Below are positions 1 to 64,000 of a stretch of 64,000 bases of DNA, in pieces (position 1 is the first letter of the stretch; every line of letters begins with the position of its first letter). The translations under genes and the position numbers were made by a program. Below the pieces are notes generated by a model that saw nothing but the letters and a program-made list of their open reading frames with translations, was not told the origin of the DNA and did not search any database. The stretch covers positions 16,616,001 through 16,680,000 of the forward strand of contig NC_087257.1 in NCBI RefSeq assembly GCF_037042905.1. Reading direction: 5' to 3'. This stretch comes from Lytechinus pictus (lineage: Eukaryota).

Positions 1-362
1 GTTGCCCACATAACGTAATATAATTTCAAGGGAATAAAAATTAATGCTATTGTATTGTTATCAATTTATAAACTGACAATTGAATTAACAATCATGTGGC
101 TGAAACCAAGGCCAGGTGACCGTTTGATAGGCGCAAATATTCACTGCTGAATGATATGCGCCGTATAAAACAAAAACAACAGCAACAGATTTAGATATAG
201 GCATGATAGGTAGTGGTGAATGAAGTACATCCACATTGTCCAATTCAACAATACAGTTATTTGTGATTTGTTTTTTTCACAAGTATACTTTCTGTACATT
301 ATATGTCACTGATAAACGAACCTCAAGGAACAACTTTCACTTTCCTTACACAGCAGTATACC

Positions 363-566
363 ATGGCAGAATTACTGCGGATGCTTGTCCTACTAGGAGA
401 AAAAGCAGGGAACCTGGCCCGCATCATCAGAGCAGAGAAGGCTCTCTTTGAGTTGCTGGTTGAGGAGAAAACTGGAGAAGCCAAGAACAAGCGATTCATC
501 CAGGATTTCAAGACGCTCGGTGATGTCCTCATTCAAGAGATGATCAGACATGACGTAGGAGAAAAG
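363..566 (+). CDS. INPP1: INPP1 coding exon 1 (MAELL...VGEK)
   Basis: ATG in accATGG context, preceded by a pyrimidine tract and cagcag acceptor (351-356); donor AAG|gttggt. Confidence 0.92.
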
Positions 567-3500
567 GTTGGTTTGTATCTGAACAGCCTCCCTATAAATA
601 TAATGAACTAGTACATGATCACATATACATGTAAGGAATGAATGAAGAAGAATCCATTCAGAAAAGGGGAACAACATCAATTTGAAGGAAACATATTATT
701 ATTGGCCCAAATTCACCAACGTGATTTGAATCTGTGGTCTAAAACCATGATTTATGCAAATTTTGAGCATTGATGCTAAAGTCAGTGCATAAATAGGTAG
801 AAGGAGTCAATCATTAATGCACACTTTCCTATTAAAATGGGAGCTGAATTAATGCTTCTTAAGTATAAAAGGAAGCAGCATTTATTATAATAGCCAGCTG
901 TTTATGTGAATTTATTTACATAAAATGTAAACAGTGGAGATGTAACCTTTATTAACAATCATGGATTAAGTGTTCTCTTCTAAAATTATGTTTGGACTCG
1001 TTTTGATTCTATTCACTATTATACATGTATAGCATAATTTATGTATGAAATCTGCATCAATCACCTAGGTCATTCTGTGCCATTTGGGGTCCATGGTGTT
1101 AAAGATAATACAGTATCCCACCTGTCCAGTTAATTCAGATATGAAGTCTAAGGTCTGGTTTCATAAAGACTTGTTTAACAAATGCACAATTTCTATAACA
1201 TGTTTTATACTATCATCCAATCAAACTGAAGATTATTGCATACTTGTTATTGTGACCCTTTTTTCAAGCCTTTGAGGCCTTTTGGAATACCTTTTTCTTT
1301 CATTATTTTTTTTAAATCTCATCTTAATGTTTTATGATTTATTTGTATACATGTTTTTGTATGTTTTTATATGTATATATTATTGAAAGAAATAAATGAG
1401 AGTATTATTACTCTCCCTCAATACAATGCATTACATGTTTTATGAAACAGGCCCCTGATAATTTGAATTGAAATAAGGGAGTAAAGTTATTCAGAGATTT
1501 CCCTATTATGTTCAATCTTTTTGTATTTTTTTTTGGGGGGGATGATATGCTCTGAAATACATTCTTTCATTTTGAAAAGTACAATGGAAAAACACAATAT
1601 TCCTCCATTGGTGTAAATTGTATAAAAATCTATAGATTTTTATACAGATTTTTAATGAGATATCAACTTAAGAACATTACAAAATTTCAAATGAAACAAT
1701 ACTTGAATGATGCAAGAAATTGGAGTCGAATGTGTGAATCAGTTTGGTTGGATGCAGTCTAACAAGAGATCTCAATAGTTGAGAATTGTACACGAATCCA
1801 GCACTTGAAAGTATGATATATATTGAACCAGGTTTGTGAATCAATTATTTGTTAGCTAAAACCTTTGAAATATCAATAGTTCAGAACTTTGTGCACATAT
1901 CCGGTGCTTGAAAGTATGAAAAATATAAATTTTATTAACATATTCTTCTTTCAGTTCCCCGGTATGAGAGACCACATCTTTGGGGAAGAGAGCAACATGT
2001 TTACCAACACTGCCGGCGAGAGCGTTGAGGTCTCCATCCAACCAACTCCCGAGGAGACCAAATTTCTGCTTACCAGAGTCCTTGATGAGAACCAAAAAGC
2101 TGCGGCTCTGCTCGCCGAGGCCTTGCACGCGACCCTTGACACCAAGCTGGATTCTGCGTTACTAGATTTGACCTTTGACCTTGATGTTGAGAAGATGGGA
2201 ATTTGGATTGATCCCATAGGTAAAGTTCTAGTTCTCGACATATGAAGGGGGTTTCGGAAGTCAAGCGATTGCAAATCAATTCAAGGCCCTAAAATGAGTC
2301 TCGATTGTTCTAAATATAAATCCTGAAATCAATTTCGGAATTAGTTGCAAAGTTGCTATTGTCTTCGCTGGTCTGTTATTTTTTGGCAACTAAAAATTAA
2401 TAAATATGTTGTAGTTGAAATAGATCTACCAAATACAAGTTTTTCCCATTGAATTTGTTATCAATCGCAAACTATTTTGGAATTAAATTCAAAAGTTGCT
2501 ATTGATTGCTGATCTGGTTTTGCAACAAAATGTATAAATTGACATGCTGTTGTTGAAATCATTCTTTCAAATGTAAATAATATTTCCATTGAAATTGCAA
2601 TGAATTGTTAATAAGTTTCTTGTCACTTACTAAAGTTTTGTAATTGCAACCTTCTTTTTGGTGGACATGCATCCAAATTAAGAAATTCCAATTTGATTAT
2701 TAAATCATTTTTGTATATTTCATACAGATAGCACATCAGAGTATATCAAGGGTATTGAGGATGCAGAGCCAGAGAATGGTGTGTATCACTGTGGCCTTCA
2801 ATGTGCTGTAATCTTGATAGGTGCCTTTCACCGTGAGACAGGATCACCAGTCTTAGGGGTTGTCAATCAACCTTTTGCTAGACAGGACCCAGAAACAAAG
2901 AGGTAAATTGGATTTCTTTCGGGGGTAAGATGTTTGGGCTTATATTCACTGGGGATGTGTTCAATGTTGGTAACTGAATATTCAGGCTAACTGAATACTT
3001 CTTATTGATGATTAATCTGTTCATTAAAAGTTTGCTTTTAGCATTACAATAGGACACCAAAAAGCCCCCAGAAGATAGCTATTAGTCATCTACACTGATG
3101 AAAGTATGTGTGTGTTGCAACTGAAACATTGTATTAAAAAAAACTACTTTATTACCTTAAAAAAAAAGATTTACAAAAATTTCCATACAATGTTCTATCT
3201 AGATGTTGGTTCCTTATGTTATGTTTATAACAGATGGATTCTTTGGTTTAAAGCTATGAAGTGTCTTTCATCTACTGTAACTAAACAGAGTTATATAACG
3301 TAGCATTTAGAGATAAGAAGCATTATAATTTGATTTCCCCTGTAACCTCCTTTCAGTTGGACAGGCCAAACTTTCTGGGGTGTAAGCCACGGGGACATCC
3401 ACTGCAACTCAATCACCTCATCTCAGGTCAGCTTAAACACCCCTACAACTCGCAATGGACTTACCTTCGTAATGAGTTCAAGCGAAGATGCCCAAACAAA

Positions 3501-3867
3501 GGACGCTCTATCTTCCCTCGGAAGAGTCCACTTTGCCAGTGGGGCAGGGTACAAAATCCTGTGTGTGATCGAGGGACACGTTGATGCCTATATTCTCACC
3601 AAAGGAAGTACTTTCAAATGGGACACGTGCGGACCTCAAGCCATTTTGAAGTCCTTCGGGGGAGGCATTGTCAACATCCGAAGGTGGAAGTCGTTGAGTA
3701 ATGACGCAGAGAACAGGAATTTTCTAGCTAGTGCCAGTTTGGAGTATCACAAACCGGATCCAGAGGTAAGGGACTCGTTGGGTGAGAAGTGGAGCAACTC
3801 CGGAGGTATAATAGCCTACAGGAATCCAGATGTGCTGGAGAAGATCCATGGTGCCTTGCAGATATGA
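363..3867 (+). CDS. INPP1: Inositol polyphosphate 1-phosphatase, spliced CDS join(363..566,1955..2219,2728..2902,3357..3867), 1155 nt, about 384 aa
   Basis: Four GT-AG exons join in frame (intron phases 0,1,2). The protein has DFKTLGDVLIQE, GEES, WIDPI|DSTSEYIKG (DPIDST metal-binding motif split by intron 2), GVVNQPF, ASGAGYK and WDTCG. These are signatures of the Li+-sensitive IMPase/INPP1 fold; MAELLRMLV...EKAGNLAR and WTGQTFWG match INPP1 specifically. Confidence 0.95.
1955..2219 (+). CDS. INPP1: INPP1 coding exon 2 (FPGMRDHIFGEES...WIDPI)
   Basis: Acceptor ttctttcag|, donor ATAG|gtaaag; phase 0 to 1. Confidence 0.95.
2728..2902 (+). CDS. INPP1: INPP1 coding exon 3 (DSTSEYIKG...VVNQPF...ETK); absent from the ORF track
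   Basis: Acceptor catacag|AT completes DPID; donor AG|gtaaat; phase 1 to 2. Confidence 0.95.
3357..3867 (+). CDS. INPP1: INPP1 coding exon 4 (WTGQTFWG...WDTCG...ALQI*)
   Basis: Acceptor cctttcag|, open frame to TGA 3865-3867. Confidence 0.95.
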
Positions 3868-6800
3868 AGCCCTCAGAAGAGATTAGGGCTTCATTCCACA
3901 AATGATTGTGATTCATTTTTTCATGCAACTATGGAAAGCCAGTGACACTGTCATAAAATATGTTTCTTCAAATTGTGTAATTAGGACAAACATTTTTGCT
4001 CTTATCACTGCTTTTACTATTTAAGACAGATCCAGTTGATTGCAATTATGGAAAGCCAGGGATGTCCTAATCTAGAATGTATGCCAATTGAAAGAGATTT
4101 CATATAACAAACACTTGATCCTTTGGTTATCATTAAAAACAAAAAATCTCATTAATCTGAAGAGGAGCCTGTGATTCTGCCCTCTCTGAATGTGACTAAC
4201 ACATGGCTTTCCATAGTTGACAGTGATTAGATGTGTCATTAATTCATGACATACTGCATTTTGTGCCTCACTTGAAATTTTGCAAAAGAGCATTGCACTC
4301 ATAGACTATTTACAAAGCACAATAGGGTCATGTAAGACAAAGCTGATCCTACGACTGATTTTTACAATTGATTGTACACTTTAGTGAATGCAATCAATCA
4401 TAAAATTATGTCCTTATAATCAAAGGCTGATATTTGTGTTACTGACCATAGATTTCAATAAAGCAGGCTTGCCAAATGCCTTCATTTTTCCATTGAAACT
4501 TGCCTCTTTATGGAAAAGAAATTTGATTTTAACTTTGAAAATCCTGTTTTGATATTCTCATGAAAATCTGTCTCTAATTTGAATAGGAAATAAAAATCTT
4601 CCTATTATAAAATTATATTTATTCTTAGAAAAAATAGATACATATTAGCAAAATTAATCGAATACATGCCCTTGATGGCTTTTTAAATATCTGATCCCTT
4701 AATTGCTTTCAAATTGATTCCAAAGAGATTATAATCTTTGAAATTTCATACATCTGTAGTATTTCAGTGTGCTCAATAGAATTTTCCAAATAACATTTTG
4801 ATTTTTATATTCCATTTTAACTCTAGATGCATTCCAAAGTGCTAGTATATGTATGTGTATGTAGAATTTTCAGTCAACTCATTTTATTTTTTATTTTGTA
4901 CAGTAGATGTATAGCGTGATTTGGCTGTTGTACCCATTATGAAATGTTATGATTTAATTTATTAATCAATATCCTTGTAATGAATGATCAGAAAACTTGT
5001 AAAAAACGGAATTCATCCATTCATGCAGTCCAATAAAAGAAAACAATATATTGGATTCAAGGTAAGGCAATAAATTGTAAAATTTAAAATTGAAAAATAA
5101 ATACATGTAACTGTCATTGCATTGTTAAGATATTTTTAATATATTTATTATACATAATGAAGAAAGTTATGATACCATTTTTATACCTTTGAAATTGACA
5201 TTAAATATCATTTTTAATGTGATGTACCTGTCAAGTCTTGAGGGTTGGGGTTACTCCTATGGGGGAAAAAATAAAGGACATTGATAAGGAGGTAAACTAA
5301 TATCAATGAGAATAATAAGTCTGTTCACGGTTGTAAACTGCGCACGAGCAGTAAAAGGTCATTTGAGATAAACCATGAAGGTGGTTTTCAAATTCACTGA
5401 CATAGGCATTTGTGATTTCATGATCATTCATGTATTCCTTTTTAAATATTCTTTTCATTACGTCCAAGCTGAAGAGTAACAATGTCTTCGTAATCACTGG
5501 TACATGTATTTGTCAGTAGACCAAACAATAGTAAAATGTGCCAAAAGCAGACAATTAAACAAACAGATTTCCAAACTTTCCCCCTGATGTACTATTCTAG
5601 TCACCTGGTCTATACAATTCCTTTCGTTCTTAGAGTTTGAATGCTTTGCCGGGAAAGCTTGCGCAACAACTTCATTTGAAAATGTTAGTGCTCATCCGAA
5701 TGAAAACTTGCAATGGTCATTTGAGAAAAGTTGATCATGAGCTAACCTTTAAGTGGCTTATTGATATTGCAATGCAGGTTACTCTGTCTATTATGGAGGG
5801 TCGACTTTAGCAGAGTTTACTATATTTTTTTGAGCATGCAATAATATTTATCTTTAAAAATGCTTATTCACTCACACTTCAACACACCTTGCTTTGACAT
5901 TTATACCTCAAATGCTGCTTGGAAACCAAGGAGTTGATTCCTAGCAACTAGAATATTTAAAATACAAAGTGATGAAGAGTTTCGATTTTTCAATTTTTAT
6001 TTCAGGCCATCTTCGGAAACTAATTTATTGACTGAGACTCTATTTTTAGTATTCTTCAACACTAAAAAGTTGGTAATAATAAATTTTATTCTATTTAATA
6101 TTTCTCAGTTTTATTATTTTTGGGGAGAGAAATCAAATAGGAATTGTATTCCTTGGGTATATTACCTTAAAGATTGTATGTCATCATCATATAGAACAAT
6201 GGCTATTGCTATATACCATCACCTTTTTGTTCTTATCCTGCTGAAATCAATTTTAATAGTATTCAAATTTAAAAATCATGGTTAAATTAAGAATTGTTAG
6301 AAATGTGTTTGTAATAGAAAGAAATGAGTCATGGTTTATTATAACAAAACACAAAGATGTTGATCCAGTATTGACATTTGTAATAACTAGTGATGCCTTT
6401 GAAATATGTGAGGGATGTTGGAAACAATCAAACATTCTGTGTCCATTTTCATGGCATAATTATTTATCTCCTCATGATAGAAAAAATGCCTTAAGGAAAA
6501 TAATCAGTAGAATCCTTAAAGTGATTTCATCTCTGAGAGTGCAGGAGAAGAGAATACAAAAATGCATTGATTTTCTTATCATTATAGCTGTGTGTGATGA
6601 AGTACTGTACCTTTTCAGTTTGCAAATATAGTCATGTTTTTAATAATTGTGTTTTTATTGTTATTTAAGAAGTAAAATACACCAAAATAGTGTATTGAAT
6701 CTCAGGAGCTACCTAGCTGAGTTAACTTTTAATATGCTAATCATGGTTCATTTTAATTCCCAGCTTTGAAATGCACCGTTTGCATGTAGAATACTACAGT

Positions 6801-7093
6801 GTACATGAATATTTAAAATGTGTGTTATGAATGCATGCAGGACATGCATAGAGTTGTTCTCAAAATATACATTACATTGTACAGCTGTGAAATGTGTATT
6901 TTTATCCAAAATTTATTTATTTTTAGTGGAATATTTTTTGAATTACATTATGTATCTGCATATTTCAGTCAGAAGTAAGTAAATTGTGTGCAAAATATTT
7001 TCCCTCTTTGTAGCCTAGATCAGATTGCAGATAACTTTATAAGGAGTAGTACTTGTCAAGCAACTTGGTTTTAATCATAATAGCACCGGTAAG

Positions 7094-7346
7094 CAAGGGC
7101 AGAAATCTCTCCCCAAAGGTAGGGGGACCAGGGGCTGGACAATTTTACAAGCAAAAAAAAAAAAGCTTATCACTCCAAAAGTAAGGTCATCTCGTCCAAA
7201 ATACATGTTTTAATTCGATTTTGAATGATGTATTTCTTTCCATCATAAGAGACCAAAAATAGTAGGGGGGACATTTGATATTGTGTCCCCCCCCCCTACT
7301 ATTTTGGGTAGGGGGGGGACGCGTCCCCCTGGGATTTCCGCCAATG
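7094..7346. mobile_element. hAT-type MITE
   Basis: Exact 8-bp TSD CCGGTAAG (7086-7093, 7347-7354); imperfect TIRs caagggcagaaatc / gatttccgccaatg. Confidence 0.85.
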
Positions 7347-7861
7347 CCGGTAAGTATATTATTTTGTATAAGAAATGAGGTATGTGTATGAATAATTTGA
7401 GTTATCACAAATATTTATTTATTATAAATTAACACATTAAAGTAGCCCATAATTTCAGTTGGGAGATGTCAGGAGACACTTACCTTTTTCTTGATCAAGA
7501 CAATCTGTCTTTCAGAGTAGAAAAGTAGAACTTAGATAACACATCACACAGTGTCTATCTATATTGCACGGTACAGATAGCATCTATGATGAGTGGGGAA
7601 TACATAGCTGTAAAGTGCTTTGGAATGTTTTAAATATGAAATTTGAATATTATCATCGTCACAGTTATTATTGTCATTGCTGGAAGTGTGCACTTTAAGT
7701 AAGGTGGGTGTTTGCTGCAGATTCCACGCCTTATATTATTCAACTAACAAGAGAAACAGATTTATTTTTGTGGTATTTTTTATATTTATACCAGTTCAAC
7801 ACTCACTATGAATTCAACCAAAAAAAATGTGATATATGGGGATTCCAGGTTGATATTACGT

Positions 7862-8130
7862 GGGCGCGTCGTGGTCTAATGGTTTTGACTCTTGCCTTTC
7901 AAACAGAGGGTCGTGGGTTCGAATCCTAGCCATGGCGTGTTTTCCTTCAGCAAGAAATTTATCCACACTGCTGCACTCCACCCAGGTGAGGTGAATGGGT
8001 ACCCGGTAGGAGTAATTCCTTGAATGCACTGAGCGCCGGTGATGGTAGCTCGAGCTAAAGCCGGGGTAATAACAGCAGCGCTTTGTATCTTCAGGCAAAA
8101 AGCGCTTTATAAATCCAGCTATTATTATTA
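7862..8130 (+). mobile_element. tRNA-derived SINE, family A
   Basis: A box TGGTCTAATGG, B box GGTTCGAATCC, core cacccaggtgaggtgaatgggtacc, (ATT)n tail; close homologue at 54434-54706. Confidence 0.9.
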
Positions 8131-8632
8131 TATTTTACCTAATGTGAAGAAATTTGTTCCTTCATGAGCAATACAAATTGTTATTAGCCTATGATAGTGC
8201 ACAGTGCTTTGCACTTTCTAAGACAGTACAAAGTGCAATGAACTTTATTGTGGTTAGTACACGGTGAAAAACCCTTTTACAACAGGGGATATGAAAGAAT
8301 CGGTTATAATCTCAAGAAACAAGGTACATTTAGGAAGCATCACAGATTTGCACTATGCAATGTAGGATGGAATCAAGGCATGTCTTTTAACGGGGCATTG
8401 TGCAATATTAAAAAGAGTAAGTAAGCTCCTATTACAGTTGTATACAGTATATATATATATTTAGATTAAATATTCAGATATTTGTGAGTGATGATGAATT
8501 AAGTAGCATCTTCAGCCTATAGAACCTGCATTTAAGGCATCTTACCAAAGTCTGTGCCACCTCTCTTATCTTGTGAGCTTCTTTAGCAGCAACATTCCTG
8601 CGTTGTGTTGTATCTGCTAAAACGGTTCCACG

Positions 8633-8815
8633 ACATTTGCTCCGGCGACAATTGCTCTGCTCTAAATTCCACACACTAACCGAATAACCAACTTCAACCC
8701 TGGGTTGAACACTATACCCTTGCCTAACATAAAACCCTACTGCAACCCTCACCCCACATCTTAGACGAAATTAAGCCCGAAGCGATTGTCGCAGGAGACG
8801 CATGTTGTGACACCG
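8633..8815. mobile_element. Short non-autonomous DNA element with imperfect TIRs
   Basis: cggttccacgacatttgctccggcgacaattgct ... gcgattgtcgcaggagacgcatgttgtgacaccg, internal aaccct-like repeats. Confidence 0.6.
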
Positions 8816-9579
8816 CTATAACAGGTGGATTACAAGTGGTAAAATGCTGAGATGGTTTCTTACTGAAAGATGTGACTTGCACTTAATTAAGCTACAGTCA
8901 CACCAAAGAGACGACTCAAAATATGACATTTGAAATAACGTCAGAGCTGCTAACCTTTAAGTGTGAGTGAACTGTGTGTTATAAATACATAGTCTTGAAA
9001 TATACGTTTTCAGATATCTACTAATACTCCAGAGAATAAATTTAACTATAATTGTATTGTATAGAATAACTAAAATGTTTTGGAGGAAAAGTTATTGTTT
9101 TGCTACTTAGTAACATAATTATTGTGTTATAAATGTATTGAGTAGTTAATTAGCATGTTATCATTCAAGTGGGTCTGTATTACTAGACTACACGAGCATT
9201 ATGGGTCAGGAAACTGGCCAGGTAGGAGTAGTTGAGGACTCGAGATGGCGCTTTTGGTTCGTATCTGCTTTAAAAGTAAGAAGTAGTAATCCAGAAACTC
9301 AAAAGTCATAATTTCATATGCGCCGCATGGTATTATAAATTTCTTTTAAGAGGTAATATAAAGAACAGATTCCATTAAAAAAAAGGAATATTCTTTCTTT
9401 TAAGGCTCAGATTCAGAACCATCTCTGGTACTCTCTCTTTTGCGTCAATCCATGATAAATCCAAGAGGGAAAAAAACACAAGATCGAGTCAGTATTTAAG
9501 CATGTGATGATAACATTCAGAGGGATGTAAACAAAGATACACGATCATGCGAATAATGAGCATCATTGGCCACCTTCTG

Positions 9580-9736
9580 GGGGGCGTTTCATGAAAGGAC
9601 TTGTCGGACGTTTTATCCGACAAGTCCCATTTTATCCGACAGTTACCATAGGAACAGTGCCTCTCTGCCAATCAAAATCATGGAAAGATGTCAGATCTGA
9701 CAACTTGTCGGATGAAAATATTGATGAAACGCTCCC
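9580..9736. mobile_element. Short MITE, PIF/Harbinger-like (CWG flanks); partial duplicate at 10501-10637
   Basis: TIR ggggcgtttcat / atgaaacgctccc, flanks ctg and cag, central CCAAT. Confidence 0.75.
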
Positions 9737-11057
9737 CAGATGAGTTCGCCACTGCGCCAATGTTTTACTATAAATTTAGTATTAAACGTTAACATACCTA
9801 TTTGCCCTCAAAAGAGTAATAATTAAGTCAAAACCATAATGGCATAATTTGACATGAAAATTGTAATAATTATGACTTTTTCTTAATAGCTGGCAGCTCT
9901 GTAACGTAATAGCTTTGATAGGCCTGGAGTTAGTTCCTTTGGTGTTACTTAAGCATGAAAGTACCTTAATTTTAATAGATACATGTTTATTCTTATATGG
10001 TGCTTTTTTTTTAGCTGCAATAGCAATCAATAGTTTTTCTTGATACTGAACCAATTATTGTAAATTTTAATCTAGTTTAATGTTTGGATTATTTGTATTA
10101 TAGACAAAACGGTAGTTTTACAAATAATAGATTTACACCTGTATAGTAATGCAGAAATACATAATTTGATTATTTAGGGTCCATTAGTTGACCAATTACT
10201 TATATTGCTTATTGCACAATACTAAATACAGTATACCTACATGTATTGCATAATACTCTATCTGATCAAAGTTTAATACCTTCAACAACTTAATCCAAAT
10301 TTATTAGAAATTAGTTTTGTATACATTTAAAGTACACTCTAAATCTTGTTTTGTCATCACTCACTGGTCTAACTGGCTTCCTATGGGGGCTGGTGCCCTT
10401 ATATGCTAGAGCTCCTATGAGTTCTGAGCCGACCGGGCTAGCGGCCCCTTAAATTGCCCCCAGCAGGATCTAGCTAGGAATTCTGGTGGGTGATGCAAAA
10501 CTTGTCGGACGTTTTATCCGACAAGTCCCATTTTATCCGACAGTTACCATAGGAACAGTGCCTCTCTGCCAATCAAAATCATGGAAAGATGTCAGATCTG
10601 ACAACTTGTCGGATGAAAATATTGATGAAACGCTCCCCAGATGAGTTCGCCACTGCCCAATGTTTTACTATAAATTTAGTATTAAACGTTAACATACCTA
10701 TTTGCCCTCAAAAGAGTAATAATTAAGTCAAAACCATAATGGCATAATTTGACATGAAAATTGTAATAATTATGACTTTTTCTTAATAGCTGGCAGCTCT
10801 GTAACGTAATAGCTTTGATAGGCCTGGAGTTAGTTCCTTTGGTGTTACTTAAGCATGAAAGTACCTTAATTTTAATAGATACATGTTTATTCTTATATGG
10901 TGCTTTTTTTTTAGCTGCAATAGCAATCAATAGTTTTTCTTGATACTGAACCAATTATTGTAAATTTTAATCTAGTTTAATGTTTGGATTATTTGTATTA
11001 TAGACAAAACGGTAGTTTTACAAATAATAGATTTACACCTGTATAGTAATGCAGAAA
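9600..11057 (+). repeat. Near-identical direct repeat, about 557 bp (9600-10157 and 10501-11057)
   Basis: Identical 90-aa ORFs offset by 900 nt; only one 1-bp indel noticed by eye. Confidence 0.95.
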
Positions 11058-11144
11058 GTTATTTTGTATAGCAATGTAGAAAATAATTTGTTTTGTAATA
11101 TAGAAATTTACTATGTATATTTATGAAAGGAAAGTGTCTTTTTA

Positions 11145-11756
11145 AGGAAACCAAATCCCAAGAAGAGAAGCAATCTTTTTGGAGAGAGTAAAATGAGAGG
11201 AACAATGTTAAAAATAGTTTCATAAAAATCGGTTACCGGTATTAAATAAGCAAGTTATGGACGTTTAAAGTCTTGTTGTACTTTCTATGGGGATCCTCAT
11301 ATTGGCAAACGTGCTTCAAAAGGGCTGATTTTGTGGACAACTCTCCATTTGTTTTGTACACAAATTTTCAGATTTTCCTCATTATCTTTCAAATTGCATC
11401 TTGCCTCATTATCTTTCAAATTGCATCTTGCCTCCTTCTGAGCACAACATATGTCATGGGAAAATATAATTCACACCACATATTTCAAGGTCAGGAGGAG
11501 ATAATGTGAAATATGTAAAGTAAAGGGGAAAATCTGAAAATTTGTGTACATAACAAATGGAGAGTTGTCCACAAAATCAGCCATTTTGAAGCACGTTTGC
11601 CAGTTTGAGGATCCCCATAGAAAGTACAAGAAGACTTTTTAAACGTCAATAACTTGTTTATTTCATAGCCGATTTTGATGGGACTTTTTTTTAAATTGTT
11701 CCTCTCATTTTACTCTTTCCAATAAGATTGCTTCTCTTCTTGGGTTTTGGTTTCCT
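11145..11756. mobile_element. Foldback non-autonomous element, Kolobok-like
   Basis: About 230-bp inverted arms, AGG...CCT termini, TTAA on the right (ttta on the left); internal ~27-bp tandem duplication near 11377-11430. Confidence 0.8.
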
Positions 11757-11882
11757 TTAATAATGATATGTCATTGTGTTGATTCAGTGGCTAATGGTGG
11801 TTGCCATCAATGGAGGAAATTTGATTGGCTATTGAGCTCTGTTACCATGGTAATTACCATTGATTGTAAGATTTACACAGCC

Positions 11883-12041
11883 GGGCCCTGTTTGCATAAA
11901 AGTTACTTTAATGGTAACTTTGCCATCCATTGGTAACTACCACGGTAACGTTGATCAACAGCCAATCAGAATCAAGGACTCCATGAAAGTCACCATTGCA
12001 TGGCAAAGTTACCATAATGGTAACTTTTATGCAACAGGGCC
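11883..12041. mobile_element. Short MITE, PIF/Harbinger-like
   Basis: TIR gggccctgtttgcataaaagttac / gtaacttttatgcaacagggcc, central gccaatcag. Confidence 0.8.
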
Positions 12042-12099
12042 CTGGTATCTGATCTGATGTTCATTTATGTATTAGGAGTTATTCATTCAAGATACCTAA

Positions 12100-12780
12100 A
12101 GGCAAAGTCTATTCCCACAAATTGATATGAATAAGTAGAGAAAAGTCAAACAAGCCAAATACTGAGTAGTTCATCGGATATAAAGTGAGAAAGTTTTTTA
12201 ATTTTCGCTTCATGCAGCGCACGACACTGGCGCCGGTCCGACGGTCCCAGACCAGTGAAAATTGCTGTCGAGCCATTTATTCTTTCAGAAATAGCCAGGT
12301 TTACTGGTCCGACATGACCAGTAAAAAATATATCAAACTAATACAAATGATATTTTCTCCTAGAATTTCACTTTTTCACTAAAAAGTTAAATGCACAGCA
12401 CAGTCATATGCATATGAGAGAGTTGATGATGTCACTATTTTTTTTCCATTGTATGAATTATTTTTACAGATTTGACAAGGAAACTTTATTTTGAATTACG
12501 AAAAGTTACAACAATGGCAATGCCAAATGTCCAGAAAGGAATCTGTATTTCTTCACATTACAGCGAAGAGAAAATAAGAATATTTTGCATATCATACAAT
12601 GAAATAAAAAAATAAATAGTGAGTTAGTTATGTCAGGATGTGCACATAACTGTTTTGTTAAATTTCAGTGAAAATTTTAAATGTCTTAACTTTCTTATTT
12701 TACATCAGTTTGATGAAATTTTCAGTGTTAGACTTGTTTGATTTGTCTCTATTATTTTGTCAAGTTTTGTTGTATAAGCA
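12100..12780. mobile_element. Decayed copy of the 45437-46039 element carrying an inserted fragment (about 12215-12365) of the 53542-53978 element
   Basis: Shared blocks gagagttgatgatgtca, gatgtgcacataactgttttgt, tgatgaaattttcagtgtta; the insert is reverse-complement-like to 53835-53978. Confidence 0.7.
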
Positions 12781-13487
12781 CTTCAATTGTATTAATAATA
12801 TTTATATTAGAAACATTAATCATATCATAGAGGCTTTAACTCATTAATTTTATTTTACAACTGATCTTTGTATACATTATCATATGTATTGCAACAATTT
12901 TTAATTCTAGTTTTTAATTCTTGTGTATGCAAGTTGCTGTAAATATATTTATGTAATAAATTAGCCAATAAAGCACTTCTAATAAATTTATCAATTGAAA
13001 TGTGTCTATTTTTTTTTAATGTGTATACAAGAAAAACGTTAATCGCTGTCTGCAAACCTGCCATTATTTTACTAATAAGGAAACACACAAATGTACTTTC
13101 TTTTTACTTACGCCTCTTGATTAACCAAAATTTATGCTTACTTTAAACACCAATATATTTAACCTGAAAACTTGCAAGAGCTTAACAAAAATAGCTACAT
13201 GTAATGTTTGGGAGATTCCAAGTTATGTAGTTTATTTACCACTTACTGGTTAAAGGAATACCATATGTTGCTAGGCTCCTTAAAGAAAGAAACGTACATG
13301 AATTTAAATAACCTTTAAACAGGACTTTTAAACTGACCAAGTAGTGTGATAGCCTATTGTGCGGGCCTATTGTGCATATGATCAGCTTATTGCGCAATTC
13401 GCAATTTGATCATGTAGGGTCCATTAACAGAGCAATTGCTTATTATGCAATATAGCAGCTGAATATGCAATATAACTAGCTTATTCT

Positions 13488-13866
13488 GAAATACCTAATT
13501 TGATTATTTAGGGTCCATTAGTTGACCAATTACTTATATGGCTTATTGCACAATACTAAATACAGTATACCTACATGTATTGCATAATACTCTATCTGAT
13601 CAAAGTTTAATGCCTTCGACAACTTAATCCAAATTTATTAGAAATTAGTTTTGTATACATGTAAAATACACTCTAAATCTTGTTTTGTCTTCACTCACTG
13701 GTCTGACTGGCTTCCTATGGGCGCAGGTGCCCTTCTATGCTAGAGCTCCTGTGAGTTCTGAGCAGACCGGGCTTGCCCCTTAAATTGTCGGTGAACGGAG
13801 CAGCAAGTAGAAGGGCACCAGCCCCTACCAGGATCTAGCGAGGAATTCCGGTGGGTGAAGCAAAAC
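13488..13866 (+). repeat. Diverged direct repeat of 10154-10501
   Basis: Colinear with multiple substitutions and two indels. Confidence 0.9.
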
Positions 13867-14347
13867 TGTTCTTTTTGAAATTATGTACTCGGTTGTATTT
13901 GTTAAGATCTCTTTTTTATTTGTTTATATTTGTTGGTGTTTGTATATATATATACATGTATATCCAAAGGAAATGTTGCTGGGCTAGCGCCACGAGTGTC
14001 TCTGGACGGTGTGTGTGCTCAATAAGATATCACAATCATTATTATTATATAGGGTCGATTAGTTGACCAACAACATACATGTACATAGGATACTGCGCAA
14101 TATAGATATGTGCCCTCCAGATATTGCCCTCCATTTTTCTTCATCTTATTTCACCAACTCACACTTTTTCACATTATTTCATAAAACTGCACCACATGCA
14201 AATCACACTCTTGCCACAGATGCCGAAATGTTCCGATAAGACAGAAGTTTAGAGGGGTGAACCATTATGCGTTGTATCAACAATGGTCCCACCCTACAAC
14301 TCTTTGAACAAAACATTCCGGCACCACCGACTCTCACTCGTACAATA

Positions 14348-14353
14348 TTTATT
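14348..14353 (-). terminator. Candidate distal poly(A) signal (AATAAA) of the GRB-like gene
   Basis: tttatt on +, followed on - by GU-rich sequence; lies at the end of a long tract that is U-rich on the minus strand. Confidence 0.35.
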
Positions 14354-16446
14354 CATTTTCTCATTACTCGACTCATGATCACATCACACGAGCTGAAACA
14401 TCAATGAATAAAGTAAGCAAGGGACAGAGTAAAATATTTCTTTTACATAGTGCCTCTTTCTTTTATGTTGCATTTAATCATAAACCTTTTTTGCAATCAA
14501 ATGATGCCATTGAACCATCGAAAAAAATAAACAAATCCAACTCTGTGAAGCCACGACACATTTCTTACATCCGAACCATCGAAAAAAAATCCAGCCCAGC
14601 ACTACATCCCCGAAACTCACATTATCTTCAACAAATGTCTGTTTTAAACAGCAATAATCTGTAGTATAAGAAGAATTCAAAACAACCTTCATTTTCTTTT
14701 CATATAAAAGTCTGTTGTAATACATGGTGGGATAAATATATATATATTTATATATATAAGGACAATATTTTCCAAATATGATTCTCATTTTAGCTTGAAT
14801 ACATGTCTTACAGTACAACTTGCACAGTGTGTGAGACAGAGAAGATAGATGAAGAATCAAAGTAAAAAAAAAAAAGGTTGAGGAAGATTGAGAGAAGAAA
14901 GCAAGAGAAAGTGACCCCATCCACCGATATTACTGATAGATGCAAGAATTTACAACTTACGATTCTTAAGAAAGTACACTTAAAAATATATACTTGACAC
15001 AATGGCAGTGACGAGTGTAAACATCGAAAGGAATAAAGTCATGTATAAAAACTGATGCAACATTAGTCAAGTTTTTTTTTTACTATTATAAACAATATAT
15101 ATATAGAAAGATATTCATTGTACAGCATATACAGAGGAAAATGATGACATAATTAGTACAGAGAGAAGATAAATCCATATACCCATGTCTCGAAATTAAA
15201 AAGAAAAACAAAGTTTCAGTCGTAAATCAAATTGATGATGTCCATAGAGAAAAAAAATACAAAGAAATTATCCACTAATTCTGAACACCATCCGACCCCA
15301 TCGTTTGACATCAAGCAAACAGAATGTAAAGTCAGAACATTCACGTACATTAAGTACAACACATGATGAAACAAAAAGAATCTCCTTTTACTATAAAAAG
15401 GTTGCACATTTCTTCATAACAATATAAAGCAATTGAAAAACAAACCAGAATGATGACCCTCCATAGAAGGACAGATGATGATTGAACATGGGATAAACTT
15501 GAAGATAGCATGGAGGTAAGAATGAAAATCTGCAAGGCGGGTTAGCTCAAAGGTAATTATTCCTTTGAAACACAACATTGATGCAATGTGAAGGAACTTT
15601 TGACTCTATCTGCAATACTGTGTTTGATATTGTAATGAGTCAAAAATATCCAGTTATCTTATCGAATTTCCTGAAAGAAAATGTAGACAATTTCACTCTC
15701 GTTCGATTCTTTAGAACAGCTGTTTCTATAAGCTATCCTTTCATGCAATCGGCCCTTGTTGACTTTAATCTATGTTATTGTAGAAATCAGCCTTTGAGTA
15801 ACAGTTATCTACTGGACAATATAAACTGAATCAATCTTTTTGTATGTCCTCCCCCCGCCCATTTTTCCAAGTTTTATGTCAATTGTTGAGGTGCTCATGC
15901 CATGATGACTTTAAGAGTGTTACAACCTTTTTATATAACTGGAAAACAGAGATAATTCATTTCAGGAAGGTCCTCATATAGAAAGTTGGACTTAGTATGA
16001 ACCTATAGTTGTACCCATGTAGTTTTGTCAAAACAAAAATAAGAATCAATGCATGAAATAGTATGATTTCAAGTAAGAAAAGGGGGAACACCGTCACCAA
16101 CATGTGAAACAATAAAAAAAGTCATCACAAGTTACCAACTATGATTTCAATATATTAATATTCAATAAGTTATGATCAGATTGACAGATATATTAAATAG
16201 CGATTTCATTATCATACATGTATCAAAAGACGAGGAAAATGTGGAACAACGTGTGAAACACAGATGAGTCACAAGTGATTCTTTAACATCATCATAAGAG
16301 AATCCGTTCAATCAGTTATCTCTTCGATAGGGAGTAAATAGTCAATACATTAATCAAGTTAATGATAGTGGTGATAGGGTCATATCTTAATCAATAATCG
16401 TCAAATACATTAATTTTCTAGGAATCCCATTGGCTGCTACCTCGAC

Positions 16447-16679
16447 CAAGGGCATAGGATAGGGGGGGGGGTGCACTGGATGCATGTGCACCCTCCCACT
16501 GAGGGAGAGGAGTTCCGACACTGGTAAGCAACACAAAATTTGTACCCCTTCTTCTGCTTTCAACAGCTGATTTGCCAAACTTTAAGTTCCACCCCCCAAG
16601 ATGTGCACCCCCCGTACCATTTTAGTTCCGCCTCCCCAGGATGTGCACCTCCCTATGCTCAAACGAGCCTCTGCCCTTG
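16447..16679. mobile_element. hAT-like MITE in the putative GRB 3' UTR
   Basis: TIR caagggca / tgcccttg, repeated gtgcacc motifs; TSD not evident. Confidence 0.6.
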
Positions 16680-19600
16680 TAGTCACGAAGGAAAGGAAAA
16701 TATAATACATCTATTAAATGAACTGGAGAAAAGCAGTACGCATTAAAGTTGCAACCACAAACTAACATGGATCACAAAAATCAATGACTGATAGTATGGG
16801 TGATTTTTTTAAACAATTGATTCCATTCATCATAATGTGCAATTAATAACAAAAAATCAACTTTACAATCAATCACTAAATGTTGTGTTACAGCTGGAAA
16901 AGTGAGAAAAAATCTCAAAAGAACATATGAATAAAATCTAAACCACATTGTTCATCTTCCTACTAAAACGATACAACTACATTGCATCGTGCTAATTGAT
17001 ATTTATGCATTCCGACGGAACACAATTGTGACATACAACAAACGTTTGTATCTAGTCCTGTATTTAATTAAGTAAGGTCGGGGAAAGAAGACATTGATTG
17101 CTTGTTAGTGGCGAATAGTGATCAATTCTGCGCATGACAATAATTTGCAAGACCTTTTTTTCCCCACAAAATCTTTGTCGCACAATGACTTTCACAAGAG
17201 GATTGATTTTTTAGAATACGACACAGAGAATTATTAATAAATCCAGTTACAAAAATTAAAAAAGTAGAATAAACAAAACAATTCAGATATTTTATTCCTT
17301 TCGTGGAGTTCACAAGTTCAAAGTCCACTGTAATTGCAATGGTGAGTGTATTGGTCATTTTCAATCCATAACACGTTTTCAAACTGTTAGATCAAGCAGT
17401 GAACTGCTCACGTTATCAAATTGAAAAGAAATTGTCGAGTGCATGGTTGCCACTTTCAAACATATAGAGGGCGACAGATACACCACGTATTTATTGATGC
17501 GTCCTAAACTACTGATCAGGGCCCGCTTCGTTGAGCTGTTCATAAGTTCACTAGTGACCCTTTCTTGTACTAAATAATATATCCCTATGCAGCGGAATTA
17601 CCATTAAAAAAAACATGTTCCAGTCATAAGTAAAAACAGGTGAAGCTTTACAGACATTTTTATGAAAAACCATCCGGTTAAACAGCATCTTATTACAAGA
17701 AATTCTTACTTGAATTACCAACTACGTGCCACAGACAATGTTTGCCCGCAGCTGTCAGAGTGGGTGCTTAGTGGACGAGTTAGATGATATCACATATGCA
17801 TCGACACAAAAGCATATGAAGGTCACATTTAAAAACTATTTGTAAAATAGGTTTGAATTATTGAAATATACAATGCTAAAGGAATCTGAGGAATGAAGTG
17901 CATTTAGAAATGACAGATATTTGTATATCATGGGAGATAATCCTTTCGTCTTGATCCAGTGCAAGAGAATAATATAAATCTGTTTATCTGCTAATCATTC
18001 CTACGTTGCTATAAAAAATTGCGCTTTATGTGTATTATGAGGTGCTAAATTGGTGCTGCATGGATTTATATGTACATTGTACTATGAAGTGCTAGAACTG
18101 TGGAACAATAGAGTTTCTGCCAGATAGTTAAAATGTCAATCATATTACGGACTTGGGGAAAGTTTAAAGCTTGATGGAAGTCATGAAATATTTCTTTCAG
18201 TAAATTGTAAACATAGTACAATTGAGAGCTCAAATTAGCATTATTTGGTTAAGATCTTGGATGAGGTTTCCTTGCCATGAGCAAGCACTCAGTGTTATTA
18301 ATTACCACCCCGAATTGTCACACTCACAAGTTTTAAATCAATTGTATGCAACAGAAGATGATTGTATCCGGGCCCTATATCATGGAACTCCATGAATGGC
18401 AAGTTGTAAGCTAGTGTTATAAGCTACCGAATGGTAAAATTTGATTGGTTGAAAGTACCTCTGTCAAAGTTTCCAAAAATAGCAGAGACAAGTTTTATGA
18501 AACAGTGCCCGGGTACTAGATATGTGTTTCTTTTTTTAATCCAAGCCAAACTGTTACAAATCATTTTGCACATTGGTGCTGTTGCACCAGAAATTTGCAA
18601 TCAAATATGAATTTGACACATGGATTGTGATTGGTTAATATGTTGATCAATATGATTGCAAACCTTTGATACAGGACCCTTATTAGTTGGGAGAGAGAGA
18701 AAAAAATGTCAGCATGCCCTGCACATAAATATGTTAAACGAGGCATCAAGCCTATATAAGAATTATGGTTAGCGCCCTCTGGAATCGCCTGCAACGACCC
18801 ACAGGGCTAGAAGTGCAAGTGGAAGAAAGCGTTGTTACAAATAACTTTTCTCGCTTGAGACAAGGTCCCAGATTGCACCAGAAACAAACACCAAATAAGG
18901 TGTTGAGACCAGAATGTCAAATATGATCACAAATTTACCTATTTTCACAAAAGGAATCAAACATTTATTGTGCATTGCTTGACAGCTTAATGTGTCTTTG
19001 TTTGGAGACAATGATAGATCATTTCATGCTCCTTACTGTTATGGGTGAGTTCACAATCTAATGAGGCACAGCTGTCTCGTGCAAGACTCTAAAATTGTCA
19101 GTGAAAGGAGAAACTTTGAAACAATTGGATATTTTATAAACCAACATGGACTGAATAGCAAGCAAGACAATCACCACTTGACTGATAAATAGAGAATAGA
19201 TTATTAATAAACATCATCAAAAGGTGAGGAATCCACCTCACATGTTATTTTATTCCTGAATTAGATCTATAACTACATATAGCTCGATTTCAATAATGTT
19301 AATAATTATCACTGCGGTGCAGTATTTCAATAATGTTAATAATTGTCTTTTACACATCTTTTTCCACCACCAATTATTGTTACCTCTGATGGGTTTTTTC
19401 CATCAGTAGGTAACTCGAGAGAATAACACATCCATCATCACAATTTTAACAAATATATAGAATACATTTCTCCCAGGAAATCTTGATGCACATATACGTC
19501 AAGAACGGAATTGCAGGGATGGCAATCAAGACATAAATATCGCTACATACATTTCCACCGTCGTGAAGACCTGAATGCTCTCATAAAAGGTTGCTTTCCT

Positions 19601-20094
19601 CGCATTCAAATCTCTGTCAAAGAAGTACGATCGACGACTTAAAACTGTCCTTCGTCGCGTTCATCAATACTGTTATGGTTCACTCGCGGAAAATTACGTC
19701 ATCAACATCCAATGTTTGATACAAAAGTCACATTTTTCGAATTCGAGAGAATCCTTCATCCAAGTTCATAAGGTTACAAGGCTACTCCACCACCAGAAGA
19801 ATAAATAAAGCATCATCAGGGGTGCAAAATTGCGCCCCTCCCCCCATATACGATGCCTCTCAAAAGAGCAACAGCTGCCACACGTCATTAAAGATAGCTG
19901 ACAAAGCTTCCTTTTCGTTAAAAAAATATCGAGTAACATCACAAGTTTTTAAATACGCAAACATTGCGGACAAGTAGTACGTGTAGCTCCCATATAATAT
20001 CTTCCACAGAATATATATATACGTCTTTCACGGTTTGTATATCTTCAATCAAATAAATTGCAATAAGAGATATCGGGGCGGCGGGCGATCCCGT

Positions 20095-20226
20095 TTACAG
20101 TTTTGTGCAGACGTGTAAGAGTCTTGTCGGGAGCCCCCCTGAGTTGAGCTGGTAGAATTCTACGAGCTGAATGAGGTCAGTGAAGCGCGTTCCGCCGTCA
20201 TCTATCGTGTAGATACCGTCTTCGAC
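20095..20226 (-). CDS. GRB-like SH2 exon 2, last coding exon
   Basis: [43 protein letters not shown]. Confidence 0.96.
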   Translation of the reverse strand, partial: VEDGIYTIDDGGTRFTDLIQLVEFYQLNSGGLPTRLLHVCTKL

Positions 20227-23200
20227 CTGAAGAAAAAAGAGAAGAGAGTTAATGAGATTTCTGTTACTCTCTCACTCATCAAATTCTAATCTCTTAGTTT
20301 ATCAAAACCATGGACTTAGTGCACCTTTTTCTTCTCTCATTCACTATTTCTGTTTGATGCTGTCAGCAGCTACTATCCCAGATATTTTGGCACAGAACAC
20401 GTAACCTAGCTTAGGATTGAAAATTATTTATCACAAAGATACCCATGTAATATTTAACTTAAATACCTCAGCAATGTATTTATTTCCACATTTCCCCATG
20501 AAAAAAAATGTTAATCTCTCTTTAAAGAAATCATGTTAAATTGTATGATTTGAAGATATATTCCTTGAAAAAAAGAATTGGGCTCTTTACAAACTGAATG
20601 TAAATAAAATTTCTTTCTTATCGTCTGAAACAAAAATAGAATTATTTCAAGAAAATGGCTCAAAGATTAAGTGGCATGAATACATACATGAATACCATTT
20701 TGTAATTTGTACTATTACTGCCATACTCACCATGTTAATTTGATAGTGCTTGACCTTCTGGTTGTGGCTAAATGAGAGGACGAATGCTCCGGGGATCCGT
20801 TGACTCTCCCGAATCAGGAACATGCCATCGACCATACCTTGCTTGGCAAAGAGGGCGTGTGTCTCCTCCCGCGTCAGTCCGCTGTGAAACCACGGCTGTG
20901 TCATGTGAATACCTGTCATGAAGGGAACCAAGAAAATAGTATTAATAATAATCTGCTTTTTAGACAGCATGAGAAAAGAAGAAGTCTTGTATGTGCTTTT
21001 ACTCTTTAGAAAGCCAAAGGAATTACAGCTATATCTTTGTTTGAGTGGCAACAGCAGCATGCTAACAGTTAAAATAATTGCCTTCTTCAGACAATTGTGG
21101 CTCACCAGCAAACAATTTTTTCTGCTCCCTGGATGGTAAACGATTTAAATCATGATTTAAATCGCGATTTAAATCACTTGATTTTTTTCAAAAAAATCAC
21201 TGATTTAAATCAACTTTTATGAAAAAAATTAGTTTTCTCTATTTTCTCTTCTTCTTAACAGATACTTTCAATGTAATCATTTTCATTTCTGTTCCACATG
21301 CCTTAGAGATACTTTAAAAGAATGATACACCCTCATGGAGTCTGATTTAACACCACTGTTTTATTTTCAAATTGTAAAACAAGCAAAACTGATGAAAACA
21401 ACAAGTTTCTAACGAAGTAATGATAAATAACTCTCTGTATGTACACCAAACTGTTAAATCTTCAATAAAATAATATATATAAAAAAGTACCAAATGGGGT
21501 CTGATTTTCTTCCAGACATGATGCTTATTAATGCATCACAAAAGCTGCAAAACCCTTTGTTTATTAGCTATTACCAGCTGTTAGTTGGGAAGTCCCCCAT
21601 GTGATAGTTCTAGGAAATATTCCTAGCTAAAATCCCCCATGTGATAATTCTAGGAAATATTCCCAGCTAGAATTCCCAAGGGCAGTATAGGAACCCTAAC
21701 AGGCCTTTAATAATGTCAATTTTGTTGGAAATTCTCAAGTTCTTTGAGTACTTCATGCATTGGAGTAACACTTCGGATGTTTTGAACTGACTGATATAAA
21801 CATTTCAAGAGTTTAAATGTATACATAATACATAACATTACTTGGGCTTCCATAAAATGTCCCTCTCTATAATGCAAATAAATATAAAAAAAAATAAAAA
21901 AAATTACCTGTATATAAGTGGATTATTGTGTCAAATAGTACAATACACAATGTTCAAAAGACTACTTGACCACTATTATTGGTGTAAAACAGTTTAAATA
22001 TAGTTTAAAACTTGTTAAGTGTGATCATTATTTTTCGTTGGAAAAAAATCTGATTTAAATCATAAAAATCCGATTTGAATAAAAAAAATCCGATTTTTTT
22101 TTTTTTTTTTTTTAATAAAAAAAATCAACAACCCTGTTCAAAACTTGGTTTAGCAAACAGCCGTCTTTAATGATCAACAGCCTATGAAAATCAATTTCAT
22201 CTATCCCTTGATTACGACTTCTTCTGTCCCGTACACCTATTACTTTTAACCAATTTACCCCCACCCAAGGGCATTAATTACCCCTATTTGCTCACCTGAG
22301 TTGATACCACCACCCTTCAGGCCACATAACTGGTATTATGATGACCCCACCCAAAACATTCATACCCCTATGCTTTGCTCACCCGAGTTGATACCACCCC
22401 TCCTGCACGCCCCACAACTGGCGTAATGATGACCACACCCAAACCATTCATTACCCCCTATTTGTACTCACCTGAGTTGATACCGCCCCGCCTGCACGCC
22501 CCAGGACTGGTGTTATGATGACTACGAGGGCTGGGGTTGTTGTGCCTGGGGCTACTCGATAGCTGGGAGTGGGGGCTGTTGGAGCCCCCGGACGATGGAG
22601 GGAAATTGAAACGGGGGCTGCTGGTCGTCACCCGAGGACTAATGAGTGGACTATCGAGGGACCGCTGACCGCCTCGTCTCTGCAAAAATTAAATTAAATA
22701 AAAAACAAAACAACGTTAATTCTTCAGTTTTTATATAAAAGTATGCCCCTCCCCACCAAAACCTAAAATGAACGGTGAAAATAGAGATGAGATGATGTAT
22801 AGGGACTCTTTTCCATATCTGCTACAGTGAGGAAACAATAAAGAGATAGTTAAAAGAAGGAGCAACTTATCCACATTAAATAATGAGGAATAAAAGGAGA
22901 GAGGAAGAATTGAAGGATGAATGAATAAACAAAAAAAAGAAGAATGGATAGAAAATTAATGAATGAATAAAGAATGGATGGAAGAATCAGTGAGTGAATG
23001 ACTTAACAATGTGATGGGATTTCTTTTTCAAAATGTGAAATAAATGAAATGAGTTTTGTGTGAAAAAAAATGAATGGATGGAGGAATGTATGAAAGGATG
23101 AATAATGAATGAATGCATGAAGGAATGTTGAATGAGTGAATTGAAGTATATGTCACAGGATAAGTGAAATATTAAAAAATAATAATAAAGGACAGATCAA

Positions 23201-26200
23201 AAGGCACAAGAAACACCTGCAGCACGTATCAAGACAAAATGAAAAGAAATATTTTGTTATACCATTGCGATTTCAGGCTTGCTGGGATTATAATTACATG
23301 TACATTTAGCTATCGCTCAAACCACATGCGTCTCACATGATGTTCTACTTTCTCACAATAACAATCCATGGTGTATACCAAACCTTTATAGAAATGATAA
23401 ATATTTTCAACCATGTTTTCAAAACAGACTATCATCTTACTCTGCGATTCATACAATGAAGTGCAACACCCTGCAAGACTTGCTTTGAATCATAAGAACA
23501 GATAATCTAGCATCTACCGCTATCTGGGATAACTAGGAAAAGTAGAACGTGTGAAAGGGAAGGGAATCCTAAAACAGGATGTTTTATGAAGCATAATCAA
23601 GAGTTGCACTTTAGGAATACCATATTTGGCAAGAGAAACAATGCTCGACAAACTTAGCCATCCATTGAAAATTCTGCCGGAAGTACAACAGATATCATCA
23701 ATGATGCAGGAAGAAGTGAAATATTGATTTGAAATGAATCCAGAGTGAACCATTGTTAGATGGCAATGTTTGTTATACACCTAAGTGTATTTATAAATAT
23801 TTTTGTCAGAAATGAACTTTCCTTTTCCCAACACCGAGGCTAAATGGAAACTGATTGCACCCAAAGAAACATAATATTATGTGTGCACATCTTCCCCCTG
23901 TATTCCAATAAATATGATTTTTTTTCTCCAACTTTTCTTCACTTTTTTTAACAGTCCTTCTCTCCTTTCTGGTATTCCTCCTCCCCCATTTTATTCTTCT
24001 CCTTCTTCCTTCTCTTGCACTTTCCTTCACATTCTCCCTCCTTCCCTTCTCTCTTCTCATCCTCTCACTTCCTTCTCAATTCTTCTTTATTCATCCTCCA
24101 TTTCCTTTTCTTATTCTTCCTCCTCCTTCCTCTCCCCCTTTCCTCCTCCCTTATTCTCATCCTACCCTATCCCTCTCCTCTTCCCTCACTTCCTCCATCT
24201 TCCCCCATTTTTTAAAGCTACACAAAGACGGTTGGCGATTTCAAGTTCAGTGTTGACCTTTTGGTATTGGGGTTCCATCAATTTTTACACGATTATAACA
24301 CCAGACATAAAATGAAGATGGTCCCGAAAAGTCACTCACTAGTTGTTGAGATGTCAATAATGTGATCTGGATCAGTTTTACAAACTCTGAATAAGTTTTG
24401 GAGCTAGAGGAAGCAATCAAAATTTCAACATCAACACCAAGGCCAACACCGGACTTGAAATCACCCAATATGGCAATGAAAAGGAATCTTACCCTCCAGT
24501 TGAACTCCTCTTGCCTTGCAATGGCTATGGCTTCACTAGGATTGTCAATGACCCGTCCTTGAGTTCCAGAGAAATCCATTGCTACACGGTCTGAACAGTT
24601 CTTCATGTTCTGAATGCAAAGACAGGAAGACGATGGTCAATGGTCAGTCACCAATGGTCAGTATGATAGTTAGAAGATGATCAAGCTGTATTCATGAGTA
24701 ATGACCTAACGTTCAATGCCATATTGTCGAGGGCAAATTTCCCTTCTATTCCAGAATTAATATGAGAGAGAGAGAGCATATATTTTTGCAAAGGCGGCAC
24801 TACACTAGCATCTAGATATTATACAGCCCTCCAGAACTATTATAGTCAAGGAGAAATCCAAAGAACATACTAGGAAAATGCAGATATCTTTTTCAATATT
24901 TCCTTATTTCTTCCTGGTCAGCTGACACTGACAAAATCCTTATCACTCCAAACCAAAAACAATTTCACAACCCAAATCAGAAACCTTTACATCAGGTCAA
25001 AGAACAAAACGGCATTTAAATCCCCCCCCCCCCCAATCTGCATCCTCACATCACCCCAACCCATTATAGGCACTATGACAACCCTAACCGTAACGCTAAA
25101 TCTTCAGGAAATTACACCAGAGCTACAGCGTATTCTTGAAAGGGTAAAAAGGGTGAATTATTGGGTCACAGAAAACTAACTCCCCCGAAGGACATACCTG
25201 CAATAAGACTTCCTGGCATTCTTCCCTCGTCTTGATGGTTCGCTCTAGCGCCCTCTGGTAGTTCTCAAGGAGCTGTTCACCATGCTTGAAGAGTCTCAGG
25301 GCAGCCAGCCAGCACTGCCGCGTCTTCTCGTCCTCCGCACACATTAACCTCAGATCCTTTGCACTGAATTTAGAGTTCTTGGTCTGCGAGAGGCGGGAAG
25401 GGTGGGGATGAACAAAAAAAATCCAGGATGAGTTTAGGTCCATGATGGAATCCGATGAGTTAATTAAATTGAATGGTTGATTTGGACAAGGCCTGTATTA
25501 ATTCAAACTGCACCTAACTTGCACCTTGGTTGAGTGAACCCTAAGCTTTAAGTATTTTCAGAACATTCTTTGAAGCTCTCACTACGATCATCCTTCTATA
25601 TTGAATGAAATACATCTACTTGTGTGGGTTATTGTTGCTTGATTCTGACAAGTTTTCTATATCATATTAAAACTTAAGATTTGCTTTTTCAAGATTTAAA
25701 AAAAAATCTCAAAATTCATTTTGGCCAACTAATTGATGGGTTTGACGATGATGGTCACAAATTGAAAGATTCATTCTTCCAAAGTCAGAATGTTCTGCAT
25801 ATCCCCATGGTTGCTCTTTGGTACAACATATATCCATATTTCCACTCTGAGGCCCACTCCATAAAAACTTATCATGGGAACTTTTCCATTATGGAAACTA
25901 ACATGGAAACCTTGATTGCAATTGGCTGATCAGCCAAGTCACCATGGTAGTTACCATCATGGTTAAGTTTCATAATTGGAAGTCTTTTATGAAACCGGCC
26001 CCGTAGTAAAATACTGCCCTCGCTCACTCACCTTGGTACAGAACATGAACTCGGTGGGTGCGTGGTATTTCTTCTTGGGGTTCAACGCCCTGTAGATTTC
26101 AATGTTACTCAATTGCACAAAGTGGTTCAGGTGTCTTGGGTCCTAGAAAGAGAACACACATTAAACGGTTTAAAAAGCTGCAATTGATCTACAGAAAGCA

Positions 26201-29200
26201 GGTAACACCATAATTCATCTAGAATGCACATAGGCACAGTCTCTCCGCAAACGAAAAAAGCACATTCATTGAATTCCCTTTGGCAGAGTAGTACAATATT
26301 GATTTCCTGAAAGTCGATCAACTTTGGATCAGAAAATATTACCAGACCAGGTACTAACGGACGGACAGAACTTTACAGCAGAACAGACTGGAACAATCTC
26401 CCTTTGGAGGAGAAGTACAGTCCTGAATCCCTGAATAGCAGACCATAAACTAACTGGAGACCAGAAAATATAAGACCAGGAACTACTTCAGGATCAGGAG
26501 CAAGATCCAAGAGAGGACCAAGCAATTACCTTGAAATTCCGTTTGGAGGAGTAGTAAAGTTCCGATTTCCAGATAGCAGAACGAATTTGGATCAGATAAC
26601 ATGACATGACCAGGTACTAAGGAACAGGAACAATATCTTACAACTTCCTTTGGACGAGTAGTAGTACAGTCCAAATTCCCTGAGAGCAGATCAGGAACTA
26701 ACTTGGGACCAGAAATAATAACAAGACAAGGTACTATTAGAGGGACAGAAACTTTTAGAGGACTAGAAGAATCACCTTCAAACTCCATTTGGAGGAGTGG
26801 CATATTCCCCATTCCCTGATAGCAGCTAGATCAGGAACTTATTTGGGACCAGAAATGATAACAAGACCAGGTACTACTATGGGGACAGGAACTTAAAATG
26901 CGATAAAACAATTACCTTAGAACTCCCTTTGGAGGAGTAGTACAGTCCAGATTCCCTGAGGACGCAGAAGTATTTCTTCCAGGATCGTTTGTGGCCTTCC
27001 CTGATATGAAGCCAGCCCTGGATCTCTGGTAGAGTCTCCACTGGACTAAGCATGTCCTGAAGGAAGAGATCAATATCAGCATTAAAACTTGAGGGTGCAA
27101 CTTAGAATTAAAAACAAAACAGTGTGTAAACCATCAGACCACATGCTTCTGTACACCTACAAGGTATAAAATATACTTTCTCGGACCAAAAATATGTTGA
27201 AATAGTCGGATTCCTACTTTGATCTAAAAAAAAGTGACATCCCTAAGAACTAAAAAAAAAACATATGTATGACAAATGCCAACTTATAGACTTTGTGCAT
27301 CATCACCTCCACCACAATCATCATCCTCAATTTAANNNNNNNNNNNNNNNNNNNNNNNNNNNNNNNNNNNNNNNNNNNNNNNNNNNNNNNNNNNNNNNNN
27401 NNNNNNNNNNNNNNNNNNNNNNNNNNNNNNNNNNNNNNNNNNNNNNNNNNNNNNNNNNNNNNNNNATTATTTTCATTCTTTATGTCCAGAGTTAAACACT
27501 AAATTTCATGCGTTTATGAAAATTCCTTGAGTGAATAGAAAGAAACACTATATTTCTCTTTTCTACTGCAAGATGTCTCCATAATAAAGAAATTTCCATG
27601 AATAATCATTATTGCCACCTTCGCGAGGATTGATAACCCTAAAGAATTACATTATAAAGAAACAAGATCACCCTGGAAAACAACACATGGATAGATTACA
27701 CGTACGTCTTGGACGGCCATCTATTTTAAACTCGCTTGTTTTTCCCTTTCAAGCAAATCAATACTAGGAATTCTAAATCTCACATGGGAAAATAAGATCA
27801 GAAATAGCAGCATCTAATGGAGTAGTAGAACAAACCGGCTCGTATGACGATGTAAAATTCATTCTCGTCGATAATTGCCAGGAAGATGCCACTGGGCGAC
27901 GGGCCTCCTCGGGAGACGCGCTTCCTGCGTCGGGTGAACCGCAACGAGGCCATGCACCACATAATAAAACACATCACACCAGAATTCAACTATTATCATA
28001 TCTAAAAACAGACCATTTCTCTCCCCCATTTGGAGAAACACTCACCAGTATTAATGGCGGTCGGGGCCTCTTCGGCTTCTCAAATAAATTATCGGCCGTC
28101 TCGCTTGGGTCCGCTACCATGTGCGCTGGGAAGAATTGCTGCAGGCGAAAGGAAATGAAAGCGACAAGTGTTTGAGACATTATTGGCACATTTGCAAATA
28201 CCAATCGACAACGCTGTGGAGTGTTTTCACTCCGAGCTTCGTCTCTGCTTTTAAAAGACAGATAAGTCTTTCCCCTTCCTGTTTTTCCTCTTTTCCTCAA
28301 CTTCACTAAATATTTCTAAAGTGAAAAACCTCTGCAAACAATACTTACTACCTCATACTGTACAGCTTATAAGGAAGATAGACAAAATAAATTAGACATT
28401 GTTTAGGTTTTTGAATTAAATACAATATTTCATGTTCATTATTTCAAAGGGTCGGTCGGATAAGAGATGAAGAAAGACTGGGGCATACAAGGGACCCCTG
28501 CTGTGGTTCATAATGGTTTCGTTTTTCCCCCGACAGCACTGTGCTCATATTGCATTAATAAATTTGAGCATTGTGCCTTTACACAATCGGGAAGGGAATG
28601 GACTTCGGAGAAAAGAAATCGGGCTTTATGGCTGGAGGGATGCAGGGCGGTTTGTATTACAAATCAATCATTGTTTCATTGTCAGGTACAATCTGGACCC
28701 AGTAACATGAAGCCAAACAATTGATTGCGAGGCTGACATTTACAGTTGATCATACACAATAATCAATGCAATCAATCGTAGAAGTCAGTCATAGAATCAA
28801 TCGCAAATCTTCACTTTACAGGGTCCCGACTGCTATGGGATTCTCTTTAATTCCAAGACCCTGCGAAGGCTGCTTCCTCCGGGCAAAACCAAGGAAAGGA
28901 TAAAAGAAACGGGGTAATATCCCTGAAAATGATACAGTCATTTCAGGACATGTTACAGAGTTTGACGGATGAATGCTACAATAGATGATCAAAACTACCA
29001 ATACAAAGACTGGTTTGACTTCAGAATATGGTTTCCATGCCTTTCTTATTCAACAAATACCAGGCATATCCTTGTTTTTGATAATTTGAGGCAAGATTTT
29101 CAGGGGAAACCATTCAATCTTCATGAATTGCTGAAAATAATGATCATGGTGGGCAAAGCCATATTTTCTTTTATATAAAACTTACCCTAAGGTTAAAAAT

Positions 29201-32200
29201 TCTGATTTTACCAAGCTTTTCAAAAAGACATGAATCTTCACAAGATTTTTCAACCTTCAGACCTTCCTTCTTTCCTCCTAATCTATCAACAGTAAATTCT
29301 ATATATTTCTGTATTTGAATAAAATGATATCAATTTTTTTCAAGGCTAAACTAAATAGAGAAATCAATTTCTTTGTTCACAAGAATACCATTGAACTAGT
29401 TTTATTTGAAATGGTGATATTCATTAAGACGAGGTGTCTTAAGTCTTGATTTCCATTGCATTCTCTAATCATTGTCTTGGAGGTCTCTTGTTCTTTCAAT
29501 ATCACATTCAACTCTTCTTCAGGTCGGACACTTATCATTCCTCTTTCACCTCTTCGATACAATGGTCATTATGAAGAAAATTCATTTTTACATTTGTTCA
29601 AATTAAATGTATATCCCACTCTGCGAAATAAAGTATAAAAACACCATCACAAGACTAGTTCAATCTCAATATACACTTGATAAAACAGCACAGATCTAGG
29701 CCCCAGGGGAAAATGTTCTCCTATTGACTTTGACTTTAATTAAAATTAAGCCTGGACGACATCCATGCAAAACAGATCACAAACTTTCAAATGCATAGGG
29801 GGGGGGGGGGGTAGTCGGAAATCTACCATTCTTAGCAGTGTCACAGTATAATTTCATTACAAACATTTCATGGTTGCTGTATTAGTGCCTGTATATGAAT
29901 ATTATTTCAAGTACAAATATTTGCTCAACATATATACTTTGATAGGAATGATATGGCATGTGAGGGATATGTTATTAGTGTGAAGGTAAGACAAAATAGA
30001 ACAAAAGAAAGGAAGAAACATGAATGAACAATCAAACAGCTATAAAAAAGGAAGAAAATGAAAGAGGGAAACAGAACAGAAAAAGGGAAGGCAATAAGAA
30101 AGAAAGACAGATAGAAAAAAAGGAAAGAAAGAAAAAACATTACTTACCCCTGGATTAAGAAACATCTCATATTTCCTAAAGTCTTTACGTAAGTGGAGTT
30201 TCCCGTGGGTGGAGTTGAGGTGTTGCTTGTAGACTTCTAATACACTTTCATGGTCTTCTAACGTCCTTTCTGCACTCAACGAAAGATATAACATATAAAA
30301 GGCGATAAGACAGTGTCAAAAACTCATAGCATATCCTGCATCCAACTGTTTCTTTTCTGGTCAACTTGAATTGAAATGAATGTGTATCCAATAACAACAA
30401 TTTCCATCTCCTTTTAATCACGAATTAGAGATATATAAGAAATTGATGGAAAGTTTATGAGGTACACACATATTACACCAGGCAAAATATTATTATCAAG
30501 GGCAAATTTTAACAACCTACTGCCTAAATCTGTTACATTGGATGGATAAGCTCAAACAATGCAGTAAATCGGGATTGACCGGGGCCTTTTCTTTTTATTT
30601 TCAGGGCTTTTCTGAGCATTTCGGGGGGGCGAAATTACCCCGACACCCTGCATTTTCCCCCGTCTTACAGGACTGGGACTTCGTGTTTGAAGGGGTAAGA
30701 TTTCTGCATTTTCTCCAGACGCTGTTTTTCTAAGATATTGCACTTGTCAATCGAGATTTCAATTTTTGTTCCCCTCTTGTTCTAGAATGATATCAAAACA
30801 TCGACTTTGGATTAGTTCAAATTCACACCTTTATGTCACATTTGCAGCCACTTGCCCCCCCCCCCCTCCCTGACATCGCCAGATCAATAATTTATCTCAT
30901 TCATGTGCACGTTAGAATGGCCCATTAATTAGTCTAAGCTCAAGACTCAAATCATGCCATCAGAAGGCAAGCTACATCATGCAGACCTTACATTTTGACA
31001 TTCGAAGGGCAAGGCCACTTTTCTGACAGGGCACATGTCTACACTGCTCACTGCACCAATGGGGGAAAAGATAAACCCAACTTAGACCTCCAAGGCATTG
31101 AGAATGGATCAAAAGGGGCAACCTCAGGCATGACCTTGGATTAAGATGAACTCCCAGACTAGATTGATCCGCTTTTTCTGACAATCCACCCTCAAATATG
31201 TATGTATGTATGTATATATATATATATATGTTCTCTCGTTAAAAAAATTATATTATAATGATAATATTACAGAAAACATAAACTTCAAGCTTTATCTTTC
31301 ACACTTTAACCCCCTTTCTAACCAACTCCCCACCTCCCCTCCTACACAATTACTTCAAACCCCCTACAAACTCCAGCGTCTCTCTCTGTCAAACTTTAAC
31401 CCCACCCCTCTCTCGAATATTCCATCCCCTCCTCTCCTTCACGCTAAAGCCTACTCCCCCTCCACACACAACTCCAATGTCTCACTTAACCCCACCCCCT
31501 TTTCTCACTTACTCCACCCATCCTTCAGACTTACTTTACCAACTCCCCCACCCCCACCCCTCACACAAACTCCAATACCTCTCTTCAAAACCCCTTTCTC
31601 ACTTACTCCACCCCCACAATCTCCATCTTTCACATTTACCCCCCCCCCCCCCCCAATTTTCCTCATATTTGCTCTCCATCTGTCTTATAGTTTTTTTTCA
31701 CTATCCACTGAAATTTCACATGTAGGACTCGTGCAGGATGACAATAGCCCTATGTGGATTATTTGACCATATGTAAATATACTATATCTATGACTGACAG
31801 TTATGTGGATTTTATAGCCCGGAGAGGGATTTAAAATGAAAGAAAGACATTTCATGTTTGGCCTGATGCCAGCTGGAAGGGACCTGCCCTGGTTCAAAGT
31901 ACTCCATTGGCACCTAGTAGGGTTGGAGAGTCAAGGAAATGGAAAGGGTGATTAAAACAAGAATAGGGTGAGAGAGAGGTGAGAAAGAAGGATGGAAGGG
32001 ATAGGGAGAAGGGTGGATGACAAGAAAGGAAAATAAGGGGAAGAAGAGACAGGTGAATGGACATAAAGTGTATTTAAAATGGGAGGGACAGAGGAAGCTG
32101 GGTATTAAATGAAGCGCGTAAAAGGTGGAGAAAGGGAAGACATAGGAAAAGAAAGAAGAAAAAGAGAAGGGAGGAACACGGGACAACGAAGAAAAATGAA

Positions 32201-35200
32201 AGGAGAGGAAGGAGGAAAAGGAAGACAGAAAAGAAGAAAGAGATTTACTTTTAAAAGTAAGAAAGGAAAAGAGGAATGAAAAAAAATGAAACAAGATGGA
32301 GAAAAAATTTGCATTCACTTACACAGTAGTGAGTGGTTTGAAACACTTTTACTATTAGTGTGTACCGGTAAGTGATCACAAAGACACTTGCTATTGTTAT
32401 AACGGAAAATGAATGAAAAATGAGAGGGTGAATGAGAAGGAAAAATGAAAGCGAGATGGAAGAATACGGAGGAAGATAACTGGAAAGACAGGGTTGAACT
32501 GGAGGTTACGAGATCGATTTCAACACTCTATTTCTAGATAAGATCTTCACACATTGTTGGAATCTTGCCATCTTTCGAGAACCCGCTTTCTCATCTGATC
32601 TACTTTAAGCACCCCATGAACTCATCGATATGATCTATATTTACCCTCTCTTCCTACTCCTAGCCTAAACCCAGGCATAGCCCAGTGAACTCCCGTACCC
32701 ATTCAACCAACAGCAACAGTAATCAAGCTCTGTTTGTAAACATTACACCTCCGTCAATGACGCTCATTAAAATCTCGCTGTGCCAAACTCTCAGGTGAGT
32801 CGCCCCTCTTATCACCTCTTGCGATTGTCGTTTTTACCGTTTCAGTGACATTACATGTTACTCGAGGAAATTATGGAATGATCTACACGGATCCACTGCC
32901 CCGTATTATTGACATCAGCCGATCTTTGGCACCATCACGGTGAACTAGCCCAACATTGTAAGCGGAAATCACAACCTTTACAACTCCTTTGTGTAAACAA
33001 CGTAATCAAAAGAGCAAACCATTAAGTCAATTTTCACATTTATAAGCCCACTTCACTTTTATTCATTTTCGTCATTTATCAAGCCAAAACATACGGAGGC
33101 AAAGGAATATTGTGATTGCATTCTATATATTTGGCGAAGATAAGAAGGTTATGGCTGTCGATAGCCGGTTTATCGAGAGATAAGAGCGTAATTAAAATAC
33201 CAATGATTGGCTCAGCAGACAGGCACAAGGGGGGAGACAATTTTACTACTTTTATTCAGACATTTATGATGTATGGAAATTTACAAGAGTGAAACGACAT
33301 AACCCCCTTACAAAACACCCACTGTATATAGATACTTGGCAACCGCAAATATGTTGAATAAGAAAATTTGTTTGAATTTTCTGATGCAATATTTGTAATG
33401 TCTAAGATGACATCCGTTTTATACATGTATCGGGAAGTGAGATAAAGTCAACAGAAATTACCGGTGACCAGTTTACTACTGATTTTTCTCCTTTTCAAAT
33501 AAACTTGGCACAGGAAGAAAGCAAGAAAGCACATGCAAAACAAACGTCTTACCAAGGTCAAGGTCGGGTAGCTCTTCAACAAGCGACCAGCTCTTGTCGT
33601 TGAGGGCGTGGTTCCTAGCGACCATCTGCCGGCAGATCTCCTCCACCCTGTGACTGCCGTCGACCTGACAAACCTTCGTCATGCCGTCTTCGCTCAGTAC
33701 CTTCACCAAAGCCTGAGAGAGAGAGGAAGAGAAATTGAAACACAGGATAACCCTTTACCTACTGAAATAAGTCATTCCTGTACATAAACCTAATTGGATG
33801 AGAGAATTGTTTTCTCAAAGGTTTAAAGACAACCGTGGTACCGCATCACATAATCTCTCATGTTTGTTGCTAATTTACATCGCTTATTCTATTTATATCT
33901 TACATTATGTTTATAACTTTACAGTACAGACCCTTTATGGAATTGCATGACTAACATACATGTACTTTATCCAGTACCCAAATATTTTATTGAATACAGT
34001 CAATTTCTCACACATTCAACAAGTATTCAATTTCCCTTCTCAACGGAAAATATTTACAAGAGAAAACAATTAGAAAAAAAAAAACAAGATTAAGAAAAGC
34101 CTCTCTTTTCTACAACTGTCTCTTTCCCTTCCCCCCTCAAACCCTGTAAAAGAGAGGGAGGGGGGTTAGATGATTGTTAGGAAAAAAAGAGAGCGTGAGA
34201 GAAAGTCCAACACAACTAAGTGGAGCCATCTCTTTTTTCCATGAATTACGATGTAATAAAAACAGTGTAGCATGGAAACATGAAAACAATGAATGCGTCA
34301 TGTGAAATTTGATCGGGTGGGTGATTTTTCTTATTGTCATTGGCTCATCTTCAAATATTTGTTGGACATCCCCCTCAATCTCTCCTTTTTTTTTCCATTT
34401 TGTATACAGAAACTTTACTTCTTCGAAATGGAGTTTAGATTAGGTATAGGGTTCAGAGGATCAGATATCCAAGTATATCCGGATTGTTCACACGCAACAC
34501 TTGGGAGAAAAAAATAGAACTTCAACTACATCATGAGGAGTACAGTGATTACTTGTCTTTTACATAATCATCTTTGGGCATTCCAAGTCATATTTACTTA
34601 TCAGGAAATATTAAACTTATTGGGGAATCTACATGAAATAACCCCAGTCGATTATTTTTCAATGTTCTTTAACCTCAAAACAATATCAAACCAACTTGTA
34701 AAAAAAAACAATTGAAAGATGCTACCATTCATATATGAACATAGGGATGGGGGTCAATTCATGTTTTAAACCATGAACCTTCACAAACAAATGGACAATA
34801 AGTCCTTTTTTTATTTTCATCCTTTGACAAAAAGCAAGTACAATTCAAGTTTGTATTTAATTACAACTACAAAAATAATATCCCTAACAAAATAAAAATC
34901 TTATATTGCTAATGATTTACTTTATTTGTTATCATTTCTCATCGTAAAACATAATTACTCACGGCTTGCATTACAAAGGTTTGCCATTAGCCATTCAGCA
35001 TATTTCCTACATCATACATGTTCATTTTGTTTAAAAGATAATTAGTTACCAATGAAAAGTGATTTTCAAAATCTGCAGGTAACCACACATCTTTGTGAAG
35101 CTAGGTTGTCTCTGAAATTGGGTAAGACATTCTTATAGGCCTAGTATGCTTATCAAAATACTATTAAAATACATGGTGGAGGGATATTCAGAAGTCAGAA

Positions 35201-38200
35201 GGCTCTTTTTGACATTTGTATTGGGTGCCTGCTCTTAGTTTGTATACACTCCACAACGTGACAGCCCAAACACGGCATACATGTACAACAGTGGTTCCAT
35301 GGTACCATGCAGCACACGTGCAGATCCTCACAGATGTTTGTAGAACACACCTCACATGACACCAGCAAATGTTTACAGTCCCTTACGAGAGCGTGCGATA
35401 AAGTGCATCAGGTTGCCGAGGCGCTGATAAAATACGATATAGCCAGGGAAGGGTTTCGATAAATAAACATTGTAGCGCAGATTACCAGGCTTTTATCTTC
35501 TGAAATGCAGTGTTTGCCAAGGCCTAAAGAACAAATTTTTCCAGTCATTTGATTGAGGACCTTCTAAATTTCCGGAAAATTGATAGAGCGCTCTGGAATG
35601 CGAACAAGTTCAAGCTCTATTGATGAAGCTTACGTAACATGGCATAATCACTAACATGCTATGAGTGCAAATTGGCAATGCATGATGAGGAGCATGGCAT
35701 CCAACACTTTAATATGATTATCCCAACATATGTGTTTATCAGAACAGGTCTAAATTATGAAAAAGGTTGGTTGGTTCAAGATTAAAATAATTTCATGCTT
35801 ACATGGATATTTAAGTTGTAACTCAGCATTAGAATACTCTTAAATCAAATATAAAAAATATCAGAAAGTTGGCAACAAACACATTTTAGATCATGGCAAC
35901 CTTTATTTTTGCACCCTTTTTTCAGGCAAATACACATACACCACATGTATCCGATTCCTAATACATATCCAGAAGGAAACATTTCCATTAACTTTCCAGG
36001 AAGTGTTCTTTTTGTCCACAAGCAGTGAATACATGAAGCAGAGAAGAAAAAAAGAAGAAATTTTTTCATGAGAAGAATTCGCGATCAGTGTCTTCTTCTC
36101 AAGTTTGGCATTGGATAAGCTACCTAGAAAAAATAGAATTGTGAAGGACAACGACATCAAGGCCCTTCGGCAAGGAAAGAAGAGTCTCGGCTTTCCTTGA
36201 CTACAAGTTCAAGATTTCCCACTTGATTTGATTAGAGTCCAAGTTTCTTTGGCTGTACGAGTATTGATTGAATTACTCGACTGATGCATCCCACATGCAT
36301 CTTTAGATTTCGTTAGCGGGCCGCGAACCGGCGGACGAGGGAGGGGAGGAACCTTTTTGAATAATTTCAATGCTCCACTTCGTCGCCCTTTGCTCGTCTT
36401 TCTTTGTTTGGTTTTAACACCTCGTCGTCGTTGTACCTGGCAGGAGGAGTTGATGACCTAAGGAGTGTTTCTTGAAGCATCTTGTCATTGAGTTTCAATG
36501 ACAGATTAGCTCTCAGCCAATCAGGTCCAAGGATTTTGGTAGCTTACAACAACTAAACAGTTAAAATCACTGATACTTGTTTCTTGAAAAGCTCCACCGA
36601 TGGGGCTAGCCACTTTGCATCTACAACTGCTGTTCAGTGCATTATCCATTACTTTAATTTCTTTCTTTGGTTTGGACACCTCCGTGTACCTGGCAGGAGT
36701 TGACGACCTGAAGAAGCTAGCCACTTCAACGACTAACTCGCGATAAAAGGGAATATCCACACTGCTGTTCACTGCATTGGAGTCATGCAGCAATAGGTGC
36801 TTGTGGGTAAAAAAAGGCACTGATCATGATTCCTATATGACTGGTCACACTGCCAATCTCTGCGTAATTCAGTCCTCAGGGAATCCTGCAAGCACTTGTA
36901 GAGTATCTTGACTCCTAAAGAAATTAAGACATTGCTGATCCCAATACTCATTCCCCAAAATATGTCGAAATGAACATCTGATCGACTGCAAAGTAGAAAC
37001 TATTTTTTTTCAAATGCAGAATGATGAAGGACCGATACATGTTTGTAAAACAAGGCTGCAGTTAACAGTGCGAACATGCCCCCTCACGTGCCCTCCAGAA
37101 ATCGATGTCAACTTCAAATAGATAGAATCGCGTCACGTTCTCATCGGCTCCTAAATGAAGAAAGCAGGATGCCCACATCCTCAGCCACTTCCCAAACTAA
37201 TGGGTACTTCAATTCAAGAGTCCGCGGTCCCATGCTTAACAGCTTATTATAGGGGCGATTTTCATGATTGATTGCATTGGTTATCACCTGCCATCAATCG
37301 CATGACCAAACTGTATGATCATTCCCTGTTTTGTGTTACCAGGGTCCACATGTCCAATTGCCTTGTCATCTGATCTGATTCCTCTGAAGTTCAACAAGAG
37401 CATTCCTCTTTCTCAGAACCCCCTTTCTGATTATAGGGTTGGTTTCACTATTTATTACAACTTGTAATCAATTTCAGGAATCACTCTCTAGGCGTTGTGG
37501 TACAGGGCCCAATCTTCAATTGCCTTGATGATAACAGCTAGATCATTCCTCCTTCCTGATTAATACAAGGCTGGATTTCACTATTGATTGCAATGGTCAT
37601 CGTTTGTAATCAATCTTACAAATTGCTCTCTTAGCTTTGCGTTACAAGTCCCCGGATCTTCAATTGCCATGACAACAGTAAAATCATTTTTTCCTTTCTC
37701 AGAGCCCCCTTCCTGATTACAAGGCTGGTTTTCACCATCGATTGCAATGGTAATCGTTTGTAATCATTTACTAGTCAATCACACAAATCACTCTCTAAGC
37801 TATGTGCAACATGTCCCGGATCTTCAATTGCCTTGAAAATAACAGCAAGAGCATTCTTCCTTCTCTGGCCTCTTCCACCTTGTCAGGAGTACGTGTCCAT
37901 GACCTTGATTGGTCACTCACGTACACCGACATGACAGAAGACGATACAGTATCATTCATGTTGATTATGCCTTTAAGCTTGCTGAATAACTCAACACTCA
38001 CTCCAAAATGCATCTAGCCTAAGTATTTTAGGTAGGACTTGGTCTCATACCATTCGGTCTAATTTCCAGGTAGGTGTTAAGTAAAGTTGTTCATAAAGTT
38101 ATACACAACTTTACACATGACTGGAACATGTTTTAAGGTGCAAAGTCAGTTACATGAGGATATCACTTAGCATGAGAAAGGATCACCGGTCACGTATGAA

Positions 38201-41200
38201 GTCATTCGTAGCTTACAAAAGCCGACCAGATTTCATAGTCTCATTTGGGCTAAACTCGATTTTGAAGAACAGTTGATTGGATCAGTCATATAGACTATAT
38301 ATATACATGTACATGTAGGATAAAATAGGTTTTGTGAACTTAACTGTAAAAGTTTTCACATTTTAGCTTTTCACAATTTTTTTTTTAATTAGGTACTCAA
38401 AACTGATTCACAAGGTACAAATACAGGTTTATACAAGTTAGATAACAAAAACAAACTTTTGAAAGTGCTGTGTAATCTCATCATGTTTTGCAGCAATAAG
38501 ATATTCAGATCTTAATGATGGAAAGAAGGGAATAAAATCTGGTTAATTAATCATCCACTCAGAACGAGTTGCATTAGGGTGACAACATATGACCAAGTTG
38601 GCAATGCCTTACTTAGAAAGTCATAAATATGGTGATGAGACTAATCAGCAATTAAACCAAATTTTTATTAGACAAACTGGTTCTCAAAATTTTCCCCATC
38701 TTTTTCAGACTTTAACTCCTGAGCCCCATCCTACACAGAGCTACGATCGATCCAATCAATCGTAACTCTATGGAAAGGAGGCGCGATAGCTCAGTCGGTA
38801 GAGCGGGGGACTCGTATTCCGGTGACCCGGGTTCGATTCCCACTTGGTGCGCTAGTGCCCTTTGGTAAGGCATTAATCCTCAGTACAAGGTCCTTCGGAG
38901 GGGACCTTAAGCCATCGGTCCTCTGGTTGCTTGCTTACAAGCATTCATGCTTTCTTAGCAATCAGGTAAAAAAAATCACCACCAAATCCATCAGTGTCAT
39001 AATTTTTTTCTTCAGGAAATTTGCAAAATGTCCTTTTCAAAACAAAGGAGAACACACCAAATTGTCGAGAAATCAGTGACTTTATGAATATACTTCATAT
39101 TTAGAATTTTTTGGAACAAACATGCATTGTAGATGTTGACATTGCAGGCTTTCCATAGTTGTGATTGATTGGATCAATCAAAACTCTTTGTAAGACAGGC
39201 CCCAGGTGAATCATCTCATCTACCAGATCAAATTTACCTACACATTCTACACAAACAAAATTTACGAAAAAGAATTTAGAAAAAATATTGATTTGTGCAT
39301 TTCAGCAAACGGGACCTACCTGTGTGATGTTGTCATTATTGTTCGTCTCCTCCATGGTTTTCTTCTCTTTAAGCTTTTGTCGTAGAAATAATTCCTCCTG
39401 CGAGAAATAGAAAGGATAGAAAAGATGTGAACATTCCCAGGGATTCAATAAACAGTAGATCTATTTAGTAACAAAGTAATACATTTGTCTGCAAAACCAG
39501 CCCTATTTATAGAAATGATGAGACACACCTGAAAACAAAGGTTACAAACTACACTTTTCTTTTAGTTGATGACTGATTTGTTGCCAGAGATGTTTATAAG
39601 TTTGTCAGTTGTTTTTACTTCAATGAAAAATTATTTGTGTAACCTTTTGTAAGCTTTCTTTTTCTTCAATGAAAATTCTTTTGTAACCTTTGCTGCATAA
39701 ATGAGGATGATGGTGATGATGACGATGATGGTGATGATAACGATGATGGTGGTGGTGATGTTGCAGCTGCTGATGACGATAACAATAACAACATACATTG
39801 AAAACAACAATAAAATCGATCACACATCTAAAAACAATTATTGCAAAAAGCAACTTATTGATATAAAAAAACATTAAGCAAACAAGAAAAATTAACTATA
39901 TCTTGAAAAAAAGTCATTTATCGCTTGATGTTAAAAAATACCCAGCATCTCCCATAGCATATCATCCAGGCCAACGCATTATAGGCCTATAGGCGGTGTT
40001 GCACCATCCCGAGTTTGCTCAATCTCGAGATTTTAGCCCGATCGGCCCTCTTCGCGATTAATCTTGAGATTCAAGAAACCCCGTCTCCACCATCGCAAGA
40101 AGAGCGATTCCTGCTCGAGCGAGGCATCGATGCATTATGGTCTGACGCCATGAATAAATAATCCCGAGTGCGTCTGCACCTACGAATTAGCGCGATAATT
40201 CGTAAAATAGCGCGCTATTTTGCAAATAATCCCAAGTTGACTTGGGATTGCAATCTCGAGATTAATCCTACGAACTAGCGCGATAATTGCGTCTCCATTG
40301 CAAATAATCTCAAGATTGTTCAGATCGGGATAATTTGTCGGATCAGAAATAGCGCGCCAATTTGAAACCTAGGGATGGTGCAGACGGCCCTAATATGTGG
40401 CAAGAATTAATGAATTATATATACACGCACATAGAAGCATCCCCAGGGATTCAATTAACAGTACCTCTATTTAGTAACAAAGTAATACAGTTGTCTGCAA
40501 AACCAGCCCTATTTATAGAAACGATAATGAGACACACCTAAAGATAGGAATCTTCGAAGGAGCCATACAAGAGTGAAATGCAGCTGACAAGGCAGTCACG
40601 CGGATTGAGCGGATCTCGATTTTATAACGGGATGGGGGGGGGGGTATTTTATAAGCAACATCTAGGCCTACTTGATACAAATACGAACAAAAATTATTCT
40701 GATATGTAAATCTTCATTCACTTTTCTAATTCAAATCCACCCCCCCCCATCATACACACACCAGAATTAATATTTTCTAAATTTATACATTAAGTCATGT
40801 CTGGATTTATAAGTCGACTTTCTACGAATTTAACAGTTGAATAATCTCTACTCAAGGCAATTTTTTAAACCAGCTTACATATGGGCATTTTCACCACAGA
40901 TGGACACAGAGGCAAAAAAATCAAGTTGATATTCATGTCAAATGCTTTATGTTTTTTAATGAAACAAGACCTGAAGTTTCTGAGACAATTTTTTTTTCCG
41001 ACTCTGGCAGCCATTTTTTATTTCAAAATGGCTGCCAAAGTATGGATACAAATTAGTGTTGAAAATAGTATATTGATACATATTTAGTTTTGACAGATTT
41101 TTAAAGAACAGGTTTGATCATGATGTTTTCGCCTGTGGTTTAGCTTGCTATTATAACACTTTTTAAAATCCCACAGAAAGAAACACCAGTAATTCATTCA

Positions 41201-44200
41201 TCTGATTAAAAAACATTGATGAAGTATGTGATATGGTATGTAATGTCAGTTACCGAAAACATGAACTTTTTTTTCTCATTTCCTGGAAAAGAGGATATAT
41301 CATATGAAACTTGGTAGATTTCCTCTCTAGGTAACACCCCTCCCTTCTACACCAAAATTAAAGATTACCAATTAACAATGAAGCCATAGGGTACCATTAA
41401 ATATATGTAATGTCAGTTACCAAGTGGAAAATGTAATGTCAGTTACCGAGATGTAATGTCAGTTACCATGATAAAACGTTGGTTACCAATATTGAAATGC
41501 AAATATGTGGTCAATTTTATGGTGAAGAAATATTGTATACTTGTTATTTAAATCTTTCACTTTAAAAGTCACACCGGAAGGAGCTTGCTATTCACTTTTA
41601 AAAGGTATAGTTCACAAGGAATACTATTTGAAATTATGAAGGAAGTTGCATTCCCATCATGCAAAAAAAAATTACTATGAAATTGTTTTGTACATGCACT
41701 TACCAAGTACCCAATTGTTTGTATCAGACAATTTTTTTTTTTGGGGGGGTAGGGGGTACTTTTCCCAACCTATTGCCTAAATCTGCAACATTTTTTAAGC
41801 TTAACATTGTGATGAAGGGGATTTCCAGGGTCCCTTTTTTAGTTTTTTATACACCTTTTAGTAGTGTGGATGTATGATACAATTTTGTTTTTGGTGTACA
41901 AGTATAGATGAAAAGTGATATTTGACAGTTCTGATCAATGTTGCATGGATCTACTAAAACTTTTTTTTTTCTAATTTACAAATAGTTCAGTTTCAGTTTA
42001 GAAGCTGGAGTTTATTTTTTGTTCACAGCTTAAAAAAGAAATTAGCAAAGAAAATGATTAAACAAATTATGAAGAGAATTGAAATCCGACAGATATGAAT
42101 AAGCACTGCTTGCACTGACCAGAATAGAAATCAATAAAACTACATGGCTGCATGAGATTCGGGGGAGAGGTACGTGTAGCCTAGGGGAGGAGACCCTTAT
42201 TCATTTTGCCTTTTTTGAGGGGAGGGGGAGGTTGGAGAAGGAAAAGGTTTAAAAAGTCAATATAAAACTGATGAATATATTATGGGTGTATAGTCAGAAA
42301 AATCCATGTGTACAGTCAATGCAATATTAAATTACTATAGGAAAACATGTAGCTGCTATGACCCCACCCCCCCCCCCCCCGAGTAAGTAAAACATACATT
42401 TCTTATCTTTTGATAATTAAAAATGTGAAGTATTATGAAACTTTTATTATTTTAAAACGCCTTACATATAAGTACCAAGAAAATTATGCCTTTGAAAATC
42501 ATATAGCACTGGTAAATGTTAATGTGTATTGTCAGTTACCGACAAGTTATGATAAAAATGTTCAAATCAAAGAAAGGAACTAAGAAAAAGAAAAAGTTTT
42601 TTCATTGAAATGTTCCTAGAAACTCGGGTATACTTCCACATCAAGCTCACTTTCATGTGAAGCCCTGCACAGAAGATACAATGCAATGATTCCCCACATT
42701 TGACTTCCATGTGTTATCTCTATGGCAAATTAAGTGTAATGTCAGTTACCGTAATGTCAGTTACCAGCATGGTTGTGGAAAAATTATCATAGCCCCCAAA
42801 AGACAAAAACGAATTGTTTAATATTTTGACACATCTTAACCTAGTAACGGAGGTATATTTACATATTCAAATTATTACTCTATCTACTCAGGGACATGAG
42901 ATATTTCAATTTCACTGAACACCCTGAAATTGCATGTCCTTTTGCGTAATGTCAGTTACCGACACATTTTTGCTTGCTGATGCGTAAAAAAATGTGGTTA
43001 CATAGGAAAACTTAGTATCAGAGTATACAGCAAGGTTCACTTTATTAACTCTATCAAAAGCAAACTCCCATCATTTGTTGTTTTGGAGATACACACAATG
43101 AAAGGTGTGAAAACATTGTGCCGTGTAATGTCAGTTACCGTGAAAATGCCCATATGCACAAAACATGTGCGCCTGTAATTCACTTCTTTTAAGTCAATTT
43201 TTCGAACTGATCGAGTCGAACGGATTTAGAGGCATCTCCAGCTTATTAGCCAGATTTCTCTACATAACAGTACAATGACAAATAGCAACAAATTTTCTTC
43301 AAAATTGAAAATTCTTTTCTAAGAATTTGACACGTCAAATGATACATATATGGCCTATATAATACCTTATACCTATATAATACCATATAATACCTATATA
43401 ATACCATATAGGGCCTGTATAATAACTTTATACAAAACAAGATATTTATGGAGCTACATGACTTCATGAAACTAGATCAATTTCTTTTATATGCATGTGA
43501 TACTGTAGTATCCTTTCCATATCTATTATAGTCACCACTTCTTTTCACAAGTTATGGTCATTTTTCATTTTATTGCCATTCTCACACCGTCGACATATTT
43601 GACCCGACTAATAAAATCTTGCTCCCCTTTGAAGCGGAGCAATAAATCAGGGCATCTTGACACGCTTTTGTGCGAAGTTCAAAGGCGCTCGTCGGACCAC
43701 TGCTCAGACACCACGCTGACTGATCCCTTTAAATAGCTCCCTTGCTTGTCCATCACTGGAGGGGTAAGCTAAAGGAATGTGCTCCTGTTTTGCCTGAGTT
43801 ATGGCTCTCATCAATAAAGGTTGATGGACACGTCTTACAAGTGGCTTCATATGGGGGCATCAGCAAGGGATATTTTTAGAAGGGAAGGCTTTTCGGTCCA
43901 TGGACTGTTTACTGCGTAGGGTTCAATGAAAATATCTTTAATATCTTTCCCTCACAATGGTTCAGAGTGTTATAGAGGCAGCATGATTTCATGTTTTCTA
44001 GAAAATTGTTTTATGTGAACTTCTTTTACAAAACTACAGGGTCTCTTCTGAAGAGCAACCTATAGCAATTGGGCCTAATTTATTTTTAAACTTTATTTTC
44101 ATCACTCCATATTCACCAAGGGGGGAGGGTGGAATCAGTAGGTGGTTTCAAACCGCCTCAATCATAAGAATCCCTGTTAAATTACTTGCATTTTTAAGGC

Positions 44201-47200
44201 TAAAAAATACCCATTAATTATTCCTGCATTCACACCCTTCAGGATAAGTTCCTGAAGTTACCAGCATGTGCAGTATGGTTTGATAAGCAAGCAAGGCGCG
44301 AGATTCAAAATCACTAGCTCAGCAGCCAACCACGGCGCCCGCACCCAAATACACGCTGGGCTAAAAGTTCCCGTAAATTGCTTTTCACACTGCCAAAATA
44401 CCTGCGACCTTGGAAAAATCCCTGCGAAAGTTCTCGTAATTTTGACAAGTACCTACTATTTAGTGGGTATTTTCTTTCGGGAGATACCTGGAACTAACAA
44501 ACTGTGAGGCGGTCTGAAACTGCCTAGTATTCATGCCTACTGCAAATGGGGCTATTTTCTTGTACATTTACATCATGATGTTTATCAAACAAATCATCTG
44601 TATAGGCCCTTCAGAACTCTTAATGGATTTTCAAAGGGAGATAATTTTCTCCATTTTTTTTTTTTGGGGGGGGGGGTTACAATATTAACTCCTTAACCCT
44701 TTTCTCTCTCGACCTTACAAAGAATTGAAGATGCTCACCAGGAGCCTGTAACACTAAGCTTAGCAATCAATCGTAGAACATTTTTTCCACGATTGATTGC
44801 ACCGACCACAATGTACAATTGATCGTTTAAAATAAAGCATATGATCAATCGCTATCCTTTGTGCTAAAGGCCCCTGATGTCTATTCACGAACCATCGAAT
44901 TGTCTCGACAGATTGAAAATTACATCAGCATCAAATACCAACTGCATGAACAAGAAATGAACACTTTTAATTTATCCTATGAACAGCACCCTCTAATAAT
45001 TGTGGCCTAAAAAAGAAGGGGCTAAATTTCTTGATTTCTCCTATAAATGGCATCCTCCAATACATGGCTTTGAAATGAGAATGGAAGGAGCTCAATTTTG
45101 TAATATCTCCTATTTATAGCAACTTCCAATATCTGGCTTTAAAAAAGAGAAGGAAAGGGAGAGATCTACATTTCTTAATATCCCCTATAAATAGCATCCT
45201 CTAATTAAATTGGCTTCCAAAAGAAGGGGGGAAAAGAGCTTAATTTCCATAATGAATCTTTCTTGACTGATTAAATTCACTGGGGCATCTTCAACCAGAT
45301 CTAAATTTAAATTCCCAACCGCAGCGCTGCTTCCATGCTCTCCGCACGGTGGCTATAAGTCTGCCTGACCGATAAAACAGAAATAGAAAGACGGTGTTAA
45401 AAATACAGAGAATCAACCAACCAAGGGTGATATTAAAGGTCAAGTCCACTTCAGAAAAATGTTGATTTGAATCAATAGAGAAAAATCAGACAAGCACAAT
45501 GCTGAAAATTTCATCAAAATCGGATGTAAAATAAGAAAGTTATGACATTTCAAAGTTTTGCTTATTTTTAACAAAATAGTTATATGAACGAGCCAGTTAC
45601 ATCCAAATGAGAGAGTCGATGATGTCATTCACTCACTATTTCTTTTGTTTTTTATTGTTTGAATAATACAATATTTCAATTTTTACGAATTTGATGATTA
45701 GGACCTCCTTGCCTGAAGCACAAAATGTTAAAATAATGGAATCCCATGTGTTCAGGGAGGAATGAAACTTCATTTCACATGACAATGGCGAGAAAATCTA
45801 AATATTTCATATTTCATATAATAAAATACAAAAGAAATAGTGAGTGAGTGATGTCATCAGTTCCCTCATTTGCATACCGATCGAGATGTGCATATAACTG
45901 TTTTGTGAAATGAAGCGAAACTTTAAAATATTATAACTTTCTTATTTTACATCCGATTTTGATGAAATTTTCAGTGTTATGCTTGTTGAATTTTTCTCTT
46001 TTTATTCAAATCAAGTTTTTGTTGGAGTGGACTTGTCCTTTAACTATGCCTTGGGGCGGTATTCTTGATCATTAGGAAAAGATGAATTCCTCATCTCGTC
46101 TGTTCTCCTCGATAAAATCTGATCAGCAATCTCATTAACTTCTTTTTAAAGATTAATGCGAGTATGTGGTAACGAATTCAAAATGACTTCGTACAGAATC
46201 CAATGAAATGACCATCCAAGTATCAGAATGTAGAGCGTCGAGGCCCAGTGGATTAGTCTACGGACTTTGAAACAGAGGGTCGTGGGTTCAAATCCCAGCC
46301 ATGGCGTAATTTCCTTCAGCAAAGAATTCATCCACAGTGTACTGCACTCGACCCAGGTGAGGTAAATGGGTACCGGCAGGAAGTAATCCCTCAAAAAGCT
46401 GAGTGCACCTGAATACGTAGCCTAGCTTAGCCGGGTAATAATAATAGCAGGGCCCGCTGGGAGAACAGTTTTCAGAACTGAAGTGGCTACCCTGGGTAAA
46501 TATACCGTTATTATTATTATCACTAATGTTATGTATGAAAAATATGCATCAGAGGATTGTGGAAGAAATTGTTTAATTGCTACGTAATTAGCAAAATAAG
46601 CATGATGTTACATGAAATGTTGGGTCTTTTTCCAAGTAATATTTACACAGTGTCCCATATGTGCTTATCGGTGTTGGTGATCTTCGGTGCAATTACTTTT
46701 TCAGCTTAAATTTCATAATTTCACAAAGCTCAGTTTATGTATCTGTACCAGATCTAAGTCTTTGATGATAAAGTGACTATTAAGTTATTAAACTTGGTTT
46801 TACAGACTTTCTCATCAAATTGGCGTTTACTGCAACTTCTTTCATTTATCTTTAATATGGCTTTATTCTCAGAAACGAAAACCAGACAAAGGGCCCCAGC
46901 TACCACACAAGACATGCTCGTTTGAAAAAAAAAAAAACCAGACCAACAGTGTATCATTTCATATGGCTTTTCTATTTCCTGTTTTTCTTAAACTTTATTT
47001 TTGTCCAAATCTTTGAAATTAAATATACTGTCTATTTATGCTCATTGCATGTTATGTCAGGAACTAGGACAGTGTAGGAGGGGAAATTGCATAAAGGTTA
47101 TTACACAAGAGGAAAATATTCTCAAAACTGGGAATTTGTCACGAGTCAGACCACCCCGCAATTCATAAGTTCCAGGTATTCTCTGATCAGGAAATTTACC

Positions 47201-50200
47201 ATGATCCACCCCGATCAGAAAATACCAAGTATTTTTGCCAATGTGAAAGCAAAATACCTACATATCCCCAAAATAAAAATACCTGCTAGATAGTAGGTAC
47301 GTGCCGGAATCAAGAGGACTTTCTCAACCCACCGATAGTCGGGCGCGGGCACCATAGGACTGCTGAGCAAGCGATTTGAATTGCCTGAAAGAAAATACCT
47401 GCTAAATAGTAGGTACTTGCCAAGATTACACGAACTTTCCCAATCCAGCAATTAGTTAAGCACAGACACCATACATGTAGGGCTGAGTGAGCGATTTTGA
47501 ACTGTGCGCCTTGCCTGCTAATCTGACCATAGTGCACATGCTCGTAACTTTGAAAACTTACCCCCAAAGGGTCTGCTCTAATAGGGTCGGTATAAATGCA
47601 GAAAATAATTATTGGGCATTTTGAGCCTGAACAAGTTCTGGTATTCTGGTGATCAAGGCGGTCTGCATACACCTTGTGTACAAGTAGGCCTACATGAGGT
47701 TTCTCTTGCATCTAATCTATAACAGTGTTCACATGCAGATCTCTCTGAAAGAGAGGAACCAATTTCTTTCGCAGGAGTTGTACGACTGACTAAAATTGTA
47801 TTTCAATTTTTTTTTAACAATAAGGCAAAGGTTTTTTTCTTCATTCAAACACATTCACACATGAAAAACTCAATACATAAGCCTACACAATTGGATGAAC
47901 TATTATGCAATAATCACGTCGACTCCAAACTGATTCGACGGTATATGTGTCGGTCTGGAGTCGGTTTCGGCCCGTGTGACTGAGGGGTTTATGGCTTTGG
48001 GACAAACTCTCAGCTTTCTGTGACCAATGGATGGATGGATACAAGTGCGCCTTGATTTACAGCTGCCTGTGATGCAGGGGGATGGAGCAGAACCGATGAT
48101 GAAAATTTATGGCTAGTCTGCAGGAGATTCCAGCTGCCTTGAATGACTCCCTAGACAGAAGGAAAGTAGTGCAAAAGCACTTTTGCTGAGACTTTGTTAT
48201 GATTCCTTAAACAAACTCCACAAGGCACAAAGGTATCCCATACGGTGGTGCACTCAGCTGAAATCTTAAAAAAAAAATCATTCATGCACTTTCTATACAT
48301 GTAGTTCTTTGAAGAGTCCAATAAACCTTTGCTTTTATTAATGCATCTAGGGGGAGTGTGAAAATAACTTTATAAATATGATTTTTGTGAAACTCAAAAT
48401 TTTCCTCTCCATAGTCAGTGGGTGACCTTGATGTCTTCAATATTGTAAGAAGCAATGTTTGTTCAAAACACAGGATTGATATTAGGTGGTTTCAAACCGC
48501 CTCGATCATGAGAATCCCCGTTAAATTACGAGAACTTTTTAAGGCTAAAAAATACCCATTAATTATTCCTGCATTCACCCCGCCCCGAAACATACCCACG
48601 GGATAAGTTCCTGAAGTTACGAGCATGCGCATTATGGTCTGATTAGCAAGCAAGGCGTGAGATCCAAAATCACTAGCTCAGCAGCCACCCAAGGCGCCTG
48701 CTCCCAACTACATGCTAGGCTAAAAGTTCCAGTAAATTTCTTTCACATTGCCAAAATACCTGCGACCTTGGGAAAAATCCCCACGAAAGTTCTCGTAATT
48801 TTGACAAGTACCTACTATTTAGTGGGTATTTTCTTTCGGGAAGATTACGCGTAATTTGCTTTCACATTGCCAATATTACCTGGTATTTTCTGATCGGGGT
48901 AAATTTCCCGATCAGAAAATACCTGGAACTGACGATCTTCGAGGCGGTCTGAACCCACCTATTGCACACTTTTCTTTCTATCAAGAAAACATTCTAAATT
49001 TATTCAATATTATCCTCGAACCCTTGACCCAGAAGTTACATCAGGCAACTTGTTATAAGTCAGTGCTTCCTCTTTTAGCAAGAATCAAGGCACTATGCTC
49101 TTTTCACAGCTTTCCACAGACCTGCCAACCTCTGGGAATGAAAAATTGTACTTAAAAAAAATGTATTATTCCCCAAAAAACTGTATTTCATAATAAAATG
49201 CATGGCGCGCATGCTCATCGCGATGCTCAAGCTGCATGCAAGCTAAATTGCGCACTGCTCTTGCAGATGAAAAAAAAAAACATTGAAACACGTGTATATC
49301 TCACCCTGGTTTTAATAAAATGATTGAAAAAAAAAAGTTACCTGAAATTACATTGATCCAATAACCATATTTTTTTGTAAGTTTCATGAAATAGAGACAT
49401 ATAGAGATGATTTTTCTCAATAAATTACGATTAAAAAAAATGTTTTTTTTTTTAAACGAAATCATATTTTTAAAATTAAAAACGTACTGTCATATTTTGG
49501 TTGAAAAAACGTACTAAATACGCCAAAAACATACTGGTTGGCAGCTCTGTTTCCACTGCATTATTTTCCATCATTAAATCTGTGATGAAATGTGAGGATT
49601 GGCTATGGAAAGCTGCCAGTGACAAGCCGGCAGGAGAGATGAAGCTCTTACGTTTGACAAGGTGTCTTATAAAATTGTGAGCAACATACCACAGCTGAGC
49701 CCAGTGTTGTTTTCCATCTTGGACTGCATCCGCCCAACTCCGGGAAAGGGTCGGGTACCTGAGCCTCGTCGCCATCGCTGCCCCCGCTGCTGCTCTCGCT
49801 CTGCCCTCTCTGCGGGAACGACGAGCTGAGCGGGGCGGTGGCCACCGGCTCTCGCAGATCCTCCGGCATCGACTTGCTCCTCCACTCGCGGTCGAGGCGC
49901 GGAATGAACCGAGAGGTGAGACTCGAGCTGTGTTGCAGCTGATGCCTTTGGTGGTGGTGATGGTGGTGGTTGTTGGTGACGTGATGATTGTTGCTATGGT
50001 TTTGATTGTGGGGTGAGGTGGGTTGTGTTCTCGTGGGCGTGGCTGGCTGACTGGCTTGCCGACACAAGTAGATTCCATTCAGACCGCCCTGCTGTGCCGA
50101 TAGATGGTTGTTTAACGACTCGGTGCTGGCCAACAAAGGCCTATCTTCGTTATATGTAGGAAAGGAATTCATGCCGTTAACTAGGGCATCCAAGTCCACG

Positions 50201-50709
50201 TCGTCTGTAAGAAGATACACAAAGAAGAAAGAACACTTTAAGATTACATTATGATAAAATCTCTGAGGCTCTCTCATGAATATCTGAGGATATCAGATTT
50301 TGAAAATGCTTCCAAGATACCCAACCTGAAAAAAGAAATGAAAATGTTAAATTCTCAACACATATACCTCTCTTATACATCTCTATCATGTGAGACAGAC
50401 TTCAAAGAATACTTGTGAGTCTTTACCTATATCTAAGACAGCGGAGGAGAATAAATCTTCAAGCATATACCGATGGAGCGACTATAATCCCCGGCAGCTC
50501 AGGAATGATTAATAGAAAAGAAACTTTGAAGATACAAAAGGAAAGTGAGACAGCATGAAAGACATGCGCATCATTCACTCACCACTAGACGTGTCTTCGC
50601 TACTGTTCCCCTTGCTCAGCCGGCCAAGCGCCATGTGATGATCGTTAATGGAACACAGTGAGCCGCCTAGCCTTCCGTGATACTGCGTTGACGTCTCCAT
50701 CATCTCCAT
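20095..50709 (-). CDS. GRB10: GRB7/GRB10/GRB14-family adaptor (RA-PH-BPS-SH2), 13 coding exons: 50709-50583, 50204-49690, 39397-39320, 33712-33553, 30269-30148, 28138-28046, 27056-26916, 26142-26032, 25383-25198, 24609-24493, 22679-22472, 20912-20731, 20226-20095; 2172 nt, about 723 aa
   Basis: All introns are GT-AG and phase-compatible. Family motifs: [29 protein letters not shown]...WSLVEE...ERTLEDHE (RA), [35 protein letters not shown] (PH), [19 protein letters not shown] (BPS), QPWFH...FLIRES...[20 protein letters not shown] (SH2). Probably a single pro-orthologue of GRB7/10/14, so the symbol is nominal. N-terminal exon choices are less certain than the RA to SH2 part. Confidence 0.9.
20731..20912 (-). 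CDS. GRB-like SH2 exon 1
   Basis: [11 protein letters not shown]...[18 protein letters not shown]...VKHYQI; ATG|gtgagt. Confidence 0.96.
21129..22136. mobile_element. About 1-kb non-autonomous hAT-like element
   Basis: Clustered GATTTAAATC subterminal repeats at both ends, right end aaccctg; internal 40-bp tandem duplication near 21593-21670. Confidence 0.65.
22258..22523 (-). repeat. Three tandem 87-89-bp units of exon 3' end plus 5' splice site
   Basis: ctcacc(t/c)gagttgatacc...ctgg..t.atgatgac recurs with donors at 22295, 22382 and 22471. Confidence 0.9.
22472..22679 (-). CDS. GRB-like Ser/Pro-rich BPS-SH2 linker exon
   Basis: ttttgcag| and CAG|gtgagt; phase 0 to 1 bridges the BPS and SH2 exons. 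Confidence 0.88.
24493..24609 (-). CDS. GRB-like BPS domain exon
   Basis: [31 protein letters not shown]; AGG|gtaaga. Confidence 0.95.
25198..25383 (-). CDS. GRB-like PH domain exon 3
   Basis: [36 protein letters not shown]; CAG|gtatgt. Confidence 0.93.
25850..26001. mobile_element. Short MITE related to 11883-12041
   Basis: ggcccactccataaaa ... ttttatgaaaccggccc, central attggc. Confidence 0.6.
26032..26142 (-). CDS. GRB-like PH domain exon 2
   Basis: [17 protein letters not shown]...[13 protein letters not shown]; ctttctag| and AAG|gtgagt. Confidence 0.93.
26270..26960 (-). repeat. About six degenerate 120-140-bp tandem units containing the PH exon 1 3' end plus donor
   Basis: tcc.tttggaggagtagtacagt..gattccctga recurs near 26275, 26399, 26538, 26646, 26784 and 26924 (the real exon). 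Confidence 0.85.
26916..27056 (-). CDS. GRB-like PH domain exon 1 (true frame differs from the listed ORF)
   Basis: [47 protein letters not shown]; AAG|gtaatt. Confidence 0.95.
27335..27465. other. Assembly gap (N run) inside a GRB intron
   Basis: Ns; flanking exons are phase-compatible, so no exon is required in the gap. Confidence 0.99.
28046..28138 (-). CDS. GRB-like RA-PH linker exon
   Basis: QFFPAHMV...; cctgcag| and CTG|gtgagt; phase 0 to 0. Confidence 0.85.
30148..30269 (-). CDS. GRB-like RA domain exon 2
   Basis: [13 protein letters not shown]...[10 protein letters not shown]; donor |gtaagt. Confidence 0.93.
33553..33712 (-). CDS. GRB-like RA domain exon 1
   Basis: [14 protein letters not shown]...[12 protein letters not shown]; tctctcag| and G|gtaaga. 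Confidence 0.93.
37345..37870. repeat. Degenerate tandem array, about 145-165-bp unit
   Basis: caattgcc near 37355, 37517, 37661, 37825, with recurring ctgatta..aggctgg.tttcac and ttgtaatca. Confidence 0.75.
38722..39202. mobile_element. MITE interrupted by a SINE
   Basis: About 55-bp imperfect TIRs (gatccaatcaatcgtaactctatggaaa / tttccatagttgtgattgattggatc), ctg and cag flanks. Confidence 0.75.
38777..38986 (+). mobile_element. tRNA-derived SINE, family B, nested in a MITE
   Basis: TAGCTCAGTCGGTAGAGC A box, GGTTCGATTCCC B box, tRNA-unrelated body, A-rich end. Confidence 0.8.
39320..39397 (-). CDS. GRB-like 78-nt linker exon ([13 protein letters not shown]...ITQ)
   Basis: Acceptor tttctcgcag|, donor CAG|gtaggt, symmetric phase 0; no strong homology support. 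Confidence 0.65.
39705..39790. repeat. Imperfect (GAT/GGT)n microsatellite
   Basis: Seen directly. Confidence 0.8.
39991..40390. mobile_element. Harbinger-like MITE, CpG-rich
   Basis: TIR core tgcaccatccc / gggatggtgca, internal aatctcgagatt palindromes. Confidence 0.7.
40883..43151. mobile_element. 2.27-kb non-autonomous DNA transposon with nine copies of a 15-mer
   Basis: Perfect 12-bp TIR GGGCATTTTCAC / GTGAAAATGCCC, ATAT on both flanks, no transposase ORF. Confidence 0.8.
44140..44525 (+). mobile_element. Same MITE family, internally deleted copy
   Basis: High similarity to 48484-48960, TSD AGT. Confidence 0.85.
44741..44873. mobile_element. Short MITE (relatives near 4325-4450 and 28694-28827)
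   Basis: cag|gagcctgtaacactaag ... ctttgtgctaaaggccc|ctg, shared caatcaatcg internal motifs. Confidence 0.65.
44975..45250. repeat. Degenerate minisatellite, four units of about 65-72 bp
   Basis: cctata/cctatg...gcatcctc.aat...tggc...gaagg recurs four times. Confidence 0.7.
45437..46039. mobile_element. Kolobok-like non-autonomous element
   Basis: TTAA|AGG ... CCT|TTAA, about 120-bp imperfect TIRs. Confidence 0.85.
46233..46520 (+). mobile_element. tRNA-derived SINE, family A head and core with a different 3' tail
   Basis: B box GGTTCAAATCC, same core, divergent last ~70 nt, (TTA)n end. Confidence 0.88.
47146..47674 (-). mobile_element. Same MITE family, inverted and more diverged copy
   Basis: Reverse complement shares aagtacctactatttag, ctgatcgggg and caaggcgc blocks. 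Confidence 0.75.
48484..48960 (+). mobile_element. MITE with ANT target duplication, full copy
   Basis: TIR aggtggtttcaaaccgcctcga / tcgaggcggtctgaacccacct, TSD ATT. Confidence 0.85.
49690..50204 (-). CDS. GRB-like N-terminal exon ([10 protein letters not shown], His-rich tract, [14 protein letters not shown])
   Basis: Acceptor ttcttacag|; donor GTG|gtatgt chosen because it keeps the family PxPFPEL motif in phase 0. Confidence 0.85.
50583..50709 (-). CDS. GRB-like start-codon exon, coding part (MEMMET...DTSS); exon begins at 50797
   Basis: Long pyrimidine tract + ctatag| acceptor, in-frame TAA at exon start, gccATGG, donor AGTG|gtgagt in phase 1 matching the next exon. Confidence 0.7.
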
Positions 50710-51064
50710 GGCAACGCAAGAATCTCGGGATGAGACTACCGACTGAGATGCCACAAATGAGGCTCGTTTGCTAATTAGTTCTTGCCTCAACCTTTACCTA
50801 TAGTGGATAGAAAGAAGAAAAAAAAGAGAGAGATAAGACATTGATATTAATTAGAAAAGGCCCAGAATTTTCGCCAATTTATAGCTTGACGAGTATCAAT
50901 GACTCATTATAGTGGGAGGGGGCTGGTGGATTTGAGCTGAAAAAAGTGAGAAAATGCAGCTTCGTGGTAATTAAAAGCCATTCTGCGTGTATGGCAGCCA
51001 GACAATACAGTATATAACATGGATCATTAGCAGAAAGACATACAAAGTATATCTTCTTCCACAT

Positions 51065-51235
51065 AAGGTTTATCGCTAATCAGAACCGCAATGCATCATG
51101 GGATCGAAAAGGGGGCCGTTAGCTAGCTCTGCGCACGCGCACTGCGGACTGTCCTTAGTGCACGTGCTTGGAGCTAGCTTGATTGCCCCCTTTTCGATCC
51201 CATAAGGCATTGCGGTTCTGTTAGTGATAAATCTT
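51065..51235. repeat. Near-perfect palindrome or MITE
   Basis: Arms cagaaccgcaatgc..atgggatcgaaaagggggc and gcccccttttcgatcccat..gcattgcggttctg. Confidence 0.8.
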
Positions 51236-51468
51236 GAACATGGCATGATTCCACTATGATACACGTTTTCCATAGACCCTTGCCCAGGTTATCATGGTCA
51301 TAGGGCTGAATGGGTTAACAAGCCTACAATTACTAGTAGTATTACTAAGATTCGCTTTTGAGATGACTACTTATTTCAATCGAACTGATGGCAAGCTAAT
51401 GTAATTCATGCATCTGATTGGCTAGGACCACATCTCCAAACAAAACCACTTACATGACATCATTGTGT

Positions 51469-51599
51469 TGGTGCAAGAACGCTCTCGCCAAACTTTCGCA
51501 CTTCATATGCATGCAAAAACGCCTAAAGCAGCACGCATAAGGGCATTTCTGCACCGATGTGGTGTGCGAAAAATGTTTTGCGAAGGGTGTTCTTGCACC
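51469..51599. repeat. Imperfect palindrome or MITE
   Basis: ggtgcaagaac / gttcttgcacc termini with further internal complementarity. Confidence 0.65.
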
Positions 51600-51702
51600 G
51601 CCACAAAAACTAACATGCTATTGTGTACAATCCATTTTATACAGATACTGTACTCATTACTAAAAAAAAAGATTTATGGCCTTGGTCTTATTTTCCTGCA
51701 AA

Positions 51703-51909
51703 TACATTCTAACCCGTCTATAAAGACAACATATGGGAGACGAGAAAAAGGGTCTTTTTGACAGGTGGTCATTGTGAACAGGTTCCTGTAATACATGTTT
51801 CAATGCAGAATGCTTTGAGGAAAACCAAACTTAATGGACAGGTATGTACACTTAATTATAGACTTGTGGTCCTTCTATAAGGGTGGTTGTTACAGCAAGT
51901 TTGACTGTA
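51703..51909. mobile_element. Decayed Tc1/pogo-like MITE
   Basis: Right end gtttgactg|ta, repeated acaggt motifs. Confidence 0.45.
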
Positions 51910-52884
51910 CGTGTATGCATTCCAATCCGTACACACTGAGTTCTAACTGACTGACTCCATGAAATAAAAACTATTTGAGTGCTTCACAAAATACAAGTAA
52001 AAGACTTCTCTAAGTCTGCGACAACCATTGAAATCTAAACGTCTTGGATAAATATTGAAAGAGACGAGTTTGAACAGAAACCACCACTGGCTTCTGGCCC
52101 AGTCGGTGGTGTTCCTTTGGTGAAAGCGGGCGGCTCTTGTCAAACGGTCGGCACCGGCTACCTGCCAATCAACCTGTCTCTGGCACCCCTCGGAGAAACC
52201 AAAGAACACGAGATGTCCACTGGCTACCCCCAGTCCAGCTCCAGGGAATCTGTTACTAAAAGCCCCATTCGCACTATGATAAATATGTTACAAACTCCTT
52301 GATAGGAATTCATTGAAATCGGTATTGTGAATTGAAATTGTTAGTGTGAACTGAAACTATACCCTCTTGCATGTGCAATTCATGTTTTGAAATTATTATC
52401 ACAAATTCAATGGCAATTCAGCCTTCTAGGTAATGAAACTTGAAAAAATAGATCTTGAAGCATGTTGAAAATTTCATTAAATAAATCTCACAGACAGTCG
52501 TTTCAGTGATTTGGAGAGGAATCTTATTTTAGTTGCTTCATTAGACATGTCTTACATCACACCTAGTCTGCAGGCATAGACCCTGATTAAATATTTTATC
52601 AACAAGGGGTCTTCACACAAGACTAGCAAAAACAAAAGGGGCCTTCTGTACATAAATCAATGCCAGGGAGCTTTATAGGCTGAATATTCAGACCACTTTT
52701 CTCAAATGAAGGGTTTGCACAACAATGTCAAACATGCATAGACAAGGATGATTTCATTTTTTTTTAAACACACATCTGTATTGGCAACTTTTGAAATCAC
52801 AAAATATAATCACTGTGAGTACAGAACACATTTTTATTAATAATTTGGCAATGCAAAATGGAAAATAAAGCTGAGAGAATGAAC

Positions 52885-53140
52885 AAAAAAATCCATATTT
52901 TATTGTTCGAAATAGACATGAAATGAAATACTCAGAAAGTTTGCATTGCCCAATTGATCGTGGGCCCGGCAGCCGCTGTGCAGCGCCAGATCGACGAGGC
53001 TCTATCCCTTTAATCGTTGAACGCCAAACAGGGTAGCAGCAAATCCCATATTTAATGTCTTTTGGTCTGACGCGGCAGGTGTTTGAACCCCCGACCTCCC
53101 GGTTGTGAGACGGATGCTCTACCAACTGAGCCAACACACC
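52885..53140 (-). mobile_element. tRNA-derived SINE, family C
   Basis: On -: TGGCTCAGTTGGTAGAGC...GGTTCAAAC head, then a non-tRNA body ending aataaaatatggattt. Confidence 0.8.
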
Positions 53141-53541
53141 ATTGCATGTTAACAATCAACATAATAACATCCAACAGAACACAAGAATTTGAGGCACATT
53201 CGGGGGAAATAATAATTGAAGTCTCCATCAATCTTGAAAGAAAGTGTTGTACATTTCAAGTCTTCACTGCAGTACTTGTCTGAATCAAGATGCATCAATG
53301 AAATATACATAGGCAGATACGCCTACTCGCTTCCGGAACTTTAGGAGGGAGCTGCTAATTTGAGACTTTCAAGAGTTTGCTATCGTGTTTTCTCAAGAAC
53401 TTTGCCTCCTTGCTGCCTCCTCACAAGTTCTTGAAGGCAGCTCTGGCTTCATCTCCGGTCTTAAGCACCCGGAAGACAGGAAAAATCATTACCACTTCCA
53501 TAGGAAGGGAATATTTCATTACATTCATTTGGTTTGCAAGC

Positions 53542-53978
53542 CAGGGCTCCATACTAACCCTTTTTTTAAATTTCTACCGGTCCGACCTGATCATGTAGGA
53601 CCAGTACATACCCAGTTTTTCCATTTTTTACTGGACCGAACCTAAAATTTACTGGTCCCAAATAATAAAGAAAAATATAAAAAGAGACTTGAGCTTAATT
53701 TGCTGTCTTTTAGTGCTTGTTACCCCCCCCCCAAAAAAAAAACCCCTAACAAACAACAAATAGTATACACACACAACAAAATTCATGAGAGCTATTGTTT
53801 TAGTTAGATGCCAGAGCCATTTTTATAATTTACAAAGGAGAAGAAAATATATTTCAGTTAGATATAATCTTACTGGTCATGTCGGACCAGTAAATCTGGC
53901 TATTTCTGAAAAGTTACTGGCCCGACAGCACTTTTCACCGGTCTGGGACCGTCGGACTAGTGCCAGAGTCGCGTGCTG
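53542..53978. mobile_element. hAT-like non-autonomous element
   Basis: CAG...CTG termini, near-TSD tgcaagc / tacaagc, repeated ggacc(a/g)gt subterminal motifs. Confidence 0.7.
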
Positions 53979-54091
53979 TACAAGCCATTGGTCAACAAAT
54001 ATTTGGTCTAATTGTCATTTGGTCTACTCTACTCTACACATATTCTAATACCCACTGAGTCTAATTCTCATAAAGTATGATGCCCAAACTT

Positions 54092-54228
54092 GGGTCCGTT
54101 TCATTAAACTTTAATCATAATAACAAATTTGCAATAAACGTTAAATCCTTCAAGCTGATTGGCTGATGGAAAATTTGTTACAGAAATTGTACATTTGTTA
54201 TTATAACAAGTATTTATGAAAAGGGGCC
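54092..54228. mobile_element. Short MITE, PIF/Harbinger-like
   Basis: gggtccgtttcattaaactt ... aagtatttatgaaaaggggcc|cag, central tgattggc. Confidence 0.65.
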
Positions 54229-54433
54229 CAGGTCTGATTCCCACTTCATCTACATACCATTGGAAGGTACTATCTTTGGAATAGATGCTGCACGCCTTTC
54301 TCGAACTGAATGAAAATTTTCAGAAGTTGCTAAAAGAATACACAGCCCCCATCGATTTTAGAGCAAAGAAGAAATGCAAACTGGCAAACAGGAGACCGAT
54401 CTAGGGGAGATGTGAAGTCAGTTTCATCTATTA

Positions 54434-54706
54434 AATAATAATAATAGCTGGATTTATAAAGTGCTTTTTGCCTGAGGATACAAAGCGCTGCTATTATTAC
54501 CCCGGCTTTAGCCTGAGCTACCATCACCGGCTCTCAGTGCATGCAAGGACTTACTCCTGCCGGGTACCCATTCACCTCACCTGGGTCGAGTGCAGCACAG
54601 TGTGGATAAATTTCTTGCTGAAGGAAAACACGCCATGGCTGGGATTCGAACCCACAACCCTCTGTTTCAAAGGCGAGAGTCAGAACCACTAGACCACAAC
54701 GCACCC
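54434..54706 (-). mobile_element. tRNA-derived SINE, family A
   Basis: Reverse-complement homologue of 7862-8130 over its whole length. Confidence 0.9.
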
Positions 54707-57700
54707 ACGAAAATGCACCCAACTGGGGCATTTCGCAAAGAATCAAGAAGATAAAATGTCATTCTTATATGCCAATCTCACTGAATGACAAGCAGGAGTG
54801 CACGTCCCTTGAGCAGAGATGCATATTGTACCATATGTGACTGGGAAGTTAAAGCGAGATTTCAGTCACTAAATCTTTGTAAAACAATGAAGCTACAGCT
54901 TGTGGTGACGGTTCACGCTTGGTAAAATATATGTCAGCAGAATGCAGGTTCAATGCCCTACAGGTCATTGCACTCCATACTTTGTCCACTTCTCGGCCTG
55001 CTTCAACCGGTCATTGCATGTCGATGACCAACGGAAAGTTTACAAACATAAGTTCAAGAAATAGCCCATTCAGACGAGAGCAAACTTGCACAAAACTGGT
55101 ACAGAAAAACACCGCAAAGGTGAAAAAAGTATTGTCACAAAGTAGTACGATTAAAAAATGAAGTCATATATTTCATCAAGAAGTGATTGTGAAAATATGG
55201 CAGCCAGTCATTTTCTGCAGGCAATCAATTAGTTATGTGCCAACACTTATTCAAAGTCCTATATGGTTTTCAAAATGATAAAATGACAATGAGATTGCAT
55301 CAAGAAACAGTTCGAAATGCAGTTCAGAGATGCAATGCTTTTTAACAGGCAACTTTAGTCTTCAAAGGAAAAAAATAATGATTTGAATAATGCCTATAAT
55401 TTTGAATTTTTAACATGGCTATACCATGAATTTTTATAGTGTGAACAGGTATGTAATGAGAAGAACCGATCACAAGCCTATGGTCAATCCACACATTACT
55501 TTCTCTCCGCTGGAATGTTAAGTTAGACACGTGGCTGCAATTAGCCCTCTAGCTTTAATCATATGGCGTAATTCCGAAAACTGCTGTGTCAATGAACTTA
55601 CGTCTCGTTTCCCTTTTCAAACCTGCAGCTTCCAAAGATAGGTTTAATTTAATTTTATTTAGCTCCTAATGACAAGAAGCCCTCCCCATATGGGATGTGG
55701 GATAATGCTAATAATGCGTGCTTATGTCAAATTGGTGGTTAATTTTTCCATCAGAATATATAAAGTCATACCATACTATAGCATAACATCAGTGATTATT
55801 CATTTTGAATCTACAAGGTTTTAGACAAACAGAGAAGTTATCACATACCTCATTCAGCAAACCAAAATAATCAACAAAAAGGTCCAAAGGAACCTGGGGC
55901 TGTTTTCAGATAGCCGCTCGCAAAATCATGCATTATTCTTTTCAAAAACTTTTGTTATTCTTTCTAGTATCTAGGTTATAGAAAGTCAGTCATAGAAGAT
56001 GAATGACACGCAAAATACTAAAGACCATGTTGTCCTAGCTCAAATGGTCAAATCTTTGCCAAAACGTGTTTATAGTATGCAAATCAAGCTACATTGCAAA
56101 GTATCAAGCAAACAGAACGCAACAATAGTATCGGATGCATGCACGGGCACACATACACCCAAACTTCTCCAGCCAATAGGGGAAAAGTGGCACAAAAAGG
56201 AGATTCGCCTTCCGGAGAAAAAGGTCGACTTTTCCAGTGATTCCATCGAGCCACAAGGTCAATGGCAAATGGAGGAGGCAGAGGGCACGCTGAGGATATT
56301 CAAAGGAGATTACAGGATGTTACAACGCAGGGTTCTCCTGCGCTTCACAGCATGAAAAGACATTATGAGGGGGAGGGTGCCTCCTGCTCTGATCCACACT
56401 AGAATCATAGGTCCGCAAGCCTGGAAAATTGCGATGCGGAGACTGAGTGAGAGACAGAGAATCTTGCCAATTTTGCGTCGGGAATGTAACAAAAGTCACG
56501 TTACACGGGTTAAACTTGGGTGCTTTTTGCATTCCATCACATAATGAAGGTCCTATACTAGCAGAGTACCTATAGATTTATTCCCAACAATTTACATGTT
56601 CTTCATTCGCTGTCTACTCTAAACAGACGTGGCCATCTGGACATACCAGATTACAAATTACAAATCAGGTTACAAATTACAGGTAAAATTATATTTCTAA
56701 ACTATATTGTAGAACATAAGATGGTATAGAGGAAAATAATACAAGGCATGGAGAAAAAAAATCACATTGTTGCATTGACTAAATATCATAAATTGTCATT
56801 CATAGAACATCACATAATTTTATAAAAACATGAAAAGTTAAGGTAACAATTAAATCCAATATCTCATCTCTCTTATTCCAAATAAAATAAGGGGGAAAAA
56901 AAGCAAGATCATGACATAAACCACACTTTTGGTCTTTTGGAGGAAGAAAATTTATACTATATTACATTTATGACTAAGATAAATCTGTAAGTTCAATCTG
57001 TAACTTCCTCTTTGGGTAGAATTTGACTCTCGATTTCATTACAGGCTCTCTACAACCTGCCATGTTGCTCAATTACATCGGAGGGATGGGAATTGGAATA
57101 TAGTTCAAGAGTCAAGGATCATGAGAAGTTTGTCAGTGATTTCCACTCACTAAATTTGCTCTCAGCCAATCAGATCCAAGGATTTCAGTAGCTTGTTGTA
57201 GCAGTTGTCAGTGAGACTGTGTTTCATGAAATGCTGCCCTAGAGTCAAGGATCATACCTTCTTTGGGACTGAGGAACTTTGCGCGGCCTCAGGCTTCCTT
57301 GAAGTTGAAATACTATGCAAGTTCACTGGCAAGACACTTTGCACTTGATGCACCAAACCCAACTGTGGATTCCATTTCACAGAACTTGTTATAATAATGA
57401 ATTTGGAATAACGGTAATAAGCTACTGAAATCCTTCAGTCTGATTGGTTGATAGTGAATGTGTCATAAAAATTGTGCATTTGTGAAAGAGGACTCTAAGA
57501 GTAGACTAGGCTTAGAGCATATCTGCCTAATATCCTGCACTTGGGTTCAAGTACATGTACATCTACTCAAAATGAACACAGGATCTTGAAGTTCTTTATA
57601 ATCACACGATTCCTAAGTCTGAGAAATTTGAAAATTTACTTGAAATTCAACTATTGTTCAAAAGGTTAACCAATGGAGACAGAGTGATTTCACTACAGTA

Positions 57701-58499
57701 CAACACATGTTTTCCATAGAATCTAGTCCGCATTGAGGGTTCCGTCTCCAACGGGTTAAAATAACCCCATGCATGAAAGAGACATTACAAACTTATAGGC
57801 TTGAACCAGAATCTACATGTAGGAAGTATGGTTACACTTACAGGAGTCTGCGGATAAAGACTACTACCACAACACAATGAATGGCAGCAGTGATTTTTCT
57901 GTGGTGAATTTACAGTTTATGTACACAAGGACTGCCAGAGACCCTTTCACACAAAACTCTTTTGTTAGTACATTTCAAAATTGGGTCACACATTTATTTT
58001 AGGCCTATATACTTATTCCTATAAAATGACCCAACTTCCCCCATCCCCCCCCCCCCCAAAAAAAAAAAAAAAAAAAAAAAAATCATAAATTAATGAATGA
58101 AAAAAAAAACCAATAGAATAAGAGAAAGAAAAAAAAAACACAGAAGAGGTTTTCAACACACATAAGAAATTTAGGACTACTCATACTGCACAAATGTAGG
58201 TCTATGGAAATATCCCCACATCTATCTCTCTTTCATCCAGCCCTGACATCTTTTAATTCAATCTGAATTCAATCTGAGTTGCTCTATAAATTAGGATGCA
58301 TTTTTTTTTGTGTGGAAAACGTATTCAAAGAGGATAAAGGGATAATCCTTTTTCTGCCATTATCAGATTCAATAGATTCCATATTGAAATGACAAAACAG
58401 CTTGAGAGGGAGAGAAAGAGGGAGGGGGATGGGTAGAGAAGGGATTAAGAGAGGGGAGGATTAAGGGAGGGGAGGGGTAAAGAGGGGATTAAGATGGGA

Positions 58500-59125
58500 G
58501 GGGCAGCGAGGAAAGTGATAACTTCCAATTTGCATGACATTAAAACAAATAAAATCCATAAAGCCAATTCTCTATGGTGTGCTAAAAACCAGGAGAGTTT
58601 TCCTTCAACCATGGACCCTACCAAAAATGCTTTAACTATCCGTTAAAAAAATAGAGAGAGTGAAAGAAAGTGGGGGGAAGAAATCAGAGAAACAGCTTAC
58701 ATTCTCAATTCAAACTACATAAAACCAAGGAGATATAGGTGACATCTCTTTGATAAAACACATTAAAAACATACAAGTATAGGCCTAAAGCTAATTTCTC
58801 TAAGGTGTGCTAAAAATAGGATAAGTTTTCCTTCAACTATCCTTCACTTCAAAAAAGTAAAATAATTGGAGGAGAGGGGGGATGAAACAGAGGGTAGGGA
58901 ATTAGGATGAGCTAATGTTCTCAATTCACACAGTACATAAAACATATAGGCCTATACCATAAGTATCTGTGGTGTGCTAAATATATTAAGAGCTACTAGC
59001 AGAGACAAAGATAAAAAAGAAAGGGGAGAGAAAAGGAAGAGAGTGGGAGAAAGAAAAAAAAAAGAGGGGAGGGGGGTGAGGAGTCAGGAAAGTGCTAATG
59101 TTCTTAAAGTTTTCCTTCAGGAATG
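58500..59125. repeat. Degenerate tandem repeat, about three units of 170-230 bp
   Basis: ggtgtgctaaa x3, agttttccttca x3, ttctcaattca...tacataaaac x2. Confidence 0.65.
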
Positions 59126-60058
59126 CTTCAATAGGAAGAAGGCCAGAGCAAAGAATAGGATCAGGAATTCACAAAGGGGATTGAAGCTTGAGTGATTGCT
59201 CAACGAGTTATTCATCAAAGAGAGGGAGAAAAAAAATTGTAACCAGCGCTGATTGAATGCATACACCTCTGCACCTGGGTGAAAGGGGGCTATACGAGTA
59301 GGTCCATGATACTAGGTCCATGATACTACGCAGCTTTGCTATAGCGAGAGCCAAGGGTTGCGTGTGGTTTGGAGGCAAGTTCAAGAAAGGGAAATGATGA
59401 TATGACGGAATTGCACAGAAAATGTACGTGCCTTCTTATGAAAGAAAGGAATAGAAAGAAATTATAGGGAAAGAGGGAAAAGGGTGGGCAGGGGGAGAGG
59501 ATAAAGATGCAGGAAAAGAGAGTGAGAAGAAAGAGGAAGAGAGAAGAAAAAAAGAGAAATAAAGAGCAGGAGAGAGAAGAAAAATAAAGATGGGGGCAGA
59601 AATCAAAGAGTGGGGGAGGCTTGCTGAAAATGGAATGGAAGCTAAAATATTACTAAAGACATAAAGCAAAGAATGGAAAGACCAACATCAATTGTAAAAA
59701 GATTGTTTTCATTCATGAAAAGGCCTACAAAAAATGTAAATATGAAAATGAAATATGACAAGTGATAAAGGAATGTCATACTATTGGTGAACATCAGGAA
59801 ATATAAGTGAACATATTAATGATAAAATAAAGCAATGGAAGAGAGGAACATTGACATATTAAAAATTAAAAAATATATATATAGTAAGAGAAAAATTGTG
59901 GAATGAAAGAACTTAGAGACAAATATACAGAGTTCAAGAAATTGAAAGCAATGACAGTCTAAATGAAAATAAATTTAAAAAGAAGCACCTCTTATTACAA
60001 ACATAATATTAACAGAAAAAAAGAGTGAATTGTAGTTTCTCTCTGGAAAAGCGCTTAC

Positions 60059-60350
60059 CTTGGTAATACTGAACCAAATCCTGGGAAATATTATAATCAC
60101 ATCCAAACAAAATCCATTTTATGATTGGCAACCGTCACCACGTAAGAAAATAATAATAAACTTTATATCCCGGTGAGAAGAGAATATCCAAATGGTTCAC
60201 AACCTCGCAGCTCAGCTCTGCAATCTCACCTTGAACCGATAAAATCACCAGATATATAATGCAAAGACATATAAGATCGCCGGTTTGAGAGTAAGGTTCC
60301 AGCAATGTGTTCCTGATCAGGTTTGCATAGCGACTGACTGGCCGAGCTCC
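60059..60350 (-). other. Candidate 5' non-coding exon of the GRB-like gene (5' boundary approximate)
   Basis: Near-consensus donor AAG|gtaagc at 60058-60053; unique-looking sequence upstream. No transcript evidence. Confidence 0.4.
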
Positions 60351-62319
60351 AACTGATGGAGTAGTATACTTCCCCTTCTTACTTCTGCTGCTATACTACG
60401 AAGGTTAGGAATATTACATGCGTGTGAGTGTACCAAGCATCAGTCCTTTATTTACAATGCAAGTGTAGATTCCACTGCACGGAGCATGGAGGGAGCCAGT
60501 AAAGCTAGAGAGGTCTTATACCAAGCACCGAGAGAGCGTTGAATAGCGATGAAAGGAGAGCGAGGGAGAGGGGGAGGGCATGCACGTCTGTACAGTTCGG
60601 CGGTTTGTTGGCTTTCTGTTGTAGCTTCACACTGTTTGAGTGAAGTCTGCAGATTAGCTGGGGGAGCTGAGAGTGAGAGATGGTGCAGGGGTAGTCTTCT
60701 GTTTCAGACCCTGTGATTTATGGTTCTTGGTTACCAGATTGTGAGGACCTTGAGTCTGTCTCTTCACAAAGACCGATGTTTGTGGTTATTTTGCCATTAT
60801 GTTAGCGATCATCTAATACCTTCATTTTGATTTTGAGCCTTTTTAACACTGTAGTTGACTGTAGTGTTGTTGAAATAAAAATGGCAAAGTTATCATAACT
60901 CATTTATGAAACTGGCCAATACTTCATCTTACACACATCACCATCATTCCGCATTAATTTCTCTTTGAAAATGAATTGATGACCGTACTAGGCCTACATG
61001 TAGTATAGCAAACACAAATCATGTCAGAAGATATAACTAGATTGGTAACCTACAAACATTACGACCTATCCTAATACCATGTGAAATTTGTAAGGATGAA
61101 TACCTGACATTTCCATCAGCGCACCAATCTGAAAAGGAGAGAGAAAATCTAGTAGGGGGGGTGCAAGGGGTGCAGGCGGAAAGTGAGGGATGGGGAGGGG
61201 GGGTCCGCAGAAGGGCCGTCTCAGCGGGGCACTCTAGTTTGATGCTAATGCAAAGTGGCAAGCCCCCTCAGACTGTCTATTACGATGCCCTGCATGGGGC
61301 GTTGCCATAAAAAGAGACCAAGCAGAATGAATTTGAGTTAATGGGGAAAAAAATCCTAAAAAAGTAAAGTTGAGAGAAAAAGTGAATCTGTAAACGCAAT
61401 CAGTACAGAGTCGTGAGTTCATCTAACAACCTTTTGAGACTTCATCTAAAAAACTTTCCCCTGAGTCTTTTCACACAAGAAAAAACTTTCATGTGAAAAC
61501 TGATCTAATTAATTCAAATGTTCTCTGGTACATCACTTCTTTGTCCAATTTTTTAAAAAGTCTATTTGGTATCATTCCACATGTTAAAAAAACAATCTTA
61601 AAATAACAGTTGGTCTACTATCAGAGTCTCTCCTCTCTCTGGACTAATAATCATTTGGTCTAATTATCACTCCATTTAATCCTTCTTTGTCTATTGTCTA
61701 ATATCCACACTCCAATTGCCACACTTTCCATGTCACGTGTTCAAGTAAGATATGATCAATCCATACAATGCCCGCATAGTCTGAAACGACTCAAGCTTAT
61801 CTAAATGGTAATTAACAAATGGTCAATGATCAGACAATGAAGGGAAAATAGGCATCCGCTGTACCCAGACAGACAAAACACAAATTAGTTTATGATGTAT
61901 AAGACCAAGTAATGAATGAAGTATGAACCAAGTGGCAAATAGACAATGGAATTAATACAATGATGTTTAAAAAAACCAACTAGGAATACCAACAACTGGC
62001 ATCATTATTACACCAAGAATCATAAATATGACCTTGAGTGCTTCACAAAAAAGGTTTCAAAAGTAGTGACATGAAAAATCTTGTTACAGTCAAGAAAATT
62101 CTACTTCCTTTGGGAAGCCTTCGCTGCAGCATCAACAACTTCAACATCTCCGATGAAGGTCTGTTGAAAGTTGCAATATCATATTAACAGAAAACTTGCA
62201 TAAACTATAAATGGGCATTCATGCTGGAAGGTACTGCCTAGAAAACCCCAAACAGGGCAATTCATCGCAACAAAAGACATTTTCATGTCATCACACCAAT
62301 AAACCCAATCAGTCATTTT

Positions 62320-62723
62320 GGCCCGAATTCACAAAGGTGGTTTTGAAAACCCATGGTTTATGCAGATTTCCTGTATAAATTATGCTTATATTACCGCGTA
62401 TATTAAAAAATGTCCAATGCTGATGCGCGCTTTTGTCACAGTGCGCCCAATTGACGCATGTTGTTGTGGTTATCCATGCTATTTTATTCATGAGTCCACT
62501 GTTTTGAATTAATGAGCCCACTCTTCAAACAGTGGACCATTGCATATCTAACCATGGTAACAGGCGTCAATTTGGCGCACTGTGACAAAAGCGCGCAACA
62601 GCATTGGACATTTTTTATACACGCTCCCGATACGCGCTAAATTAAGCGTAATTTATACAGGAAATCTACATAAACCATTGATTCAGCCGTGGGTTTTCAA
62701 AACCACCTTTGTGAATTAGGGCC
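62320..62723. mobile_element. Foldback MITE, about 400 bp
   Basis: Arms ggcccgaattcacaaaggtggttttgaaaaccca...gcgcgcttttgtcacagtgcgcc and their reverse complement. Confidence 0.85.
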
Positions 62724-64000
62724 TTTGAGTTCTTATAATGATTCAAAGATTTTTTTCTGTATGTAACCCCCCCCCCCCCTTCCCCCTTTGTCTACCAGGT
62801 TCTTTGCCCATCTATCCACTCCTCATTGTCTAGGCTCTTTGCCCACCTCCCTGCTCCTCGTCAGGACGACGATGGCGATGGGGATTTTGTTTGAGAGCCT
62901 GGACTCCTAATGACGACTCTACACTGTCATGGAAGAGGATTAGAAATGACAGGCCCAGCATGACAAATGCTGACTGACAAGTTCACAGAGCTCCGAAGAA
63001 GAGAGAGGAAAAAGAAAACGTTCCTCTTCGATCTTCGGGCAGCGATGAATGCAGGTATCCAGCGTCTACCCCTGTAGCGGTTCATTTATGAAAATGTATC
63101 TCCTCAGCTTCTCTATGCTTCAATCTATCTGTGTCTCTCTCACGCTCCATCTCTGTCCGTCTATCATTCTCTGTCTCACACTGCTTGGTTTCTAACTGCT
63201 TCAATCCATCTCCATCTCTCTTGCTCTGTCTCTGTCTTGCCGTATTTGTTTCTCATCTCTCCATCAACTTACAACTTGTTTGCATTCTCTACTCTCTTCC
63301 TTCCATTCTTTGTCTCTTCCAGAATTCTGCCTGCCCCTCCTTTTTTTCTCCCTTTACTATGCTTTCCATCTCCTCATCCTTCTTAACTTTTTCTTATAAC
63401 ATATTGAGGCTACCCCATCACTCTCCCACATTGCGCTCCTCCTGCCCCCCCCCTCCTCCTTCTCCTGCCCCTCCTCCTCCACCTCTCTGCCTCTCTCTCT
63501 CTACCCCTCACTTCTCCATCTTTCTCTGTCTATCCCCCTCTCTCCTTAATCCTAGTTAATACTACAGCATCAACACCAAACCCAAATGCAAAGTTACATG
63601 TCCTAGGCCAATATATAATGCGAAGCAGAGAAGATTTGAATCTTCAAGCAAAGCAATGTGCCATTCATTTTGACCTTCACCAACTTCGAGCAGACTCAGC
63701 AGCTGCTGAATGGGAGTGGACATGTTGAATCCCCACAAATTATCTCCTCCTTCCATCATCTCCACCATCACCATGGAGACGGACGACACTTAAGGTCTTC
63801 AGACTCCAGTGGGCAGCTTGACCAGATGGGTAGGGTTGAGTCTGGGGTAGGGGTCTGTAGGAACCCTGGTGCCATGGAAGCGCCAGAGACGTCCATCCCG
63901 CCATTATCTATGGCCAAAACACGATTTCTCTTAACCACAGAAGCATTTATAAAGACTATAATAAATCCTGTGGAGCCCCATTTCACTTGAAGTACTAGGC

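Follow-up and report, generated by a model that had tools for sequence, protein, structure and literature searches.

More than half of a 773-nt intron in the GRB14-like adaptor gene of the sea urchin Lytechinus pictus consists of tandem copies of the gene's own upstream exon-intron boundary. The explanation that we regard as highly probable is that these copies are an old, decaying minisatellite whose first monomer lies across the boundary, and that the intron was lengthened passively, without any regulatory role. The array occurs in both Lytechinus species compared and is absent from two more distant urchins, its units are orthologous between the species and diverge as much as neighbouring introns do, its spare donors turn over, and the contigs of four RNA runs contain the canonical junction only.

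The window, by which we mean the whole 64-kb stretch of L. pictus DNA that was analysed, holds a minus-strand gene of 13 exons that runs from 50709 to 20098. In a tblastn search against the window, several exons were 100% identical to L. pictus XP_054767822.1 (P0271), and relatives of the gene product, which have RA, PH, BPS and SH2 domains, are named growth factor receptor-bound protein 14-like. On these matches, the gene is identified as the L. pictus GRB14-like adaptor. The focal exon (27056-26916, Table 1) is covered by P0271 in tblastn, and its product gave phmmer matches to the PH domains of GRB7/10/14. RNA joints from four runs place the intron that follows it at 26915-26143, with GT..AG ends; the real donor reads AAG/GTAATT at 26915 (GT at 26915-26914). 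A run of 130 N is located at 27336-27465, just upstream of the focal exon's intron.

Within the intron, we recognized five spare tandem units, each 60-139 nt long, all of which come from a 140-nt founder unit (u0) formed by the end of the exon, the real donor and the start of the intron. Five further copies of a 22-nt exon-end core, each with 2-3 mismatches, lie in the intron (at 26802, 26663, 26556, 26417 and 26293); measured onward from the copy in the exon at 26942, successive cores are spaced by 140, 139, 107, 139 and 124 nt. The spare copies amount to about 569 nt (74% of the intron), or about 658 nt (85%) together with the founder's intron part. The original prediction, that the intron is mostly made of decayed copies of the exon end and its donor, was thus right in substance and in the number of copies; its figures of about 640 nt of copies, a unit of 120-140 nt and an exon share of about 45 nt are replaced by those given here, the last unit being partial and the exon share being about 51 nt. 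TRF, proposed at the outset as a check, did return a 140-nt period at 26629-26968, which is the youngest part of the array. BLAST of the founder unit against the 64-kb window matched the array copies with E values from 6e-29 to 4e-5 and found no copy elsewhere in the window. An origin from a dispersed repeat or transposon was rejected on the latter result, together with an RNA depth of zero over the array in three runs. That the intron contains a structured or known RNA was likewise rejected, as no Rfam match was obtained for 21800-27300 at E<=0.1.

Table 1. Coordinates of the exons, repeat units and second array in the window.
Feature	Position	Strand	Length	Identity to u0	Description	Evidence
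PH-domain coding exon (focal exon)	26916..27056	-	47 codons		phase 0 at both ends	RNA contig ends in 4 runs
Founder u0	26827..26966	-	140 nt		last 51 nt of exon, real donor and first 89 nt of intron	unit alignment
Spare u1	26688..26826	-	139 nt	76%	donor AAG/GTGATT, GT at 26775-26774	
Spare u2	26581..26687	-	107 nt	74%	internal deletion; donor dead, AAG/ATATTG, AT at 26636	
Spare u3	26442..26580	-	139 nt	71%	donor AAG/GTAATT, GT at 26529-26528	
Spare u4	26318..26441	-	124 nt	68%	donor region deleted	
Spare u5	26258..26317	-	~60 nt	56%	partial; exon-derived part only, donor lost	
Intron tail without repeat	26143..26257	-			polypyrimidine tract and acceptor, AG at 26144-26143	
Next PH-domain exon	26032..26142	-	37 codons			RNA joints, tblastn
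Second boundary-spanning array	22258..22523	-			three 89-nt units	TRF, sequence

Two of the spare units retain a GT donor, and that of u3 is the same 9-mer as the real donor. Both sites (26775 and 26529) score 8 of 9 against the donor consensus, as does the real donor, and apart from it they are the only consensus-grade donors in the intron. The spare donors of the three other units are dead. This inventory agrees with the original prediction, which had listed the two surviving donors, the single change of GT to AT and the two complete losses; it was also correct that reading through the real donor gives 12 codons and then a stop. An acceptor-like CAG/G, inherited from the exon interior, heads u1, u2, u4 and u5, and u1 is the only unit that has both such a site and a GT donor, the donor lying 40 nt later. 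Upstream of the acceptor-like sites, the polypyrimidine content is modest (55-70%).

The use of these sites was assessed with Logan contigs from four runs, two each from two organisms, which were aligned to 21800-27300; judged by exon differences, the organisms are L. pictus and L. variegatus. The joint 26916/26142 was present in all four runs, and the upstream-most donor is the only donor seen used in these contigs, where rare isoforms are not visible. No joints from the donors at 26775 or 26529, or from pseudo-exons, were found in the contigs of the four runs, which drop rare variants. Run X23 also carries unspliced sequence, among it an 830-nt contig that covers 26115-26944 without differences from the window, and this provides an independent confirmation of the array. 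Two further intronic regions of the gene drew attention by their RNA depth. At 24237-24467, word depth was at least 10^4 in all four runs, with many short contigs and divergent loose ends; the region had no Rfam match and looks like a dispersed, heavily transcribed repeat, perhaps SINE-like. At 25848-26031, where the intron that follows exon 26142-26032 begins, depth was 250-500 in all runs versus 40-90 over exons, and this is probably another dispersed repeat.

The orthologous loci compared were two of L. variegatus (L001 and L002), one of Strongylocentrotus purpuratus (L003) and one of Diadema setosum (L004), and all of them agree in their exon boundaries. In L. variegatus, the introns measure 777 and 771 nt, and both loci have six units that stand in the same order and align unit by unit. 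A single core copy is present in the 414-nt intron of S. purpuratus and in the 2360-nt intron of Diadema, and each window unit matches these two species only at the exon-intron boundary. The most parsimonious interpretation is that the intron is ancestral and that the array was born in the Lytechinus lineage before the split of L. pictus and L. variegatus. Two losses could in principle also explain why S. purpuratus and Diadema lack it. TRF at its default score misses both arrays of L. variegatus, which are revealed by alignment alone; consequently, censuses based on TRF will undercount old arrays.

On a single chromosome record, CM031027.1, L001 lies at 22.08 Mb and L002 at 15.83 Mb, 6 Mb apart. 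Both are annotated with one and the same GRB14-like protein of 724 aa, and their introns are 96-99% identical; the pair is either the product of a recent segmental duplication or a haplotype left uncollapsed in the assembly. The differences between them are mostly indels within the array, with 86 gapped positions in the array intron versus 29 and 8 in control introns. In S. purpuratus, a large early intron of the gene (L003, 5314-7216) contains a purely intronic minisatellite of 1.9 kb, with a 45-nt unit and about 42 copies. In urchin genes, introns often contain large arrays, also away from splice sites.

In a tree of the units, every window unit had its L. variegatus counterpart as partner, and the S. 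purpuratus copy stood apart from a group of all Lytechinus units. From the pairing across species it follows that the array is older than the species split and that its units have since escaped homogenisation. For the same reason, concerted evolution or gene conversion preserving the spare donors found no support; identity to the exon is somewhat higher for the window u2 (88%) than for the u2 of L. variegatus (79-81%), but the number of differing sites is too small for interpretation. The units u2 and u4, and likewise u3 and u5, paired together in the tree and have derived characters common to each pair in the alignment, which points to the duplication of a two-unit block. Units u1 and u3 retain a motif of the intron start that is common to S. 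purpuratus and has since been lost in the Lytechinus founder; this indicates that the boundary in its ancestral form gave rise to the spare copies, rather than the other way round.

The exon-derived parts of the spare units differ from the exon, which is under constraint, by 12-31%, and the real exon differs from that of S. purpuratus by 10%. The introns of the two Lytechinus species differ by 11-14%, a divergence accumulated along two lineages. A difference of 12-31% gathered in a single lineage, set against 11-14% over two, suggests that the array is several times older than the split of L. pictus and L. variegatus, which should be read as a rough relative age.

Constraint on the array was tested by comparing the window with L. 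variegatus. The real exon end is 98-100% identical between the species and the founder's intron part 88-90%. In the spare units, the exon-derived parts are 88.7% identical and the intron-derived parts 88%, values that lie beside those of the non-repeat intron tail (83-86%) and of two neighbouring control introns (86-90%). The spare units thus evolve at the neutral intron rate. The donors themselves turn over: the window's u1 GT reads AT at both loci of L. variegatus, where the acceptor context of u1 is also altered; L. variegatus u5 has gained a new AAG/GTAATT by a single substitution, a few bases upstream of the lost donor; and u2 of L002 includes an extra donor-bearing piece that is missing from the window and L001. 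The GT of u3 is the only spare donor GT common to both species, and its retention is unremarkable at 88% per-site identity.

These observations are best explained by the following sequence of events. Once the Lytechinus and Strongylocentrotus lineages had parted, a segment of 140 nt spanning the boundary would have been duplicated in tandem in the former, and unequal exchange would have produced six units, with one step copying a two-unit block. The spliceosome presumably takes the upstream-most donor, which is the sole one joined to a complete exon; all downstream copies would then be removed as intron, and the duplications would be tolerated. The spare copies would subsequently drift as neutral intron DNA, with donors lost, kept or created at random, and the ancestral intron would have been passively lengthened from about 200 nt to 773 nt, about fourfold. 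Donor-anchored growth, one of the two readings offered in the original prediction, holds as a description of passive growth: about 570 nt appear to have been gained by tandem duplication across the boundary, but the copying of a two-unit block implies that the process was not strictly anchored at the donor. The origin of a new intron by duplication was rejected, because the intron is ancestral and occupies the same position in S. purpuratus and Diadema.

The same gene contains a second boundary-spanning array, at 22523-22258, whose unit joins the final ~51 nt of exon 22679-22470 to a GTGAG donor and about 38 nt of intron. This is a Ser/Pro-rich linker exon, and the intron part of the units is G-rich. 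The GTGAG is intact in all three units, and RNA pieces stop at 22470, the first donor of the array. The array is present but restructured in L. variegatus and is represented by a single copy in S. purpuratus and Diadema; it is independent of the focal array and restricted to Lytechinus. Two independent, Lytechinus-only arrays across donors of one gene could mean more than chance and tolerance, and they are what speaks for a mutational bias of this genus, in which tandem duplications favour 5' splice sites, for example by replication slippage linked to transcription or to U1. We consider it improbable that such a bias is at work, although it is the best placed of the alternatives, and the same low likelihood attaches to the broader proposal that Lytechinus makes or retains tandem duplications across 5' splice sites above the rate of ordinary introns and that both GRB14-like arrays are its products. 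Given the focal array, the chance that one of three other arrays of period at least 25 in the 32.8-kb gene spans one of the 12 donors is about 0.27, which is our own estimate from the TRF arrays, in a window chosen for its first array.

The other reading offered in the original prediction was that the array consists of decoy donors, the spare 5' splice sites recruiting U1 or being used at a low level, so that NMD, triggered by the stop 13 codons beyond the real donor, tunes the output of the GRB14-like gene. The equal consensus match of two spare sites and the real donor would suit such a role, as would the in-frame stop that any use of a spare donor would include, and proximal pseudo-sites are used in human 6-16 and CBS (PMC1557585). 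However, none of the four RNA assemblies has a joint from a spare donor, the substitution rate is the same as in control introns, three of the five spare donors have already decayed, the u1 donor has no counterpart in L. variegatus, and further donor-like sites differ between the species. The 773-nt intron also contains no AATAAA or ATTAAA that U1 could suppress, which makes a U1 shield against premature polyadenylation unlikely as well. Two points can be held against the neutral-minisatellite explanation here: low-level use of spare donors, with products degraded by NMD, could escape assembled contigs, and the 9-mer of u3 is the same as that of the real donor, with its GT kept in both species. 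Taken together, the neutral rate, the donor turnover and the exclusively canonical junction in the contigs give no support to tuning by NMD or U1, and we judge the decoy function to be somewhat less probable still than a mutational bias.

It is very unlikely that the units act as cassette pseudo-exons, spliced in as frame-shifting poison micro-exons. The acceptor-like sites at the head of four units, and the GT donor that u1 adds, speak in its favour; but no matching joints occur in the RNA contigs, only u1 has both sites, its L. variegatus counterpart is without the GT and has a changed acceptor context, and the polypyrimidine content upstream is modest. Mis-assembly, to which tandem repeats are sometimes subject, has nothing specific in its favour and is barely conceivable, since the same units stand at two loci of an independent L. 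variegatus assembly and the contig of run X23 shows no differences.

The neutral-minisatellite explanation places the array in a known class. Minisatellites with a boundary-spanning first monomer have been described in human F7, 6-16, CBS, LAMIN B2 (LMNB2) and PDGF (Borensztajn et al., 2006, PMC1557585). They include F7 IVS7 with a repeat of 37 bp, LAMIN B2 with 10-15 repeats of 100 bp, PDGF intron 4 with a repeat of 81 bp, CBS IVS13 and the interferon-inducible 6-16 gene, and in F7, LAMIN B2 and PDGF the authentic upstream-most donor alone is used (PMC1557585). The urchin array is a decayed member of this class, of the F7 IVS7 type: its tandem, head-to-tail repeats have a first monomer that begins in the exon and spans the boundary, they carry the donor and reiterate it along the intron, and, as in F7, LAMIN B2 and PDGF, the upstream-most donor is the only one that appears in mRNA, as seen in contigs. 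The urchin unit of 107-140 nt is near the sizes in LAMIN B2 and PDGF. Unlike a young VNTR with near-identical repeats, the urchin array is old, with units 56-76% identical to the founder and 3/5 donors dead, and it is fixed across two species. Furthermore, the exon part is 51 nt versus 4 nt in F7, and the host is an echinoderm, whereas the F7-type examples are human.

Two other systems resemble the array in part. As in intron gain by AGGT duplication (potato RdRp, PMC4974935), an intragenic tandem duplication was absorbed by splicing and added intron sequence. In that process, however, a new intron arises from a duplicated exon and is missing from relatives without the duplication, whereas the urchin intron is ancestral, is present in S. 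purpuratus and Diadema and was merely lengthened. With the decoy or poison sites of regulated unproductive splicing, the array has in common consensus-grade intronic donors whose use would give a premature stop. The regulated cases have splice sites conserved among related species and detectable junctions; in the two sister Lytechinus species, the sites have turned over, and the contigs contain no such junction.

Overall, the array taken alone matters little, being a tolerated by-product of tandem duplication. Its value is modest and lies in being a dated, cross-species example: two Lytechinus species have the array fixed, and two outgroups lack it. What it illustrates is the late fate of a splice-donor minisatellite, in which the copies decay neutrally, pseudo-donors are lost and gained at random, and the first donor is still used. 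If Lytechinus does have an excess of duplications at donors, this would point to mutation being coupled to transcription or to the use of splice sites, and the arrays would form an age series for the choice by the spliceosome of the first of many donors. Were such an excess of arrays at donors confirmed, L. pictus would lend itself well to studies of 5' splice-site choice and intron growth.
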